Source: Nitrososphaerales archaeon
Lineage (GTDB): Archaea; Thermoproteota; Nitrososphaeria; Conexivisphaerales; UBA164
NCBI GenBank assembly: GCA_023256355.1
Contig: JAGDXJ010000005.1
Location: 1,222-65,221 of the forward strand
Length of the DNA stretch: 64,000 bases
Direction of reading: 5' to 3'
Shown: one piece after another, positions 1-64,000 of the stretch
How the letters are laid out: every line of letters starts with the position of its first letter
Position numbering within the stretch: the stretch's first letter is position 1
Made by a program: the position numbers and the translations under genes
The notes under the pieces: generated by a model
Told to the model about the DNA's origin: nothing
Database searches by the model: none
Seen by the model: only the letters and a program-made list of their open reading frames with translations

Positions 1-1
1 A

Positions 2-994
2 AAGCCAAAAAAATTACCGCCTTTTAACATAATGTCGACAGACGTCCCAGCCCTTGACCTCAGGCTCGATTTCAGAGCTCTGGATTTAAGGAGACCTTAT
101 AACATAAACCTTTTTACGCTAAGATCAAAAGCGCTGCAGTATTTCAGGGAGTACCTTATTTCTAAAGATTTTCTTGAAGTTCAAACGCCAAAGATAATAG
201 CTACGGCTTCTGAAGGGGGAGCAGCTCTTTTCCCTCTTATGTATTATGATAAGCAGGCTTTTCTGGCTCAATCTCCTCAGCTTTATAAAGAAGAGCTTAC
301 CATGTCCTTTGAAAAGGTGTTCGAGATTGGGCCAATATTCAGAGCTGAACCATCAAGAACTTTAAAACATCTCAGCGAGGCCATAAGCCTTGATGTTGAA
401 GCCGCCTTTCATAAGAACGAAGACCTTATGGATTTTCTCGAGGATATGATCAGGTACGTTATCAACAGGTTGTATGAAAAGGAAGGCGAAGCTCTGAAAA
501 GGATAAAGGCGCCAGTTCTCGATGTTTCAAAGAAGTTCCCAAGGTACAGCTACTCTGAAGTTGTAAGCTGGATAAACAAGAATCTTGAAGAAATCCATGA
601 AGGAGAAGATTTGTCTTCCAAACACCTTGAAGCGTTTGGTGATCATGCTGGAGGATTTTATTTTATAAAGGACTGGCCGCTCAAGCTCAAACCATTTTAC
701 ATACAGCCCAAGGATGGAGATTACAGCAACTCTTTCGATCTGATGTACAGGGGGTTAGAGCTAAGCAGCGGGGGTGAAAGGGTGCACGATCCTGCGTTGT
801 TGAGAAAGGGACTTAAGAGGACAGGACTTTCTGCAAAGGGCTTCAAGTACCATTTAGAAGTTTACAACTACGGCATGCCCCCTCACGGCGGTTTTGGGCT
901 CGGAGTCGATAGATTCATGATGGTCGTTACCGGAGCAGAAAACATAAGGGAAGTTGTGCTGTATCCAAGGGATGTAAGGAGGCTGGTACCATGA
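2..994 (+). CDS. aspS: Aspartyl-tRNA synthetase, C-terminal catalytic part (5' end cut by window edge)
   Basis: The frame is open from nt 2 to the first ATG at 32, so the gene continues upstream. Class II aaRS motifs are present: 'FRAEPSRTLKHLSE' and 'GMPPHGGFGLGVDR'. The stop overlaps the gatC start (ATGA, 991-994). Confidence 0.9.
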   Translation, partial: KPKKLPPFNIMSTDVPALDLRLDFRALDLRRPYNINLFTLRSKALQYFREYLISKDFLEVQTPKIIATASEGGAALFPLMYYDKQAFLAQSPQLYKEELTMSFEKVFEIGPIFRAEPSRTLKHLSEAISLDVEAAFHKNEDLMDFLEDMIRYVINRLYEKEGEALKRIKAPVLDVSKKFPRYSYSEVVSWINKNLEEIHEGEDLSSKHLEAFGDHAGGFYFIKDWPLKLKPFYIQPKDGDYSNSFDLMYRGLELSSGGERVHDPALLRKGLKRTGLSAKGFKYHLEVYNYGMPPHGGFGLGVDRFMMVVTGAENIREVVLYPRDVRRLVP

Positions 995-1257
995 GGTACT
1001 CAATAAACAAGTTATCAAAGTTATCCATGTTAAAGATATCAAAAGAAGAAGAAAAGATGATAGCAAAAAAGGTTCAGGCATTAGGGGAACTGCTTGAAAA
1101 ACTGGATACAGTAGAGCCTCCTAAAGAAGCTTTTGTGCTGGCTCCTGAAGGTGAGCACAAAAGGGATGACGTCCCCGTGCAGTTCGATTCTGACGAGATA
1201 ATAAAGGTTTTCAACAACGTAAAGGAAAGGTACTTAAAGGGTCCAAAGACATTATGA
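991..1257 (+). CDS. gatC: Asp/Glu-tRNA amidotransferase subunit C
   Basis: 88 aa with a GatC-like N-terminus ('LSKLSMLKISKEEEKMI'). GGAGG lies at 978-982, 8 nt before the ATG. It sits between aspS and gatA with ATGA overlaps on both sides. Confidence 0.75.
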   Translation: MRYSINKLSKLSMLKISKEEEKMIAKKVQALGELLEKLDTVEPPKEAFVLAPEGEHKRDDVPVQFDSDEIIKVFNNVKERYLKGPKTL

Positions 1258-2648
1258 ACCTGGAAGGTTACACTCTGCAGCTTATTTTAAAGGAGATAGA
1301 AAACGGTAACCTGAGTCCAGAAGATGTAAACGAGTTCTACCACAGAAGGTCTGCTGATCTTAACAGAGTCCTTAACGCATACATAACGTTGCTAGATCCA
1401 GAGAAGTCAAGACCAGAAGGGGATCTAAAGGGGATCGCAATTGCGATAAAGGACAATATATCCACAAAAGGGGTTAGGACCACGTGCGCTTCCAAAATGC
1501 TTGAAAACTATATACCACCTTATGATGCAACCGCTGTTTCAAGCCTAAAAAAACACGGTGGGAGCTTGCTTGGCAAGACAAATATGGACGAATTTGCCAT
1601 GGGTAGCTCCGGAGAAAACAGCGCCTTTGGTCCAACTAGAAACCCGTTAAACAGAGAATACGTAACTGGAGGTTCTAGCAGCGGGAGCGCGGCAGCAGTT
1701 GCTGCCGATATGGCCCCCATAGCTCTCGGTTCAGATACAGGTGGTTCTGTCAGAGCTCCTGCCAGCTTTACGGGCATAATTGGCTTTAAACCATCATACG
1801 GTGCAGTCTCAAGATATGGACTCATAGCTTACGCTAACAGCCTGGAAGTTATAGGAATTTTAGGAAAAAGCGTGCAGGACGTCAGCCTTTTGTTTAAAAT
1901 GATAGCCGGAAAAGATCCGATGGATTCCACGTCTGTAAACGTAGAGCTCATGGAGAAGAACATATCAAAACCCAGGATCCTTGTGATAAAAAGTTTTGTT
2001 GAGCTATCTGCTGACGAAGTTAAAAAAGAATTTTACAGCTCGATTGGAAAGTTAGAAAGCGCTGGTTTTGAAATAAACTATGCGGACAAATTCAGCCTGA
2101 CAGATTATATGCTCAGCGCTTACTATACGATAGCCTGTGCTGAAGCAAGCACAAACCTGTCCAGGTATGACGGGATCAGGTATGGCCCCAAGGTTGAATC
2201 TGCTGGTAACTGGAGAGATTATATAAGCAGGGCAAGGTCGTTCTTTGGTCCAGAAGTTAAGGCTAGGATCATGATGGGCACATTTATCCTTTCAGCAGGT
2301 TACTACGAAACCTATTACCTTAGGGCGCTTCAGCTAAGAAAGATAATAAAACAGGAATTCGAAAAAATCATCAGCGGTTATGACGCCGTTTATGTTCCAA
2401 CGATGCCAGTTCTTCCGTGGAGGATAGGAAACGCAATAGAAGATCCCAAAATAGCTTACGCAGCAGACGTGCTCACGGTCTTACCCAACCTTACCGGTTC
2501 TCCTGCAATATCGCTTCCTGTTGGCAAAGTCAGGGAATTCTTTGTGGGGGGTCAGTTCATAGGTTTAAAGGATGAAGATATGAAAGTATTGAAGGTTGCC
2601 GAAATGGCAGAAAACGTTCTGCAGGTGAAGAAAAGTGGAAGAAATTAA
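1254..2648 (+). CDS. gatA: Asp/Glu-tRNA amidotransferase subunit A (amidase)
   Basis: Amidase signature 'GGSSSGSAAAVAA' and 'GSDTGGSVRAPA'; 464 aa; operon position between gatC and gatB. Confidence 0.92.
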   Translation: MNLEGYTLQLILKEIENGNLSPEDVNEFYHRRSADLNRVLNAYITLLDPEKSRPEGDLKGIAIAIKDNISTKGVRTTCASKMLENYIPPYDATAVSSLKKHGGSLLGKTNMDEFAMGSSGENSAFGPTRNPLNREYVTGGSSSGSAAAVAADMAPIALGSDTGGSVRAPASFTGIIGFKPSYGAVSRYGLIAYANSLEVIGILGKSVQDVSLLFKMIAGKDPMDSTSVNVELMEKNISKPRILVIKSFVELSADEVKKEFYSSIGKLESAGFEINYADKFSLTDYMLSAYYTIACAEASTNLSRYDGIRYGPKVESAGNWRDYISRARSFFGPEVKARIMMGTFILSAGYYETYYLRALQLRKIIKQEFEKIISGYDAVYVPTMPVLPWRIGNAIEDPKIAYAADVLTVLPNLTGSPAISLPVGKVREFFVGGQFIGLKDEDMKVLKVAEMAENVLQVKKSGRN

Positions 2649-4026
2649 GGTAGGTCTTGAGGTTCACGTCCAGCTAGTTACGCTGAGGACAAAACTTTTC
2701 TGTTCGTGCTCTTCTGATTACAGGGGCAAACCACCAAACGTAAACATATGCCCGGTATGTACCGGGCTTCCTGGATCAATGCCAGCGCTTAACAGAAAAG
2801 CTGTGGAAGAGGCACTTAAAGTTGTACTGATGCTTAACGCTCAGCCTTATGAAACTTCATACTTTTTCAGGAAAACTTACTTTTACCCGGATCTGCCAAA
2901 AAACTTTCAGATAACACAGTACGATAAAGCAGGAGGTTATCCTCTGGCTCACGACGGTTCTCTCAAGCTAAGTAATGGCAAAACAGTCAGGATAGAAAGG
3001 ATACACCTTGAGGAAGATCCAGGAAGGATATATTATGAGGGGTCGAGAGCAACGGCCAGGTATTCTCTTATAGATTACAACAGATCCGGAATAGCTCTTA
3101 TAGAGATAGTCACCGCCCCCGACATGTCATCTCCCGAGGAAGCGAGGGATTTTGTAGAAAGGTTAACCACGATACTTTCTGACGTTGGCATAAACGTAAA
3201 AGATTATGAGGGAGCCCTCAGGGTTGACGTTAACGTTTCTTATGCCGGTGGGGAAAGAGTTGAAGTGAAAAACGTAACGGGAGCTGCGTCTGTTGAAAAA
3301 GCAATAGTTTATGAAGCATTCAGACAGAAAACTATGTACGAAAAGGGCATAAAAGTGGTCAGGGAAACAAGGGCCTGGGATGAAAAGAGAAGGATAACCA
3401 TAGCAAGCAGGGGAAAAGAGTTTGAAGCCGAATACAGGTATATGCCAGAACCAGATCTGCCTCCAGTAACTGTTACCGAATCTTTGATTCAGAAGGTTAA
3501 GGACGAAATAGGAGGTTCACAGGAAGAGAGATACAGGGAACTCATAAGCGACGGGATAAACGAAGAGCTCGCAAAAAAGATAAGTTCAGATAAGGACCTT
3601 TTTAACGTCTATGAAAAAATAAAATTTTATGAGCCATCGCTCAAACAGCTGGCTGCCAACGTTCTGGCAAACGAAATATCATACCTTATAAAGAGGTATT
3701 CGATAAAAAACCTGCCTGAAGATGTTTCTGGGCTTGCAGAGATACTTCAGAACTATAAAATGATACCAGATCACGAAAGCGCTGTGGCTTACCTTAAAAA
3801 ATGGATGGACGGAGAAAGAGTAAAGGTTTCCTTAAAGACAGTTTCTGCTGAAGACCTGCATGATGACATAATGCAGACAATCTCAGAAAACTACGACAAA
3901 ATCAAAAACCTTGAATACAGTAAAAAGTTTGAGTTCCTCATGGGCATCCTTATAAAAAAGTTCGGGAAGGAGAACAAAAAGGTTCTTGTTGAAGAGCTGA
4001 CCAAGGTTCTGAACAAAACCAAATGA
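2635..4026 (+). CDS. gatB: Asp/Glu-tRNA amidotransferase subunit B
   Basis: 'GLEVHVQL...KLFCSC' and 'CPVCTGLPGSMP' are typical of the GatB/E family; 463 aa. The GTG start at 2635 overlaps gatA by 14 nt. Confidence 0.92.
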   Translation: MEEIKVGLEVHVQLVTLRTKLFCSCSSDYRGKPPNVNICPVCTGLPGSMPALNRKAVEEALKVVLMLNAQPYETSYFFRKTYFYPDLPKNFQITQYDKAGGYPLAHDGSLKLSNGKTVRIERIHLEEDPGRIYYEGSRATARYSLIDYNRSGIALIEIVTAPDMSSPEEARDFVERLTTILSDVGINVKDYEGALRVDVNVSYAGGERVEVKNVTGAASVEKAIVYEAFRQKTMYEKGIKVVRETRAWDEKRRITIASRGKEFEAEYRYMPEPDLPPVTVTESLIQKVKDEIGGSQEERYRELISDGINEELAKKISSDKDLFNVYEKIKFYEPSLKQLAANVLANEISYLIKRYSIKNLPEDVSGLAEILQNYKMIPDHESAVAYLKKWMDGERVKVSLKTVSAEDLHDDIMQTISENYDKIKNLEYSKKFEFLMGILIKKFGKENKKVLVEELTKVLNKTK

Positions 4027-4850
4027 AGGTTTCAGATATTCTGCCGCTTCCAGGGGCAAGCTTCACATACGAAGATTTTGTAATGCACATATCAAGGCTG
4101 AGAAGCTTCAAGTATGATACTGTTGAAAGGGCAAAAGCCGGTAAGTACTACGTTATCGGGGATATTCACGGCGACGTTGTTACATTTCAGAAGATCCTTG
4201 AAAAAATAGGAGAAATAGGAAGCGATGAAATGCTGATAACTCTTGGAGATTACGGAGACAGAGGGATGTATCAGGCTGAAACATGGCTTGGGGTTTCCTA
4301 TCTCAAACAGGTCTTAAACCAAAGGTATGTTCCTTTAAGAGGTAATCATGAACCAGACTTGAACTCAATACCTTACCCTCATGACATACAGAACAAGCTT
4401 AAAGAAAAATTTGGGGAAGAAAGAGGAGAATTAGCTTACAGAGAACTCTTTAACACTTTTCAGGTGTTGCCCCTTGTTTTTGAGGACGAGTCATTCATAG
4501 CTATGCACGGGGGGTTTCCAGTCAAAGTTTTCAGCCTTGAGGATGAAGAAAAAGTAAGGGGAGCCATGTATGAAATACTTTGGAACGACCCCTTTGAAGG
4601 GCTTGGGTTTGTTGAATCTCCTCGGGGCCTTGGATTTCTGTTCGGTAAAGACATATCAGAAAGGTGGCTTTCTTTAAACGGAAAAAATTTTTTGATAAGG
4701 GGTCATGAAGCTGTTGAAGGTTATAAGTTCAACCACGATGGTCTGGTCATAACAGTTTTTTCAAGGACAGGCGCACCGTACTTCAACAGGACCGCTGCCT
4801 TTGCCATAATCGAATCGGGAAAAGTATCTTTTGAAACCGTAAAACAATAA
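4023..4850 (+). CDS. PPP-family Ser/Thr protein phosphatase (metallophosphoesterase)
   Basis: Motifs 'GDIHGD', 'GDYGDRG', 'RGNHE' and 'RGHE'. ATGA overlap with the gatB stop suggests co-transcription with aspS-gatCAB. Confidence 0.8.
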   Translation: MKVSDILPLPGASFTYEDFVMHISRLRSFKYDTVERAKAGKYYVIGDIHGDVVTFQKILEKIGEIGSDEMLITLGDYGDRGMYQAETWLGVSYLKQVLNQRYVPLRGNHEPDLNSIPYPHDIQNKLKEKFGEERGELAYRELFNTFQVLPLVFEDESFIAMHGGFPVKVFSLEDEEKVRGAMYEILWNDPFEGLGFVESPRGLGFLFGKDISERWLSLNGKNFLIRGHEAVEGYKFNHDGLVITVFSRTGAPYFNRTAAFAIIESGKVSFETVKQ

Positions 4851-4859
4851 ATAAGCAAA

Positions 4860-4872
4860 AGTTATTTATAAC
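4860..4872 (+). promoter_or_regulatory. Candidate BRE/TATA promoter of psmB
   Basis: 'AAAAGTTATTTATAA'. The TATA core (4865-4871) is centred about 31 nt upstream of the ATG at 4899, implying a very short leader or none. Confidence 0.35.
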
Positions 4873-4898
4873 CTGATTTTAGTATACATAGTGATTTT

Positions 4899-5540
4899 AT
4901 GTTGAGTAACAATCTTCCTATAACTAAAACTGGCACAACAACTATTGGTTTTATTGTAAAGGATGCCGTAATAATGGCCACAGATGCAAGGGTTACTTCG
5001 GGATACTTTGTGGCCAATACATTAGGCAGAAAGCTTTACCAGCTTGATGATCATGTTGCCATGACCATAGCTGGAACAGTAGCCGATGCTCAAAACGTAA
5101 TCGATATATTGAAGTATCACGCAAGAATGTACAAGGTAGAAAAGGGTCATCCTATCCCTGTATCGGCCATAGCAAGGCTTGCCGCAAACGTTTTCTTTTA
5201 TAACAGAATGTACCCGTTACAGGTTGAATCCCTGATAGGAGGGTACGATGAAAAGGGACCAAATCTGTTCATGGTGGACCTTTTTGGGTCTCTTTCTCAG
5301 GAGGAAATGGCCGCAACGGGAAGCGGGTCACCTATAGCTCTTGGAGTTCTTGAAGATCTTTATAATAAAGACATCAAGCTCGATGATGGAATAAAACTGG
5401 CTGCCCTTGCCATAACGTCCGCTATGAGGCGTGACATAGCTACTGGAAACGACTTTAACATAGGCGTTGTGGACGCAAAAGGTTACAGGGAGCTTTCTAA
5501 GGAAGAAAAAGAATCCCTCCTTAAAAATTTAAAGATATAA
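4899..5540 (+). CDS. psmB: Proteasome beta subunit
   Basis: A short propeptide is followed by 'TTTIGF' (Thr1 nucleophile context). 213 aa with an Ntn-hydrolase beta-subunit layout, including 'ATGSGS'. Confidence 0.9.
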   Translation: MLSNNLPITKTGTTTIGFIVKDAVIMATDARVTSGYFVANTLGRKLYQLDDHVAMTIAGTVADAQNVIDILKYHARMYKVEKGHPIPVSAIARLAANVFFYNRMYPLQVESLIGGYDEKGPNLFMVDLFGSLSQEEMAATGSGSPIALGVLEDLYNKDIKLDDGIKLAALAITSAMRRDIATGNDFNIGVVDAKGYRELSKEEKESLLKNLKI

Positions 5541-5541
5541 A

Positions 5542-7464
5542 ATGGGTATAGAAGAAGGAAAGCTTTCATCGGTTATATCGGAAATTTTTCAGAGGCTTCC
5601 TCCTGAATCTCAGGTAAGCAGGATAGAGTTTGAAGGACCAAAGATAGCTCTGTACACAAAAAATTTAAAGTTCTTTATACAAAATCCAACAGTAATACCC
5701 AGCATAGTCAGCGCGATAAAAAAACACGTTGTCGTAAAAGCTGACGAAAGTGAAAGAAAAGAAGAAGAAGAGGCTAGGGCCGAAATTTTAAGGCTTATAC
5801 CGAAAGAAGCCGGGGTCAGCGGAATAATATTTGACGGAATACAGGGCGAAATACTCATCGAAGTTAAAGATCCATCGCTTCTCGAAGGAGAGGTAAAATC
5901 AAAGATAGACGAGGTTGCGCAGGAAATAGGCTGGAAGGTAAAGGTAAGGAGAGTTATATATCATAACCCCCAGACTTATGAGTTTTTGGTGCACACTTTA
6001 AAGACAAACGAGGAAGAAAGGTTGCTTTTGCTCAGGGAAATAGGTAACAGGATATTCAGGGACAGAATAATATCAAAAAAAGATATAATGGTTACCCTGC
6101 TGGGAGGAGCTGACGAAGTTGGAAGGTCATCAATCCTTGTAACAACTCCTGAGTCAAAGATAATGCTTGATTGCGGAGTAAACCTGGGAGTTTCTTCAAT
6201 GGCTGACATGTTCCCAAGGCTCGACCTGATAAACTTATTGTTAGAAGACCTAGATGCTGTAGTGCTCTCGCACGCGCATCTGGATCATTCGGGTTTTATA
6301 CCAGTGCTGTTCAAATACGGGTACGAAGGGCCAGTTTACTGCACAGAACCCACTCTTACGTTGACTACGCTGCTTTTGACTGACGCGCTCAAGGTTGCTG
6401 AAGCTGAAGGCAAGAAGCTATACTATGATATGTCTCACGTTAAAGATTTCATAAAACACTGCATAACTTTGCCTTACAGCTCTGTAACAGACATAGCCCC
6501 GGATGTAAAGCTAACCTTAACCAACGCAGGACACATCTTAGGTTCTGCAACGATACACCTGCACATAGGCCAGGGCCTTTTCAACCTGGTTTATACAGGG
6601 GATTATAAATTTGGTAAATCCAGGCTTTTCCAGCCTGCCAACTACATTTATCCGAGGGTAGAAGCTCTGATAACTGAATCTACATACGGAGGAAAAGACG
6701 ATATAATGCCTACAAGGGAAGAAGCTGAGGACAGGCTGATAAACGCAATAAACGATACCATCAGTCAGGGTGGCAAAGTTATAATACCGGTCCCTGCAGT
6801 AGGAAGAGCGCAGGAAATACTTCTTGTCCTTAACGATTATATAAGCCAGAAGAAGCTGGCTGAAGTTCCAGTATACATAGAAGGAATGCTTACAGAAGCC
6901 ACAAGCATACACCTCCTTTATCCAGAATTTCTTAACAAAGAGATAAAAGATAAGATAATTTTCCAGGGGGAAAACCCGTTTATAACAGAAAGATACACGA
7001 TAATAAATCATCCCAAGGACAGAGAGGAAGTTTTTGCTGGCGGCCCGTCTATAATACTCGCGACATCAGGGATGCTGGAAGGAGGTCCGTCAGTCGCTTA
7101 TTTTTCTGAACTTGCTGAAGACCCCCGTAACAAGGTTATTTTTGTATCATATCAGGTTTCTGGAACTATGGGAAGAAGGGTTCTGGACGGTTCAAAGCAG
7201 ATTAACATAATGGACTCTAACGGCAAGATAAAGGTCATCAACGTCAACCTTAAAGTTGAAAAGATAGACGGGTTCAGCGGTCACTCTGATTATAACCAGC
7301 TTTTAAATTACATATCAAAGTTCAAGAACAAGGTTCAAAAGATAATAGTGGTGCACGGTGAAGACACAAAAGCAAGAAACCTAAACGAATCCATAAACAG
7401 AATAATATTCAAGAAAAACATATCTGAAGTCCCAAAAGTTGGAGAAACCATTAAATTATACTGA
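5542..7464 (+). CDS. fttA: aCPSF1 / FttA-type KH + metallo-beta-lactamase + beta-CASP ribonuclease
   Basis: 640 aa. An N-terminal KH-like region is followed by the MBL motif 'SHAHLDHSG' and a C-terminal beta-CASP part with 'GFSGHSD'. Confidence 0.9.
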   Translation: MGIEEGKLSSVISEIFQRLPPESQVSRIEFEGPKIALYTKNLKFFIQNPTVIPSIVSAIKKHVVVKADESERKEEEEARAEILRLIPKEAGVSGIIFDGIQGEILIEVKDPSLLEGEVKSKIDEVAQEIGWKVKVRRVIYHNPQTYEFLVHTLKTNEEERLLLLREIGNRIFRDRIISKKDIMVTLLGGADEVGRSSILVTTPESKIMLDCGVNLGVSSMADMFPRLDLINLLLEDLDAVVLSHAHLDHSGFIPVLFKYGYEGPVYCTEPTLTLTTLLLTDALKVAEAEGKKLYYDMSHVKDFIKHCITLPYSSVTDIAPDVKLTLTNAGHILGSATIHLHIGQGLFNLVYTGDYKFGKSRLFQPANYIYPRVEALITESTYGGKDDIMPTREEAEDRLINAINDTISQGGKVIIPVPAVGRAQEILLVLNDYISQKKLAEVPVYIEGMLTEATSIHLLYPEFLNKEIKDKIIFQGENPFITERYTIINHPKDREEVFAGGPSIILATSGMLEGGPSVAYFSELAEDPRNKVIFVSYQVSGTMGRRVLDGSKQINIMDSNGKIKVINVNLKVEKIDGFSGHSDYNQLLNYISKFKNKVQKIIVVHGEDTKARNLNESINRIIFKKNISEVPKVGETIKLY

Positions 7465-7509
7465 CAACTTTTAATAATCATAGTTGATTATTAAAGGTGG
7501 AAATACCTC

Positions 7510-8583
7510 ATGGATATAGTAAACGGGTTTTCGCCGCCATACGTTTACCTTCCACTCTTAGGTTCAAAAAAGCTGCTGATTGGTCCTAGCCTTGTAAACC
7601 CTGATGTGCTGAACGTTTACACCGATCCCAAGTACTGGATCAGGCTTACATCAAGGCAGGTGCTTTCCATAAGAAAAGCCGGGAAAGGACTTTTCAAGCC
7701 GGCCGACCCCAGCAGGGACATAAACGAAAGCTCTATATCAAAGTTAAGGGAAATAAGCCTCTACAGCGGCAACGTAGAAGTTGAGCTTGAATATGTCAAG
7801 AGCAGGTCAAACATCATTTTTGACCCTTACGAAGGCGTAACTTTAAATGGCGGTGAGCTCGGTCGCATAATATATTATACAGGGGGCATTGCTGACAGAA
7901 GGATTGAAAAGGCTTATGGAGACAGAGACCTTTTGGCCAAAGACGCCGTTTTATACCTGCATAACAGCGGTATAAACGTTTATAAGATACAGCAGCTTCT
8001 CAGCGTAGGCGCCCTCGGCTCTAAAAGAAAGCTCGTTGCAACAAGATGGTCAATAACTGCCGTAGATTCGATGATTTCTTCAAGGTTCATAGATGAAATA
8101 AAAAACTATCCAGAGTTAAGCGAACACTACCTTGGGGAAAGCTATGTTGTTGGAAACAGGATCATTGTGATGATGTTTCCGGGAAAATTTTATTATGAAA
8201 TGATGGAAAGCTGGGGGCCATTTTTCGGGAACAGGAACCCAAAAGTAGCCATGGATTATGAAGGGTTTTTGGGCAGAACAAATTATGCGGAAGAAGTTGA
8301 AGGCGCTTATTATGCTGCAAGATACAGCGTTGCCAGACATCTGCATGAAAGAAAGAGACAGGCAAAGATAGTTGTTCTTTTAGAGGTTGACAGGAACTGG
8401 ATCCCGAATCTCGGCGTATGGAGGGTTAGAGAGGGGGCAGATCTTGCGCTCAAAAACCTCAAAAAATTCGAAGATGAAAACGCTATGATAGATTATGCTT
8501 TTTCTAAAACTTATACTTCGAGAAAGAGCTGGCTGAGCAGTTCTTTCTTCTTAAGACAGAAAACTCTCGAAAGCTTCTTCTAA
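7510..8583 (+). CDS. Nre-family (DUF650/DUF651-like) putative DNA-repair protein with C-terminal PIP box
   Basis: The size and the segment 'ATRWSITAVD' recall the archaeal Nre family, from memory and unverified. The C-terminal 'QKTLESFF' (8557-8580) fits the PCNA-binding consensus Qxx[LIM]xx[FY][FY]. Confidence 0.55.
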   Translation: MDIVNGFSPPYVYLPLLGSKKLLIGPSLVNPDVLNVYTDPKYWIRLTSRQVLSIRKAGKGLFKPADPSRDINESSISKLREISLYSGNVEVELEYVKSRSNIIFDPYEGVTLNGGELGRIIYYTGGIADRRIEKAYGDRDLLAKDAVLYLHNSGINVYKIQQLLSVGALGSKRKLVATRWSITAVDSMISSRFIDEIKNYPELSEHYLGESYVVGNRIIVMMFPGKFYYEMMESWGPFFGNRNPKVAMDYEGFLGRTNYAEEVEGAYYAARYSVARHLHERKRQAKIVVLLEVDRNWIPNLGVWRVREGADLALKNLKKFEDENAMIDYAFSKTYTSRKSWLSSSFFLRQKTLESFF

Positions 8584-8596
8584 ACCCGGGCTAAAC

Positions 8597-8607
8597 GCTT
8601 TTATTAG
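8597..8607 (+). promoter_or_regulatory. Candidate TATA box of gatDE operon
   Basis: 'CTTTTATTAG' is centred about 26 nt upstream of the ATG at 8628, a spacing consistent with a leaderless transcript. Confidence 0.35.
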
Positions 8608-8627
8608 AAGGTTATAAATCTGATTGT

Positions 8628-9881
8628 ATGGAAAAAATACAAGAATTTTCCAGGATAAAGTTCAGGATTAAGGATGTTGTTTATGAAGGCATAGTCATGC
8701 CTCGAACTCTTTATGAAGACGAGGATCACTTTACAGTGAAGCTAAAAAATGGCTATAACATAGGAGTGGAAAAAAGCAAAATAGAAATCTTAGAAGCTGA
8801 ACCCCCAAAGATTTTGTCAGAACAGCCGTATGAAAAGGGTTTTGAATCAGCTGGACCTAAAATACTCATACTGGGAACAGGAGGGACGATTTCGAGCAAA
8901 GTGGATTACAGGACAGGTGCTGTCAAGCCGGCCTTTACCGCATCTCAGATAGTTGATATGGTTCCGGAGTTGAAGAACCTCGCTTCGATTAGCGTAAAAA
9001 CGATAATGAACGAGCTCAGCGAAAACATGCAGCCTTTAAACTGGACGCTGATGGCAAGGGAGGTTTATGATGCTTTTAAAGACGGTTATGAAGGGGTCGT
9101 GATAGCTCACGGTACGGACACAATGCATTATTCGGCATCAGCTATCTCGTTTGCTATAGAAAATCCATCAGGACCTGTAGTATTCGTTGGTTCTCAGAGG
9201 TCATCTGACCGTCCTTCGTCAGACGCAGCAACAAACCTGCTCGGGGCCGCAATTTTTGCCGCAAAAAGTCACAGTCCGGGGGTTTATGTAGCGATGCACG
9301 CTTCAATGGATGATGACCTTATTGCCATTCATAAAGGGGTAAAAGTGAGGAAAAATCATACCAGCAGAAGGGATGCTTTTAAATCTATAAACGCGAAGCC
9401 CTTTGCTTATGTAGACGTAAAAAATTTACAGATAAAGTTTAGCGAGAAAAAAACTGAAGTGGAAGGACCGATGAACATTTATGAAAAGTTTTCTGAAAGA
9501 GCAGCGCTTTTAAAGTTCTATCCCGGAATAAGCGAGAAACTGCTTTCTTCAGTCTTTAATAAAGAATTGTTTGATGCAATAACCATAGAGGGCACTGGTC
9601 TCGGACATGTATCAAGGAAAGCATTTCCTTACATAAAAGATTACATAAATAAAGGTGGGTTTGTAGGCATGACATCTCAGTGCATCTGGGGTTCTGTGAG
9701 GCTTACTGTCTATGAGACAGGCAGAGACCTGCTCTCAATGGGCGTAATCCCGCTTGAAGACATGCTATCCGAAGTAGCGCTCGTCAAATCGATGTGGGTA
9801 ATAGGAAATGGGTTAGATCTGAAAGTAACCATGCCTAAAAATTTGAGGGGAGAAATCAGTGAAAGGAGGGAAGCTTTATGA
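8628..9881 (+). CDS. gatD: Glu-tRNA(Gln) amidotransferase subunit D
   Basis: Asparaginase-type motifs 'GTGGTISS' and 'HGTDTM' follow an N-terminal domain of about 80 aa. ATGA overlap with gatE. Confidence 0.9.
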   Translation: MEKIQEFSRIKFRIKDVVYEGIVMPRTLYEDEDHFTVKLKNGYNIGVEKSKIEILEAEPPKILSEQPYEKGFESAGPKILILGTGGTISSKVDYRTGAVKPAFTASQIVDMVPELKNLASISVKTIMNELSENMQPLNWTLMAREVYDAFKDGYEGVVIAHGTDTMHYSASAISFAIENPSGPVVFVGSQRSSDRPSSDAATNLLGAAIFAAKSHSPGVYVAMHASMDDDLIAIHKGVKVRKNHTSRRDAFKSINAKPFAYVDVKNLQIKFSEKKTEVEGPMNIYEKFSERAALLKFYPGISEKLLSSVFNKELFDAITIEGTGLGHVSRKAFPYIKDYINKGGFVGMTSQCIWGSVRLTVYETGRDLLSMGVIPLEDMLSEVALVKSMWVIGNGLDLKVTMPKNLRGEISERREAL

Positions 9882-11734
9882 AAGTAGGGTTTGAAATACA
9901 CATTCAGGTCAACAGCGGAAGAAAACTTTTCTGCAACTGCAACCCAAAGAACGATGATAGTTCGCAGTTAGAATTCAGAAGAAGGCTTAGGGTTTCCACG
10001 AGTGAGCTGGGCGAAATAGATCCAGCTGCCGCTTTTGAAATAAAGAAAGGTCTGAACATAGTTTATGTTTCAGGCGATAAGACCAGCTGTCTAGTTGAAG
10101 CTGATGAAGAACCCCCGCATGAACCAGACCCATATTCTGTGGAAGCTGCAATAAAAGTATCGAACATGCTGAACTCATTTATAGTAGATGAAATACATTT
10201 TATGAGGAAGATAGTGGTTGACGGCTCAAACACATCTGGATTTCAAAGAACAGCCATAATAGGTTTGAACGGAAGCTACGCTTTTCGTGGAAAAAACGTT
10301 CGAATTCAGACAATATGCCTGGAAGAGGACGCTGCCAGGCTACTGGAAAAAGGTGAAGGTTATGTAAAGTACGAATTAAAAAGGCTCGGTATACCGCTCC
10401 TTGAAATAACAACTGAGCCGCTAGAGATTTCACCAGAAGAAGCAAAAGCGCTTGCAGAAAGCTTAGGAAGGACATTAAAATTGACAGGCCTTTTTGCAAG
10501 GGGTCTTGGAACCATAAGACAGGACGTGAACGTATCAGTAGAAGGTGGAGGTATTGTAGAGGTTAAAGGCGTTCAGAAGCTGGAGCAGATACAAAAAGTG
10601 ATTGAATTTGAAGAAAAAAGACAGAATATGCTATTAGAGGTTGCAGCCAAGTTAAAAGAAAGAGGTATAAGCGAAGAAAGCTTTGCTGACCTAAAACCTA
10701 TAGAAGTTTCTGACGTTTTTAAAAATCATTCAAACATTCCTAACGTAAAAAGGTTCTTCAAAGATTACGCGTTTGCCCTAAAAGCGCCTGGCCTTAAAGG
10801 TTTATTTTCATATGAAACAGTTCCAGACTCAAGGCTTGGGCTGGACCTTGCCGATATATGCAGGCTATTTGGATTTAAAGGCATAATTCATTCTGATGAG
10901 ATTTCAAAATACGATTTTGGCCAAGACATTCTGAGAGAGCTTGAAAATAAACTCGGAATAAGCGAGAATGACGGTTTCGTTCTAGTCTTCGGAGATAAAG
11001 AAAAAGCAGTTTTATGTCTTCAAATGGTAAAAGAAAGACTCAGGATGGCATTGAAAGGTCCTGTAGCCGAAACCAGGTACGCAACAGAAAAGGGGACAAC
11101 AAGATATCTCAGACCGAGACCGGGAGCTTCAAGGATGTATCCCGAAACTGACATTCCGACCATAAGGATTACTCAGGAAATGAAGGACAAATACATGGTT
11201 GAAATAAAAAGCTGGGAGAAGGCAGTAGAAGAATTTTCTTCAAAGCACTCGATAAATAAAGAAATGGCTGAACAGATACTCGATTCTGAATTTACTGATT
11301 TCTTTGAAAATGCCGTAGAAAACTATAAAAATGTACCCCCGACGCTTCTGGCCTCCCTTATTGTGCAAGTTTTCATTCCTTATCAAAACTCAGGAAAAGT
11401 CATAGAATACGATGAGTTTTTAAAACTGCTGGATGAATTTTCTAAAGGAAATATAGCAAAAGAAGCCGTTATAGATGTAGCAAGGTACATGTTAGAAAAA
11501 GGGGTAAACCTTGAAAGCGCGCTCAAGGAAATGAACATAGAGAAGCTTAGCTTAGAAGAGCTTAGAAAAATAATAAAGGAGAAGATTGATGAGGCTCTGC
11601 AGGAAAATGTTGAACCTTCAAAACTCTACGGCACGGTGATGGGAAGAGTAATGTCCTTGGTTAGGGGAAAGATCGAGGGAAAGATCGTTAACGAGGAAGT
11701 AAAAAAGGCTCTTGAAAATATAAATAAAGCTTAA
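9878..11734 (+). CDS. gatE: Glu-tRNA(Gln) amidotransferase subunit E
   Basis: GatB-like N-terminus 'GFEIHIQV...KLFCNC'; 618 aa with an insertion domain. AGGAGG at 9864-9869 lies 8 nt before the ATG. Confidence 0.9.
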   Translation: MKVGFEIHIQVNSGRKLFCNCNPKNDDSSQLEFRRRLRVSTSELGEIDPAAAFEIKKGLNIVYVSGDKTSCLVEADEEPPHEPDPYSVEAAIKVSNMLNSFIVDEIHFMRKIVVDGSNTSGFQRTAIIGLNGSYAFRGKNVRIQTICLEEDAARLLEKGEGYVKYELKRLGIPLLEITTEPLEISPEEAKALAESLGRTLKLTGLFARGLGTIRQDVNVSVEGGGIVEVKGVQKLEQIQKVIEFEEKRQNMLLEVAAKLKERGISEESFADLKPIEVSDVFKNHSNIPNVKRFFKDYAFALKAPGLKGLFSYETVPDSRLGLDLADICRLFGFKGIIHSDEISKYDFGQDILRELENKLGISENDGFVLVFGDKEKAVLCLQMVKERLRMALKGPVAETRYATEKGTTRYLRPRPGASRMYPETDIPTIRITQEMKDKYMVEIKSWEKAVEEFSSKHSINKEMAEQILDSEFTDFFENAVENYKNVPPTLLASLIVQVFIPYQNSGKVIEYDEFLKLLDEFSKGNIAKEAVIDVARYMLEKGVNLESALKEMNIEKLSLEELRKIIKEKIDEALQENVEPSKLYGTVMGRVMSLVRGKIEGKIVNEEVKKALENINKA

Positions 11735-12528
11735 GATCCAAACATACACAGCTTTCTTTTTGTAACATTAAAATCTTTAATTTGTAATCTATCTGTTAAA
11801 AAAGGAACTAAGTTGCTCCTGTACAGGCTAAATTTTTCGTTCTCATAAACTGCAAAAGAAAACGGGAAATCGTCTATCTTTATGAGCAATTTCTCATATG
11901 GGGAAGAAGCTACCCTGTTTTCTCCCGAATAAAGCTCAACATTAATTCCGTAGTGTCCGCTGATTGCTCCTGAGCACTTTCCCATGTTCCTTATAATTTT
12001 TTGAAGTATGAATTTTCTTTCATGGGTCGCAATGATTTTTGAGTTTTTTACTTCGGCTGAATCAAAGGAAGATCCGTAAGCTATAAGCAAAATCTCTGTA
12101 TCAGCCAGTTTGAACTTTTCGCTGCCTTTTACAAATATACCTCTTCTTAGGTTATTATGCAAAAATATGTCCCCGTAGTCTATGAATGCATCGTGGTTTC
12201 CGTTTATAAGCGCATAACCTATTCCGAGCTCCTCAAGCAGCCTTAAGGTTTTTAAGAAATAATAAAGATGAACCTTAAAAAGTTCTTTTGAAATGTGTGT
12301 ATTACCTTTAAATATCGTGTAGCCTTCAAAAGGCTCAGCTCTGTTTTCTTTTGATAGCTGTTCAACGTCTGCAAAACTCAGGCGCTCCCCTTTTTTTATC
12401 AAGTAAACCTGCCCCGGGCCGTCAAACAAAACGTCGCCCAAAAAGAAAAAATAATCTGGCTTGAAAAGCTTTATAAGTGAATCAGAAAACTGAAAATTTC
12501 TTATATCTGATATGAACATCAATTTCAT
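11731..12528 (-). CDS. Calcineurin-like metallophosphoesterase family protein (motif I degenerate)
   Basis: Motifs 'LGDVLFDG', 'NGNHDA', 'ATHE' and 'SGHYG'. The first motif reads 'SDIRN' (D-x-R rather than D-x-H). The stop codon overlaps the gatE stop within CTTAAG. Confidence 0.5.
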   Translation of the reverse strand: MKLMFISDIRNFQFSDSLIKLFKPDYFFFLGDVLFDGPGQVYLIKKGERLSFADVEQLSKENRAEPFEGYTIFKGNTHISKELFKVHLYYFLKTLRLLEELGIGYALINGNHDAFIDYGDIFLHNNLRRGIFVKGSEKFKLADTEILLIAYGSSFDSAEVKNSKIIATHERKFILQKIIRNMGKCSGAISGHYGINVELYSGENRVASSPYEKLLIKIDDFPFSFAVYENEKFSLYRSNLVPFLTDRLQIKDFNVTKRKLCMFGS

Positions 12529-12599
12529 TATATATACGGATAATAGCTTGTTTTTAAAAACTTTAATACATATAAGCAGGCTACGCTTATAAAAACATC

Positions 12600-13001
12600 A
12601 TGATAAAAAATGTTTATTTCGATGTAGAATCTAAAAAAAGAAGAGAGCTGATAGATATAACTGCAAAGTTAAAAGATATAGTATCAAAGGAAAACGGTTC
12701 TGGTTTGATAAACATTTTTGTTCCACATACTACAGCAGGAATTTTGATAAACGAAAACGAGAGAGGGCTAAAAAACGACATCCTAAGCACGTTTGAAAAA
12801 GTTGTTCCCGAAAATGAAAAGTACGAACACAACCTGATCGACAACAACGCTGATGCGCATATTTTATCTGTAATCATAAAGAACAATTCCTGTATACCTT
12901 TCTCTGACGGGAAATTATTGCTAGGTACATGGCAGAGCGTTTTCTTTGTTGAGCTTGATGGCCCAAGACACAGAAACGTGATAGCCACCTTGATTAAATG
13001 A
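12600..13001 (+). CDS. YjbQ/UPF0047 family protein
   Basis: 133 aa. 'NIFVPHTTAGILINENE' and 'NADAH' are typical of the YjbQ family. Confidence 0.75.
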   Translation: MIKNVYFDVESKKRRELIDITAKLKDIVSKENGSGLINIFVPHTTAGILINENERGLKNDILSTFEKVVPENEKYEHNLIDNNADAHILSVIIKNNSCIPFSDGKLLLGTWQSVFFVELDGPRHRNVIATLIK

Positions 13002-13041
13002 GTTTCATAAAAAGTGAATTTTAGGGGCTAAAAAAACACTT

Positions 13042-14010
13042 TCAAATTGAAGCGCTCAGCCAATTTTCTTTTATTTTTTCGTAAATTTCTTTTGAAACCT
13101 TTTCAAATTCATCTGGCTTAACTTTTTTACCCAGGTTTGCTCCCGAAGCGTATTCATGCCCTCCTCCTCCAAATATGTTCGCAAGCGGAACCAAGTTTAT
13201 ATTAGAATTTTTCTTTCTTCTGAAGCTCATACCCCCCTCATCTTTGACTATTATATAAACATCGGCATCATTATTCTCTATTATTTTATTGGCGGCCTGA
13301 GTACCTGATATCAACGATGTTGCATAAGCTATCGCAAACCTGTAGCCATTTATGTTAAAAAATCTAACCGACTTTGCTGTGTACTCAAGTTCTTCTCTTT
13401 TTTTATTTCTATAATATTCTAGCACATTCTTCAGGTCTTCAGTAACAGCTTCTTTAGGCCCATTTAAAGCGAGTTGAACAGCTAAAAAGGCGAGCCTGCA
13501 TCTTGGCGGATCCTTTTCCAGGTAATTAAAATAATCTATTATATCGACCAGATCCATTACGTATTGATCCTTTATGTTCAGCGTGTCTGATTGAAATCCA
13601 GCATCAGCTATAATTTTAGAAACTTCATCCTCAAGACCATAACGCTTTTGTACAAGTACTGAAGCGGAACCCGCATCCTTTTCAACAAGCAAACTCACGT
13701 TTATGTCCCTTAATTTTTTTATTATTTCTTCTTTTGTTTCGTGATGATCAGTCCATTCAACATTTCCGTCAGTTTTCTTTATTCTTTTTAATATAAGATC
13801 TATCGAGTTTAAGTTGGTCGAGATATCAGCTATGAACACTTTAACTTCTTTAATGTCAGTAATATTTTCAGGATAAACTCTGTCATTGTCCTTGTAATCC
13901 CTTAAATAGAGCAAATATGGCGTGTTCGAAGAAATTGACTTTCTTATCAGAAGTGCGGCTGAAGAAATTCCGTCAAGATCTGCAGAATGTGAAATTATAA
14001 CATTAATCAT
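13042..14010 (-). CDS. DHH/DHHA1 family phosphoesterase (NrnA-like)
   Basis: 'SHSADLDGISSAALL' (motif I), 'WTDHHE' (DHH motif) and 'GGGGHEYASGA' (DHHA1 GGGH motif); 322 aa. Confidence 0.8.
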   Translation of the reverse strand: MINVIISHSADLDGISSAALLIRKSISSNTPYLLYLRDYKDNDRVYPENITDIKEVKVFIADISTNLNSIDLILKRIKKTDGNVEWTDHHETKEEIIKKLRDINVSLLVEKDAGSASVLVQKRYGLEDEVSKIIADAGFQSDTLNIKDQYVMDLVDIIDYFNYLEKDPPRCRLAFLAVQLALNGPKEAVTEDLKNVLEYYRNKKREELEYTAKSVRFFNINGYRFAIAYATSLISGTQAANKIIENNDADVYIIVKDEGGMSFRRKKNSNINLVPLANIFGGGGHEYASGANLGKKVKPDEFEKVSKEIYEKIKENWLSASI

Positions 14011-14143
14011 TGCGATTCCCTATCTTTATACAGTTTTAAACATTTAAAAAAATTATCTGAATAAATTATAAGCTCATAGCACAGAAAATTTATCCCTTTT
14101 GATGATAACTCGATAGTTTAGGATTACTGTTGTGGTAAAAAGA

Positions 14144-14944
14144 TCATTTTCCAAACCTTCTGTTTCTTTTTTCATAAGTTCTAAGGATTCTCAAAAAATC
14201 AATCTTTCTTACGTCTGGCCAGTATATATCCATAAAAACCATTTCACTGTAAGATGATTGATAGAGCAAAAAATCGCTCAATCTCATTTCGCCAGAAGTT
14301 CTGATTATAAGATCTGGCTCAGGGTATGGAAGGTCTCCAGTATAAAGCTTTGACATAAAAAACTCTTCGTCAACATCTTCAGGAGAAATTTTTCCATCTT
14401 TGACTTCCTGAACTATTTCTTTAACAGCATTTAGAATTTCATACCTTCCACTGTATGCAACAGCCACGTTTATGACCATTCCATCATTGTTTTTTGTCCT
14501 GGTCTCAAGCTCTTCGAATTCCTGTTTAAGAACATCCGGCAAAAGTTCTTTATTGCCAAGCGTCTTAATTCTTATTTTGTGCTTTTCTATAAGCCCGCTT
14601 TCTTCAAGCTTTTTAAGCTTTTCATACATGTTCTCCACTATAGAGCTGAGCTCCTCAGGTGATCTCTTAATGAGGTTGTCTTTAGATAAAGCATAGAAAG
14701 TTATTATCTTTATGTTATAATCCAGAGACCACAGCACAAACTTTTCCGCTATATCGGCTCCATACCTGTACCCTTCCCATGCAGGAAGGTTTCTTTCGTT
14801 TGCCCATCTTCTGTTGCCGTCCATTATGACAGCTATGTGCTTTGGCAAAGGACCTTCTTTAACCTCTTCGTCGAGCATCTTTTCATAGAGGGATTCTATG
14901 CCCACGATTTTGATTATTTTTCTTAAAATTGTGTCGGCTTTCAT
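14144..14944 (-). CDS. uppS: cis-prenyltransferase (undecaprenyl/dolichyl-precursor diphosphate synthase)
   Basis: 'HIAVIMDGNRRWA' and 'RTSGEMRLSDFLLYQSSYSE' are hallmark UPPS motifs. Confidence 0.9.
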   Translation of the reverse strand: MKADTILRKIIKIVGIESLYEKMLDEEVKEGPLPKHIAVIMDGNRRWANERNLPAWEGYRYGADIAEKFVLWSLDYNIKIITFYALSKDNLIKRSPEELSSIVENMYEKLKKLEESGLIEKHKIRIKTLGNKELLPDVLKQEFEELETRTKNNDGMVINVAVAYSGRYEILNAVKEIVQEVKDGKISPEDVDEEFFMSKLYTGDLPYPEPDLIIRTSGEMRLSDFLLYQSSYSEMVFMDIYWPDVRKIDFLRILRTYEKRNRRFGK

Positions 14945-16035
14945 TTTTGTTTAACCTTAAAGTAATCAGCAAGGATATAGTAAATCAGTATTATCATTAT
15001 GGCAAGTATAGCCAGTATTACAACCACAAGTGGTATGCCAGAAATCTGAGGGTTCATAAGAACTATGCCAACGTTGTACACGGGTATGTAGAACAGAAGA
15101 AGAGATATCAAAAGCGTAGCTTCTCTTAAAGCAAGATATCTGCTTCTTCTGAAATACAGAAAGAAGTTTACGACAAGCTGGAGACCTATAGCTATCCACA
15201 CATAAGTTTCCATGGTTATTATGGAAGCTCCAACAAGGTACCCAAATGCGTATACTTCGAAACCTTTTTGAAGCACGGCAAACTGCTGGGAAAGCAAGAT
15301 TTCCTGTGCGGTCTTTATGCCGCCCAAAATAACTATTATCAGCCCTGACATGGCGCTCAAAAATTTTACAAGAAAGTTCGTGCTCCTTCTCATCTGGCCC
15401 ACAGCGTTGTCAAGGTTAAACCCTCTAATGATAAGAGCCAGACTCAGAATCAAAGCGAGAAGATACCCGGCATATTCCTTTATAGGTGAGAGATAAAGGA
15501 GAGAATATGCGAGCAAAAGTATGCCGGGAACGCCTAGAAAATACTTTGAATACCTTGTATCATATATTGCCATTTTTAGGTACTTGCCCAATATTATGTA
15601 GCTCTCTTCGATGTTGCGGCTGTGCTTAACCACGATTCTGACGATAGATCTTATTGACCCATAGCTCATTATGACGGGTAAAATCTCTTCATCTTCAACT
15701 CCATCTGATACAAGTATTATTTCTTCAAAATTAAGCTGTTTTTTAAGGTACGACACCTGGTTCCTTATCTTTGTATCAGCTTTTAAACTGCCGTTGCTGT
15801 CTCCGCTAACAGCTGCTATTTCACAATCTTCGTTTGATTTTTTTAATTCGTCATAAACCTTGATAGCGCCCATCATTGCGTTTCCATCGGCTTCTTCCGG
15901 ATCGCTCAGCAAAAGCTTGTTAGCAGCTTCTAAAACATTCTCTCTTCCGATTATAGGGGTAGATAAACCTGCCTTTATACCTATATCATCGTCGCGATCA
16001 ACAACAAGAACGAGTATTTTCGGCAAACTATACAA
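14941..16035 (-). CDS. Integral membrane protein, DUF373-like
   Basis: A soluble N-terminal region of about 150 aa ('ILVLVVDRDDDIG') is followed by about 7 hydrophobic helices. This recalls archaeal DUF373, from memory. The stop overlaps the uppS start (ATGA-type, 14941-14944). Confidence 0.45.
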   Translation of the reverse strand: MYSLPKILVLVVDRDDDIGIKAGLSTPIIGRENVLEAANKLLLSDPEEADGNAMMGAIKVYDELKKSNEDCEIAAVSGDSNGSLKADTKIRNQVSYLKKQLNFEEIILVSDGVEDEEILPVIMSYGSIRSIVRIVVKHSRNIEESYIILGKYLKMAIYDTRYSKYFLGVPGILLLAYSLLYLSPIKEYAGYLLALILSLALIIRGFNLDNAVGQMRRSTNFLVKFLSAMSGLIIVILGGIKTAQEILLSQQFAVLQKGFEVYAFGYLVGASIITMETYVWIAIGLQLVVNFFLYFRRSRYLALREATLLISLLLFYIPVYNVGIVLMNPQISGIPLVVVILAILAIMIILIYYILADYFKVKQK

Positions 16036-16147
16036 TTAAGATAAACGGCTGTTATTTTAAGTTTATTGGTAGCTTCAAAGATAAGCGGTTTATATTTGAA
16101 AGAATAAAAAATTTAAAAACAAGCAAACAAATGGTTAAACAATTAAA

Positions 16148-17248
16148 TTGAACTATGCGCCAAGAGTTTCAGTAATAATACCTGTTTATAAAAACTCAAT
16201 GAATCTTAGCGAAATTTTAAGAGCTATTTTTAACGATAGTTATCAAGAAAAAGAAGTCATAATTATAGCAGATGAACCGGATGATGATTTTTTCAGAACT
16301 GATTTTTTAGAGAGATGCAGGTTGATGGTCAACGAAAAAAGAATCGGGAAGGTTGAGTCTCTGAACAAAGCTGTTAAAATAGCTAACGGGGATTACCTTA
16401 TATTTTTGGATTCAGATGTATTTATACCGGATGACCTTGTATCAAGGTCTGTTCAGGTTGCCCTAAATTCTGATGCTGACATAATCGATTATGTAAAACT
16501 TGGTTACGGCAACAAAGTTATTGAGAGGATGGCATCAATAGACTACGCAATAGCAAGCGAGTTCCTCGAAATAGGTTCCAAGTTTTCTCGAAAGACCATT
16601 GCTCTGGATGGCGCTGCCTTTATGATAAAAATGGATAGCCTGATTAAGGTTGGCGGTTTTGACCACTTTTTTGCCGAAGATTTATATCTGGGTTTGAAGA
16701 GCTATATTCACGGGCTAAAGTACGTAATTTCTGACATAGAAGTTCGCGTTAAACAGCCCGATAACGTAAAAAAATGGTTTGACCAGAGGATAAGGTGGTC
16801 TTATGGATTATCAGAATGGCTTTTAAACAACTTTCTAAGGTTGATTTTTTATTCTATACAGACGCCTTGGCTTTTTATCTCTTTTATAGTCTTTGTTGTT
16901 TCGCCCTTAACTTCATTGGGCTTTTTTTATCTGATTTCAGCTCCTTTTGTTAACAATTTTATGATGCTTTACATGTTTAATCCGGTTATCAAGTTTACGC
17001 CTTTGTTAGCAAGGTTTCCCAGGATTTATTTGCTTTATTTTACACGGTTTTTTGCGATATTTACAGGATCGTTCGTTTTGACCATGATAGCTTACTCAAT
17101 TATCTTAAAGCATTACAGAATTAAATACAGATTTTATGACCTGCTAGTTTATTATTTTCTATATCAACCACTGCTGTTCGCAACTTACATGCTCGGGTTT
17201 GCAATCTACGTTCTTAAAGTCAGGGTTGAACTTAATTGGAAAGTGTAA
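16148..17248 (+). CDS. Membrane-embedded family-2 glycosyltransferase with D,D,D,QxxRW signature (processive beta-glycan synthase type)
   Basis: 'VSVIIPVYKN', 'ADEPDDD', 'FLDSDVF', 'FAEDLYL' and 'QRIRW', plus about 4 C-terminal TM helices. TTG start at 16148; the nearby ATG is out of frame. Confidence 0.8.
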   Translation: MNYAPRVSVIIPVYKNSMNLSEILRAIFNDSYQEKEVIIIADEPDDDFFRTDFLERCRLMVNEKRIGKVESLNKAVKIANGDYLIFLDSDVFIPDDLVSRSVQVALNSDADIIDYVKLGYGNKVIERMASIDYAIASEFLEIGSKFSRKTIALDGAAFMIKMDSLIKVGGFDHFFAEDLYLGLKSYIHGLKYVISDIEVRVKQPDNVKKWFDQRIRWSYGLSEWLLNNFLRLIFYSIQTPWLFISFIVFVVSPLTSLGFFYLISAPFVNNFMMLYMFNPVIKFTPLLARFPRIYLLYFTRFFAIFTGSFVLTMIAYSIILKHYRIKYRFYDLLVYYFLYQPLLFATYMLGFAIYVLKVRVELNWKV

Positions 17249-18252
17249 AAAGGATAAAGTTTTCTTTTAACAAGCCAGTCAGCTATACGTATCTATACGA
17301 CAGGAGCGACGAAATAAAAAAATTGTCAGAAACAGAATCTGCTTTTCTGTTAGGGCCGTTGGGAATAGGTAAGACGTCTCTTTTGAAATCCTATCTGATA
17401 CATAAAAAGTGCAGCGCTTTATGGATAAACGGGGAAAGGATAAGGAATTTCAACGCTTTTATAAACAGTTTGAAGAGACAGTATGGCGAACTGCTTAAAA
17501 ATATACTGGCCAAAAAAGAATCCGGTCCATTATCTGAATTAAATGCCCCACTTTTAGAGATAGAAAGCTACAAGGAAGGCAAATCAGACAGGTATACCTT
17601 TTTAAATAACTTTTTAGATGAGCTTACTTTTATAAGCGACCAAAAAATCTGCTTGGTTATAGACGATTTTACTCAAATCAGAAAGATAGGACTCGCTTTC
17701 CTTGATATAAGCAGATCCATCTATAAAGCTTCTAAAAAAAGGAAGATAAACATCTTGCTGGCTTCATCAGAGCTCGGTTATGCAAAAGAAATTTTAGAGA
17801 AAAAAGATCTCCCGCTTGAAAAAGCTTTTTCTGTGTTAACTTTAAAACCATTTGGTCTTGAAGATTCAGCAGATTTTTTATCCAAGGGACTCGAAGGTTA
17901 TGGTGTCAGCTGTCCAAAAAAGTACATAGGAGATTCTTATTATGTGTCTGAAGGCTTTCCTCTCTGGCTTTCACTTATTGGTTTAAGGATGTTGGAGGGA
18001 AAGTGTAACCCAGAAGGCATTTATACAGACAGAAGAGCGCAGCTGTTCTGGGTTGAAAAGATGACAAGACTTTCTGTCAAAGAAAAGTACATACTGAGGC
18101 TTATAGCAAAAGGGGAAAGCTACAGATCTGTAGGACCACACAGCAGGCGCGCATTAATTTCTCTTATAAGAAGAGGTTACATAATCAAGAACAAGCAAGA
18201 AGAGATAGTAGACCCGGTTCTTCAATATCTTTTAAAGATGGAACTTATATGA
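17236..18252 (+). CDS. Archaeal-type P-loop ATPase (PF01637-like) with C-terminal winged-helix
   Basis: Walker A 'GPLGIGKTS' and Walker B 'LVIDDF'. A C-terminal 'LSVKEKYILRLIAKGESYRSVG...LISLIRRGYI' region looks like a wHTH. The TTG start overlaps the GT2 gene by 13 nt. Confidence 0.6.
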   Translation: MESVKRIKFSFNKPVSYTYLYDRSDEIKKLSETESAFLLGPLGIGKTSLLKSYLIHKKCSALWINGERIRNFNAFINSLKRQYGELLKNILAKKESGPLSELNAPLLEIESYKEGKSDRYTFLNNFLDELTFISDQKICLVIDDFTQIRKIGLAFLDISRSIYKASKKRKINILLASSELGYAKEILEKKDLPLEKAFSVLTLKPFGLEDSADFLSKGLEGYGVSCPKKYIGDSYYVSEGFPLWLSLIGLRMLEGKCNPEGIYTDRRAQLFWVEKMTRLSVKEKYILRLIAKGESYRSVGPHSRRALISLIRRGYIIKNKQEEIVDPVLQYLLKMELI

Positions 18253-18374
18253 ACGTCATGCAGTTTTATATACTGATAAAATAAAAGTAGAACTTTGTAA
18301 AAGCAACGGTCATGATAAGCTTAAAACGATAAATGTTTAAATAAGAACATATTTTTATTATTTAAAGCAGCAAG

Positions 18375-19250
18375 TTGTATGATATTCTGAGATCAGAGAA
18401 CATAAGAGGGGTGCTTTTAGATTTTATTTCAGGTTACCCCATAGATGTTAGAATCTCTCTTTCAAAAAAAGAACCTATATATTCTGTTAACAATAAAGTT
18501 TTAGATGAAAATACTTTAAAGCTTCTGCTTGAAAACAGGATCATCGATTATGCCGGCAATGAGAGTTTTTTAGCATGTCCTAAGGATGCCTCGATAAAAC
18601 TGAATGTAATTTTAATCTGTCCTGTGCATAAAGTCGCGTTGCAAAAAATAGAAATATATGAAAATAAAATAACCGGCGCCATAATTAATGCTCCAGCAGG
18701 TGAAATGTCTCGGAACCTAATTAAGAGGGGTTATTTTTTAAGATGCGAGAAAGGAGAGACAGTTTTTAACCCGGATTTCCTTTACAGATGTGAGAACGGT
18801 CATGTTTTTGGCTTAGAAGATGGGATCGTAGCTAACGTTAAAAAGTACAAGGTGAACGAAGATACGCTTAATTTCGTAAAAGAATATTTTAACGAGCTAA
18901 ATCAGGCTTCTAATTTCTTGTCAAGCGGAGGATATCAGATAATTGAAAACCGGAAATTTAAAGGGTTGAGCGGTGTAGATTATGAGTTTGATTTGATGGC
19001 TAAGAAAGGCGAACAGCAGTTCGCCTTTTATTTTATCAAAGGGGATAAGGTAGAAGAGTTACTTTCTCTTCTTCCAAAACTTTATGATATATCCCAGTTA
19101 GGTAATGTACCGTTGAACATTTTTATAGTTACTGGTAAACAGGTAAACGATGATCTGCTACACATGTTTGACAGGTACAATGTAAAGGTTATAAAGGCAG
19201 AAAAAGCAGATGAAATAATAGACTTTATAACCAAAAACCTTAAATCATAA
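18375..19250 (+). CDS. Hypothetical protein; N-terminal wHTH-like, central Cys/His cluster, C-terminal Hjc/Mrr-fold-like region
   Basis: The 291-aa ORF has its own AT-rich upstream region. The C-terminus 'GGYQIIENRKFKGLSGVDYEFDLMAKKGEQQFAFYFIKG' resembles the PD-(D/E)xK resolvase/Mrr core pattern, but 'FIK' stands where 'ExK' is expected. No family was recognised with certainty. Confidence 0.5.
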   Translation: MYDILRSENIRGVLLDFISGYPIDVRISLSKKEPIYSVNNKVLDENTLKLLLENRIIDYAGNESFLACPKDASIKLNVILICPVHKVALQKIEIYENKITGAIINAPAGEMSRNLIKRGYFLRCEKGETVFNPDFLYRCENGHVFGLEDGIVANVKKYKVNEDTLNFVKEYFNELNQASNFLSSGGYQIIENRKFKGLSGVDYEFDLMAKKGEQQFAFYFIKGDKVEELLSLLPKLYDISQLGNVPLNIFIVTGKQVNDDLLHMFDRYNVKVIKAEKADEIIDFITKNLKS

Positions 19251-19365
19251 GTTTTGAAAATTATTAATATTTTATGAAAACCATCGGTTGTACAAAAATC
19301 CGGTTGAAATCAGGAGATTTTAGCATTTTGTTATGTACATTTTCTTTTAGCGCAGCTTCTGAACG

Positions 19366-20232
19366 GTGAAAAAATTGTCTACATTTTTAGATTCATTAGC
19401 AAAGTTTGCCCTTTCTAGAATAGGACCAAACACATGGCTGTTTAAAATTTTTGGCGACCCTACTGAAGACATTAAAAAAGCATGGATTAACCTTACAGCT
19501 GACGAATACTCTTCCTTGATGTTTCTGGTTTCGATCATCGCATCAGCCTTAAGCGCTGACATTTTAGCGCTTTTATTTATATTCATAAGGATCCCCTGGT
19601 ATATTGTTCCAACGGCTTTTGTTCTGGTTTTCTTTTTGAGCAACGCAACGTTTAGAGTTTACCCGATTTTTCTCAAATCAGAAATTTCAAGCAGTTTAAG
19701 CTTGAGGTTGCCTTATCTGGTAATAGAAATGGCCGCCCTATCAGACACCGGGATGACCATTGAAAAAATATTTGAAAGCATGCTAGAGCTTGAGCCAGAT
19801 AAGTATACTAAAAAGGTGCTCAGCTTTATAGTTAGAAATATCAAAATTTTTGGAATGGATATAACTCAGTCTTTGGACGCAACGATTAAAAGATCCCCAA
19901 GCAGAGACTTTGCAGAGTTTATCCTTTCACTTAAGGGCGCGCTCATGACGGGTTCCGAAGTACGACATTTTCTTGCTGAATACTCTCAAAAGGTTATGAT
20001 AGACAAAAAGATAAACCTAAGATATCTTATAGAAAGGCTTAATATAATTGCTGAAGCTTTCACAACTCTTTTCGTGGTTCTGCCCTCAGTTTTGCTGATC
20101 ATGATACTGCTCTTCACAATGATCTCGTTTAAACCTTATTATTACGTATTTTTCCTGATCATAACATATGGGCTCATACCGTTAATGGGCATCTTCTTTA
20201 TAATGCTGCTGGAGGCAATGAGGCCAAGATGA
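19366..20232 (+). CDS. T2SSF-domain membrane protein (FlaJ/TadB/TadC-like), N-terminal half equivalent
   Basis: 288 aa. A helical cytoplasmic segment ('LPYLVIEMAALSDTGMTIEKIFESM...GMDITQSLDATIKRSPSRDFAEFILSL...TGSEV') is flanked by TM helices. GTG start. Confidence 0.6.
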   Translation: MKKLSTFLDSLAKFALSRIGPNTWLFKIFGDPTEDIKKAWINLTADEYSSLMFLVSIIASALSADILALLFIFIRIPWYIVPTAFVLVFFLSNATFRVYPIFLKSEISSSLSLRLPYLVIEMAALSDTGMTIEKIFESMLELEPDKYTKKVLSFIVRNIKIFGMDITQSLDATIKRSPSRDFAEFILSLKGALMTGSEVRHFLAEYSQKVMIDKKINLRYLIERLNIIAEAFTTLFVVLPSVLLIMILLFTMISFKPYYYVFFLIITYGLIPLMGIFFIMLLEAMRPR

Positions 20233-21050
20233 ATAAAAAGGATATTCCGTTGCTGGCTGGCATATTTGCTGGCATCGCCATCCTTCTGATTATACCGTTA
20301 AAGCGCATAGAAATAATGAGCTATCAGTTCGGCATGATACTCGGGATAACTCTGACAGTTTCTGTTATGCCTTACGGCATAACAGTATACCTTCAGGAAA
20401 GGGAAAATTTAATATTGGACAAAGATCTGCTGGATTATCTATCTCAGGTAGAAAGCTACGTAAAGTCTGGAAAGAGTTTAATGTTCGTTATAACCTTACC
20501 AAAAAACGAAAGGAAGAAGCCATTAAGAAAAAGGCTTGAAGCGCTCGAGAGGATGCTTAACCTTGGAATGTCTCCTGATGAAGCTTTAAACAGAATAGCT
20601 TTGTCAATGCCAACGCTGCTTTCAAAAGAAGCTTTTTCAATCATACACAGGCTTGTTGTGTACGGTGGTGATGTAAGCGGAGTGCTGGAATCGGCGAGAG
20701 AGCATCTTGGAGACCTTTATGCCATTGAAAATGAGAAAAGAAGCGTCATGAGAAACTATGGAAGCATAATATACATTTCATTCTTTATCCTGCTGATCAT
20801 AATAATATTTTTTATCAGGTTTTTCGTTAACAGCACGAGTTCTTTTTCTGCTGTTTCCATGATTTCACCCTTTAGCTCATTTTCAAACGCTTCCGTTGTT
20901 AAAAATCTAATTCTCCAGTTCCTCATTATTGAAGGCTTTGTTTCAGGTTTGATAACCGGAAAATTGATATCGGGGAAGACATCCTCAGGTTTGCTGCACT
21001 CAGCAGTAATGGTAATTCTTACGCTTCTTATTTACTCAATATTTATGTAA
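20229..21050 (+). CDS. T2SSF-domain membrane protein (FlaJ/TadC-like), C-terminal half equivalent
   Basis: 273 aa. 'GKSLMFVI...LGMSPDEALNRIALSMPT...YGGDVSGVLESAREHL' is followed by TM helices. ATGA overlap with the preceding T2SSF gene. The two proteins total 561 aa. Confidence 0.6.
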   Translation: MNKKDIPLLAGIFAGIAILLIIPLKRIEIMSYQFGMILGITLTVSVMPYGITVYLQERENLILDKDLLDYLSQVESYVKSGKSLMFVITLPKNERKKPLRKRLEALERMLNLGMSPDEALNRIALSMPTLLSKEAFSIIHRLVVYGGDVSGVLESAREHLGDLYAIENEKRSVMRNYGSIIYISFFILLIIIIFFIRFFVNSTSSFSAVSMISPFSSFSNASVVKNLILQFLIIEGFVSGLITGKLISGKTSSGLLHSAVMVILTLLIYSIFM

Positions 21051-21094
21051 AAGCGGTTAAACGAAAAGCTGCGCTTCTCAATGCTGAGAGATGG

Positions 21095-21769
21095 TCAGAA
21101 TTTGCTTATTCTAGAATGCCAGATGTAAGCTATTTCTCCGGTAAGCTTGTATACTTTAACGTTATTGAAATGCTCAAACATTTTTTTCCTAACAAATTCA
21201 GGGTCTAGGTTTATTATACTGTTTGTAAGCCAGCGATAAGCCGGGTTGTTGTACAATCCTCCAACAAAATTCACAATCTTAAAATAAACATAAAAAAATG
21301 ACAACGCGAGTCCGTTTGTAGGCTTAGCAGTATCTAGCATGACAAGGTTTCCTTTTTCGTTTAGAACCCTTGCGCATTCATCAAAAACCTCGTCTATACC
21401 CACCTTTTTAAAGCTACGTAAAGTGAAAGAAGATACGATAGTGTCAAAGGCACCATCCCTGAACGGCATGTTTGTCGCTGTACCTATTACAGGATCAGAA
21501 AAGCGTTGAAGTTTCTTTATGTTTTTTAATACCATACTCCTTGTTAAATCCAAACCAACCGGGAAAACACCTCTGTCCTGGTTAACGTTACTTGACAGGT
21601 AACCTGTACCAATTCCAAGGTCAAGCACGGACCTTGATTGGTTTAGAAAGTGTTTTGTAACGCTCCTCCTCCACAGCCTTACTAGCATAAAGCTGAAGAG
21701 ATCGTTGAAGAAATCATACAGTTTTGCTACGTTCTCAAACATGCTTTTTATTTCTTTTTCTGGGGTCAT
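21095..21769 (-). CDS. Class I SAM-dependent methyltransferase (UbiE/MenG-like)
   Basis: SAM-binding motif I 'VLDLGIGTGY' and a UbiE-like N-terminus 'FENVAKLYDFFNDLFSF'. Confidence 0.75.
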   Translation of the reverse strand: MTPEKEIKSMFENVAKLYDFFNDLFSFMLVRLWRRSVTKHFLNQSRSVLDLGIGTGYLSSNVNQDRGVFPVGLDLTRSMVLKNIKKLQRFSDPVIGTATNMPFRDGAFDTIVSSFTLRSFKKVGIDEVFDECARVLNEKGNLVMLDTAKPTNGLALSFFYVYFKIVNFVGGLYNNPAYRWLTNSIINLDPEFVRKKMFEHFNNVKVYKLTGEIAYIWHSRISKF

Positions 21770-21770
21770 T

Positions 21771-22541
21771 TTAAACGATCTCTATTTCGATCTCGTTTCC
21801 CGTCTTTAATTTTAAAAGATCAGAAGCGCTTCCCTGATTGAGAGCAAGTTCATAAAACCCAGAACTTCCAAGAACCATGCAAAGCCCCGCGCACTCCGCA
21901 AAAGTGGCTTTTATTTGCACGTTTCTGTTTCTTATCACGAACTTTTCACCAATACCATTTATGTGTTCTTTTTTTAAGTTTAAAACGATGTCTCCAAATT
22001 TATCAACGTGCAAAACAGTAGCTTTTATGCTATCTTTGTTGACTGTGGGCTCAGGAAACACATATTTTTCTTTAACTTCTGTATTTTCCCCGAGTTCTTC
22101 AACGGGCATGCCTTTAGAAAGGAAAGCCGCTGCAGGAGCAAAAACATCTCTGCCGTCAAACGTCCCATTTCTGTTTTTTAATATTACTTTTTCAGAAGTT
22201 ATTTTTACTGCTCTTTCTATATGATCTTCATATGCAGCTGGGTACAGAACGCCGTTGTCTGGTCCTACAAAAAAGTAATTTTTTGTTTTAATGGCTAACG
22301 GCTGTCTGCTGGTTCCAACCCCAGGATCTACCACTACCAGAAAAATGGTTCCATCTGGAAAGTACTTATAGGAAGCCCACAGCTGAAAAGCCGCATCCAT
22401 TACAGAAAAACTTTTTGCAGATGGAACAAGGTCCAGAATAAGGGCATCGCTGTTTATTTTAAGAATAACGCCTTTCATGACCCCGTTATAATGTTCTTCT
22501 ACTCCAAAATCAGTAAGCAAAGCTATGGCCCTTTTTACCAT
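21771..22541 (-). CDS. SAM hydroxide adenosyltransferase / DUF62 (chlorinase-fluorinase fold) family protein
   Basis: The N-terminal 'IALLTDFG', 'VVDPGVG' and 'GPDNGVL' are typical of DUF62. One nt separates it from the downstream methyltransferase. Confidence 0.7.
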   Translation of the reverse strand: MVKRAIALLTDFGVEEHYNGVMKGVILKINSDALILDLVPSAKSFSVMDAAFQLWASYKYFPDGTIFLVVVDPGVGTSRQPLAIKTKNYFFVGPDNGVLYPAAYEDHIERAVKITSEKVILKNRNGTFDGRDVFAPAAAFLSKGMPVEELGENTEVKEKYVFPEPTVNKDSIKATVLHVDKFGDIVLNLKKEHINGIGEKFVIRNRNVQIKATFAECAGLCMVLGSSGFYELALNQGSASDLLKLKTGNEIEIEIV

Positions 22542-22631
22542 AGAACGACATTAAAACTGCAATTAATTAATCTTTTCAACATTTGTCCATATACAGTTAA
22601 GTTTTTAAACTCATGTGCAAACTCATTTTCA

Positions 22632-23546
22632 ATGAAAGATTTCCTTTCTATAACTGATCTTTCAAAAGAGGAAATCAAAGAAGTATGGTCCATGACAAAT
22701 AAACTCAAGTCTAACCCGTTTAATGAGCTTTTAAAAGGAAAAAACATCCTTTTGCTTTTTGAAAAGCCATCTACCAGAACTCGCGTAAGCTTTGAAGTTG
22801 GAATAAACCAGATGGGAGGTAGTCCAATTTATATGGACGCTTCAACATCTCAATTATCAAGGGGTGAATCAATAGAGGATACCGGTCATACTTTAGAAAG
22901 ATACGTTGATATGATAGTGGCCAGGGTGTACAGGCACGAAGACTTGATCAAGCTTGCGATGAACTTTAGCAAGCCAGTAATCAACGCTCTTTCAGACTTA
23001 GAGCATCCAGCACAGATACTGGCTGATTATTATACAATAAACGAAAAGTTCGGCAAAGTGGAAGGGTTAAAGTTAGCGTTCATAGGGGATGGTCAGAACA
23101 ATGTAGCTACATCTCTTATACTCGGAGCTGCAATTTTAGGCGTAAAGATAATCATATCATCACCTTCAAAATACCAGCCAAAACAGGCGATCATAAGTCT
23201 TGCAGAAGAAATAAGAAAGGGAACTGTAGAGGTTACAGAGGACCCAGTCAAGGCTGTATCTGATGCTGATATAATATACACTGATGTGTTTACGAGCATG
23301 GGGCAGGAAAAAGAAAAAGAAGAAAGGATCAAAGCATTCCTCCCTAAGTACCAGGTAAACAACGAGCTTTTATCAAAGTCCCCAAAGCACTCTCTGTTCA
23401 TGCATTGCCTGCCGGCACATTATGGAGAAGAGGTAACAAAAGAAGTGATTTACGGTCCAAAATCGATAGTGTTTGATCAGGCCGAAAACAGGTTGCACGT
23501 GCAGAAAGGGTTGCTGCTTAAGATGTTTAAAATAAGCTTAAAATGA
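22632..23546 (+). CDS. argF: Ornithine carbamoyltransferase
   Basis: 'FEKPSTRTRVSFE', 'HPAQILAD', 'DVFTSMG' and 'HCLPAH'. The start is placed at the ATG at 22632 ('MKDFLSITDL'). The longer ORF from 22491 overlaps the divergent DUF62 gene and its promoter region. Confidence 0.85.
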   Translation: MKDFLSITDLSKEEIKEVWSMTNKLKSNPFNELLKGKNILLLFEKPSTRTRVSFEVGINQMGGSPIYMDASTSQLSRGESIEDTGHTLERYVDMIVARVYRHEDLIKLAMNFSKPVINALSDLEHPAQILADYYTINEKFGKVEGLKLAFIGDGQNNVATSLILGAAILGVKIIISSPSKYQPKQAIISLAEEIRKGTVEVTEDPVKAVSDADIIYTDVFTSMGQEKEKEERIKAFLPKYQVNNELLSKSPKHSLFMHCLPAHYGEEVTKEVIYGPKSIVFDQAENRLHVQKGLLLKMFKISLK

Positions 23547-23565
23547 CGGGTAAAGCATAATATAG

Positions 23566-23581
23566 GTAAAATTTATAAAAA
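23566..23581 (+). promoter_or_regulatory. Candidate BRE/TATA promoter of tRNA-Lys
   Basis: 'TAAAATTTATAAAAA'. The TATA core 23572-23579 is centred about 27 nt upstream of the tRNA 5' end. Confidence 0.45.
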
Positions 23582-23602
23582 CACTGCATAATACTTTCAG
23601 AT

Positions 23603-23676
23603 GGGCCTGTAGCTCAGCCAGGCAGAGCGGCTGGCTCTTAACCAGTAGGTCGAGGGTTCGAATCCCTCCAGGCCCG
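23603..23676 (+). tRNA. tRNA-Lys (anticodon CUU)
   Basis: A 74-nt cloverleaf. Acceptor GGGCCTG/CAGGCCC. D arm GCTC-AGCCAGGCA-GAGC. Anticodon arm GCTGG-CTCTTAA-CCAGT. T arm GAGGG-TTCGAAT-CCCTC. Discriminator G. No encoded CCA and no intron. Confidence 0.9.
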
Positions 23677-23680
23677 GTAG

Positions 23681-23692
23681 TTTTTTATTTTT
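23681..23692 (+). terminator. Oligo-T terminator after tRNA-Lys
   Basis: TTTTTTATTTTT begins 5 nt after the tRNA 3' end. Archaeal RNA polymerase terminates at T-runs. Confidence 0.5.
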
Positions 23693-23830
23693 AAGTTAAA
23701 TTGTAAAAAATTATGTTCTGATGCACTTATAAAAAGAAGTTGTTAATGGAGCTGAAAATATGTCTCAATGCATATATAAAGCCAGAAATTGATTGAAAAA
23801 GTTTATAAAAACAACGTTAAAGAATACCGT

Positions 23831-24469
23831 ATGAAAATTTCAGCCGTTCTTTTCGATCTAGATGGGACAATAATAGATAGCGCGCCGAACTTGATGTTTT
23901 CTTGGGCATCTACTCTTTCTGAAATTGGTATAAACGTAAAACCTGAGGACTTGAAAAAATTTGTCGGGTTATCACCAAAGGTGATAGTCTCAAAATTTAT
24001 ACCCGATCCGGGCGATGAACTGATTGAAAAACTAAAAGAAAGAAGAAAGATGTACTTTAAAAAGAACATACATCGTGTTAAACTTTTTGATGACGCGGTT
24101 GAACTTTTAAATTATCTGAACCGGGTCAGGATAAAGGCTGCTCTTGCAACCAGTATGGGAAGGGATATGCTGATTGACATGATTCAGTACTTCAACCTGG
24201 ATAGGTACCTTTGCTGCTGGGTAAGCGCCGAAGACGTAAAAGATCCAAAACCAGCGCCAGACGTGTTCTTAAAAGCGCTCGAGCTTACAGGAGCAAAAAA
24301 GGATCTATCTCTGGGGGTAGGTGACAGAGAGTATGATATAATAGCGCTTAAAAAAGCCGGGATAAAATCGGCTCTTGTTAAAAGGGACGAATTTAGCGTG
24401 TGCAATACAGTTACTCCGGACATAACGGTTAATAAATTGAATGAGCTTATTTCATTAATAGAGCCCTAG
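23831..24469 (+). CDS. HAD-superfamily hydrolase (phosphoglycolate phosphatase / beta-PGM-like subfamily)
   Basis: 'AVLFDLDGTIIDS' (motif I), 'ALATSM' and 'GVGDREYDIIALKKAG'. The ATG at 23831 is preferred over the upstream TTG at 23789. Confidence 0.8.
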   Translation: MKISAVLFDLDGTIIDSAPNLMFSWASTLSEIGINVKPEDLKKFVGLSPKVIVSKFIPDPGDELIEKLKERRKMYFKKNIHRVKLFDDAVELLNYLNRVRIKAALATSMGRDMLIDMIQYFNLDRYLCCWVSAEDVKDPKPAPDVFLKALELTGAKKDLSLGVGDREYDIIALKKAGIKSALVKRDEFSVCNTVTPDITVNKLNELISLIEP

Positions 24470-25765
24470 ATTGGCTGAAACTTCTTCTACTTTAGCTTTA
24501 GCATATTCAATGAGTTTTTCAACATTGACGATCCTGTAACTTTCTTTATCTATGATCCCCTGCTCGCTCATTTCGTTCAGTATCCTTTCTAAGTTCTTTT
24601 CATCAAGTCCAAATAAGCTTATGACAGATTTTTTAAAATCTTCATTGTACCCATCCTTCAGCAACATAACGGTTGCGGCAAGGGAAGCCACAGGTTCCAC
24701 GTTCTCATCGTTCTGGAACTTCTTTACAAATTCATCCCTTGTAGCGTCAAGAATGGCTTTAGTCAGATCCGGCACTATACAGAAAACTTCCGAGTCTTTT
24801 CCCGAAATTTCAGCTCTGTTCAGGCTTGCAAGATAACTTGCCGTAAGCTCGTACAGCGTGTTATAAAGCATTTCAGAAATCGAATCGCTGTAAAGTATAA
24901 AATCTGCAAAGAGCGCGAGTTTTGGTGGAAGCTGGGAGGCAAGAAGCTTTTCGCAGGCATTTTTTCCTTTTACAGCACACGGTATGTGATATACTTTGGT
25001 TGTCGCCTCTCTGATTAGCATGCAACAGTTTGGATAGTTAGTGTAAATGCTGCTGTGTGAAACAGCGTAAGCCGCCAGATATGCAGTTGCTGGATCATGT
25101 CTGTCTAACCACATGCCCACTATAGACTGTTTAGCAGTAAACGTTTCTTCTGAAAGTTTTTGAGCCATTTCTATACCAAGAGGAGTAAGCGAATAAACAT
25201 AAAGGTATTCGTCATTGGATGGAACTATATAGTTTAACTGTACAAGATCTAAATCTTCAGCTATTTTTACGAATTTCTCTCTTGAAAACGTTGTATCGCT
25301 CTTAAACGAAGTTTTTTTAACCAGCATCCTTCCAGTAGAGTAAAACTTTATCAGAGTATTTTCAAACTGGGAAAGGTTACTGCCAAGCGCCACTTCACTT
25401 ATCTTTCTTAATGCCTCAAGGCTGACCTCCTTAGGTCTGAGATATTCTTTGTAACTTCTTTCAAAAAGTAACCTGTCATTGCCGATTTTTAGATAACTTC
25501 TGAGATATTCTTCTAAATATGATATATCGACGTTTGTTACGCCCTTTTCAATGTAAAACTTGGGTATTCCCCAGATTACTTTTATTTTTTTATCTTTGTA
25601 GTTTTGGCATTCTTTATCTAACTCTATAAAGACTTCAGAATCTCGACCTTTTATAACGAGGCCCTTGCAGCCTTCAGAAACGACTTCTTGCACGTTAAAA
25701 TTATAATAATGCGCTAGATCATTTATGTAACTTTTGAGCAGATCATCCCAAACTGAGGATTGCAT
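24455..25765 (-). CDS. Hypothetical protein (436 aa), no recognised domain
   Basis: A long uninterrupted ORF with ordinary protein-like composition. An AT-rich TATA-like element lies upstream on the minus strand. A C-terminal 'LERILNEMSEQGIIDKESYRI' looks wHTH-like. No P-loop or catalytic motif was seen. Confidence 0.6.
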   Translation of the reverse strand: MQSSVWDDLLKSYINDLAHYYNFNVQEVVSEGCKGLVIKGRDSEVFIELDKECQNYKDKKIKVIWGIPKFYIEKGVTNVDISYLEEYLRSYLKIGNDRLLFERSYKEYLRPKEVSLEALRKISEVALGSNLSQFENTLIKFYSTGRMLVKKTSFKSDTTFSREKFVKIAEDLDLVQLNYIVPSNDEYLYVYSLTPLGIEMAQKLSEETFTAKQSIVGMWLDRHDPATAYLAAYAVSHSSIYTNYPNCCMLIREATTKVYHIPCAVKGKNACEKLLASQLPPKLALFADFILYSDSISEMLYNTLYELTASYLASLNRAEISGKDSEVFCIVPDLTKAILDATRDEFVKKFQNDENVEPVASLAATVMLLKDGYNEDFKKSVISLFGLDEKNLERILNEMSEQGIIDKESYRIVNVEKLIEYAKAKVEEVSANLGLY

Positions 25766-26098
25766 TGATATACTTTCAAGCCGTTAAATTATAATCTTTC
25801 CTAAAAAACTTTAACTTTATGGGGTTTGAGGATGCAGTAGTCCCCTTCCGTCAGCTTTAGATAGCCCCTTATAAGTATTTTTTAAAAGCTTTCAGCGCAT
25901 TATCTTCCAAATCCTGAAAAGATTGCAGGAATCAGAGAAAAGAAACTTTTCTCATGAAAAACGTCACGAAGCAAAAACTTATGAGCCCAAGTTTGACAAA
26001 AGCAAGATCTCAGGAAAAGCCCGTGTTAAAGCGCGGCGATAAATTGGGAAGCCCTGACCGCAAGATCAGAGTAGCTTAAAAACAGAGGAACATTTAGA

Positions 26099-26111
26099 AA
26101 ACTTTTAAAAT
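26099..26111 (+). promoter_or_regulatory. Candidate TATA box of KH-top6B-top6A operon
   Basis: 'AAACTTTTAAAAT'. The core 26103-26110 is centred about 31 nt upstream of the ATG at 26138. Confidence 0.35.
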
Positions 26112-26137
26112 GCGCCAAAATCATATTTCTTGTCGTC

Positions 26138-26692
26138 ATGGAATTTATAAAAACGATTAAAGTTAATAAAGACAGGATTGGCGTCATTATAGGTAAAAAC
26201 GGTGAAGAAAAAAAGTTTATTGAAGACACCTTTAAAGTTAAGCTTCAGATTGACAGCGAATCAAACGAAGTAGAGGTCCTGGCTACAGATGCAAACTCTG
26301 ACCCTTTTACAGCATCAATCTACATCGAAGCCCTAGGAAGAGGTTTTTCGCCTGAAAGAGCATCCGACCTCCTTAAAGAAGGATACACTATGGTTGTAAT
26401 AAACCTCAGGGACTACGCAGGTACAAGGAATTCATTGATAAGGATCAGATCAAGAATAATAGGAACTAACGGGTCAGCTAGAAAGAGGGTTGAACAGCTT
26501 ACAGATACAAAGATTTCTGTCTACGGGGATCATATAGCTATAATCGGAAAACCGGATGATGTAAAGATAGCAGCAGATGCAGTCATGGACCTTATAAAAG
26601 GAGCCAGACATGTGAGCGTTTTTAACAAGTTGCAGAGGATCAGAACGATCTTGAAGAAAGACCGTTTAAAGCTCTGGGAGAACGAAGCATGA
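26138..26692 (+). CDS. Two-KH-domain RNA-binding protein (Dim2/Pno1-like)
   Basis: Two GXXG loops, 'IGKNGEEKK' and 'IGTNGSARKRVE'; 184 aa. ATGA overlap with top6B. Confidence 0.65.
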   Translation: MEFIKTIKVNKDRIGVIIGKNGEEKKFIEDTFKVKLQIDSESNEVEVLATDANSDPFTASIYIEALGRGFSPERASDLLKEGYTMVVINLRDYAGTRNSLIRIRSRIIGTNGSARKRVEQLTDTKISVYGDHIAIIGKPDDVKIAADAVMDLIKGARHVSVFNKLQRIRTILKKDRLKLWENEA

Positions 26693-28188
26693 TTTCATTT
26701 AAAGAAATTTCACCCAGTGAGTTTTTTTACCAGCACAGAGAACTGGCTGGCTTCAGCAACCCTGCAAGGGCCCTTTACTCAGCCATTAGAGAGCTTGTAG
26801 AAAATTCGCTTGACGCCTGTGATGGTTACGGGATTCTACCGGACGTTCTTATAAGAATAACAGAAACAGAGCCTTCACCTTCTGATATTAAAGAATTTGA
26901 GATCTATATAAAGGACAACGGGATAGGCATACCACCAGAAAGGCTTCCAAGAGCTCTGGGAAAAGTTTTCTACGGCTCAAAGTTTACGTTAAAACAGTCT
27001 AGGGGAACTTTTGGAATGGGAGGAACGATGAGCATCCTTTATGCACAGATAACTACCAACAAGCCTTTACGCGTATGGAGCAACACAGGAAACGGGGAAA
27101 CGCATTACTTTGAGCTCATGATAGATATTGAAAACAACAAACCGATGGTTTTAAAACATAAAAAATTCTATCCCGAGAACTGGAGAGGCACGGCTATCAA
27201 AATCAACATGCTGGGAGACTACGTCAGGAGTTCTCAAAAGATCCAGGAATATTTCAGAAGATTGGCTCTGTTTACCCCCTATGCAAACATAGTCTTTGAA
27301 GACCCAAACGGGGAAGTTTTTGCTTTTAAGAGGAGCGTTGACAAAGTTCCGCCTCCCCCGCGTGAGGTCCAGCCACATCCAAAAGGCGTTGATCTGGAAT
27401 TATTAAGAAGAGTTGTTCAGAGATCAACATCAAAGACAGCTTTGAGCTTGCTTACAAACAGCTTTCAGAGGGTCGGAAGGAAAACAGCGCTTGAAATACT
27501 CAAGATGGCCAATGTGGATCCAAACAAACGTCCCTCAGAACTTAAAATGGAAGAAATGATGAGTCTTATCAACGCAATGAAAACGTACGAAAAGTTTTTG
27601 CCGCCTGACCCTTCATGTCTTTCTCCTCTCGGTAAAGAGCTTATAGAAGAAGGTATTAAAAAGGAGCTTAACCCGCAGTTCGTTTATGCGTTATCAAGGA
27701 AACCGTCGTCTTATGAGGGTTATCCATTTATAGTAGAAGCCGCTGTGGCGTCCGATAAAACGCCCGGAATCAAAGTTTTAAGGTATGCAAACAGGATACC
27801 TCTTCTTTATGATGAAAAGAGTGACGTAGTATGGAAGTTGCTTAACGAAGAAATAGATTTGAAGCGTTATAAAATAGATGAAGATGAACCAGTTATGATT
27901 CTTACTCACGTATGTTCAACAAAGGTTCCTTACAAAACTGTTGGAAAAGAATTTGTTGCTGATATCCCAGAAGTTGAAAAAGAAATGAAGCTCGCGCTCC
28001 AAAAAGTGCTCAGGGAATACTCTTTGTTCATAGGTAAAAAGGTAAAAATTGAAGCGCAGAAAAAGAAAAAGAACGTCTATGAGCTTTATCTACCGATGAT
28101 AGCTAAATTTGCGGCTTTGCTGGGGGAAACGAAAACCCCGAACGTTTCTGGATTGATAGATTCTGTAAAAGTGGTTGACATTGAATAG
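26689..28188 (+). CDS. top6B: DNA topoisomerase VI subunit B
   Basis: GHKL ATPase motifs 'ELVENSLDA', 'DNGIGIP' and 'GTFGMGG'; 499 aa. It lies immediately upstream of top6A. Confidence 0.9.
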   Translation: MISFKEISPSEFFYQHRELAGFSNPARALYSAIRELVENSLDACDGYGILPDVLIRITETEPSPSDIKEFEIYIKDNGIGIPPERLPRALGKVFYGSKFTLKQSRGTFGMGGTMSILYAQITTNKPLRVWSNTGNGETHYFELMIDIENNKPMVLKHKKFYPENWRGTAIKINMLGDYVRSSQKIQEYFRRLALFTPYANIVFEDPNGEVFAFKRSVDKVPPPPREVQPHPKGVDLELLRRVVQRSTSKTALSLLTNSFQRVGRKTALEILKMANVDPNKRPSELKMEEMMSLINAMKTYEKFLPPDPSCLSPLGKELIEEGIKKELNPQFVYALSRKPSSYEGYPFIVEAAVASDKTPGIKVLRYANRIPLLYDEKSDVVWKLLNEEIDLKRYKIDEDEPVMILTHVCSTKVPYKTVGKEFVADIPEVEKEMKLALQKVLREYSLFIGKKVKIEAQKKKKNVYELYLPMIAKFAALLGETKTPNVSGLIDSVKVVDIE

Positions 28189-29245
28189 GAAGCAGGAAGC
28201 TTTCAAAAGGTTAACAATGATTGGGAAAAGGGTTGTAGACGACATAAAGAACAACAGGTTTCCGGCCTTAGAAATACCAAGCCGTTCTGTTGATAATATA
28301 ATATATGATACTAAGCTCAGGCAGTATGTTCTTGGCGATGAAAAAATTGTAAGAAACACAAAAAACATAAAGCATCTGAGAGCTTTCACGCAGCTTTTAT
28401 GGATAGCTTATTTCAGTAAAGAACTCCTTAAGAACAATAAAACATCAACTCTAAGAGATATTTACTATTCTGCACAGGCTTATCGCGTAGACTTTGAGGA
28501 CCAAGATGAATCTGATGAAATGATAACAGAACTCGAAAGCATAGTTAAAATGCCACGCGAGGATTTTAACATATACCCAGAAGAAAGGAGCGCTATCTTT
28601 GGAGATCTTACCATAGAATACACTGTTCCGGGTTACGAAGGAAAAACGCTGGTTTTAACAACTCATCCAGATGGTGTTATGATAGGGCCAGCTCTGACCA
28701 CAGCCAATTTTATAAAAACATCCGCCGACAAAGTCATAGTTATAGAAAAAGGAGCTCTTTTTACGAGATTTATAGAGGAAAAGGTTTACGATAAATACAG
28801 GTCCATTCTTATAGCAACTGCGGGCCAGGCTCCAAGAAGTACCAGATACTTGATAAGAAGGTTAAACAGGGAGCTTGGATTGCCCGTTTATATATTTACT
28901 GATGCTGATCCGTGGGGGATGCACATTGCGATGGTAATTATATCTGGTTCTGCAAACGCGGCTCATGTAACAGATCTGGTAACTCCGGACGCAAAGTGGG
29001 CTGGGGTTTGGGCTTCTGATATAACATCTTATAAACTGCCGAGTGACCCCCTTACCGAAATAGACGTCAAGAGGCTTTATGAGCTGAGAGACGATCCAAG
29101 GTATAACGAAGAAATATGGAAGAGGGAAATCGATGAATTTTTACGTATAAAGAAAAAATCAGAACAGGAAGCTTTTGCCAGGTACGGATTAACTTATATA
29201 GTAGACAGATATTTACCTACTAAGTTAAAGGAGATGGAAAAATGA
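28175..29245 (+). CDS. top6A: DNA topoisomerase VI subunit A (Spo11 homologue)
   Basis: The CAP/5Y region 'LRDIYYSAQ' carries the catalytic-Tyr context. The Toprim part has 'VIVIEKGALF' and 'YIFTDADPWGMHI'. The TTG at 28175 overlaps top6B by 14 nt; an ATG at 28217 is an alternative start. Confidence 0.9.
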   Translation: MTLNRKQEAFKRLTMIGKRVVDDIKNNRFPALEIPSRSVDNIIYDTKLRQYVLGDEKIVRNTKNIKHLRAFTQLLWIAYFSKELLKNNKTSTLRDIYYSAQAYRVDFEDQDESDEMITELESIVKMPREDFNIYPEERSAIFGDLTIEYTVPGYEGKTLVLTTHPDGVMIGPALTTANFIKTSADKVIVIEKGALFTRFIEEKVYDKYRSILIATAGQAPRSTRYLIRRLNRELGLPVYIFTDADPWGMHIAMVIISGSANAAHVTDLVTPDAKWAGVWASDITSYKLPSDPLTEIDVKRLYELRDDPRYNEEIWKREIDEFLRIKKKSEQEAFARYGLTYIVDRYLPTKLKEMEK

Positions 29246-29487
29246 AGCTTGAAGAAATAATCGCAAAAGTGTTGACTGTGCCCATTATACTCATAGGGAT
29301 TTATGTCTTCTTGTTATCGTACCATCAGGCCAACATAATTATCAGGTGGATATACTATATAATGACCGGAATACTTTGGGTTTTTTCAGCTATAGTCCTG
29401 GTTTCTAAGATAGAAGGATCTAAAAAAGAAACAGAACCCCAGAAATCTAAAACTGGACAAAAGGAAATTAAGGGCAAAAATAAATAA
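29242..29487 (+). CDS. Small membrane protein (2 TM helices, basic tail)
   Basis: 81 aa. ATGA overlap with the top6A stop and an AAGGAG Shine-Dalgarno just upstream. Two hydrophobic helices are followed by a lysine-rich tail. Confidence 0.5.
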   Translation: MKLEEIIAKVLTVPIILIGIYVFLLSYHQANIIIRWIYYIMTGILWVFSAIVLVSKIEGSKKETEPQKSKTGQKEIKGKNK

Positions 29488-29494
29488 AACATAA

Positions 29495-30049
29495 TTGAAC
29501 AAAAAAGGTATAATAGTAATAGAGGGTTGCCCCGCAACGGGCAAAAGCGTCGTGGGCAAGATCCTTTCAGAAATGCTTTTTCTGGAACACATAGATTATG
29601 CTGATTACCTTTTAAAAAAGAAAGCCGCGAAGATTTTAGATAACGAGATAGTTATCGAAGAATCCAAGGCAAAAAGGATTTTAAAAGAAACAGATGAAGC
29701 AGTAATCTCTGGGGTTTACGCCCTTGACTACCTTGATATAAGAAAAGTAAAAAGCGTTTATGTGCTTAGGTGCAACCCGAAGATCTTGTTTTACAGGTAT
29801 TTACAAAGGGACTATGATCTTGACAAAATAAAAAGCAATATAACCTCTGAATATCTTGATCTCTGTTTAAAGATGGCTTTAGAAAAGGCTGGGCATGAAA
29901 AAGTAAACCAGCTTGATGTCTCAAACGACGAGCCGCGGTATACTGCCCTAAGAATATACATTTCTTTAAAAAATGGCTACAGGATATTTGATAACGTTGA
30001 TTGGCTTTCTCAGGTATCACGACCGTTTGATATGATTTTAATGAAATGA
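29495..30049 (+). CDS. Fap7/AK6-like adenylate kinase family NTPase
   Basis: Walker A 'GCPATGKS'. 'VYVLRCNPKILFYRYLQRDYDLDKIKSNITSEYLD' matches the Fap7-type layout. TTG start; 184 aa. Confidence 0.55.
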   Translation: MNKKGIIVIEGCPATGKSVVGKILSEMLFLEHIDYADYLLKKKAAKILDNEIVIEESKAKRILKETDEAVISGVYALDYLDIRKVKSVYVLRCNPKILFYRYLQRDYDLDKIKSNITSEYLDLCLKMALEKAGHEKVNQLDVSNDEPRYTALRIYISLKNGYRIFDNVDWLSQVSRPFDMILMK

Positions 30050-31399
30050 TTTTTCAACCTTTTTCTTAGCTTCTCTAACTAATTGTACTCCTGAAGTAGC
30101 CATTTCTTCTGCCTTTTTTAAAACCCTATCGTGAGCAAAAACCCTGATTACGGGTTCAGTCCCAGAAGCTCTTATCAGCAACCATTTATGCCTTTTGTAA
30201 TAGACCTTTATACCATCTTTATGTATCTTTTTGCCCTCTACAGCCCTGTCAACTTCATCTATAACAATGTATTTTATTTGGTCTGAGCACCTTACTTCTC
30301 TTTTAACCACATAAAATCTTGGAACGTTCTTTAAATTTTCAATAAAATTTTCATCCTCCAAAGCTTTTAGCGTTGAATATACAGAATCCCCGTAAAGCAG
30401 TATTTCAGGCCATATGTATTTTCCCGATTCTTCAAACGCGAAAACAACTTCGCTTTTGTTCTTTCTTACAGCGTCAACCATAGCCGGAGGACCCACTTTT
30501 GTCCATATTAATTTAGCACCATACCTGCGAGCTATTTCTACGATCGAATCTGAAGAGTTTATAGGAGTAACTATTTTACCCTTCTTTGATTCGAGCTGTC
30601 TTGCAGCAAAGTATGCTCCTGTAATGTCCCCAATGATTATTTTTCCGTCGCCGTCTAAAAAAATTGCCCTGTCACCGTCGGCGTCAGTGGCAACACCAAA
30701 ATCATAATTGCTTTTTTTGATTTCCTTTACGGTTCCTTTTAGGTGCTGTAGGGTGGGGCTTGGTAACCTGTTAGGAAAGCTCCCGAGCGGTAAAGTATTT
30801 ATTATTTTGAAATCCAATCCCAATTCTGCAAAAGTTTCTTTTGCATAAGTTCCCGCTACCCCGTTTGTGGCATCAAACATAAATCTGTAATTTTTTACTT
30901 TTTTTACATCCCTCAGTACGCTTTTTACGTAAATATCCTTCACATCATCAACGGTCTCACTTCTGCCAAGTTTTTTCCAGTTTTTTGGAGAATCTAGAGT
31001 TTTTTCAAACATCTTTTCGACTTTTTCAGAATCATCTAAACCAAGCTCGCCTGTGTCGTTCAGAAAATATAACACTCCAGCTATGTACGGCGGAGTATGG
31101 CTTCCGGTGACAGATACAGCGCCTTCAGCCTTTAATTCTTTTATCATTCTGGCTATTACAGGGGTAGGCGCCAGGCCTATATCAAGAACGTTAACTCCTT
31201 GAGAAAGCAACGCATCTATGACTGCAAACTTTAAAGTTCTAGACTGCTGTCTGTCATCCTGACCTACAAGAACAGTGCTGTAACCTGTATATTTCTGGTA
31301 AGCTATGGTAAGCCTGTATACAACGTTGGGCTTTAGGTTTTTATCTATAAACCCTCTGGCTCCAGAAGTGCCGAATATCATGCGGTATAACTTAAGCAA
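30038..31399 (-). CDS. Phosphoglucomutase/phosphomannomutase family (phosphohexomutase; possibly GlmM-like)
   Basis: 'FGTSGARG', the active-site loop 'VTGSHTPP', the metal loop 'TDADGDR' and 'RASGTEP'; 453 aa. Confidence 0.8.
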   Translation of the reverse strand: MLKLYRMIFGTSGARGFIDKNLKPNVVYRLTIAYQKYTGYSTVLVGQDDRQQSRTLKFAVIDALLSQGVNVLDIGLAPTPVIARMIKELKAEGAVSVTGSHTPPYIAGVLYFLNDTGELGLDDSEKVEKMFEKTLDSPKNWKKLGRSETVDDVKDIYVKSVLRDVKKVKNYRFMFDATNGVAGTYAKETFAELGLDFKIINTLPLGSFPNRLPSPTLQHLKGTVKEIKKSNYDFGVATDADGDRAIFLDGDGKIIIGDITGAYFAARQLESKKGKIVTPINSSDSIVEIARRYGAKLIWTKVGPPAMVDAVRKNKSEVVFAFEESGKYIWPEILLYGDSVYSTLKALEDENFIENLKNVPRFYVVKREVRCSDQIKYIVIDEVDRAVEGKKIHKDGIKVYYKRHKWLLIRASGTEPVIRVFAHDRVLKKAEEMATSGVQLVREAKKKVEKSFH

Positions 31400-31407
31400 A
31401 AAGGCTT

Positions 31408-31770
31408 TTATCTTTTATGAGTGGCACAGCTTACTATCTTATCGTTCGAAAGCGTATAGCATGGTAACCCAAGATCGCTTAATCTCCTTGCGAGTTCAAG
31501 GTCTAATGTAAAGACAGGGTACCTAGTTTTTAAAGCGAGTTTTAAAATATCGTCGTCAGCATTTTTGTTATATTCTTCATAACTTTCGATTGTCAGCAAC
31601 CTGTAGTTTTTGATTATCTTCCTTTTTCTGGAAAGTTTTTCGAGTTCAACTATGACTGATTTCGGTACAGTTATTTCAGGCATTCCTATTTCATCTACTA
31701 TACGATCTAGTACATTACTGGGTTTTTCTAAAAGGTATATTATGAAGCTCGAATCAAATATAACCTTCAT
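31408..31770 (-). CDS. PIN-domain protein
   Basis: 'MKVIFDSSFIIYL' supplies the first PIN acidic residue. The ATG at 31770 abuts the aIF2-gamma stop. From memory, aIF2-gamma followed by a PIN gene is a common archaeal gene order (unverified). Confidence 0.6.
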   Translation of the reverse strand: MKVIFDSSFIIYLLEKPSNVLDRIVDEIGMPEITVPKSVIVELEKLSRKRKIIKNYRLLTIESYEEYNKNADDDILKLALKTRYPVFTLDLELARRLSDLGLPCYTLSNDKIVSCATHKR

Positions 31771-33437
31771 ATTATAATTCCGGAACCTGCAAGGCGCCAC
31801 CTGTCAGCCACTATTCTGCTTAACGCTACCCTGTCACCGCGTAGCGTGACAGCTGGTCTCTTCAGTTTTATCCTCATAATATCCTTTGTCACTTCTTCAA
31901 CAACGCCCAAGTTTGTCATTGTGCCTATGTTTAGCCTCACATTTTCTCCAGGCCTCAGCTTTTCATACCTTACCATTTCCTTCAAGCCTATCACGTATTC
32001 AAATAATTCATATTTTATTACGATTTCATTAACAGGGTCAGGCAAAAATCCTACCTTTGCTACGTAGTTTCCAACCATTATATCGTTTTTGGTAAATATC
32101 GGATCAAGCTTGGTGCCTATGGCTATAAGTCCACCGGGCAGGACCTCATCTACAGGTCCGCTTGAAGTAGACAGGCTAACTACTTCAGTAACTATTGGTT
32201 GATATGAACCTCTTACAGGTATCCCAGGTTTTATTTCTATCTTGTCGCCGATCCTTATTTTTCCCTGTTTAAGTGACCCACCAAGAACCCCTCCTTTGAG
32301 TTCAGAAATTTTAGCACCGGGTTTGTTTATGTCAAAAGATCTCAAAACCTGCATGAGCGCCGGTGCGTTAGGATTTCTGGGTGGAGTTGGTATGTATTCT
32401 TCTATAGCCTGTAAAAGTGCGTCAACGTTCAGCTTTTTCTGCGCTGAAACTGGAATTATTGGTACCTGATTATAGCCAAAAGAACTAAGAAATTCAACGA
32501 TCTTGTTATAGTTGTTCAGCGCCTGCTCATAAGTTACAAGGTCAACCTTGTTCTGAACAACGACAATGTTCTTGATTCCTATCATTTTAAGCGCCTGAAG
32601 GTGTTCTCTGGTCTGTGGCTGCGGCACGGGTTCATTTGCTGCTATTACGAGAAGAGAGCCGTCCATGAGTGCCGCTCCGCTGAGCATGACGGACATCAAG
32701 CTTTCATGCCCCGGTGAATCTATAAAACTTATAACCCGTTTAAGCCTGGGTTCTCCTTTTGGGCAGTTGCCATCCGTGTTAAATTTTTCTGGTTCAGGAA
32801 GCTCGGGGCACTCGTAAATAGCAGCATCAGCATATCCTATTTTGATCGTAATCCCCCTTTTGAGTTCCTCACTGTGCATGCTCGTCCATCTGCCTGTAAT
32901 GGCTTCAACCAGCGTCGTATTATGGGAGATTATACCGTGTGAAGAAATAAAGTTATGGAAAAACGGCACGCTTAAATCGAAAAGATAGCCTTCATAATTT
33001 TTGGGTATGTTTTTTGTGATTTTATCCTGTACAAGCTTGTTTCCTTCATAAACTAATATCGATTCGCCGGGTTTAATCGACTGAGCCTTTTTCCAACCAC
33101 GATCCTTTACAAGCAATTTATGTACAGGTGTAACGGATATGGATCTGCCGGTTTCGGTTTCTATCGATATTATCTTTCCTCTGTACTTCTGAATATAAGC
33201 AAAACCACGGCTTTTTCTCAAATCTTTTCCGGAAAGAGAAACAGAAGACAAAGGAAGCTCAAAAAGCTTTTCATCATAAGCTTTTTTGAAATCATATCCT
33301 ATGATTTCTTTAAATATTTCACGTCCTGTGTAAAAAGTGCCTCCAACATACGCGCTTTCGTCTAAAGTAAGACACTTACCATGATCCACGTGACCTGCTG
33401 TACCTATGTTAACTTCTGGCTGTTTTGGAATTTTCAA
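31767..33437 (-). CDS. eif2g: Translation initiation factor aIF2 gamma subunit, intein-containing precursor
   Basis: G1 'GHVDHGK' is interrupted and resumes as 'TTLVEAITG'. G3 is 'DSPGHE' and G4 is 'QNKVD'. The precursor is 556 aa, leaving 404 aa after removal of the insert. Confidence 0.92.
   Translation of the reverse strand: MKIPKQPEVNIGTAGHVDHGKCLTLDESAYVGGTFYTGREIFKEIIGYDFKKAYDEKLFELPLSSVSLSGKDLRKSRGFAYIQKYRGKIISIETETGRSISVTPVHKLLVKDRGWKKAQSIKPGESILVYEGNKLVQDKITKNIPKNYEGYLFDLSVPFFHNFISSHGIISHNTTLVEAITGRWTSMHSEELKRGITIKIGYADAAIYECPELPEPEKFNTDGNCPKGEPRLKRVISFIDSPGHESLMSVMLSGAALMDGSLLVIAANEPVPQPQTREHLQALKMIGIKNIVVVQNKVDLVTYEQALNNYNKIVEFLSSFGYNQVPIIPVSAQKKLNVDALLQAIEEYIPTPPRNPNAPALMQVLRSFDINKPGAKISELKGGVLGGSLKQGKIRIGDKIEIKPGIPVRGSYQPIVTEVVSLSTSSGPVDEVLPGGLIAIGTKLDPIFTKNDIMVGNYVAKVGFLPDPVNEIVIKYELFEYVIGLKEMVRYEKLRPGENVRLNIGTMTNLGVVEEVTKDIMRIKLKRPAVTLRGDRVALSRIVADRWRLAGSGIII
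32919..33374 (-). mobile_element. Mini-intein (152 aa, no homing-endonuclease domain) in the aIF2-gamma P-loop
   Basis: The host reads GHVDHGK|C...HN|TTL, and excision restores GHVDHGKTTL. Block A is 'CLTLDES'. Block B is 'SVTPVHKLLV' (TxxH). Block F is 'LFDLSVPFFHNFIS'. Block G is 'GIISHN' followed by the +1 Thr. The Cys1 codon is at 33372-33374 and the terminal Asn codon at 32919-32921. Confidence 0.85.
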
Positions 33438-33525
33438 TCTTCAATCATTTAAGCTGCTAATGGCTATAAACTTATCTCTCTTAATTGAGAGTATTGCTTA
33501 AAAACATATCATCAAGAGATAATCC

Positions 33526-34659
33526 GTGGAAAAATACTCGGTTGCAAGCATTTCAATAATATTTAGCAGGGCCGTTTACAGCATGTACTGGGTTTATCTC
33601 TCTCCAGCTTACATCTACTACATGCAGGAGTTTTCAATACCCAAATCTTTTCTGGGATACATATCATGGTCATTCATAGTTGGAGCTGCCGTAACTCAAA
33701 TGCCAGCGGCCTATTTAGCTTCTTACAGGGGGCCCGTAAAGGTTTACCTGTTAGGCCTTTTTTTGCTTTCGTTTTCCGGCATATTTTCAGCTTTCAGCTT
33801 TAACTTCCAGATGCTTCTCATAACAAGAATTATAGCAGGGGCGGGAGCAGGGCTTTTCTTTTCCACTGCTGGGTATGTTCTCTCTTATATAAATCAGAAA
33901 AGGTTGGGTTTTTGGATGGGCGTTTATAATGCCGCTTTTGCCGTTGGAGCTATAACGGCTTATGCTTATGGTATGTTATACACTTATACAAACTGGAAAT
34001 TTCTCGTATCGCTGATATCATTTTTTGGAGTTATGGTTACTCTAACAGATTACTTGCTGTTAAGAAGGATGGGTATTAAAATTGAAATCGACAGGAACAG
34101 GCCAAAAATCACCAAAAACATAAAGCCGATCATCGTCGCTGTGGCTATTTCAGGTTTCTGGGGGACTTACTATGCGGCGGAAACGTTGCTTCCTTCTTAC
34201 TTTGCGATCGTAAACGGTTCAGTAAAATTTGGCAACGAAGTTACCATAATTTTACTGGCTTTCAGCTTTATCGGAGGTTTCTTCAATTATTTTTACGATG
34301 TTTCGCCCTCTAAAAGGCTTTTCCTTTTTATAACGGTTTTTCTTGGCGGTATCGGGTTCCTTATGTTTAGCTCAAAAGAACTTTTCTACCTTGGTCTGTT
34401 TTTAATAGGTTTTTTTGACGAGATGGCTTTTTCGGCTTTATACGCCATTTCACTACAGCTTTCAGAAGAAAAGTACTCAGCAATGGCTTTATCGGTAGTA
34501 AATTTCATAAACATGGTCCTTGGTATGTGGATTTCTATCGTATTTTCATACTCAATGGTTTACCTGGCCAAATATCTGTGGCTGCTGATGTTTCTCATAA
34601 CAGTAATTCCTTCTTTTCCGCTTTTGCACAAATATTTTGAACCAAACAAGTCAAAGTAA
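33526..34659 (+). CDS. MFS-type transporter
   Basis: 377 aa with about 10-12 hydrophobic helices and a central basic loop ('LLLRRMGIKIEIDRNRPK'). GTG start. Confidence 0.7.
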   Translation: MEKYSVASISIIFSRAVYSMYWVYLSPAYIYYMQEFSIPKSFLGYISWSFIVGAAVTQMPAAYLASYRGPVKVYLLGLFLLSFSGIFSAFSFNFQMLLITRIIAGAGAGLFFSTAGYVLSYINQKRLGFWMGVYNAAFAVGAITAYAYGMLYTYTNWKFLVSLISFFGVMVTLTDYLLLRRMGIKIEIDRNRPKITKNIKPIIVAVAISGFWGTYYAAETLLPSYFAIVNGSVKFGNEVTIILLAFSFIGGFFNYFYDVSPSKRLFLFITVFLGGIGFLMFSSKELFYLGLFLIGFFDEMAFSALYAISLQLSEEKYSAMALSVVNFINMVLGMWISIVFSYSMVYLAKYLWLLMFLITVIPSFPLLHKYFEPNKSK

Positions 34660-34732
34660 TTGTTAAGCTTTATAAGCTCGTATAAATTCTATTTGTTAAT
34701 TAAAATATATAAAATCGGGGTCGCAAAGGATA

Positions 34733-35596
34733 ATGATGAGCTATCGGGAACTTTTTATTTCGCCGTCTCCAAAAATTTCAACTGGCGACGAAAGTTCAAA
34801 GGTTTACATAATGGGCGTGCCTTTTGATTTTACTACGTCTTACAGACCAGGATCCAGGTTTGGGCCGCTTGCTGTTAGGCAGGCCTACTGGAACATAGAG
34901 ATAGTGGACCGCAAGCTAAACGTAAACGCTGAAAAAATCCAGATCTTTGATATGGGTGACCTATCATATTTTGCCAGCAGCGATGAGATGATAAACAGCT
35001 TATCGAAAGTTTCAGGAGAAGTATTTTCAGAAAACAAGGTTCTTGGCACAATAGGTGGTGAGCACCTGATTACCTATCCGATTTTAAAAGGTCTAAAAAA
35101 CATATCTCTGGTTGTTTTTGATGCCCACCTTGACTTAAGGGACACCCTTTACGGGCTTAAAGTATCGCACGCAACTTTTTTGAGGAGGCTTCTTGAAGAT
35201 AACAAAAGCTTAAAAGTTTATCATCTAGGGTCTCACACCTTCGTTGACGAGGAATTAGATTTCGCGAGATCCCACGATGTTGATTTATATACCTATTATG
35301 ATATAATGGAAAGAAAGATAGAATCTCTTAAAAACATAATAAGAGATGATGAAGAAATTTACGTGTCGGTGGACATGGACGTGCTGGATCCATCGTGTGC
35401 TCCTGGAGTGGCAAACCCTGAGCCGGAAGGGCTAAATTATGAAAGGCTTTTCAACCTTTTGAGGTCGTTAAAAGGAAAGAAGATTGTGGGTTTTGATGTA
35501 ATGGAGACTAATCCGTTGCTAGATCCTTCTGGCATAACTTCTATAGCCGCAGCCAAGGTTCTTTCTCTACTGGTCATAGATTCTTCAGGGGTCTAA
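34733..35596 (+). CDS. speB: Agmatinase (ureohydrolase family)
   Basis: Mn-binding motifs 'GGEHLITYP', 'VFDAHLDLRD' and 'SVDMDVLDPSCAPG'. Confidence 0.85.
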   Translation: MMSYRELFISPSPKISTGDESSKVYIMGVPFDFTTSYRPGSRFGPLAVRQAYWNIEIVDRKLNVNAEKIQIFDMGDLSYFASSDEMINSLSKVSGEVFSENKVLGTIGGEHLITYPILKGLKNISLVVFDAHLDLRDTLYGLKVSHATFLRRLLEDNKSLKVYHLGSHTFVDEELDFARSHDVDLYTYYDIMERKIESLKNIIRDDEEIYVSVDMDVLDPSCAPGVANPEPEGLNYERLFNLLRSLKGKKIVGFDVMETNPLLDPSGITSIAAAKVLSLLVIDSSGV

Positions 35597-35597
35597 A

Positions 35598-36176
35598 TTG
35601 CCAGATTTTGTTAGGGATTATATAAACCCAGTAACTTTCAGAGTTGGGAAAGCTCTTGGAAGAATTGTAAAGAATCCAAACATAATAACTCTCGTAGGTT
35701 TTTTCATAGGGGCGCTTGCGGGCCCACTGCTTTATTTCAAGTTTGTTTACCTTTCAGTTCTGGCGCTGATAGTATCCGGAGTGTTTGACATGCTTGATGG
35801 CGCAGTAGCAAGAGCATTAAACAAAATTACAAAAAAAGGAGCTTTTTTAGATTCCAACCTAGACCGGCTTGTAGAGGCATCGCTTTATGCAGGCATAAGC
35901 GTTTATCAACCAGGCCTTGCGATCTATTCGTTCTTAGCTTTTGTATTTTCGATCATGGTTAGCTATTCAAGGGCAAGAGTGGAGGGTCTTTCTCATGGAA
36001 TAAGGCCTAAATCCATAGAACTGGGAGAAAGAGGAATAAGGCTTTTGATAATGATAATAGCGATGCTTTCAGGTTACATATTTTACGGGCTTTTAATCGT
36101 TATATTAATAGCGTTTGAGACTTTTATGGAAAGGCTAATACTTTATTACAGGTTTCTCGCATCTCAAAACGATTAA
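35598..36176 (+). CDS. CDP-alcohol phosphatidyltransferase (archaeal polar-lipid head-group synthase)
   Basis: An exact match to DxxDGxxAR-x8-G-x3-D-x3-D in 'FDMLDGAVARALNKITKKGAFLDSNLDRL'. Multi-TM protein; TTG start one nt after the speB stop. Confidence 0.8.
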   Translation: MPDFVRDYINPVTFRVGKALGRIVKNPNIITLVGFFIGALAGPLLYFKFVYLSVLALIVSGVFDMLDGAVARALNKITKKGAFLDSNLDRLVEASLYAGISVYQPGLAIYSFLAFVFSIMVSYSRARVEGLSHGIRPKSIELGERGIRLLIMIIAMLSGYIFYGLLIVILIAFETFMERLILYYRFLASQND

Positions 36177-36241
36177 AATCGTTGCATTTTTCGCGAAAGA
36201 TCCGAAATAATTAATAGCATCCAATTTCTTTTCTTTCTAGC

Positions 36242-36817
36242 TTGAAAATTTTAGCGTTACACGGTAAAGGCTCTGATCCAGCCAAAATAGCATGGTTAAT
36301 TTCTCCGTTGAAGATTTTTGGAGATGTTGACGCTCCCTACGTTGATATCGAGGCGAACGAGTTCCTCAAATCTTACCTAAAGACAGAATATGACATTGTG
36401 GCTGGACATTCAAGGGGAGGGACATACGCATTGCTTTATTCCGCTTTTAAAGGCAAACCTGTAATAGCTGTTTCATCTCCTTCTGACAGGTTAAAACAGT
36501 CAGAATATTTAAAGGGTTTTCAACCAGGTACGGTTCAAAAAAGGCTCTACGAAGATCTCCAGAAAATACAAAAAGAGTACTTGGCTGAAACATCGCCCAT
36601 TAATTATGCAGATAAAATCAAAAACGCGCTTTTAATTCATGGCAGCGAAGACGACATAGTTCCGGTACAGCAGAGCGAAGAGCTCTGCAAAAAAATAGTC
36701 GAATCAGGAGGTAAATGCAGGCTCTACGTTATAAAGATGAGACACACGCCTCCAGCATCCCGTTATAGCGAAATACATAAAATAATAGAAAGCTGGGTGA
36801 GGGATAATGTCAGCTGA
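36242..36817 (+). CDS. Alpha/beta-hydrolase fold protein
   Basis: Nucleophile elbow 'GHSRGG', with a later 'HGSEDDIVP' and 'MRHT' giving a Ser-Asp-His arrangement. It overlaps the next gene by 11 nt. Confidence 0.6.
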   Translation: MKILALHGKGSDPAKIAWLISPLKIFGDVDAPYVDIEANEFLKSYLKTEYDIVAGHSRGGTYALLYSAFKGKPVIAVSSPSDRLKQSEYLKGFQPGTVQKRLYEDLQKIQKEYLAETSPINYADKIKNALLIHGSEDDIVPVQQSEELCKKIVESGGKCRLYVIKMRHTPPASRYSEIHKIIESWVRDNVS

Positions 36818-37964
36818 GAAGTACATAGACGAAGCTTTAAAAGGAGAACATGGAGAAGCGGCTATGATAGCTGCCAAGGTGCTGGTTGCTATAGAAAAGG
36901 CTTCAAGGTCAAAAGGATTCATAAAAATATCATCCGCTCATATATCAGGAATCAACTATCATAACATAGGCGACGCAGGCCTTGAACTTCTGAAGGACAT
37001 TTCTAACATTGCCAGGTTTAGCGTTCCAACTTCAATAAATCCGTGCGGAGCCCCTGTTCTTGAGACTGATAAAACTTTCAGCAAAGATCTGGTTGAAAAG
37101 CAGAAGGCTATCTACGATGCTTTCATTAAGATGGGCGCAAAAAGTTCATGCACATGTGTGCCCTATGAAGGATTAAACGTGCCTAAAAGAGGAGAACACG
37201 TTAGCTGGGCAGAAAGCTCAGCCGTGGTCTACGGCAACTCGGTTTTGGGCATATACACCAACAAAGAAGGGGGGCTAAGCGCGCTCGCTTCAGCCATACT
37301 GGGCTTTACTCCCTACTACGGAATGCACATGGATGAAAACAGGAAGCCTAAAAAGATAATACAGCTGCATTTTCAGATAAACGGTGAGGTAAAATACGGA
37401 GCGCTGGGTTACTTTATAGGTAAATTTACAAAAGACATAGTGGGAGTAATTGGGATAGCTTCAGCGAAAAAGGGAGAGCTTAAAGCGCTTTCAGCTTCGA
37501 TAGGTACTTACGGTCCCCAGCCTATGTTTGTTATTGAGCCACATGCTGAAGAAGCAGAAATAGTACCTTTAGAAAAAAACCAGCTGGATGAAGCGGTTTC
37601 CAAGATAAGTGATGAAGCTGAACCGCAAGCCATAGTACTTGGCTGCCCTTTCTTATCTGCTGAGGAAGTGAAAAAGCTTGCTGACCTTGTCAGAGGAAAA
37701 AGCTTTGACATACCAACGTACTTGTTCATTGACAGGACGAGCTTTGGCGAGCTGTCCCAGGACGAAAAAGAAGCTTTGCTTGCTTCAGGTGTAAAACTGT
37801 ATTTTGATGTATGCCCTACTTTGTCGTATTTGCCGGAAACTTTTGGTTATACAAACGTCTTAAGCAACAGCGCAAAACACTATTTCTATACAAAGCATCA
37901 GTCAAAAATAAAAGTAAAGCTGATGGATGTTGAAGAAATTGTTGACAAGCATGTAAAAAAATGA
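36807..37964 (+). CDS. Aconitase X catalytic domain protein (DUF521) = phosphomevalonate dehydratase large subunit candidate
   Basis: 'SSAHISGINYHNIGDAGLELL' and 'SINPCG' are typical of AcnX large subunits, with several conserved-looking Cys. The partner small subunit and a UbiD-like gene are also in the window. Confidence 0.75.
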   Translation: MSAEKYIDEALKGEHGEAAMIAAKVLVAIEKASRSKGFIKISSAHISGINYHNIGDAGLELLKDISNIARFSVPTSINPCGAPVLETDKTFSKDLVEKQKAIYDAFIKMGAKSSCTCVPYEGLNVPKRGEHVSWAESSAVVYGNSVLGIYTNKEGGLSALASAILGFTPYYGMHMDENRKPKKIIQLHFQINGEVKYGALGYFIGKFTKDIVGVIGIASAKKGELKALSASIGTYGPQPMFVIEPHAEEAEIVPLEKNQLDEAVSKISDEAEPQAIVLGCPFLSAEEVKKLADLVRGKSFDIPTYLFIDRTSFGELSQDEKEALLASGVKLYFDVCPTLSYLPETFGYTNVLSNSAKHYFYTKHQSKIKVKLMDVEEIVDKHVKK

Positions 37965-38004
37965 GCATGTAAACCGATATATTGAGGGGGAAGCATGACA
38001 TTTT

Positions 38005-38541
38005 ATGCAGGGATGGATAAAAGTATATACAGGACCTATGTTCAGCAGAAAGACTGAAGAATTGCTGATCGAGCTCAGAAGGTATGAGCTCGCGAAAAAG
38101 AGGATAATACTGTTCAAACATGCAATAGACAACAGGTATGGGGAAGAATATGTTACAAGCCATGACGGCAGAAAGATGAAGGCAATCAAGGTTTCAGACC
38201 CATCAGAAATATACAATATAGGGAAGGGATATGAGGTTATAGGAATAGACGAGGCACAGTTTTTCGATACAGAAATTGTCGATGTTGTAAACAGGCTTGC
38301 TGATGAAGGCAAACGCATAGTAATAGCAGGATTAGACAAGAATTTTCTCGGAAAACCTTTTGGATCTATGCCTCCGCTTCTTGCTATTGCTGATGAAGTT
38401 ATCAAGCTAACCGCTGTATGTCCTGTTTGCGGAGAACCAGCAACTTTTACTATACGTAAAAGTAAGGAAGAGCAAGAGATCCTTATAGGAGGGTATGACC
38501 ATTATGAACCCAGATGCAGAGTTCATCATCATTTAACATAA
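38005..38541 (+). CDS. tdk: Thymidine kinase (TK1 type) with atypical Walker A
   Basis: 'YTGPMFSRKTEEL' (canonical GPMFSGK[ST]), 'GIDEAQFF', and the Zn site 'CPVCGEPATFTIR...YEPRCRVHH'. Confidence 0.8.
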   Translation: MQGWIKVYTGPMFSRKTEELLIELRRYELAKKRIILFKHAIDNRYGEEYVTSHDGRKMKAIKVSDPSEIYNIGKGYEVIGIDEAQFFDTEIVDVVNRLADEGKRIVIAGLDKNFLGKPFGSMPPLLAIADEVIKLTAVCPVCGEPATFTIRKSKEEQEILIGGYDHYEPRCRVHHHLT

Positions 38542-38603
38542 ACATAAATCAAAAGCATATTGTAACGGATGCCATCAAAACAAAAAATTTAAGTTAATTA
38601 GAA

Positions 38604-38616
38604 AAATTTATATTCA
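38604..38616 (+). promoter_or_regulatory. Candidate BRE/TATA promoter of rpoN-eno-rps2
   Basis: 'AAAATTTATATTC'. The core 38607-38614 is centred about 26 nt upstream of the ATG at 38637, a leaderless spacing. Confidence 0.4.
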
Positions 38617-38636
38617 GAGGTATTTTAACTAGTTCG

Positions 38637-38867
38637 ATGCTTTCACCAATAAGATGTTTTAGCTGTGGCGCTTTACTCGGCGATAAGTATGAAAAATTTA
38701 ACGCCCTTGTTGCTAAAGGTATGGAACCTTCTAAAGCTCTGGATAAGTTAGGAGTTAAAAGATACTGCTGCAGAAGGATGATTTTGAGCAGTTTTGAAAC
38801 TCTAAACAAGATGCTTCCTTATGCCGAGGCAGCGGCCCTTTTAAATGATAAGGAGGAAGAAATTTAG
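38637..38867 (+). CDS. rpoN: DNA-directed RNA polymerase subunit N (Rpo10)
   Basis: 'PIRCFSCG...LGVKRYCCRRM' is the Rpb10/RpoN zinc-bundle signature. 76 aa, with a short acidic C-terminal extension. Confidence 0.9.
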   Translation: MLSPIRCFSCGALLGDKYEKFNALVAKGMEPSKALDKLGVKRYCCRRMILSSFETLNKMLPYAEAAALLNDKEEEI

Positions 38868-40085
38868 TTGGAGATAACAGACGTTAAGATCTCCCCCAGC
38901 TTTACGAGCAGAGGGGATGAAACAGTAGAGGCAACGGTGTTCATAAAAAACTATAAAGCAACTGCAACTGCGCCCGCTGGTGCCAGTACCGGCGAAACTG
39001 AAGTGATTCACCTGCCAAAAGGTGGATTTTTAACCGTTGAAAAGAACTTTGATAAGAAAAAGCTTTTAGGCGTTGATGCAGCAGATCTGAAGGCTGTTTA
39101 TGAGGCTCTCGTTAAGATAGGAGGTTCTGACAGATTTGAAAAGATAGGTGGAGCTACAGCCTTTGCAGTATCTGTGGCAGCCCTCGCAGTTGAATCTCTG
39201 GCTTCAGGCAAGCCATTTTACTCGCTTATTGGTTTTGAACCCAGAATACCGTATCCCTTGGGGAACGTGCTCGGAGGCGGTAAGCATGCGGGGACTGGCT
39301 CTCCAGATATACAGGAATTTTTATCGAGCCCTGTGGGAGCAAAGAACGCTTTTGAAGCTGTAACATTAAACATTAAAGTTCACAAAGAAGTTAAAAAAGA
39401 AATCGAAAAAAGGGATCCGATGTTCGCTGGCGGTAAAGGCGATGAAGGAGCGTGGGCTCCAAGGCTTAAGGACGAAGAGGCGTTAGACGTAGTCAGAACA
39501 GCCATAGACAGGGTTTCAAAAGAGTATGGCGTAAGGATAATAATGGGGCTAGATATGGCCGCATCAACTCTTTATGAAAACGGTTTTTACAATTATGCAA
39601 GAAAGGGCAAAAAACTTTCTAAAGAAGATCAGTTTAAGTATGTAGAAGATACAATAAGCAAATATGATCTTAAGTATGTAGAAGATCCTTTCTTTGAAGA
39701 AGATTTTGAGTCTTTTGCTCAGCTTACAAAGAGTTCAAAAGCACTGATAGTAGGTGACGACCTTTTCACAACAGACTATAAGAGGTTAGAAAAAGGGGTT
39801 AAAATGGGGGCTGCGAACGCGGTAATTCTCAAGGTAAATCAGGTGGGCACGCTGTACCAGGCAAAGCTTTTTGCTGAGGTTGCTCATAAAAACAATTATG
39901 CGGTGATAACCTCTCACAGAAGCGGCGATGTATGTGAAGGTTATCTTGCAGACATAGCCGTGGGTATGAAATCATCATTAATAAAAAGTGGAGTTGTTGG
40001 AGGGGAAAGAATGTCAAAGCTTATAAGGCTAGCAAGAATAAATGAAGAAAATGAAGGTATACCTCTTTGGAGGCCGAGCATATAA
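38868..40085 (+). CDS. eno: Enolase
   Basis: 'AGASTGETE', 'GLDMAAS', 'YVEDPFFEEDF', 'VGDDLFTT', 'LKVNQVGT', 'SHRSGD' and 'IKSG...GERMSKL'. The TTG start is supported by AGGAGG at 38851-38856. 405 aa. Confidence 0.85.
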   Translation: MEITDVKISPSFTSRGDETVEATVFIKNYKATATAPAGASTGETEVIHLPKGGFLTVEKNFDKKKLLGVDAADLKAVYEALVKIGGSDRFEKIGGATAFAVSVAALAVESLASGKPFYSLIGFEPRIPYPLGNVLGGGKHAGTGSPDIQEFLSSPVGAKNAFEAVTLNIKVHKEVKKEIEKRDPMFAGGKGDEGAWAPRLKDEEALDVVRTAIDRVSKEYGVRIIMGLDMAASTLYENGFYNYARKGKKLSKEDQFKYVEDTISKYDLKYVEDPFFEEDFESFAQLTKSSKALIVGDDLFTTDYKRLEKGVKMGAANAVILKVNQVGTLYQAKLFAEVAHKNNYAVITSHRSGDVCEGYLADIAVGMKSSLIKSGVVGGERMSKLIRLARINEENEGIPLWRPSI

Positions 40086-40756
40086 TGGCAGAAAAACAGC
40101 CTGAGGATAAAAGCGAAGAAGGTTCAGAGAATAGAAAGATAAACGTTCAGCTTACAGAAAGTGCTCTGATAGCTTCCGGGATAAGGATCGGAACAAACGT
40201 CGCAACAAAGCACATGAAACAGTTTGTGGCCAGGAGAAGAGAAGACGGTTTAAACATCCTGGATTTAAGCAAGATACTTTCGAGGATAGAAATAGCCGGA
40301 AAGTTCTTGTCAAGATATGATCCTAAAAAGGTTCTTGTTTATTCTACAAGGGAAGCAGCTTTTACTCCTATAACAAAATTCGCTGAGCTGACAGGGGTAA
40401 ATTACGTTTTAGGGAGGTTATTGCCAGGAACTCTTACAAACCCGTACCTTCCTGATTACAAGAACGTTGACTTGGTCCTTATAGTAGATCCTGCAGTAGA
40501 TAAACAGGCTATAGAAGAGGCTATAAGAGTAAACATACCGGTTGTTGCCATCTGTGACACAAACAACGTCTGTAACTTTGTTGATTTGATAATACCGGGA
40601 AACAACAGAGGGAGGAAATCATTAGCCATGATATTCTGGCTTTTAGCTAGGAGCTATCTGATAAATTCAGGCGCTATGCAACCGAACGAAGCCATGAAAT
40701 ACAGTCCATCAGACTTTGAAATGAAGTTTGAAGAAGGAAGCTATGTGGAGAGTTAG
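40085..40756 (+). CDS. rps2: 30S ribosomal protein S2 (uS2)
   Basis: 'GIRIGTNVATKHMKQFV...REDGLNILDL' and 'GRLLPGTLTN...IVDPAVDKQAIEEA...IPVVAICDTN'. The ATG at 40085 overlaps the eno stop (TAATG). Confidence 0.85.
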   Translation: MAEKQPEDKSEEGSENRKINVQLTESALIASGIRIGTNVATKHMKQFVARRREDGLNILDLSKILSRIEIAGKFLSRYDPKKVLVYSTREAAFTPITKFAELTGVNYVLGRLLPGTLTNPYLPDYKNVDLVLIVDPAVDKQAIEEAIRVNIPVVAICDTNNVCNFVDLIIPGNNRGRKSLAMIFWLLARSYLINSGAMQPNEAMKYSPSDFEMKFEEGSYVES

Positions 40757-41591
40757 AAAACCAGCAGTTGCAGGATATTTTTATCCAAGCGAAAAGAATA
40801 AACTGATAGGTTTAATTGAAGATACGTTCCGATCTAAAGATTTAGGCCCTGGTTTACTTCCGCCGCTAAAAGAACAGAAAAACGCTCTGGGCTATTTGGT
40901 ACCCCATGCAGGTTATGAATACTCCGGATATGTAGCAGCTCACGCTTACCTTGAAATATCAGCACTGCCAGAAGGTTCTACCTTTATAATTCTTGGCCCG
41001 AACCATTACGGCATAGGCAGCCCGTTAGCGCTTCCGCAGAGCGAAATCTGGGAGACTCCTCTCGGGCAGGTAAAGGTTGACACGTCTTTGAGAAATGAAA
41101 TAATGTCTGAAAAATCGATAATAGATATAGACGATGGGGCTCACTGGAGAGAACACAGCATCGAAGTCCAAATCCCTTACCTGCAGTACGTAAAAAAAGA
41201 CTTCAAAATACTCCCTATTTCTATGACCCTTATGGAGAAGGAGTACGCAGTAGAAGTTGCAGAAATAATCTATAAAAAAATCAAAGAAAAGAAAAACTAT
41301 TACATTATAGCGTCTTCTGACTTAACTCATTATGAGCCCGCTGAAAGCGTGAACAGAAAAGATGAAATTGCTATAAAAGCGATACTGAACAGAGATCTTG
41401 ATGAGCTTTACAGGGTTCTTAGAAAGTATGAGATAACAATGTGCGGTTACGGTCCTGCTGCTGTGTTGATACACCTGAGTAACCTTCTGGGTTATGGCAA
41501 CGTAAAGTTGCTAAAACACGCTAACAGCGGCGACGTAACAGGGGATTACAGCTCTGTTGTGGGTTACGCTTCTATCGGTTTTTATAAGTAA
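40743..41591 (+). CDS. MEMO1-family protein (AmmeMemoRadiSam system protein B-like)
   Basis: 'VRKPAVAGYFYP', 'VPHAGYEYSG' and 'GPNH'. The ATG at 40743 gives the canonical N-terminus. It overlaps the rps2 3' end. Confidence 0.75.
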   Translation: MWRVRKPAVAGYFYPSEKNKLIGLIEDTFRSKDLGPGLLPPLKEQKNALGYLVPHAGYEYSGYVAAHAYLEISALPEGSTFIILGPNHYGIGSPLALPQSEIWETPLGQVKVDTSLRNEIMSEKSIIDIDDGAHWREHSIEVQIPYLQYVKKDFKILPISMTLMEKEYAVEVAEIIYKKIKEKKNYYIIASSDLTHYEPAESVNRKDEIAIKAILNRDLDELYRVLRKYEITMCGYGPAAVLIHLSNLLGYGNVKLLKHANSGDVTGDYSSVVGYASIGFYK

Positions 41592-41630
41592 CGGATTGTT
41601 TTTAAATACGATAACTTATTTTCTAATAGA

Positions 41631-42506
41631 ATGGAATTCAGCGAAGCTGTAGCTCCAGCAAAGGTCATTTTGTCTGGAGAACATTTTGTAGTGCACGGCG
41701 CAAGAGCTTTAGCCGGCGCTATAAACCTGTATCTGAAAATAAGGATTGAAGAAAGCGATAAAGATATCATATATTCTAACGGTAAAATCATACGTGCAGA
41801 CTATGCGCTTGAAAAGGTAAAAGAGATAACAGGAGTCAGAAACGTAAAGGTCTCGGTGCGAAGCGCAGTACCCAAGTCAGCAGGCCTCGGTTCCTCAGCT
41901 TCTTTTCACGTGGCAATCATAATTGCGGCGTTCAAATTCAGTGGTATAAATCCTTCTCGTGAAAAAATATTCGAAGAATCGATGGAGCTTGAAAGGGAGG
42001 TTCATAAAAATCCCAGTGGCATAGACGTGTGGGCTGTTTTGAACGGTGGCGTATTTATTTTTAAAAGAGGAGAAAAAAATTATCCAGTAAATTCAAAGGT
42101 TGAAAAAATTCTGTTGATAGACTCAGGGCAAAGAAGAAACACTGGTACCCTGGTAAGTAAGGTTGGATACATGAAGGAAAATGAACCAGAAAGGTTCAGC
42201 GAGCTCGTAGAAATAGCCGATTCAATATCGTTATCGATGAAGAATGCTCTGGAAATGGGTGACGTTGAAAAAGTTAAAGGCCTTTTCAGGATAAACCAGT
42301 CCCTTCTTGAGCTGATAGATGTATCTACTCCAAAGATAGCTCGCCTTTTAAAAATGTTGCACGAAAACGGAATTTCAGCCAAAATTACCGGAGCTGGCGG
42401 TGGAGGATATTTAATTGGATTGCCTGTAAAAAAGGTTGACGGTTTAAAAACAAAAGAAGTGAAGCTTGGAGTTCGCGGCGCTTACGATATAAACTTTTCA
42501 CACTAA
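41631..42506 (+). CDS. mvk: Mevalonate kinase
   Basis: GHMP kinase motifs 'APAKVILSGEHFVVHG', 'PKSAGLGSSAS' and 'KITGAGGGG'. Confidence 0.85.
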   Translation: MEFSEAVAPAKVILSGEHFVVHGARALAGAINLYLKIRIEESDKDIIYSNGKIIRADYALEKVKEITGVRNVKVSVRSAVPKSAGLGSSASFHVAIIIAAFKFSGINPSREKIFEESMELEREVHKNPSGIDVWAVLNGGVFIFKRGEKNYPVNSKVEKILLIDSGQRRNTGTLVSKVGYMKENEPERFSELVEIADSISLSMKNALEMGDVEKVKGLFRINQSLLELIDVSTPKIARLLKMLHENGISAKITGAGGGGYLIGLPVKKVDGLKTKEVKLGVRGAYDINFSH

Positions 42507-42592
42507 AAACATCGATTTATTACAATTTAAAATAAAAAGCCATTTTCAGAAAAAGTTAAGTTTAAAGATGGTAAAACAGAAACGTTAAGCAG

Positions 42593-43399
42593 ATGTCTTT
42601 GGCAGTTGTAAAAATGGGTGGTTCATCTATTACCTTTAAAGACAAACCGTTCAGCATAAATGAAGAAGGAATAAAGAATATAGCTGAAGCTTTGAGCGTT
42701 GCAGGAATACGATATTTTCTAATTCACGGAGGAGGATCGTGGGGGCACCCTGCCGCTACAATATATGGACTTTCGAGCTTTCATCATTCAGATTCCGACC
42801 GGGGGGTAAGCTTTACAAAGATCAAGATGCTGCAGCTCAGTGTCCAGGTTCAAAAAATTCTGATGGATAAAGGCCTGTCCACGTTTTACTTTCCTGCACA
42901 GCTGATTGATGTGCTAAATAAAGACGAGGTTTTAGAAATGATTGAAAGGTCTGTCTATCCGCTTACGTTCGGAGATGTTATCTATGAGTATGGAAAAGGT
43001 TTCAGGGTTATAGGAGGGGACGAAATAGCGTTAAAAGTATGCCGCAAATTTCCAGTGAACAAGGTCGTGTTCATCATGGGAACGCCAGGTATAATGGATG
43101 AAAATGGTAACGTGGTTAAAAAAATCAGCGTAAAAAGATCTGAAGGATCTATGTACATAGGGGACGTGCCAATAATAAAAGGGAATAGCTTTGAAAGGTT
43201 TGAAAAAATGCTGGCAAAAATATCAGAAAACTCTCCCGACGCAACGGGCGGCTTAAGTTTCAAGCTTTACGTCGCTTATACGTTAGCCAAAATGGGCATA
43301 AGCTCTGTGTTTATAAGCGCAGGCGATAAAGAAAATATTATTAAAGCATTAAAGGGTTATAAGTTTGATGGTAGTGTAGTGATGTCTGATGGAAGTTAA
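42593..43399 (+). CDS. Isopentenyl phosphate kinase
   Basis: Amino-acid-kinase fold: 'VVKMGGSSITFKD', 'IHGGGSWGHP' and 'VIGGDEIA'. Located between mvk and idi2. Confidence 0.8.
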   Translation: MSLAVVKMGGSSITFKDKPFSINEEGIKNIAEALSVAGIRYFLIHGGGSWGHPAATIYGLSSFHHSDSDRGVSFTKIKMLQLSVQVQKILMDKGLSTFYFPAQLIDVLNKDEVLEMIERSVYPLTFGDVIYEYGKGFRVIGGDEIALKVCRKFPVNKVVFIMGTPGIMDENGNVVKKISVKRSEGSMYIGDVPIIKGNSFERFEKMLAKISENSPDATGGLSFKLYVAYTLAKMGISSVFISAGDKENIIKALKGYKFDGSVVMSDGS

Positions 43400-44456
43400 G
43401 GATAGAAAGGTTGAGCACATAAACATCGTTAAAAAAGGCGGAGTTGAGTATGAGGAAACATCTGGTTGGTTTGAATACGTGTACCTTATTCATCAAGCGC
43501 TTCCCGAAATTGATCTGCAGGATGTGGATACTTCTGTAAATTTTTTGGGTTTTAAGCTTCAAGCACCGCTAATAATAGACAGCATGACCGGGGGAAGCGA
43601 AGAAACGAAAGAAATAAACAAAAACCTTGCAGCCCTCGCACATGATCTTGGAATAGGAATGGGCGTAGGATCTCAGAGAGCTGCAATAGAAGACCCGTCT
43701 TTAGCGGACACGTATTCGGTTGTAAGGGAAACAGCTCCTGACATATTTGTTATAGGTAATATTGGGGCCGCACAGCTTCTTGCTTATGACCTTGATAAGA
43801 TTAAAAGGGCAATCGAAATGATAAAGGCAAACGCTTTGGCAATACATTTAAACCCTCTTCAGGAAGCAATTCAGCCTGAAGGAGAACCTAAATTCAGGGG
43901 AGTTCTGCAAAAGCTAGCAGAAGTTTCGAAGTCAATAAACGTGCCATTAATAGTTAAAGAAGTAGGTTCCGGGATTTCAAAAGAAGTTGCGATAAACTTG
44001 AAGCTGGCTGGCGTTTCTGCCATAAATGTAGCGGGGGCAGGAGGAACAAGCTGGGCTAAAATTGAAGGCGTAAGGGCGAAAAAGGCAAAGAAAATGGAAA
44101 ACTACAGCCTGGCTGAAATATTTGGGGAATGGGGCATACCAACGGCTGCCTCCATAATAGAAGTAAGGAGCGTTACAGATCTCCCGATAATAGCCTCAGG
44201 AGGGATGAAAAATGGGCTTGAGCTGGCAAAAGCCATAACGCTTGGGGCTGATGCGGGAGCGATGGCTGGAACCGTGCTGAAAGAATTGCTGAAGAACGGA
44301 TATGAAAAGGCTAAAGAAATGCTGCTCAACACAGTAAACGAATACAGGCTTGCTCTTTTCCTTACAGGTTCAAAAAACACCTCAGAACTGAAAAAGAAAA
44401 GAAAGATTCTGCTGGACCCGCTAGCAGAATGGGCCAGACAGGTCGGATACATATGA
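43389..44456 (+). CDS. fni: Type 2 isopentenyl-diphosphate delta-isomerase
   Basis: FMN TIM-barrel features: 'APLIIDSMTGG', 'GVGSQR', 'VKEVGSGIS' and 'ASGGMKNGLE'. It overlaps the ipk gene by 11 nt. Confidence 0.85.
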   Translation: MEVKDRKVEHINIVKKGGVEYEETSGWFEYVYLIHQALPEIDLQDVDTSVNFLGFKLQAPLIIDSMTGGSEETKEINKNLAALAHDLGIGMGVGSQRAAIEDPSLADTYSVVRETAPDIFVIGNIGAAQLLAYDLDKIKRAIEMIKANALAIHLNPLQEAIQPEGEPKFRGVLQKLAEVSKSINVPLIVKEVGSGISKEVAINLKLAGVSAINVAGAGGTSWAKIEGVRAKKAKKMENYSLAEIFGEWGIPTAASIIEVRSVTDLPIIASGGMKNGLELAKAITLGADAGAMAGTVLKELLKNGYEKAKEMLLNTVNEYRLALFLTGSKNTSELKKKRKILLDPLAEWARQVGYI

Positions 44457-45418
44457 TAAACCAGGATGAATTTTTAAAAAACGTTGAAACCTACTTAAAA
44501 GGATCATTATCAAAAGAATATGATGTATATAAGGCTTCAGCACACCTTGTATTTGCAGGAGGAAAACGTCTAAGGCCTCTTATGGTCGCAAGAATGTATG
44601 AATCTTTGGGAGGAAACGCTTTAGATATAGTACCCGCGGCGGCATCCGTGGAGCTCGTGCATAACTTCACGCTGATACACGATGATATTATGGACAACGA
44701 CGACTTCAGAAGAGGTGTGCCAACGGTTCACAGGGTCTTTGGGGTACCTGTTGCCATACTTGCGGGGGATCTGCTGTTCGCCATGGGTTACAAGGCTCTT
44801 GAGGATGTTAAACCTTATAAGGAAGATGAAAAAAAGTTTCATAAAGCCGTTAGCGCGTTAACAAAGTACGTTATAGAACTTTGTGAAGGACAAAACATGG
44901 ATATAGCGCCGCCTGCGCAGTTCAGGGAAGAGGTTTATTACGAACTTATAAAAAAGAAAACTTCATCACTTTTTATACTTTCATCCCTTTATGGCGTCTA
45001 CGCAGCAGGAAGGCTTGATCTTGAAGAATATGCAAAAAAGTTCGGTGAAAATTTTGGAATAATATTCCAGTTAACGGACGACCTTCTGGGTTTGATCGGT
45101 GATCCAAACATTACTAAAAAACCAGTTGGGTCTGACCTGAGAGAAGGGAAATCAACGCTCCCGATTTACTTGGCAATAAAAAAAGCCGACGATGAACTCA
45201 AAAATAAAATTTTGAACGTCTACGGGAAAAAAGCTGAAGAACAGGAAATAAGTTACGTTGTTAAAAGGATAAAAGAACTCGGTATCGAAGAAGATGTAAA
45301 GAAAACGATAAAAATATATATTGACGGTGCGTTGTCAGCTTTAGAGCATCTGGGCTCAGGTGAGCCAAACTCAGAATTGATAAAAATGGTGAACAGCTTG
45401 GTTGAGCGTCAGCGATGA
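44453..45418 (+). CDS. idsA: Geranylgeranyl diphosphate synthase (trans-prenyltransferase)
   Basis: FARM 'LIHDDIMDNDDFRRG', SARM 'FQLTDDLLG' and 'GKRLRP'. The ATG at 44453 forms an ATGA overlap with the fni stop. Confidence 0.85.
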   Translation: MINQDEFLKNVETYLKGSLSKEYDVYKASAHLVFAGGKRLRPLMVARMYESLGGNALDIVPAAASVELVHNFTLIHDDIMDNDDFRRGVPTVHRVFGVPVAILAGDLLFAMGYKALEDVKPYKEDEKKFHKAVSALTKYVIELCEGQNMDIAPPAQFREEVYYELIKKKTSSLFILSSLYGVYAAGRLDLEEYAKKFGENFGIIFQLTDDLLGLIGDPNITKKPVGSDLREGKSTLPIYLAIKKADDELKNKILNVYGKKAEEQEISYVVKRIKELGIEEDVKKTIKIYIDGALSALEHLGSGEPNSELIKMVNSLVERQR

Positions 45419-47090
45419 AGAGCTTAGAGCAATAATAACTAAATACGCTGCTCAGAATGCGGTAAAACACGGGGGAAAAGCAGATCAGGTAGCAGTTATA
45501 GGAAAAATAGTCTCAGAAAGACCAGACATAAAACCAAAATTAAAAGAAATACTGCCGTTGGTAAGGGAGGTCTGTGATTACGTTTCTGGCTTAAGCATCG
45601 AAAAGCAAAAAGAGCTAGCAGGTGAGGTAGAAGAAAAAAAGAAGCAGGAGTTAAGGCTGCCGCCTCTTGAGGGAGCTGAAAACGGTAAGGTGGTGACGCG
45701 TTTCGCTCCTAATCCCAACAGCGTTCTTCATCTGGGATCTTCCAGAGCAGCAATCCTCTCTTACGAGTACGCTAAGATATACAAAGGCAGGTTCATACTG
45801 AGGTTTGAAGATACTGATCCAAGGTTAAAAAGGTCCGATTTAAAGTTTTACAGATATATTGAGGAGGATCTTGGATGGCTTGGAATTAAATGGGACGAAG
45901 AGCATTATCAGAGCCAGAGGTTACCGATATACTATGATTATGTTGAAAAGGCTATCAAAATAGGAGCAGTTTATATAACTGAATGTAACAGAGAGAAGTT
46001 TAAAGAACATATAATGGAGCAGAAGCCCTGCCCTGACAGGGATTTGCCAGCCGAAGTTCAGCTAAAAAGATGGGAAAAGATGCTTTCGGGAGAATATAAA
46101 GAGGGAGAAGCTGTTGTCAGAGTAAAAACGGACCTTTCACATCCAAATCCCGCAGTCAGGGACTGGCCTGCCCTCAGAATAATAGATACGGAAAAATATT
46201 CTCATCCTATTGTAGGCAATAAATACAGGGTTTGGCCGCTTTATAACTGGGCTTCAGCGATAGACGACCACCTTATGGGGATAACCCATATTTTCAGAGG
46301 TCAGGAACATTTCGTTAATATGGTCAGACAAAAATACCTGTACGAAGCCTTTGGATGGAAGTATCCTCATGCCGTTCATTATGGCAGGCTCATGATAGAA
46401 GGCAAACCGCTGAGCAAATCTGAAATCGAGAAGGGCATAAAAACGGGTGTTTACAGCGGCTACGATGACATAAGACTGGCTACGTTGAAAGCCCTGAAAA
46501 GGAGAGGCATAGTTCCAGAGGCTATAAAACAGCTAGTACTATCAATGGGAATAAATACAAACGATGCAGTAATAAGTTTAGAAAACCTGTACGCTATAAA
46601 CAGAAAGATCATTGATCCTATCGCCAACAGATATTTTGCCGTATTCGAGCCTTACGTAACATTAGCTCTTAAAAATATAGAAATCCCAAAGGTCGTTCAG
46701 CTTTATAAACATCCAAACAGGAAAAACGAAATAAGGACTTTAACGCTAGAAAAAGCTGAAATCATAATAGAAAAAAGCGATCATGAAAAGAATGCAGGTA
46801 AGGAAGTCAGGTTTATGGGTCTGGGTAACTTCGTTCTTGGTAAAGATTATGCAGAATTCACCGATAACGACCTGGCAAGGGCAAAAGAATTTCCTCATCT
46901 GCACTGGTTACCTTCAGATGCTCAAACTGAGATAAAGGTACTCAATGAAGATGGAAACGAAATAAACGGGATTGCAGAACAGGGGCTAAAAGGAGAACTT
47001 AACAACGTAGTTCAGCTGGAGAGAAAATTTTTCTGCAGAATCGAGTCGGTAACCGATAACACGATAAAAGCAGTGTATACATCTAATTAA
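45402..47090 (+). CDS. gltX: Glutamyl-tRNA synthetase (archaeal/eukaryotic type)
   Basis: 'RFAPNPNSVLHLGSSRAAIL' (HIGH region) and 'PLSKS' (KMSKS region). 562 aa. The TTG start overlaps idsA by 17 nt. Confidence 0.9.
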   Translation: MSVSDEELRAIITKYAAQNAVKHGGKADQVAVIGKIVSERPDIKPKLKEILPLVREVCDYVSGLSIEKQKELAGEVEEKKKQELRLPPLEGAENGKVVTRFAPNPNSVLHLGSSRAAILSYEYAKIYKGRFILRFEDTDPRLKRSDLKFYRYIEEDLGWLGIKWDEEHYQSQRLPIYYDYVEKAIKIGAVYITECNREKFKEHIMEQKPCPDRDLPAEVQLKRWEKMLSGEYKEGEAVVRVKTDLSHPNPAVRDWPALRIIDTEKYSHPIVGNKYRVWPLYNWASAIDDHLMGITHIFRGQEHFVNMVRQKYLYEAFGWKYPHAVHYGRLMIEGKPLSKSEIEKGIKTGVYSGYDDIRLATLKALKRRGIVPEAIKQLVLSMGINTNDAVISLENLYAINRKIIDPIANRYFAVFEPYVTLALKNIEIPKVVQLYKHPNRKNEIRTLTLEKAEIIIEKSDHEKNAGKEVRFMGLGNFVLGKDYAEFTDNDLARAKEFPHLHWLPSDAQTEIKVLNEDGNEINGIAEQGLKGELNNVVQLERKFFCRIESVTDNTIKAVYTSN

Positions 47091-47189
47091 TTTTTATTAA
47101 CTTATTGAAAAGAAGTCCCCTAGTAGCAGCGCTCAAAACTTATTTAGACATGATAGTTAACAGCGGCAAGGCATAAACAATCTGTAAAG

Positions 47190-48332
47190 CTAAACATTGT
47201 TAAGGGATTGTTCAAGATCTTCAATCAGATCTTCGGTGTTTTCAAGTCCTACTGAAAGTCTGAGCAGATTTTCTGTTATTCCAAGTTTTTTCTTGCAGTC
47301 TTCGCTTAAAGATGATGACGCAGAAAGAACAGGGTAGGTCATTATAGACTCAGTGCCTCCCAGGCTTGGTGATGGAACTATAAGCTTCAGACGTTTTAAA
47401 ACGGAAATTGCTTCTTCTTTTCCTCCTTTCACCTTAAAGCTTACAACGCCCCCGCACCCTTTAAAATATTTTTTTGCCAGCGGGTAGTAGGGGTCTGTCT
47501 CAAGGCATGGATACATGACTTCTTCAACCTTCGGATTTTCTGAAAGGTATTTCGCAATTCTGAGCGCGTTTTCTTGCTGCATTTTTATCCTCGCAAATAA
47601 AGTTTTCAACCCCCTCAGAGTCAGGTAAGCGTTAAACGGGCTTAAAATAGATCCTGTCATCCTTCTGGTTTCCCAGAGCTCAAGGATCTTTTCTTCTTTT
47701 CCTGCAATAATACCGCCTATAACGTCGTTGTGACCGGATATGTACTTCGTAAGGCTTTCAACAACAACATCAGCGCCGTTCTCAATCGGTTTAAAGAGGG
47801 CCGGGCTCAAAAAAGTGTTGTCAACTACAAATGTGGCCTTGCCTTTTATTGCATCCCTTACTGCATCAAATTCCATCACCTTTAGCGTAGGGTTAGTCAT
47901 AGCTTCTATGAATACAAACTTTGTGCCTTTTGTTACTGCTGAAGCTATTTCTTCAGCATCTGGCATTACAACTTTAGCTTTTACGCCAAATTTTGAAAGG
48001 TAACTCAAGAGCTTTATGGTGGTTCCGTATGCTTCACATGTAACAACAGCTTCGTCTCCTGAAGAAAGAAAGTTCAGATACAAAGAGCTTATGGCGGCCA
48101 TCCCGCTGGAAAAAGCAAGAGAATCCTCAGCTCTTTCAAGCTTTGAGACAGCTTTTTCAAGATACCGCACGGTGGGATTTTCTTCCCTCGAGTACTTTAG
48201 ATCGACGTTTCTGTCGCTCTTTTTTGCTTCTCCTCTCTGTTCAAATATTGAAGAAAGATAAATAGGAGGTATTCTTGAGCCTAAATAATCATTATACTCA
48301 TGACCATGTATCGAATCAGTCTCATCATTCAA
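47190..48332 (-). CDS. PLP-dependent Cys/Met-metabolism enzyme (cystathionine gamma-synthase / beta-lyase family)
   Basis: 'FSSGMAA', 'DNTF' and 'ESLTKYISGHNDVIGG' (PLP lysine context); 380 aa. Confidence 0.8.
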   Translation of the reverse strand: MNDETDSIHGHEYNDYLGSRIPPIYLSSIFEQRGEAKKSDRNVDLKYSREENPTVRYLEKAVSKLERAEDSLAFSSGMAAISSLYLNFLSSGDEAVVTCEAYGTTIKLLSYLSKFGVKAKVVMPDAEEIASAVTKGTKFVFIEAMTNPTLKVMEFDAVRDAIKGKATFVVDNTFLSPALFKPIENGADVVVESLTKYISGHNDVIGGIIAGKEEKILELWETRRMTGSILSPFNAYLTLRGLKTLFARIKMQQENALRIAKYLSENPKVEEVMYPCLETDPYYPLAKKYFKGCGGVVSFKVKGGKEEAISVLKRLKLIVPSPSLGGTESIMTYPVLSASSSLSEDCKKKLGITENLLRLSVGLENTEDLIEDLEQSLNNV

Positions 48333-48389
48333 TTTTATAATTATTCCTAATAGAAATATAAAAACAATACTATTAATTCCTTTTAGGAA

Positions 48390-48917
48390 TCATTTAATCA
48401 ATTCATTGTATGCTTTTTTAAAATCTTCCTGGCATGATTTGCACAGCATCGGTAGCTTTGTGTCAACGTCCTTTAAACTTTTAGCATGACTCATTATGCA
48501 CGTTTCATTTAAGCAGTGTCCAAGCCCCCAGAAATGGCCTATAAGATGGGCAGCTTCTTTCATTATTCTTTCTTTTGCCAGCTTTGGATCAGAAATCAAC
48601 CGATCTTCGCTCAGGATCGCCACCCTCTCTTTTGGATCTACAATACCGAAAATTCTTGAGCCGGTTGAATCTACAATTGGCAAACCGGTTACGATAAAGA
48701 CGTAATGATGATTTTTGGGAATTGTATCCCTTAACTGTTTAAGAATCTGATCCCCATCATAAGTTTTTAAATTAACACTGAATTCCACATCTTGATGATC
48801 CCTGATGCTCATGTTATAAAGGGATGCAGCTATTTTATAGCTTTCTAAATACCTTGTTGCGTACCCATTAAGGAAATAGAGATCAATTTCAAGTTTGTTA
48901 ATCTTTTTTTCACTCAA
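48390..48917 (-). CDS. amzA: Archaemetzincin-like protein lacking the catalytic Glu
   Basis: 'HLIGHFWGLGHCLNETCIM...CKSC' fits the archaemetzincin signature HExxHxxGx3Cx4CxM...CxxC, except that E is replaced by L (codon CTT, 48543-48545 on the minus strand). Confidence 0.75.
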   Translation of the reverse strand: MSEKKINKLEIDLYFLNGYATRYLESYKIAASLYNMSIRDHQDVEFSVNLKTYDGDQILKQLRDTIPKNHHYVFIVTGLPIVDSTGSRIFGIVDPKERVAILSEDRLISDPKLAKERIMKEAAHLIGHFWGLGHCLNETCIMSHAKSLKDVDTKLPMLCKSCQEDFKKAYNELIK

Positions 48918-50157
48918 TCACTTCACCAGTCCTTGCACATGTAGCGTTTAACCCCATACTATTTAGCTCTAACGCAAAAGCTTCGCAGTTTTCCTGTTCG
49001 CCGTGAACAAGAATTATTTTTGGAGAACCTTTGAGCGACTTGAACATCTGCAAAAGCTGAGACCTGCCAGAATGGCTCGATAGATCAAACTTGCCAACCT
49101 TGGCGTTAACGCTGTAATGGTTTCCGTTAAAGTTCAAACTGCCTTCTTCAACCAGCGATCTGCCAGGTGTCCCCTCAACCTGATACGCGACTATAGCTAT
49201 ACCGTTCTTAGGGTTCTTTGAAATTTTTTTGCTGTAAAATACTGAAGCGCCTCCCATCAGCATCCCGGCTGGAGAAATTATGACGGCCGGCTCTTTTACG
49301 ATTTTTCTTCTATCTTCCCATCCATTAACATAATTCAAGCGTCCCAAAGCGTTTCTTAAAAATTCAGGATCTCTTAAAAATTGTGGATTGTTCAGAAGTA
49401 TGTCGTTTACAGTCAAAGCCATACCATCCATATAAACGTCATGCTTAAAGTTATAAGAATAATATATTTCAGCCAGCTCTTGAGCTCTTCCAACTGCGAA
49501 AGCTGGAACAAGAACAGTGCCTCCATCTTCTATTATTTCGTTAGAAAAATCTATGAGCTTTTTTTCTTCTTGTTCTCTTTCAGGATGGTCCTGCATTGCG
49601 TACGTACATTCAGACACAATATAATCTACTTCCGGAAGATCATAAGATGCAGGGGTTAGCAACCTCGTCTGTATATGGTTTATATCTCCTGTATACAGAA
49701 CTCTCTTGCTTCCCTTCATGTAAACCATGGAGCTGCCGGGTATATGTCCGGCATTAAAAAATTCGGTTTCAATACCGTTTATGTTAAAAGGTTCTTCATA
49801 TTCTATCGCTTTGCTCATCCTAACAAGTTTTTTTACTTCCTGCTGCGTGAACGGAAGCTTATCGCCTGAAATGTTTATGAGATCGTAAAGCAGAAGCTCT
49901 GTGAGCTCAATAGTAACCTTTGTAGCATAATGTGGAACGTTCCCATCTATATAAAGATAAGGCTCGTATCCTATATGATCTAGATGTGCGTGGGTCGTTA
50001 TCAACGCGGTCAAATCTTTGGGTCTTACGTGCAAAGGATGAACTATGTTTTTTCCGGGATTTAATCCATAATCTAAGAGTATTGTTGTGGAATTATCTTT
50101 TACTAAAATGCCGGAATTACCTATGTTTCCTCCGGCACCTAACACTTTTATCTGCAT
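48910..50157 (-). CDS. Metallo-beta-lactamase / beta-CASP ribonuclease (aCPSF2-like)
   Basis: 'TTHAHLDHIG', 'NAGHIPGS', 'SECTY' and 'LSSHSG'. 415 aa with no KH domains. Its 3' end overlaps the archaemetzincin start by 8 nt. Confidence 0.75.
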   Translation of the reverse strand: MQIKVLGAGGNIGNSGILVKDNSTTILLDYGLNPGKNIVHPLHVRPKDLTALITTHAHLDHIGYEPYLYIDGNVPHYATKVTIELTELLLYDLINISGDKLPFTQQEVKKLVRMSKAIEYEEPFNINGIETEFFNAGHIPGSSMVYMKGSKRVLYTGDINHIQTRLLTPASYDLPEVDYIVSECTYAMQDHPEREQEEKKLIDFSNEIIEDGGTVLVPAFAVGRAQELAEIYYSYNFKHDVYMDGMALTVNDILLNNPQFLRDPEFLRNALGRLNYVNGWEDRRKIVKEPAVIISPAGMLMGGASVFYSKKISKNPKNGIAIVAYQVEGTPGRSLVEEGSLNFNGNHYSVNAKVGKFDLSSHSGRSQLLQMFKSLKGSPKIILVHGEQENCEAFALELNSMGLNATCARTGEVIE

Positions 50158-50333
50158 TTTACCTTCAGTTTTAACTTTTTGAAAACATTAACGTGCTTAT
50201 TATTTAATCTTTCCCCAAAAACGTATAACCCAACCGGTATTTTTGACCACGAGTTAAGAGGCTTCAAATTTTGTGTTAAGGTAGTTCACAAAGGTTTATA
50301 ACGCACGAAACTACTTAAGTTTGAGGGAAACAA

Positions 50334-50768
50334 ATGTTTAAAGTGGCATCATCAGGTTGGGAAAAGCTCGATAAGGAAATATTAAGAATGAAAGAAGAAA
50401 ATCAAGTCAGCGCATTGCTTTCAGTTGAAGTTGTACCTGCTCAGGAAAACATCGATTTGCAGAAAGAGCTTAAAAACGCATCAACAAGCACTGCTGATCT
50501 ATGCGAGTTTGAGACAGACGTTCATGAAGACCATGGAGCATTGAACTGCCAAAAGTTGTTAGAAGATGGTTTTTCTGATGTACTGAAAGACGTAATAAAC
50601 AGGGTCAATTCGCTGGGCACACTGTTTGTGGCTGGCTTTCAGGCAGAAATCTACCGTGATCAGGATCTCATAATGATAATGTTTGGAGACAGCTATAACG
50701 CAACTGTGATCTATCCTCATGAAAGCGGTAAAAAACTCGAAGTAATGCAACTTGAGTTTACTATATAA
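50334..50768 (+). CDS. Hypothetical acidic protein (144 aa)
   Basis: A stand-alone ORF flanked by 176-bp and 124-bp gaps. No recognisable motif. Confidence 0.4.
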   Translation: MFKVASSGWEKLDKEILRMKEENQVSALLSVEVVPAQENIDLQKELKNASTSTADLCEFETDVHEDHGALNCQKLLEDGFSDVLKDVINRVNSLGTLFVAGFQAEIYRDQDLIMIMFGDSYNATVIYPHESGKKLEVMQLEFTI

Positions 50769-50892
50769 AAGTTTTACAAACCGATTTTGTGTAAACCTAA
50801 AAAATAAAGACGATCCAGTGTAAGGGCATTTTTCAGAGCTTTCTAAAATAAAATAAAACGTTTATTAGCAAATAATTTTAAGGTTATGCAAG

Positions 50893-52062
50893 GTGAGTAA
50901 AATGGAAATTAAGAGGAAGTCCATAATGCTTCCAGGTCCCGTGGACGTCCCTGATGACGTTTTGATGTCGATGAGCAAGCCCGTTATAAACCACAGGGGG
51001 GAAGAATTTCATCAGCTTATGTCAAACATAGAAAAGATAAGCAAGGAGCTTTTTAAGACAAAATACAACGTGATAGTTCTCTCGTCTTCGGGTACTGGTG
51101 GTGCTGAATCAGCCGTTATGAACATCATAAGGCCAGGCGACAAAGCAATAGTGCCAGTATTTGGAGAGTTCAGCGGCAGGTTAGCGCAACAGATAGAAGT
51201 TGCCAGAGGCAAGGTTGTTAGGGTTAATGCGCCTTTTGGGACGGCTCCTTCTGTCGAACAGATTGAAAAGGCTGCTTCTGAAAACAAAGACGCCAAGGCC
51301 ATATACCTTGTTTATAACGATACTTCGCCAGGAACCACTTACAGGTATGCAAAAGAATTAGGCGAAATAGCTGAAAAATATGGTATGTTTTACGTAATAG
51401 ATGCTATATCCGTGTTTGGAGGAGACGTCCTTCCGATGGATGAGTGGCATGCTGACGTTGTGATAGCAGGAAGCCAGAAATGCCTCTTTACGCCGCCGGG
51501 TTTGGCCTTAGTAGGTGTAAGCGACGACGTAATTAACTATGTAAGGAAAGACCCACCATATTCTACATACTTTAACTACGCATCGTACGTGGATTTCCTC
51601 GCAAAATATGAGACGCCATTTACCCCAGCTCTTCCGTTATTTTATGCTTTAGAAACTGCGTTAGAAAAGATAGCAAGCGTAGGATTGGAAAGGACAATCC
51701 AAAAACACAGGATAGGTGCGCAGGCCTATTATAGCGCGTTTGAATCGATGGGACTTCAGCCATTTGTGGAGGAAAAATTCAGATCAAACGTCGTGATATC
51801 TGTAAAGTACCCACAGGGAGTCGATGACATGAAGTTCAGAAAATACCTTGAAAATAATTATAATATCGTTATAACTGGCGGCTTTGGTGAGCTTAAAGGA
51901 AAAATATTCAGAATAGGTAACATGGGTATCATAGAACGCTCTAAGATTCTGCCTACCATCATAGCTGTAGGTTACTCAATGATTGCGCAAGGCATAAATG
52001 TTAATGTTGAAAAAGCTATAGGGGTGGCAGAGGAAAAATTAAAGGGGTTAGATAATATTTGA
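50893..52062 (+). CDS. Class V aminotransferase (serine-pyruvate / phosphoserine aminotransferase-like)
   Basis: 'MLPGPVDVP', 'DAISVFGG' and 'AGSQKCL' (PLP lysine). GTG at 50893, with ATG at 50902 as a possible alternative start. Confidence 0.8.
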   Translation: MSKMEIKRKSIMLPGPVDVPDDVLMSMSKPVINHRGEEFHQLMSNIEKISKELFKTKYNVIVLSSSGTGGAESAVMNIIRPGDKAIVPVFGEFSGRLAQQIEVARGKVVRVNAPFGTAPSVEQIEKAASENKDAKAIYLVYNDTSPGTTYRYAKELGEIAEKYGMFYVIDAISVFGGDVLPMDEWHADVVIAGSQKCLFTPPGLALVGVSDDVINYVRKDPPYSTYFNYASYVDFLAKYETPFTPALPLFYALETALEKIASVGLERTIQKHRIGAQAYYSAFESMGLQPFVEEKFRSNVVISVKYPQGVDDMKFRKYLENNYNIVITGGFGELKGKIFRIGNMGIIERSKILPTIIAVGYSMIAQGINVNVEKAIGVAEEKLKGLDNI

Positions 52063-52733
52063 ACCAAAATTCGTTGATATTAATAAACTATACAACTAAA
52101 ATAAAAGAAACAGGAGAAGTAATAGAGACAACCATAGAAGAAGTAGCAAAGGCTAACAAAATCTACAAGGAAGGAGCAAAGTATGAACCGAAGCTCATCG
52201 CTGTCGGTAAAGGCTGGATACTTAAAGCGCTGGACGAAGAAATACAGAAGCTTAACGTAGGAGATAAAGCTACGATTGAAGTGCCTCCTGAAAAAGCATT
52301 CGGTAACCGTGATCCTTCAAAGATAAAGGTTATACCTCTGAGAAAATTTGGGGAAAAAGCAAAAGACGTGAACGTTGGTGACCAGGTTGAATATAACGGG
52401 CAGATTGGAACAGTGATTTCAATCAACAGCGGTAGGGTTCAGATCGACTTTAACGACAGGCTAGCTGGCAAAACTCTAATATATGAAATCGAAATAATTA
52501 AAGAAATAACTGATCTGAACGAAAAGGTAGAAAAGCTAATCCAGAGAAGGATAGAGATACAGAACCCTGTATATAAGGTCGATCAGGGTAAAGTCAGGAT
52601 TGAAATCCCTGAACAGTATTTTCTTACGGATGGCCTTCAGTACATAAAGAGAGCAATAGCGAACGATATCCTTGATATAATTCCTGAGATAAACCAAGTA
52701 GAGTTTGCAGAAATATACGCTAAAAAACAATGA
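52059..52733 (+). CDS. FKBP-type peptidyl-prolyl isomerase (SlyD-like with insert domain)
   Basis: 'INYTTKIKETGEVIETT', 'GKGWILKALDEEI' and 'VPPEKAFGNRDP'. The TTG start overlaps the previous stop. Confidence 0.75.
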   Translation: MNQNSLILINYTTKIKETGEVIETTIEEVAKANKIYKEGAKYEPKLIAVGKGWILKALDEEIQKLNVGDKATIEVPPEKAFGNRDPSKIKVIPLRKFGEKAKDVNVGDQVEYNGQIGTVISINSGRVQIDFNDRLAGKTLIYEIEIIKEITDLNEKVEKLIQRRIEIQNPVYKVDQGKVRIEIPEQYFLTDGLQYIKRAIANDILDIIPEINQVEFAEIYAKKQ

Positions 52734-54004
52734 AAATACTTTTTAAAGGAAAGTATTTATTAACCGATTATTTAAACGAGCCTTTAAAAGATTTTTCAGT
52801 TCTTGTAGAAGACAAAAAAATAATTAAAACAGGAAAAACAGATGAGCTAAGGCCAGAGGCAGAAGATGTCTATGACCTGGGAAACGTTTTGATAGCGCCG
52901 TCTTTTGCAAACACACATTCTCATGTTGGAATGGCGGCCTTAAGAGGTATAGGAGAAAATAAAACCCTTTATGATTGGTTGCAAGAAGTGTGGAAGATAG
53001 AGTCTAAACTTGATTACGAGTTTCTTTACCACGCAAACGTTCTAGGCCTTGGGGAAATGATAAGCTCAGGCGTTACAGCCGTCCTCGATTTTTATGATAT
53101 ACCGCCAATGGTAAGGGCCGTTAAGGCGATAGGATTACCCGTTAAGGTAAAGCTTGGACTGGCCTTTATGGATAAGGTTCCCTACATGGAAGAAGAAAGC
53201 TGGAAAAGGCTAAGAAACATAAAAAACATTTCAGCTGATCTTTTTAAGGATGGCTTTGAAGTCTTTATTTCGCCTCATTCGCTCTATGCGGTAAGCGAGG
53301 AAATGTTAAAGGAGCTCTTCAGCATGCAGGGTTTCAGATATCAGATGCACTTTGCTGAAAATAGAGAAGAACTTGCAGAAATAAAGAAGGCTTACGATAA
53401 AAGCCCGGTTGAAATTCTGGAAAAAATAGGCGCGATAGATAAATGGCTCATACTAGCTCATGCTGTGCACCTTGAAGTAAATGAGCTCAGCAAGCTTTCC
53501 CGAAATAATATATTCGTTTCTCACTGCCCCGTTTCCAATTCCAGACTAGCGAGCGGCATAGCTAAAATAAACGAAATGAAAAGGTTTGGAATACAGGTTA
53601 GCATTGGGACGGACGGCCCAGGAAGTTCTGAAACTCTTAACATTTTTAACGAAATAAGGCTTGCAACGCTTTTATCAAGAGCCTCTACAATGAGCGTTAG
53701 CATCTCTGTAAAAGAAGCTATGAAGATGGCTTCCCTTTATGGGAATATTGCCCTGGGGTTAAACTCAGGCGAAATAAAACCAGGAAAAAACGCAGACTTT
53801 ATTGCATATGATCTGAATAAGATTTATCCATCGTGGGATCTGGTGGCTTCTCTGGGTTATCAGGGGGGGCCCGAAACCGTAAAGGATGTAATATCTGACG
53901 GATCGTTCTTAAAGAAGGATGGGGAGCTGTTATTTTATGATTTATATAAAGAAAGTTTGATTAAGGTTGAAGAATTTATATCAGGTAGAGGCGAAAAGAA
54001 TTAA
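52730..54004 (+). CDS. Amidohydrolase, MTA/SAH (or 5'-deoxyadenosine) deaminase-like
   Basis: 'FANTHSHVGMAALRG...TLYDWL', 'HFAEN', 'AHAVH' and 'GTDG'. ATGA overlap with the upstream gene. Confidence 0.75.
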   Translation: MKILFKGKYLLTDYLNEPLKDFSVLVEDKKIIKTGKTDELRPEAEDVYDLGNVLIAPSFANTHSHVGMAALRGIGENKTLYDWLQEVWKIESKLDYEFLYHANVLGLGEMISSGVTAVLDFYDIPPMVRAVKAIGLPVKVKLGLAFMDKVPYMEEESWKRLRNIKNISADLFKDGFEVFISPHSLYAVSEEMLKELFSMQGFRYQMHFAENREELAEIKKAYDKSPVEILEKIGAIDKWLILAHAVHLEVNELSKLSRNNIFVSHCPVSNSRLASGIAKINEMKRFGIQVSIGTDGPGSSETLNIFNEIRLATLLSRASTMSVSISVKEAMKMASLYGNIALGLNSGEIKPGKNADFIAYDLNKIYPSWDLVASLGYQGGPETVKDVISDGSFLKKDGELLFYDLYKESLIKVEEFISGRGEKN

Positions 54005-54012
54005 GCCATATA

Positions 54013-55029
54013 ATGGAACTGCCTGAAATTGTTATAGTCGGGGACAATACGTTTAACAAAGATAATTTATCAAAGTTAGTCAGGAAAAAAGCCCTTTTAC
54101 TTACAGGACCTAACGTAAGCGGTATATTTGCTGAAAAAATAAATTCAGCGTTAAGAGGATTTGAATATGAAAAGGAGGTTGTCAATGCATCAACGTACGA
54201 TGAGGCTGAAAGAATATATAACAAATTCATTGATAAGGATTTTGAAGCAGTAATAGGTTTTGGCGGGGGTAAGGTGCTGGATGTTGCAAAGTACTTTGGA
54301 TACAAAACAGGAATCAATGTGATAAGCGTGCCAACTTCTGCTTCGAACGATGGCATAGCCAGTCCTTTTTCTTCTTTAAAAGGAGGGACACATCCTTATT
54401 CACTTAAAGTTAAACCTCCCCGCGGAGTAATAGTAGATCTTTCTGTAATAATGAAAGCTCCTAAGAGGTTTATACTGAGCGGTTTGGGCGACCTTTTGGG
54501 AAAGTTCACTTCGATCAGGGACTGGAAGCTTGCCTGGATTGAAAAGAACGAATACTATGGAGAATACGCTTCTAAGCTGGCATACGAAAGCGCAAAACAT
54601 GCAATGATAAGCACAAAAGGAATAGAGGTTTTGAAATATGTTTCAGTAAGGAACCTTATGGAAGCGCTGATAAGCGCAGGAGTCGCAGGAGGTATAGCAG
54701 GAAGCAGCAGACCATTAAGCGGCAGTGAGCACCTTGTATCTCATGCGCTTGATATCATAGCTCCTGAAAAAGGTACGCACGGAGAAAAAGTAGCCCTGAG
54801 CACCGTTTTTATAGCTTACCTCTACGGGATTAACTGGAGAAAGATCAAATCAAAGATTCAGGAGGTTGGCTTACCTTCATCTTTTTCTCAGATAGGCATT
54901 AAGCGGGAAGAAGTTATTGATGCCGTTTTTATGGCTCCTTCGTTGAGGCCCGAAAGGTACACAATACTTCATAAGCTAAACTTGACAAAAGACGCAGTAA
55001 ATAACATACTTGACGAGATAAACATTTAA
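54013..55029 (+). CDS. egsA: sn-Glycerol-1-phosphate dehydrogenase
   Basis: Fe-ADH-fold motifs 'GFGGGKVLDVAKY', 'SVPTSASNDGIASP' and 'SGSEHLVSHALD'; 338 aa. Confidence 0.85.
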   Translation: MELPEIVIVGDNTFNKDNLSKLVRKKALLLTGPNVSGIFAEKINSALRGFEYEKEVVNASTYDEAERIYNKFIDKDFEAVIGFGGGKVLDVAKYFGYKTGINVISVPTSASNDGIASPFSSLKGGTHPYSLKVKPPRGVIVDLSVIMKAPKRFILSGLGDLLGKFTSIRDWKLAWIEKNEYYGEYASKLAYESAKHAMISTKGIEVLKYVSVRNLMEALISAGVAGGIAGSSRPLSGSEHLVSHALDIIAPEKGTHGEKVALSTVFIAYLYGINWRKIKSKIQEVGLPSSFSQIGIKREEVIDAVFMAPSLRPERYTILHKLNLTKDAVNNILDEINI

Positions 55030-55053
55030 TACAATTTCTTTGATATTATACTT

Positions 55054-55695
55054 ATGCAGGGACTTGACCTCGCTCTGGATTTAATAGAAGAAAAGCTCGT
55101 AGCTCTTAACAGGACACCAATAATAGGCTTGGGAAGTGGCAGAACAGCATCAAGAGTTTTAAAAGAACTCGGGAAAAGGTTGAACAGCAAAAAGATAAGA
55201 CCTGTAGGCATTCCTACGTCAGGTCAGATAAAGCTCGAGGTTCTTGATTATTATCTCATATCCGAACCAAACTTTAGCTTTCTCGACGTTGTCATCGACG
55301 GTGCAGACCAGGTATCAAGCTATAACGGATACATAATAAAAGGTGGTGGAGGGGCGCTTGCAAAGGAAAGGATAATCTGGGAACTTTCTAAGGAAAGGCA
55401 TGTTTTTGTATCTCAAGATAAGGTAGTTGAAAAGCTCGTTTATCCTTTACCGGTTGAGTTTCTCCCATTTTCTTACTTTCTGGTAAAAGATAGCCTGATC
55501 AGACTAGGGCTTAAGCCAAGTTTAAGGGTTGATTCACGGGGTTATCCTTTTATAACTGAAAACGGAAATTATATATTCGATGCTTCATATCCTGAAAACT
55601 CTGACCTCAAAAGCGCTTATGAAGAGATAATCAAGATACCGGGTGTTCTTGATGCTGGTTTGTTTATTTATGACATAAATCTTCATGTAATTTAA
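55054..55695 (+). CDS. rpiA: Ribose-5-phosphate isomerase A
   Basis: 'GLGSGRTAS', 'DGADQV' and 'KGGGGALAKERI'. Confidence 0.85.
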   Translation: MQGLDLALDLIEEKLVALNRTPIIGLGSGRTASRVLKELGKRLNSKKIRPVGIPTSGQIKLEVLDYYLISEPNFSFLDVVIDGADQVSSYNGYIIKGGGGALAKERIIWELSKERHVFVSQDKVVEKLVYPLPVEFLPFSYFLVKDSLIRLGLKPSLRVDSRGYPFITENGNYIFDASYPENSDLKSAYEEIIKIPGVLDAGLFIYDINLHVI

Positions 55696-55773
55696 TGATC
55701 AAGCAAAATAAAGAAACTATAGGCTTACCGAAATGCTCTGTGTATATTTATCTAAACTTTAAGTTTAAAAAAA

Positions 55774-56157
55774 TTGTCTTTTATTTGTTTATATGCATCT
55801 GTCCTACTAGAATCAGGATTTAAAGTGAGCGAAGATATGGTTTTTAAAATGGCCCAGTACATAATAGAACAGAAGGAGAGCCTTACTCCTGAAGTTCTTT
55901 CTGAATGGTATAATATAATCAAAGAAGATTATATTAAGATCGCGCCAGACGAACTGAAGGATAAACTTGAAATCGAACAGGATCCGATATTACCTATGAA
56001 GTTTAACGTTAAGGTAAGCAAAAGGGCTATAGAGTATTTTATAGCTGCGGTAGAAAAAAACCTTAGCAGGATGCCAAAACCGACCCAAATATATTTTATG
56101 AAAGTTGAAGAGCTTGTGCTGAAAAGATATGAAGAAGAAGTTAAGGGAAAAAGTTAA
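55774..56157 (+). CDS. Hypothetical protein (127 aa; start uncertain)
   Basis: An ORF with a TTG start; an ATG at 55837 is an alternative. No recognised motif. Confidence 0.35.
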   Translation: MSFICLYASVLLESGFKVSEDMVFKMAQYIIEQKESLTPEVLSEWYNIIKEDYIKIAPDELKDKLEIEQDPILPMKFNVKVSKRAIEYFIAAVEKNLSRMPKPTQIYFMKVEELVLKRYEEEVKGKS

Positions 56158-56187
56158 TAAGACGTACAATTAAACTGAGCTGATTAG

Positions 56188-56913
56188 GTGAAAAAGTTGA
56201 GTTATAACAATTACGTCTCGATATACCCAAAGAATGCATCATTAAAGGGTAAAACTCTAATAAGCGGGTTTCACGGTATAGGCGCAACCGGTTACTGGAC
56301 TGTAAAGTATCTCGTTCAAAAGCTTTCAGTAAAGAGATGCTGCATAGTTGATTACGAAGATTCCGCACCGGTTTCTACCTTGATCAACGGCATGATAAGC
56401 ACGCCTTATGAAATTTTTACGCATGACGACATAGCCATATTTAAGGTTGACGTCCCGGTACAGAAAGATAAAGAATTAAAGTTTTACAGAAGCTTTGCAG
56501 ATCAGATAATCAAGAAAGGCGTTAAAGAGGTATTTCTTGTTGGAGGGTTGGATTCTACTTTAAAGACGGACGATAGCAAATACAGGATTGCAGCAACAAG
56601 CGCATACAGGCTCAGGGGAATACTTTCTGAAGCTAAGCCTTTGGAAGATGAGCACATCATAGTTGGACCAGTTGCTATACTCTTGAATTATTTTGAAATA
56701 AAAAATTTCCCAGCAGTAGCTCTTCTCGCTTATGCTTCTCCTGACAGGGTAGATCCCAGAGCCGCCAGCGTTGCTGTTGAAACCTTATCAAAATACTATG
56801 GCTTTGAAATAGACGTCACTCCACTTATAAAAGGGGCAGAGACCATTGAAGCAGAGCTAGCAAAAGAAACATCTCAACAGGAATTTAAGCCACCCACAAA
56901 CATATATACCTAA
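56188..56913 (+). CDS. PAC2-family proteasome assembly chaperone-like protein (PbaA/PbaB-like)
   Basis: 'ISGFHGIGATGYWTVKYL' is typical of the PAC2 family. The extreme C-terminus '...NIYT' (IYT at 56902-56910) fits an HbYX proteasome-docking motif. GTG start. Confidence 0.7.
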   Translation: MKKLSYNNYVSIYPKNASLKGKTLISGFHGIGATGYWTVKYLVQKLSVKRCCIVDYEDSAPVSTLINGMISTPYEIFTHDDIAIFKVDVPVQKDKELKFYRSFADQIIKKGVKEVFLVGGLDSTLKTDDSKYRIAATSAYRLRGILSEAKPLEDEHIIVGPVAILLNYFEIKNFPAVALLAYASPDRVDPRAASVAVETLSKYYGFEIDVTPLIKGAETIEAELAKETSQQEFKPPTNIYT

Positions 56914-56936
56914 AAGAAATAATCATAAACGTAAAA

Positions 56937-57662
56937 ATGTTAGCAGGAAAGCTGTTTAGAATAAACACAGAACAGAGCGTTGCATTTATAGCGGAGAAGC
57001 TATCAAGCTTTAAAATAACAAGGGAAGACGAAGAAACACACGTTCAGTTAAATTTTGAATTTTCTGTAGATGGATACGATGAATCTTCCCTTAACGGCAC
57101 GATTTACTATGATAAAGTTATAAAAGTAGGGACAAAAGAGGGGTACAAACCTGAAGTTTCAACGGTGAGGGTTCAGTTTTTCGTAAAAAACATAGGAGGT
57201 TATTATTTCCTTTTTATACTTGCAAAAAAGCCTCTGGCCAATTACCTGGCAAACGAATTCAGCAAAGCCGTGTTCATTAGGCCCGGTTATGTAGTTGAGG
57301 CAAGAATCGACCCGAATATATTCCTAGATTACTATAACAAAAGCCTTGAAGAAACGAGAGTTGCGTACTTTGACCAGATAGACATACCAAACGTAAACGT
57401 CCTAGCACTTTATGGAGATGCCCTTTCTCAAACTGATCTTTTCAAAATGTACCAGGAACACGGACTTTTATGGTACATAGTAGTTAGGGCAAAAAGCATA
57501 TCGCAGATAATAGGGTTAACCAGAAATTGTGTGATAACAATGTTTTCAAGAGGTACAGTCGAGGATATAGTAAAGTATGCTTTTGAAGAGGTAGCCCCAC
57601 TCGTAATAGAAAGTTTTAAAAAGAACAAACAGGAAAATCAAGAAGATACCAAAAATTCTTGA
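56937..57662 (+). CDS. Hypothetical protein (241 aa)
   Basis: The ORF begins 23 nt after the PAC2 gene. It has ordinary globular composition and no recognised motif. Confidence 0.45.
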   Translation: MLAGKLFRINTEQSVAFIAEKLSSFKITREDEETHVQLNFEFSVDGYDESSLNGTIYYDKVIKVGTKEGYKPEVSTVRVQFFVKNIGGYYFLFILAKKPLANYLANEFSKAVFIRPGYVVEARIDPNIFLDYYNKSLEETRVAYFDQIDIPNVNVLALYGDALSQTDLFKMYQEHGLLWYIVVRAKSISQIIGLTRNCVITMFSRGTVEDIVKYAFEEVAPLVIESFKKNKQENQEDTKNS

Positions 57663-57742
57663 ACATTTTACAGATCAATAACTCTCTGTTAAAAACACTG
57701 TCATGAGGTAATTTTATAAAACAGCTGATGAATGATTAGATC

Positions 57743-58273
57743 ATGCAGATAGGGATAGCTGCTCATAGTGGGGATGTTCCTGAAACGCTCATCAGGGAAA
57801 CGCAAAAACTCCTGGAACTTATAAAAAAAGATTGTGAAGATCCTGTTTTGCTCTTGGGAGGATACTGGGGTCTCATGAAAACTGTAGTGGACCAAGCTTC
57901 CAAACTTAATTTAAAGGTTTTGCTTTTACTTCCGATTGAAAACGAAAACGTCAGAGTTCCTAAAGGCGTCTATTTGATAAAAACAGGCGAAGAGTACAGG
58001 GCTAGGTCTGTGCCTATGGTCAGATCTTCTGATTTTTTGATAGCGCTTGGAGGCAGCTCGGGAACCATGATTGAAGCGCTCATGGGTTATGCAATGGGAA
58101 AAGAAGTATTTGTTTTAAAGGGCAATGGCATGCCTTCAGACAGGCTGGAAAGTTTGGGGGAGTTCCCCGATCAAAGAAAGAACGGAAGACTCAGATTTTA
58201 CGATAGCGCTGAAAAACTTGTTAATGATCTTTGCAGTTCAAGGGCATCAAAAGAGATAAGCGAAACAGGTTAA
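57743..58273 (+). CDS. TIGR00725/LOG-like Rossmann-fold protein
   Basis: 'LLLGGYWGLMKTVVDQA' and 'IALGGSSGTMIEA' resemble the LOG/TIGR00725 family. Confidence 0.6.
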   Translation: MQIGIAAHSGDVPETLIRETQKLLELIKKDCEDPVLLLGGYWGLMKTVVDQASKLNLKVLLLLPIENENVRVPKGVYLIKTGEEYRARSVPMVRSSDFLIALGGSSGTMIEALMGYAMGKEVFVLKGNGMPSDRLESLGEFPDQRKNGRLRFYDSAEKLVNDLCSSRASKEISETG

Positions 58274-58277
58274 AGGC

Positions 58278-59156
58278 TCAGGGAAGCTTACCGTTTAAAA
58301 AGGCCAGAACCCCGGCACCGACTATCACGGCATCTTCCCTAAGAGCTGCCGTCTTAATAACGGGCATTCTGTTCATTACGTATTTTTTTGTGAGTTCAGG
58401 GAGCTTTTTTAAAAAAAGTCCTTCGTTATGAAGGTAGACGCTGCCGCTCAATACAATAACATCAGGGTCATAAACGTTTATAACGCTGGCCAAACCTGCG
58501 GCGTTTATGTTCATGCATCTTTCTATAAACTCTGCAGCCTCCCGATTGCCATCATAGTACATCTTAAAAATTTCTTCAGAAGCATTAACTTTTTTACCTG
58601 TTGTCTTTTGATAAAATTTCGGCATGGACTTTCCGCCACAAAAAGCTTCCCAGTGACCTGTTTTTCCACACCCGCACTCAATCTTGTCTTCATAATTCAG
58701 CACAATGTGCCCTACCTCATGTGCGTTTCCATCTTTACCTATCAATATGTGGCCATCAACCATAACGCCAGCCCCTATGCCGCTGCTGAAGGTTAGGTAA
58801 ACGGCGTTTTCTGCCCCTTTTGCTTCCCCAAACTTTTTTTCAGCCAAAAGGCCGGCTATGCAGTCGTTGGTTATGTAGACCTTCCCGTATTCTTTTAAGG
58901 AATCGACGTAGTTAATAGTTAAATTGTTATAGTTTATCAGCGTAACCGTACCTTTTTTTAAGTTCATTGGCCCAGCACTTGCTATGCCGATACGGTTACA
59001 TGATTTTGAAAACTTTTCAAGGTAACCCATTATGTGATCCAGTGGGTTGACAGAGCCCTGCAGCTTAAAAGAAACCCTGTCCCTGAGCTCTTTACCTGTA
59101 AAAGTTGCCAGCCTTAAGTTTGTAGCCCCCACATCGACAGCTATTGCGCATTTCAA
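58278..59156 (-). CDS. ROK-family sugar kinase (glucokinase-like)
   Basis: 'AIAVDVGATNLRLA', 'GIGAGVMVDG' and the Zn motif 'GHIV...CGCGKTGHWEAFCGG'. Confidence 0.8.
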   Translation of the reverse strand: MKCAIAVDVGATNLRLATFTGKELRDRVSFKLQGSVNPLDHIMGYLEKFSKSCNRIGIASAGPMNLKKGTVTLINYNNLTINYVDSLKEYGKVYITNDCIAGLLAEKKFGEAKGAENAVYLTFSSGIGAGVMVDGHILIGKDGNAHEVGHIVLNYEDKIECGCGKTGHWEAFCGGKSMPKFYQKTTGKKVNASEEIFKMYYDGNREAAEFIERCMNINAAGLASVINVYDPDVIVLSGSVYLHNEGLFLKKLPELTKKYVMNRMPVIKTAALREDAVIVGAGVLAFLNGKLP

Positions 59157-59878
59157 CTTACAGCATCAACAAATTCAGCTATTGCAGAGGATATATCAAG
59201 GGTTATTACCTTATCCCACGCTATCGCGTTGGTTGTAATAACCTGAGCCATACCGCTTACTGCTTCTGGTGAGAACGCGAAAAAAGTGGAAAACAGGTAT
59301 GTTTTTATGCCTTTTTCCTTGTAGGTTTCGAGTATAGGAATGTATTTTTCAGGATCATCTACATAGTTATCTATCAGCAGGACAGAATCATCGCTTTTTC
59401 CCACAGAGCTTTCTATTATCTTTGCCTGAGTCGTAAGTTCTGAATTAAAAGTCATGACCTTTGTTTTTATACCGTTTTCTTTTAGAAACTTAATAAGAGT
59501 TGGTATAGCAGAAAGGTTCACAGAAGGTCTTGGCGTAAGCCCTATCTTGCTAACTGGTGTCAAGTCGAAAAATATTATTCTGCCGACAAAATCAAACCCA
59601 GCCATTTCCTCCATAAATTTTGATTGATCTCCTCCCTTTTGGTATGGTCCGGGCAGCAAAAGCAGTACTTCTATGTAACCCGAATCGTTCAGTTCTTTTA
59701 AAATTCTCTCAAGTTTTGTCCTTTCCTGTTCATAGTTTGTCCTGTAACTCCAGAGCACCATATATCTATCGTAAACTACGTTAGTTCCTGCCTGATATGC
59801 TGGGGCTTCACTGATTTTTGAAAGAGAAGAAGCTAATTTCTTGAGTCTTGGGTCAAAAATTATCGCATAATCCTTCAT
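59153..59878 (-). CDS. Hypothetical protein; possible degenerate ribose-phosphate pyrophosphokinase (Prs)-like fold
   Basis: The layout parallels Prs. 'VLLLLPGPYQKGGDQSKF' stands where 'PY..YARQDRK' is expected. 'VLLIDNYVDDPEKY' stands where the PRPP loop 'V.IVDDIIDTGGT' is expected. The catalytic residues are not conserved. The comparison is from memory only. Confidence 0.35.
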   Translation of the reverse strand: MKDYAIIFDPRLKKLASSLSKISEAPAYQAGTNVVYDRYMVLWSYRTNYEQERTKLERILKELNDSGYIEVLLLLPGPYQKGGDQSKFMEEMAGFDFVGRIIFFDLTPVSKIGLTPRPSVNLSAIPTLIKFLKENGIKTKVMTFNSELTTQAKIIESSVGKSDDSVLLIDNYVDDPEKYIPILETYKEKGIKTYLFSTFFAFSPEAVSGMAQVITTNAIAWDKVITLDISSAIAEFVDAVS

Positions 59879-60120
59879 TTCTGTTCTGTTTGTTCGTTTT
59901 GTGTGTTGCTTTCTGGCGTTTCCTCAATAGGCTTAGGAGCAGGCGTCGTTAAAAGCGTATAACCTATCCATGCAAGGATGCCCAAAAGAACAGCTACAAC
60001 CAGGAAAACCGTTATTTGCAGAACTATCAGGGGGTACATGAAGATCAAATATCCGTACACAAGTATAACCAGTATGCTTACAACCATTATTGTTGCACCC
60101 AAAATTTGATCTGTATTCAT
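59875..60120 (-). CDS. Small membrane protein (2 TM helices, acidic/polar tail)
   Basis: 81 aa, with two long hydrophobic segments. Its stop overlaps the downstream gene start by 4 nt. Confidence 0.45.
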   Translation of the reverse strand: MNTDQILGATIMVVSILVILVYGYLIFMYPLIVLQITVFLVVAVLLGILAWIGYTLLTTPAPKPIEETPESNTQNEQTEQK

Positions 60121-60195
60121 ATCAAAATTATAATAACAACATATTAAAAAGCATTTTGATTTGTAAGTTCTTGCTGGTTTAAGGTCCCGGTATTT

Positions 60196-60930
60196 TCAAT
60201 CAGCCTCTTCTTCTATTATGCTTCTAAGGTTTTTCAGCGTACCTAAATCGTAGCCATCCAGAGTAATTACTTTTAACTCCTGAAGCTTAAAATCGGTAAA
60301 AGGCACAGTTGCTTCAACATCTTCTACATAGTATCCTGATAACAGATCGTTAAACGGGGGCATTAAAATTATGGTCTTTGTGCTTTTTCTTCCTACAAGC
60401 CAAACCGGATACTTGCTGTTTTCATATTTTATGTAAAAATGCAGATGCGCAAGAACCAGCGTGCTGCTTTTCATACATTCATCAGAAGGTCTGGCATGGC
60501 CGTGAGCAAGCGCAACCTTTGCCCTTCCATTTTTTAGAACGATGCCTTCAGCCCCAGCAAAGCTGGCAAAGTTCCTTAGAATTTTATCTATGTATGCATC
60601 ATGGTTTCCCTGTATTATGGTTATCTTAAACAGCTTGGAAATTTCTTCAAAAACGGATACAAGTTCGCTTATTTCTTCTGCATGAGGCATCATTATGCTG
60701 TCCTTTACATCCCCAACGATTATCAGCTCTTCAGCACCGGTAAGATCCTTAAGTTCTTTTATCCTTTTTACGTATCTCTCTTTCTGTATCGGTATATAAA
60801 TACCGTTTTCTCTTTCTGAAATTTCGTATCCTATGTGAAGGTCTGCTATAGCCAGGTATCTATCAAAAATTAAAAGGGCTGGATAGCCCTCCACGAACTT
60901 TATATAATTAGGCAAAAGTTTATCGTGCAT
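60196..60930 (-). CDS. Metallophosphoesterase, SbcD/Mre11-related archaeal type (TIGR00024-like)
   Basis: 'IADLHIG', 'VGDVKD', 'QGNHDA', 'LAHGHA' and 'LAHLH'. The start is set at the ATG at 60930. The upstream 68 codons of the ORF are AT-rich, low-complexity sequence. Confidence 0.7.
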   Translation of the reverse strand: MHDKLLPNYIKFVEGYPALLIFDRYLAIADLHIGYEISERENGIYIPIQKERYVKRIKELKDLTGAEELIIVGDVKDSIMMPHAEEISELVSVFEEISKLFKITIIQGNHDAYIDKILRNFASFAGAEGIVLKNGRAKVALAHGHARPSDECMKSSTLVLAHLHFYIKYENSKYPVWLVGRKSTKTIILMPPFNDLLSGYYVEDVEATVPFTDFKLQELKVITLDGYDLGTLKNLRSIIEEEAD

Positions 60931-61070
60931 GCGCCATTTCTGTTTTGTCTGATTTGTTATAAAAGCAGTTATTAAATTCCTTTTTTGGATTTTAAACGCA
61001 AAATAAAAATAAATTATAAGAAAAAATTTTATTAGCAATCTTACCATAAAAATAGGGGAAAAAGACAACA

Positions 61071-61487
61071 TTGAAAGATAGAAGGCAGATAAACAAGTGG
61101 CAGGTTGAAAGTAAAAGGAAAGTTGCTTCTTCATTACATAAACTTTTTTCTGAAATCGATGATGAAAAAACCATCGTTGTAGTTGAAGGAAAAAGGGATT
61201 TTCTGGCTATTAAGAGTCTTGGATACAGGGGGAAGATTTTTCAGCTTTGCGGCAGCGGAAAAGGTACAGGAAACCTTGCGTCTGAACTTTCATTTTATAA
61301 AAAAGTTATAATCATGCTTGATTATGATAAAAAAGGAGAAAGTCTTACCAGGTCAGTTATAGAAAAGCTATCTTATGGGGGGGTTACAATAGACCTGAAC
61401 TTAAGAAAAAAGATCAGAGATATAGCCAAAGGCGTAGACCACATAGAAGATCTGAAAAAGTTTTCTCAGTACCTGGTACAAGAGTAA
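61071..61487 (+). CDS. Small Toprim-domain protein
   Basis: 'VVVEGKRDFLAIKSLG' carries the Toprim Glu and 'IIMLDYDKKGE' the DxD. 138 aa. The TTG is the only in-frame start. Confidence 0.6.
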   Translation: MKDRRQINKWQVESKRKVASSLHKLFSEIDDEKTIVVVEGKRDFLAIKSLGYRGKIFQLCGSGKGTGNLASELSFYKKVIIMLDYDKKGESLTRSVIEKLSYGGVTIDLNLRKKIRDIAKGVDHIEDLKKFSQYLVQE

Positions 61488-61499
61488 GGCTTTTAAAAT

Positions 61500-62288
61500 T
61501 CAAACCTGCTGTTCAAGGTAATCGTTTACAACGGAAAGCAGGGTAAAGTTTACAGTGCAAGGATCATCTTCTCCTTCTATGTATATTTTATCTCCATAAG
61601 GATAATAATTGCTTAAATTTATATAATTCTCCCAAACAAGTTTAAGGAAGCTCAGGTTTTCGTACGCATCAGGATTCGCGTTACGCTTTAACGAAGTTTC
61701 TGGCTTTATATCGAGTATCAGAGTAAGATCCTGCTTTGGTATGTTTTTCTCAAAGTCAAGTATTTTATCAGCCACTATGCCCTTTGCTAGATGGTAAACG
61801 ACGTTGCTTTCGCTCCAGCGCTTTGCCAAAACTATGTTCTTCTCTTCACCTAACCATCTGATAACGTTTTCAGCGTGCTGGGCCCTATCGAGGCTCCAAA
61901 GCATCCATGCCAGCTCTATTGTTTTTTTGCTTTCCGTAAGGTAATATTTTATCAGCCCTCCCAGCCTTGTTTCGTAGGAAGGCTGCATTATGGTATAAAC
62001 TCTGTAACCTTTTTCGGTTAAAAACCTGCTTAAAGGTTTAACACAACCGCTGCCCGAAATTGCTTGCGTTTCTTTACCAGATTTATCGATTCCGGAAATG
62101 ACTAAAAACTTTCCTTTTCTTAAATAATTTTTTTCCGAGATGATGTTCCTGTATGAGTTGACAACGTCTTCAGCAAGCATTTCATCATTAACATAATGTA
62201 AAACTTCTTCACGCTCGATGTGTTTTGCCCCTTTGTACCTTTCATATATTAACGATAACAGAGCTTCGAAATCTATCCTATTGCTCAT
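61500..62288 (-). CDS. Thymidylate kinase-like protein with N-terminal extension and atypical P-loop
   Basis: 'VISGIDKSGKETQ' (canonical G.DG.GK[ST]T), 'LWSLDRAQH' and 'AKRWSESNVVY' follow the dTMP-kinase layout. There are about 60 extra N-terminal residues. It overlaps the AcnX small-subunit gene by 11 nt. Confidence 0.6.
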   Translation of the reverse strand: MSNRIDFEALLSLIYERYKGAKHIEREEVLHYVNDEMLAEDVVNSYRNIISEKNYLRKGKFLVISGIDKSGKETQAISGSGCVKPLSRFLTEKGYRVYTIMQPSYETRLGGLIKYYLTESKKTIELAWMLWSLDRAQHAENVIRWLGEEKNIVLAKRWSESNVVYHLAKGIVADKILDFEKNIPKQDLTLILDIKPETSLKRNANPDAYENLSFLKLVWENYINLSNYYPYGDKIYIEGEDDPCTVNFTLLSVVNDYLEQQV

Positions 62289-62682
62289 CGATTAAGATCT
62301 CCCCGCTTTTTGCGTTTACTTTTATCGTTCTTTCTCTGTATTTTTTAAGAAGTTCAAAATCGTTCTGTGAAACTGTTAAAAGCGGTATATCGCTTATCGC
62401 ACAGCCTGAAGCAAGAAGAGCGTCTACGGATGAGCTGATCATAGCTACAGGCGCCCTTTTGTTTCTCTTGAGGCTGTAAATTATGTACGGAGCCACGGTG
62501 CTCCCTATCATATAAGGAAATGAAAGAATAACCCCTGTTATTTCAACAGCATTATCTTCAGCCTTTAAAATGCCCGTCTTGGGATCAACCATGCCAAGAA
62601 ACGAAACCGGTTTATCTATGACTTTTAACGTAGATCTTATCATTGAAGGACCTTCTACTATTACTTCAGCTTTTATGTTCAT
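62278..62682 (-). CDS. Aconitase X swivel domain protein (DUF126) = phosphomevalonate dehydratase small subunit candidate
   Basis: 134 aa. 'SFLGMVDPKTGIL' and 'GVILSFPYMIGSTV' are typical of DUF126. A 4-nt overlap links it to the UbiD-like gene. Confidence 0.7.
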   Translation of the reverse strand: MNIKAEVIVEGPSMIRSTLKVIDKPVSFLGMVDPKTGILKAEDNAVEITGVILSFPYMIGSTVAPYIIYSLKRNKRAPVAMISSSVDALLASGCAISDIPLLTVSQNDFELLKKYRERTIKVNAKSGEILIDEQ

Positions 62683-63974
62683 TTTTCTGATTCGCCAGGT
62701 ATTTTAGCCTCTCTAAACCTTTCTTTGTTAGCTCTTAAAGTTATCGTGGCGTCTATGCCGAGCTTGTCAGTCAGAAGCATTTCCTGGTCGCTTGAAGGGT
62801 CAAGGCTTGAACCTTTGGCGTTCTTGATCACGAGCAAACCTCTTGATGCCTGGAACCGTGTAGCGATCGCTCTTTCGACATCAACAGGGTTTTTTGGGTC
62901 TATATCGTCATCAACTACTATTGCAAGCTTAAGTGAAGGATGAGCGGCGAATGCCGCTATCATCGCGTTAACAGGCTCACCTTCAAGCTTTTTGTCAATC
63001 TGTATGACGGCGTGAAGCCATTTGCTCCCCCCTTCTGTCAAATACACTTTTTTTACCGAAGGAACAGAGCTTTTTACTTCTTTGTTCAGTTTAGCTTCTA
63101 CCGGGAAACCCATGAGCCATCTGTGCTCAGTACCTCCGGGCAAAACGTCCCAGTAAATCGGTTCATTTCTGCTGTATATTTTTTCAAAACGGATTACCGG
63201 CTGCTGTCTTGTATGGTCGTAGTTGCCCAGCATCTCCACCATGCTGTCAGAATCCTTTTCATCCTTGCTTATATAGCCTTCAATGATAAATTCCGCTTCG
63301 GGGATAGGCAACCCGTGCTCAGGGCTTTTATAAAATTCCAGACCATCAGCAAGAGAATTAGCAATATCCATTTCAAATGTGCCCAGAGGAGCCTGGTAAG
63401 CCGCGGCAAGCTCCACAGCCGGGTGAACACCTATGACGATAGCAACAGGTGTGTCCCTGCCTGCGTTCTTCCACATGTTCCAGATAGCATGAAGATGTCT
63501 GCCTTCTACCATTCTTATAACGCCTTTTCCATTTCCAAGCAGCCTTATCCTGTGCACGCTGGCGTTTAATATTTTTTTATCAGGGCTCTGAGCTATCACT
63601 ATGCTAGAAGTCATATAGTAACCAAGGTCATTTTCGAAATGCCATACTGCTGGAATATTTACATCTGAAATTTTAACATATTCTTTTAAATCAGCGTCCT
63701 TAAGCGAAATCTTCTTTGGCGATCCTGAAGAAGACATGAACTTATCGTGAATGTTTTGTGGATCTGTTCCGAAAGCGATGGCCATGGTTTCTTCGGATAT
63801 TATAAGGTTAGATACTATGTAACCATTTTTTCCTTTAGGCCTTACTCTTATCGGTGAGTTTGTATTTTTTTCAAAAAGTGCAACTTCAAATTTTGTTTCG
63901 GCTTCACCTAAATCTTTAAGCAGTTTTTTATCTTGAAGGCTACCTAAATAGCTTCGCAAATTATTTCTTACCAT
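62679..63974 (-). CDS. UbiD-family decarboxylase = anhydromevalonate phosphate decarboxylase candidate
   Basis: 431 aa with a UbiD-like layout ('VHRIRLLG...RMVEGRHLHAIW', 'VAIVIGVHP'). It is translationally coupled to the AcnX small subunit, as expected for the archaeal mevalonate pathway. Confidence 0.7.
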   Translation of the reverse strand: MVRNNLRSYLGSLQDKKLLKDLGEAETKFEVALFEKNTNSPIRVRPKGKNGYIVSNLIISEETMAIAFGTDPQNIHDKFMSSSGSPKKISLKDADLKEYVKISDVNIPAVWHFENDLGYYMTSSIVIAQSPDKKILNASVHRIRLLGNGKGVIRMVEGRHLHAIWNMWKNAGRDTPVAIVIGVHPAVELAAAYQAPLGTFEMDIANSLADGLEFYKSPEHGLPIPEAEFIIEGYISKDEKDSDSMVEMLGNYDHTRQQPVIRFEKIYSRNEPIYWDVLPGGTEHRWLMGFPVEAKLNKEVKSSVPSVKKVYLTEGGSKWLHAVIQIDKKLEGEPVNAMIAAFAAHPSLKLAIVVDDDIDPKNPVDVERAIATRFQASRGLLVIKNAKGSSLDPSSDQEMLLTDKLGIDATITLRANKERFREAKIPGESEK

Positions 63975-64000
63975 CGTTTTAATAATCCTGTCTTCCCTTA

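Follow-up and report, generated by a model that had tools for sequence, protein, structure and literature searches.

A class-1 mini-intein without an endonuclease in the P-loop of aIF2-gamma from a Nitrososphaeria archaeon

On its minus strand, the window, by which we mean the whole 64-kb stretch of DNA analysed in this work, carries a gene for aIF2-gamma whose product is interrupted by 152 additional residues within the G1/Walker-A motif. The full open reading frame scores above the cut-offs of both NCBIfam equivalogs for aIF2-gamma (NF003077, 548.6 bits with a cut-off of 315; TIGR03680, 537 bits with a cut-off of 514.5) and contains the Pfam domains GTP_EFTU, GTP_EFTU_D2 (domain II) and eIF2_C (domain III). 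The insertion point lies between Lys21 and the Thr of the motif (GHVDHGK/TTL, the slash marking the junction here and below): the N-extein ends with GTAGHVDHGK, the C-extein starts with TTLVEAITG, and the junctions of the precursor read MKIPKQPEVNIGTAGHVDHGK/CLTLDES... and, after 152 residues, ...GIISHN/TTLVEAITGRWTS. The features of the gene are the following, with the basis of each assignment in brackets.

31767..33437, minus strand: aIF2-gamma precursor gene, 556 aa, TTG start, stop codon included (list of open reading frames and HMMs)
33375..33437, minus strand: N-extein, residues 1-21 (MKIPKQPEVNIGTAGHVDHGK), closed by the P-loop Lys (position -1) (translation)
32919..33374, minus strand: class-1 mini-intein, 152 aa, precursor residues 22-173 (HMMs, PDB match, AlphaFold2, Foldseek)
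33372..33374, minus strand: Cys1 codon TGT, predicted nucleophile for the N-S acyl shift (codon reading)
33120..33131, minus strand: block B, T82-P-V-H85 (TxxH) (family conservation)
32943..32984, minus strand: block F, L131-S144 (LFDLSVPFFHNFIS), with Asp133 and His140 (family conservation)
32919..32924, minus strand: end of block G, His151-Asn152 (CAT-AAT), Asn152 being the predicted cyclising residue for release of the intein (sequence)
32922..32924, minus strand: His151 codon (codon reading)
32919..32921, minus strand: Asn152 codon AAT (codon reading)
31767..32918, minus strand: C-extein, residues 174-556 plus stop codon, its first residue (+1 Thr) being the Walker-A Thr of GK[T] (sequence, alignment of the spliced product with 1KK0)
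32916..32918, minus strand: +1 Thr codon ACG (codon reading)

The interval 32919..33374 of the minus strand is exactly the intein, and its removal shortens the precursor from 556 to 404 aa. The original prediction had placed a 152-aa mini-intein in the aIF2-gamma P-loop at 32919-33374; these coordinates proved exact, and the matches of profiles, fold and host protein all agree with the assignment. It had also been put forward that splicing would yield a 404-aa protein with a restored GHVDHGKTTL motif. In fact, the spliced sequence can be aligned over residues 5-403 with aIF2-gamma from P. abyssi (1KK0) at an E-value of 2e-133 with no gap at the junction, GHVDHGKTTL being paired residue for residue, and it matches solved aIF2-gamma structures at 1e-121 to 2e-133. 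Since the alignment with 1KK0 is free of gaps and GHVDHGKTTL is contiguous after removal of the insert, it is evident that the intein comes between the Lys and the Thr of the Walker-A motif. A domain of 152 aa between these two residues is incompatible with nucleotide binding, as follows from the structure of P-loop NTPases, and on the same structural grounds the unspliced precursor should be unable to bind GTP/Mg2+. When the 64-kb window was searched with the family HMM and phmmer, neither a second aIF2-gamma nor any further intein was found, and scans of the window for tRNAs and Rfam families returned nothing bearing on the intein. From the chemistry of the P-loop it can soundly be inferred that the function of the host GTPase hinges on splicing.

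The nature of the insert is apparent from the 152-aa segment alone. A scan with intein profiles had been suggested as a check, and all three relevant models scored above their cut-offs: Pfam Intein_splicing PF14890 (E = 7e-16, 58.8 bits, cut-off 35.8), NCBIfam TIGR01445 intein_Nterm (38.8 bits, cut-off 24.5) and NCBIfam TIGR01443 intein_Cterm (19.8 bits, cut-off 15.6). Among sequences with solved structures, phmmer retrieved the RadA mini-intein of Pyrococcus horikoshii (Pho) from the PDB at 3.7e-12, in an alignment that takes in both the F and the G block (DLxxPxxHNF...HN). With 22 members of the family as input, AlphaFold2 gave a model with a mean pLDDT of 95.5 and a pTM of 0.88, which consists of a single domain that is almost entirely beta. 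Foldseek comparison of this model with the PDB gave the mini-inteins TvoVMA, Pab/Pho CDC21-1, Pho RadA, Mtu RecA and Ssp DnaB as top matches, with E-values of 1e-11 to 1e-9 and TM-scores of 0.72-0.87, those at E ~1e-11 having TM-scores of 0.83-0.87, and the first 34 matches were without exception inteins or intein-like domains. Neither LAGLIDADG nor HNH was matched in the intein by Pfam or NCBIfam models, and the AlphaFold2 model has no extra domain. The earlier statement that the insert leaves no room for a homing endonuclease is borne out by its total length of 152 aa, its single HINT domain and its lack of a match to endonuclease HMMs. Likewise, the full set of splicing blocks that had been read from the translation was recovered, i.e. 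Cys1, TPVH (T82-H85), the F block LFDLSVPFFHNFIS, the terminal His-Asn and the +1 Thr, a combination that goes far past what chance would give. Every sequence and fold feature of a class-1 intein is present, namely Cys1, TxxH, the Asp and His of the F block, His-Asn, +1 Thr and the HINT fold, and the segment is placed in frame in a conserved host motif that is restored upon its removal. In summary, what interrupts the aIF2-gamma P-loop is a mini-intein of class 1 that has the HINT fold and lacks an endonuclease.

The catalytic residues are conserved beyond the window. An insert at precisely this point is present in 39 of the 120 best aIF2-gamma homologues. Relatives in which the segment is devoid of Cys1, the His-Asn or the +1 Thr had been named beforehand as evidence against an intein; in all 39 cases Cys1, the terminal His-Asn and the +1 Thr are kept. 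When 22 diverse inteins of aIF2-gamma, 28-91 % identical to that of the window, were aligned, eight columns proved invariant (22/22), namely C1, G76, H85 (the block B His), W94, D133 (the block F Asp), F142, H151 and N152, and conservation was at least 90 % for T82, P83, V136, P137, H140 and N141.

On this basis the chemistry would be expected to follow the standard class-1 pathway. A thioester would be formed at Cys1 via an N-S acyl shift aided by Thr82 and His85 of block B, and would then be attacked by the hydroxyl group of the +1 Thr to give a branched ester. Cyclisation of Asn152, aided by His151 and by Asp133 and His140 of the F block, would release the intein, and an O-N shift would finally establish a normal peptide bond, such that GHVDHGKTTL is recreated in a 404-aa aIF2-gamma. 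Judged from sequence, the element is very probably a splicing-competent class-1 mini-intein in the G1 motif of aIF2-gamma from a Nitrososphaeria (Thaumarchaeota-type) archaeon, and an endonuclease-free remnant; splicing is most likely constitutive.

The site itself had been thought to be possibly new. This part of the original prediction does not hold, as the site is filled in 39 of the 120 best homologues and in at least about 39 species-representative genomes, a protein with 99 % identity and a precomputed Pfam intein match is already present at NCBI (assembly GCA_049976285.1), and GHVDHGK/T is also the site of the IF2/aIF5B inteins. A DNA scan for sequences encoding GHVDHGKC in one genome per GTDB species detected at least 119 loci, for which the flanking sequence and BLAST comparison with the extein served to tell the host genes apart. 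The matches listed include at least about 39 aIF2-gamma loci (...NIGxxGHVDHGK/C...HN/T[TS]) across TACK and DPANN and at least 72 IF2/aIF5B loci (RxPIxxVxGHVDHGK/C...HN/T[TS]LLD). Carriers of the aIF2-gamma intein among the matches listed belong to Nitrososphaeria, Nitrososphaerales, Nitrosopumilales, Conexivisphaerales, Bathyarchaeia and Geothermarchaeota as well as to Iainarchaeum and Woesearchaeota, and comprise a Nanoarchaeota single-cell genome. An Asgard carrier, P0072 from Odinarchaeia with a 390-aa intein, was contributed by the protein search.

The inteins at this site fall into two size groups, mini-inteins of 146-263 aa (P0001-P0030 with 146-206 aa, P0056/P0057 with 257-263 aa) and full-length inteins of about 390-642 aa. 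The 567-aa intein of P0091 sits at the same site and matches Pfam LAGLIDADG_3. Inteins of roughly 495-642 aa occur in Nitrososphaerales, Bathyarchaeia, Woesearchaeota and Iainarchaeum, those of ~640 aa in Nitrososphaerales, Bathyarchaeia and Iainarchaeum, and an exhaustive search of representatives yielded four aIF2-gamma proteins with large inteins (P0123, P0128, P0138 and P0246). The same search retrieved many other relatives of the intein from GxxxxGK/C P-loops of MCM, RadA and SMC-like ATPases. The window intein is thus unexceptional within an established class, the P-loop inteins inserted after GK in essential NTPases.

In print, the picture is different. InBase lists IF2 (aIF5B) inteins and is not known to include an aIF2-gamma allele. 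COG0532 is InfB/aIF5B. For this reason the 'aIF2' entry in Table 2 of Novikova et al. (2016; PMC4760082), in which 'IF-2 subunit gamma' is paired with the aIF5B COG number, is ambiguous; it may possibly denote the classical IF2 intein. In a search of the full-text literature for inteins of aIF2-gamma or eIF2-gamma, this ambiguous Table 2 entry was the only one found. The aIF2-gamma intein site thus appears to be poorly described in print, yet abundant and machine-annotated in sequence databases.

Within this class, the window intein belongs to the allelic family of aIF2-gamma P-loop inteins. With the other archaeal members it shares the host, the insertion point (GHVDHGK/C...HN/T[TS]) and the catalytic residues, and the members are mutual best BLAST hits. 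They differ in length, from 146 to ~642 aa, and some have kept the endonuclease which the window member has lost; outside its own clade, identity of the window intein to aIF2-gamma inteins falls to about 30 %. The IF2/aIF5B P-loop inteins, classical in Thermococcales and Methanocaldococcus and with similar ones in bacterial IF2 of Patescibacteria, share the motif and point of insertion (GHVDHGK/C...HN/T[TS]LLD), a host that is a paralogous translational GTPase, the class-1 type and the +1 Thr, and NCBIfam NF011418 (intein-containing aIF5B) matches the window intein at 2.6e-9. Their host, however, is the subunit-joining GTPase and not the tRNA carrier aIF2-gamma. In a neighbour-joining (NJ) tree of splicing domains, calculated without bootstrap, aIF2-gamma and aIF5B inteins form separate groups, in BLAST they are each other's second choice, and in the one genome that carries both (L090), the identity between its two inteins is a mere 26 %. 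Taken together, these three observations led us to reject a recent transfer of the intein from aIF5B to aIF2-gamma; both families lie within the broad assemblage of P-loop inteins. The position of the aIF2-gamma inteins P0035 and P0044 beside an aIF5B intein in the same tree was likewise not accepted and is likely a long-branch artefact, as their best BLAST hits are aIF2-gamma inteins. In Anaeramoeba, inteins are reported to have moved from the P-loop of one protein to that of an unrelated one (PMC10710043).

Among inteins of solved structure the closest relative is the Pho RadA mini-intein (PDB 4E2U, 4E2T, 2LQM), which is the best match by sequence and also gives the closest superposition (TM 0.87, rmsd 2.6 Å). 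It is likewise a mini-intein, of about 170 aa, with Cys1 and the terminal His-Asn, and it too is situated after GK of a Walker-A loop and has a +1 Thr. It differs in its host, a recombinase, and in that experiments have shown its splicing to respond to temperature, to contacts with the extein and to ssDNA (PMC4513877, PMC5238726). The mini-inteins of TvoVMA and Pab/Pho CDC21-1 (MCM) (4O1S, 6RPP, 6RPQ), which rank highest in Foldseek (E ~1e-11, TM 0.84-0.85), have the compact HINT horseshoe without endonuclease in common with the window intein, whereas their hosts are other ATPases and sequence identity amounts to only 24-27 %.

The descent of the element can be followed in seven orthologues whose coding DNA was taken from independent assemblies of NCBI, JGI, ENA and Logan. 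The TTG start is kept in the seven orthologues and the gene order MFS transporter - aIF2-gamma - PIN (PIN_9) - PGM (phosphoglucomutase-type) in the seven assemblies. Values of dN/dS (Nei-Gojobori), obtained by this simple counting method from the few close pairs that are unsaturated, the more distant pairs being saturated, amount to 0.11-0.25 in the intein as against 0.04-0.08 in the extein. Purifying selection acts on the intein as well, though about 3-4 times more weakly than on the host extein, and non-synonymous evolution of the intein is about 3-4 times faster. Its identity declines from 96 % to 43 % as that of the extein declines from 99.5 % to 84 %, and NJ trees of intein and extein, both without bootstrap, have an identical branching order within the window's clade. 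Such divergence in step and such congruence are what one expects of a mini-intein that is fixed and passed on vertically. Signs of a recent acquisition were also sought in base composition: GC content is 36 % in the intein, 44 % in the extein and 39.6 % in the window, a mild difference that fits weaker constraint and is no evidence of transfer.

One member of the clade is devoid of the intein. P0025, with 404 aa, is nested among intein-bearing sequences as sister to P0017 (88 % extein identity). Its N-terminus, MKIPRQPEINIGTAGHVDHGK/TTL, has the uninterrupted motif and matches the N-extein of the window, and the gene is again followed by a PIN gene. P0025 represents either a precise loss of the intein or a surviving empty allele. 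A past of homing is suggested both by this nested intein-less sequence and by full-length alleles at the same site such as P0091 with its LAGLIDADG_3 domain. The window intein would accordingly be the endonuclease-free remnant of a homing intein aimed at the P-loop codon, a selfish remnant that selection may keep only because the essential host protein needs its self-removal.

This account has to be weighed against less conventional and more trivial explanations. One might suspect that assembly or binning has produced a chimera by joining an intein fragment to aIF2-gamma, because the window looks metagenome-derived and its nearest relatives are all MAGs; this is nevertheless extremely improbable, as the same in-frame architecture and neighbourhood recur in at least seven independent NCBI, JGI, ENA and Logan assemblies and the same architecture in dozens of other genomes. 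It is also very unlikely that the insert is a degenerate HINT domain which no longer splices and is kept in the mature protein, or that the gene is a dead copy while another aIF2-gamma does the work. The evidence for activity is comparative throughout, and the search for a further aIF2-gamma covered 64 kb of the genome, which leaves some room for this view. On the other hand, the catalytic residues are all intact and conserved family-wide, the dN/dS of the intein is well below 1, that of the extein shows that the gene is not a pseudogene, and a P-loop with its Lys and Thr split by 152 aa is incompatible with nucleotide binding. Furthermore, a second copy is absent from the 64-kb window, and the nearest intein-free homologue in the databases has only 75 % extein identity and stems from another sample.

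More attention is due to the idea of a conditional splicing switch, in which the intein would have been co-opted to make the supply of active aIF2-gamma, and hence initiation, depend on temperature, on redox state or on a ligand (GTP, tRNA, aIF2 alpha/beta). Precedent is provided by the best solved match, the P-loop mini-intein of Pho RadA, which is conditional on temperature, extein contacts and ssDNA (PMC4513877, PMC5790916, PMC5238726), and it has been argued that retention in P-loops hints at function (Novikova et al., PMC4760082). In line with this, the mini-intein has been retained under purifying selection across a clade with extein identities down to about 72 %. Any intein in an essential gene, however, should be subject to purifying selection, since failure to splice would be lethal, and the faster non-synonymous evolution of the intein as compared with the extein does not favor a switch. 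Intein-less P0025, nested as it is in the intein-bearing clade, implies that the intein is dispensable there. Nor is there an obvious disulfide trap: Cys1 is the sole cysteine of the intein, the N-extein has none, so that neither sequence offers a second cysteine to pair with Cys1, and the only two remaining cysteines reside in the C-extein knuckle. A conditional switch is thus unlikely, and redox or temperature gating of splicing is speculation. By analogy with RadA, splicing might conceivably act as a post-translational valve on initiation that responds to temperature, GTP or assembly with aIF2 alpha/beta, a proposal to which we attach little probability. Constitutive splicing of a vertically inherited remnant is the reading we prefer.

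For annotation, the product of this gene should be described as an intein-containing precursor with a mature form of 404 aa. If the switch existed, the supply of the sole GTPase that delivers initiator tRNA would be set post-translationally. As a compact element of 152 aa with a single cysteine and a Thr at +1, the mini-intein is a candidate part for protein engineering or a candidate subject for work on conditional splicing. It adds one more member to the well-populated class of inteins that reside after GK of Walker-A loops in essential NTPases and shows that inteins are found in aIF2-gamma time and again in the TACK, DPANN and Asgard archaea. The site GHVDHGK/T has been invaded independently in the paralogues aIF2-gamma and IF2/aIF5B, which provides material on the sharing as opposed to the separation of homing sites.

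The aIF2-gamma gene at positions 645-1859 of locus L008, a Logan contig from SRR29288675, carries no intein and encodes a protein of 404 aa from an ATG start. It is nested inside a clade that otherwise bears the intein, and its extein is 88 % identical to the aIF2-gamma homologue P0017. Locus L008 is a candidate either for precise loss of the intein or for a homing site that has survived empty. It also retains the pairing of aIF2-gamma with a PIN-domain gene that is kept in 7/7 orthologous loci. In the window, this PIN-domain ORF shares 34 nt with the 3' end of the aIF2-gamma gene on the - strand. Across the 64-kb window, no RNA genes besides a single tRNA were found with ARAGORN and Rfam. The features concerned, together with a cysteine knuckle in the host protein, are as follows:

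31408..31800, - strand: PIN-domain ORF, 130 aa; Pfam PIN_9 match in orthologous loci
23602..23677, + strand: tRNA-Lys(CTT), from ARAGORN and Rfam scans
32700..32800, - strand: G-domain knuckle in the C-extein (spliced-protein residues ~57-73); only two Cys (YECPE...GNCPKG)

In some solved aIF2-gamma proteins, zinc is bound through four cysteines in the G-domain knuckle. The protein encoded in the window has only two cysteines there, whereas alignment places four in the corresponding stretch of 1KK0, the P. abyssi protein, so that zinc binding may have been lost in this lineage.

Endonuclease domains of inteins are normally located between blocks B and F. There, a sub-family of aIF2-gamma inteins (201-206 aa; homologues P0018-P0024 and locus L024) carries an additional segment of ~50 aa, perhaps left over from an endonuclease or DNA-recognition region that these inteins have lost.

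Within 8 kb, Nanoarchaeota archaeon SCGC AAA011-G17 (L090; AQRL01000029.1, 8001-16000) encodes both aIF5B and aIF2-gamma, and in both genes an intein interrupts the P-loop at GHVDHGK|C. These inteins share only 26 % identity, so each one is allelic to the inteins of its own host type. Among the matches listed, IF2-type genes with RPPVVxVxGHVDHGK|C occur in MAGs of Patescibacteria, Uhrbacteria, Saccharibacteria and Armatimonadota (L015, L042, L066, L067, L120). These bacterial genes, too, appear to be interrupted by an intein at that point of the P-loop; in those loci with a clear C-terminal junction it is ~526-529 aa long.

COG0532 is the aIF5B/InfB group. In Table 2 of PMC4760082 it is listed together with the name 'IF-2 subunit gamma', and 15 inteins are counted there. 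This pairing looks like a labelling ambiguity, and it could mislead on which initiation GTPase hosts those 15 inteins.
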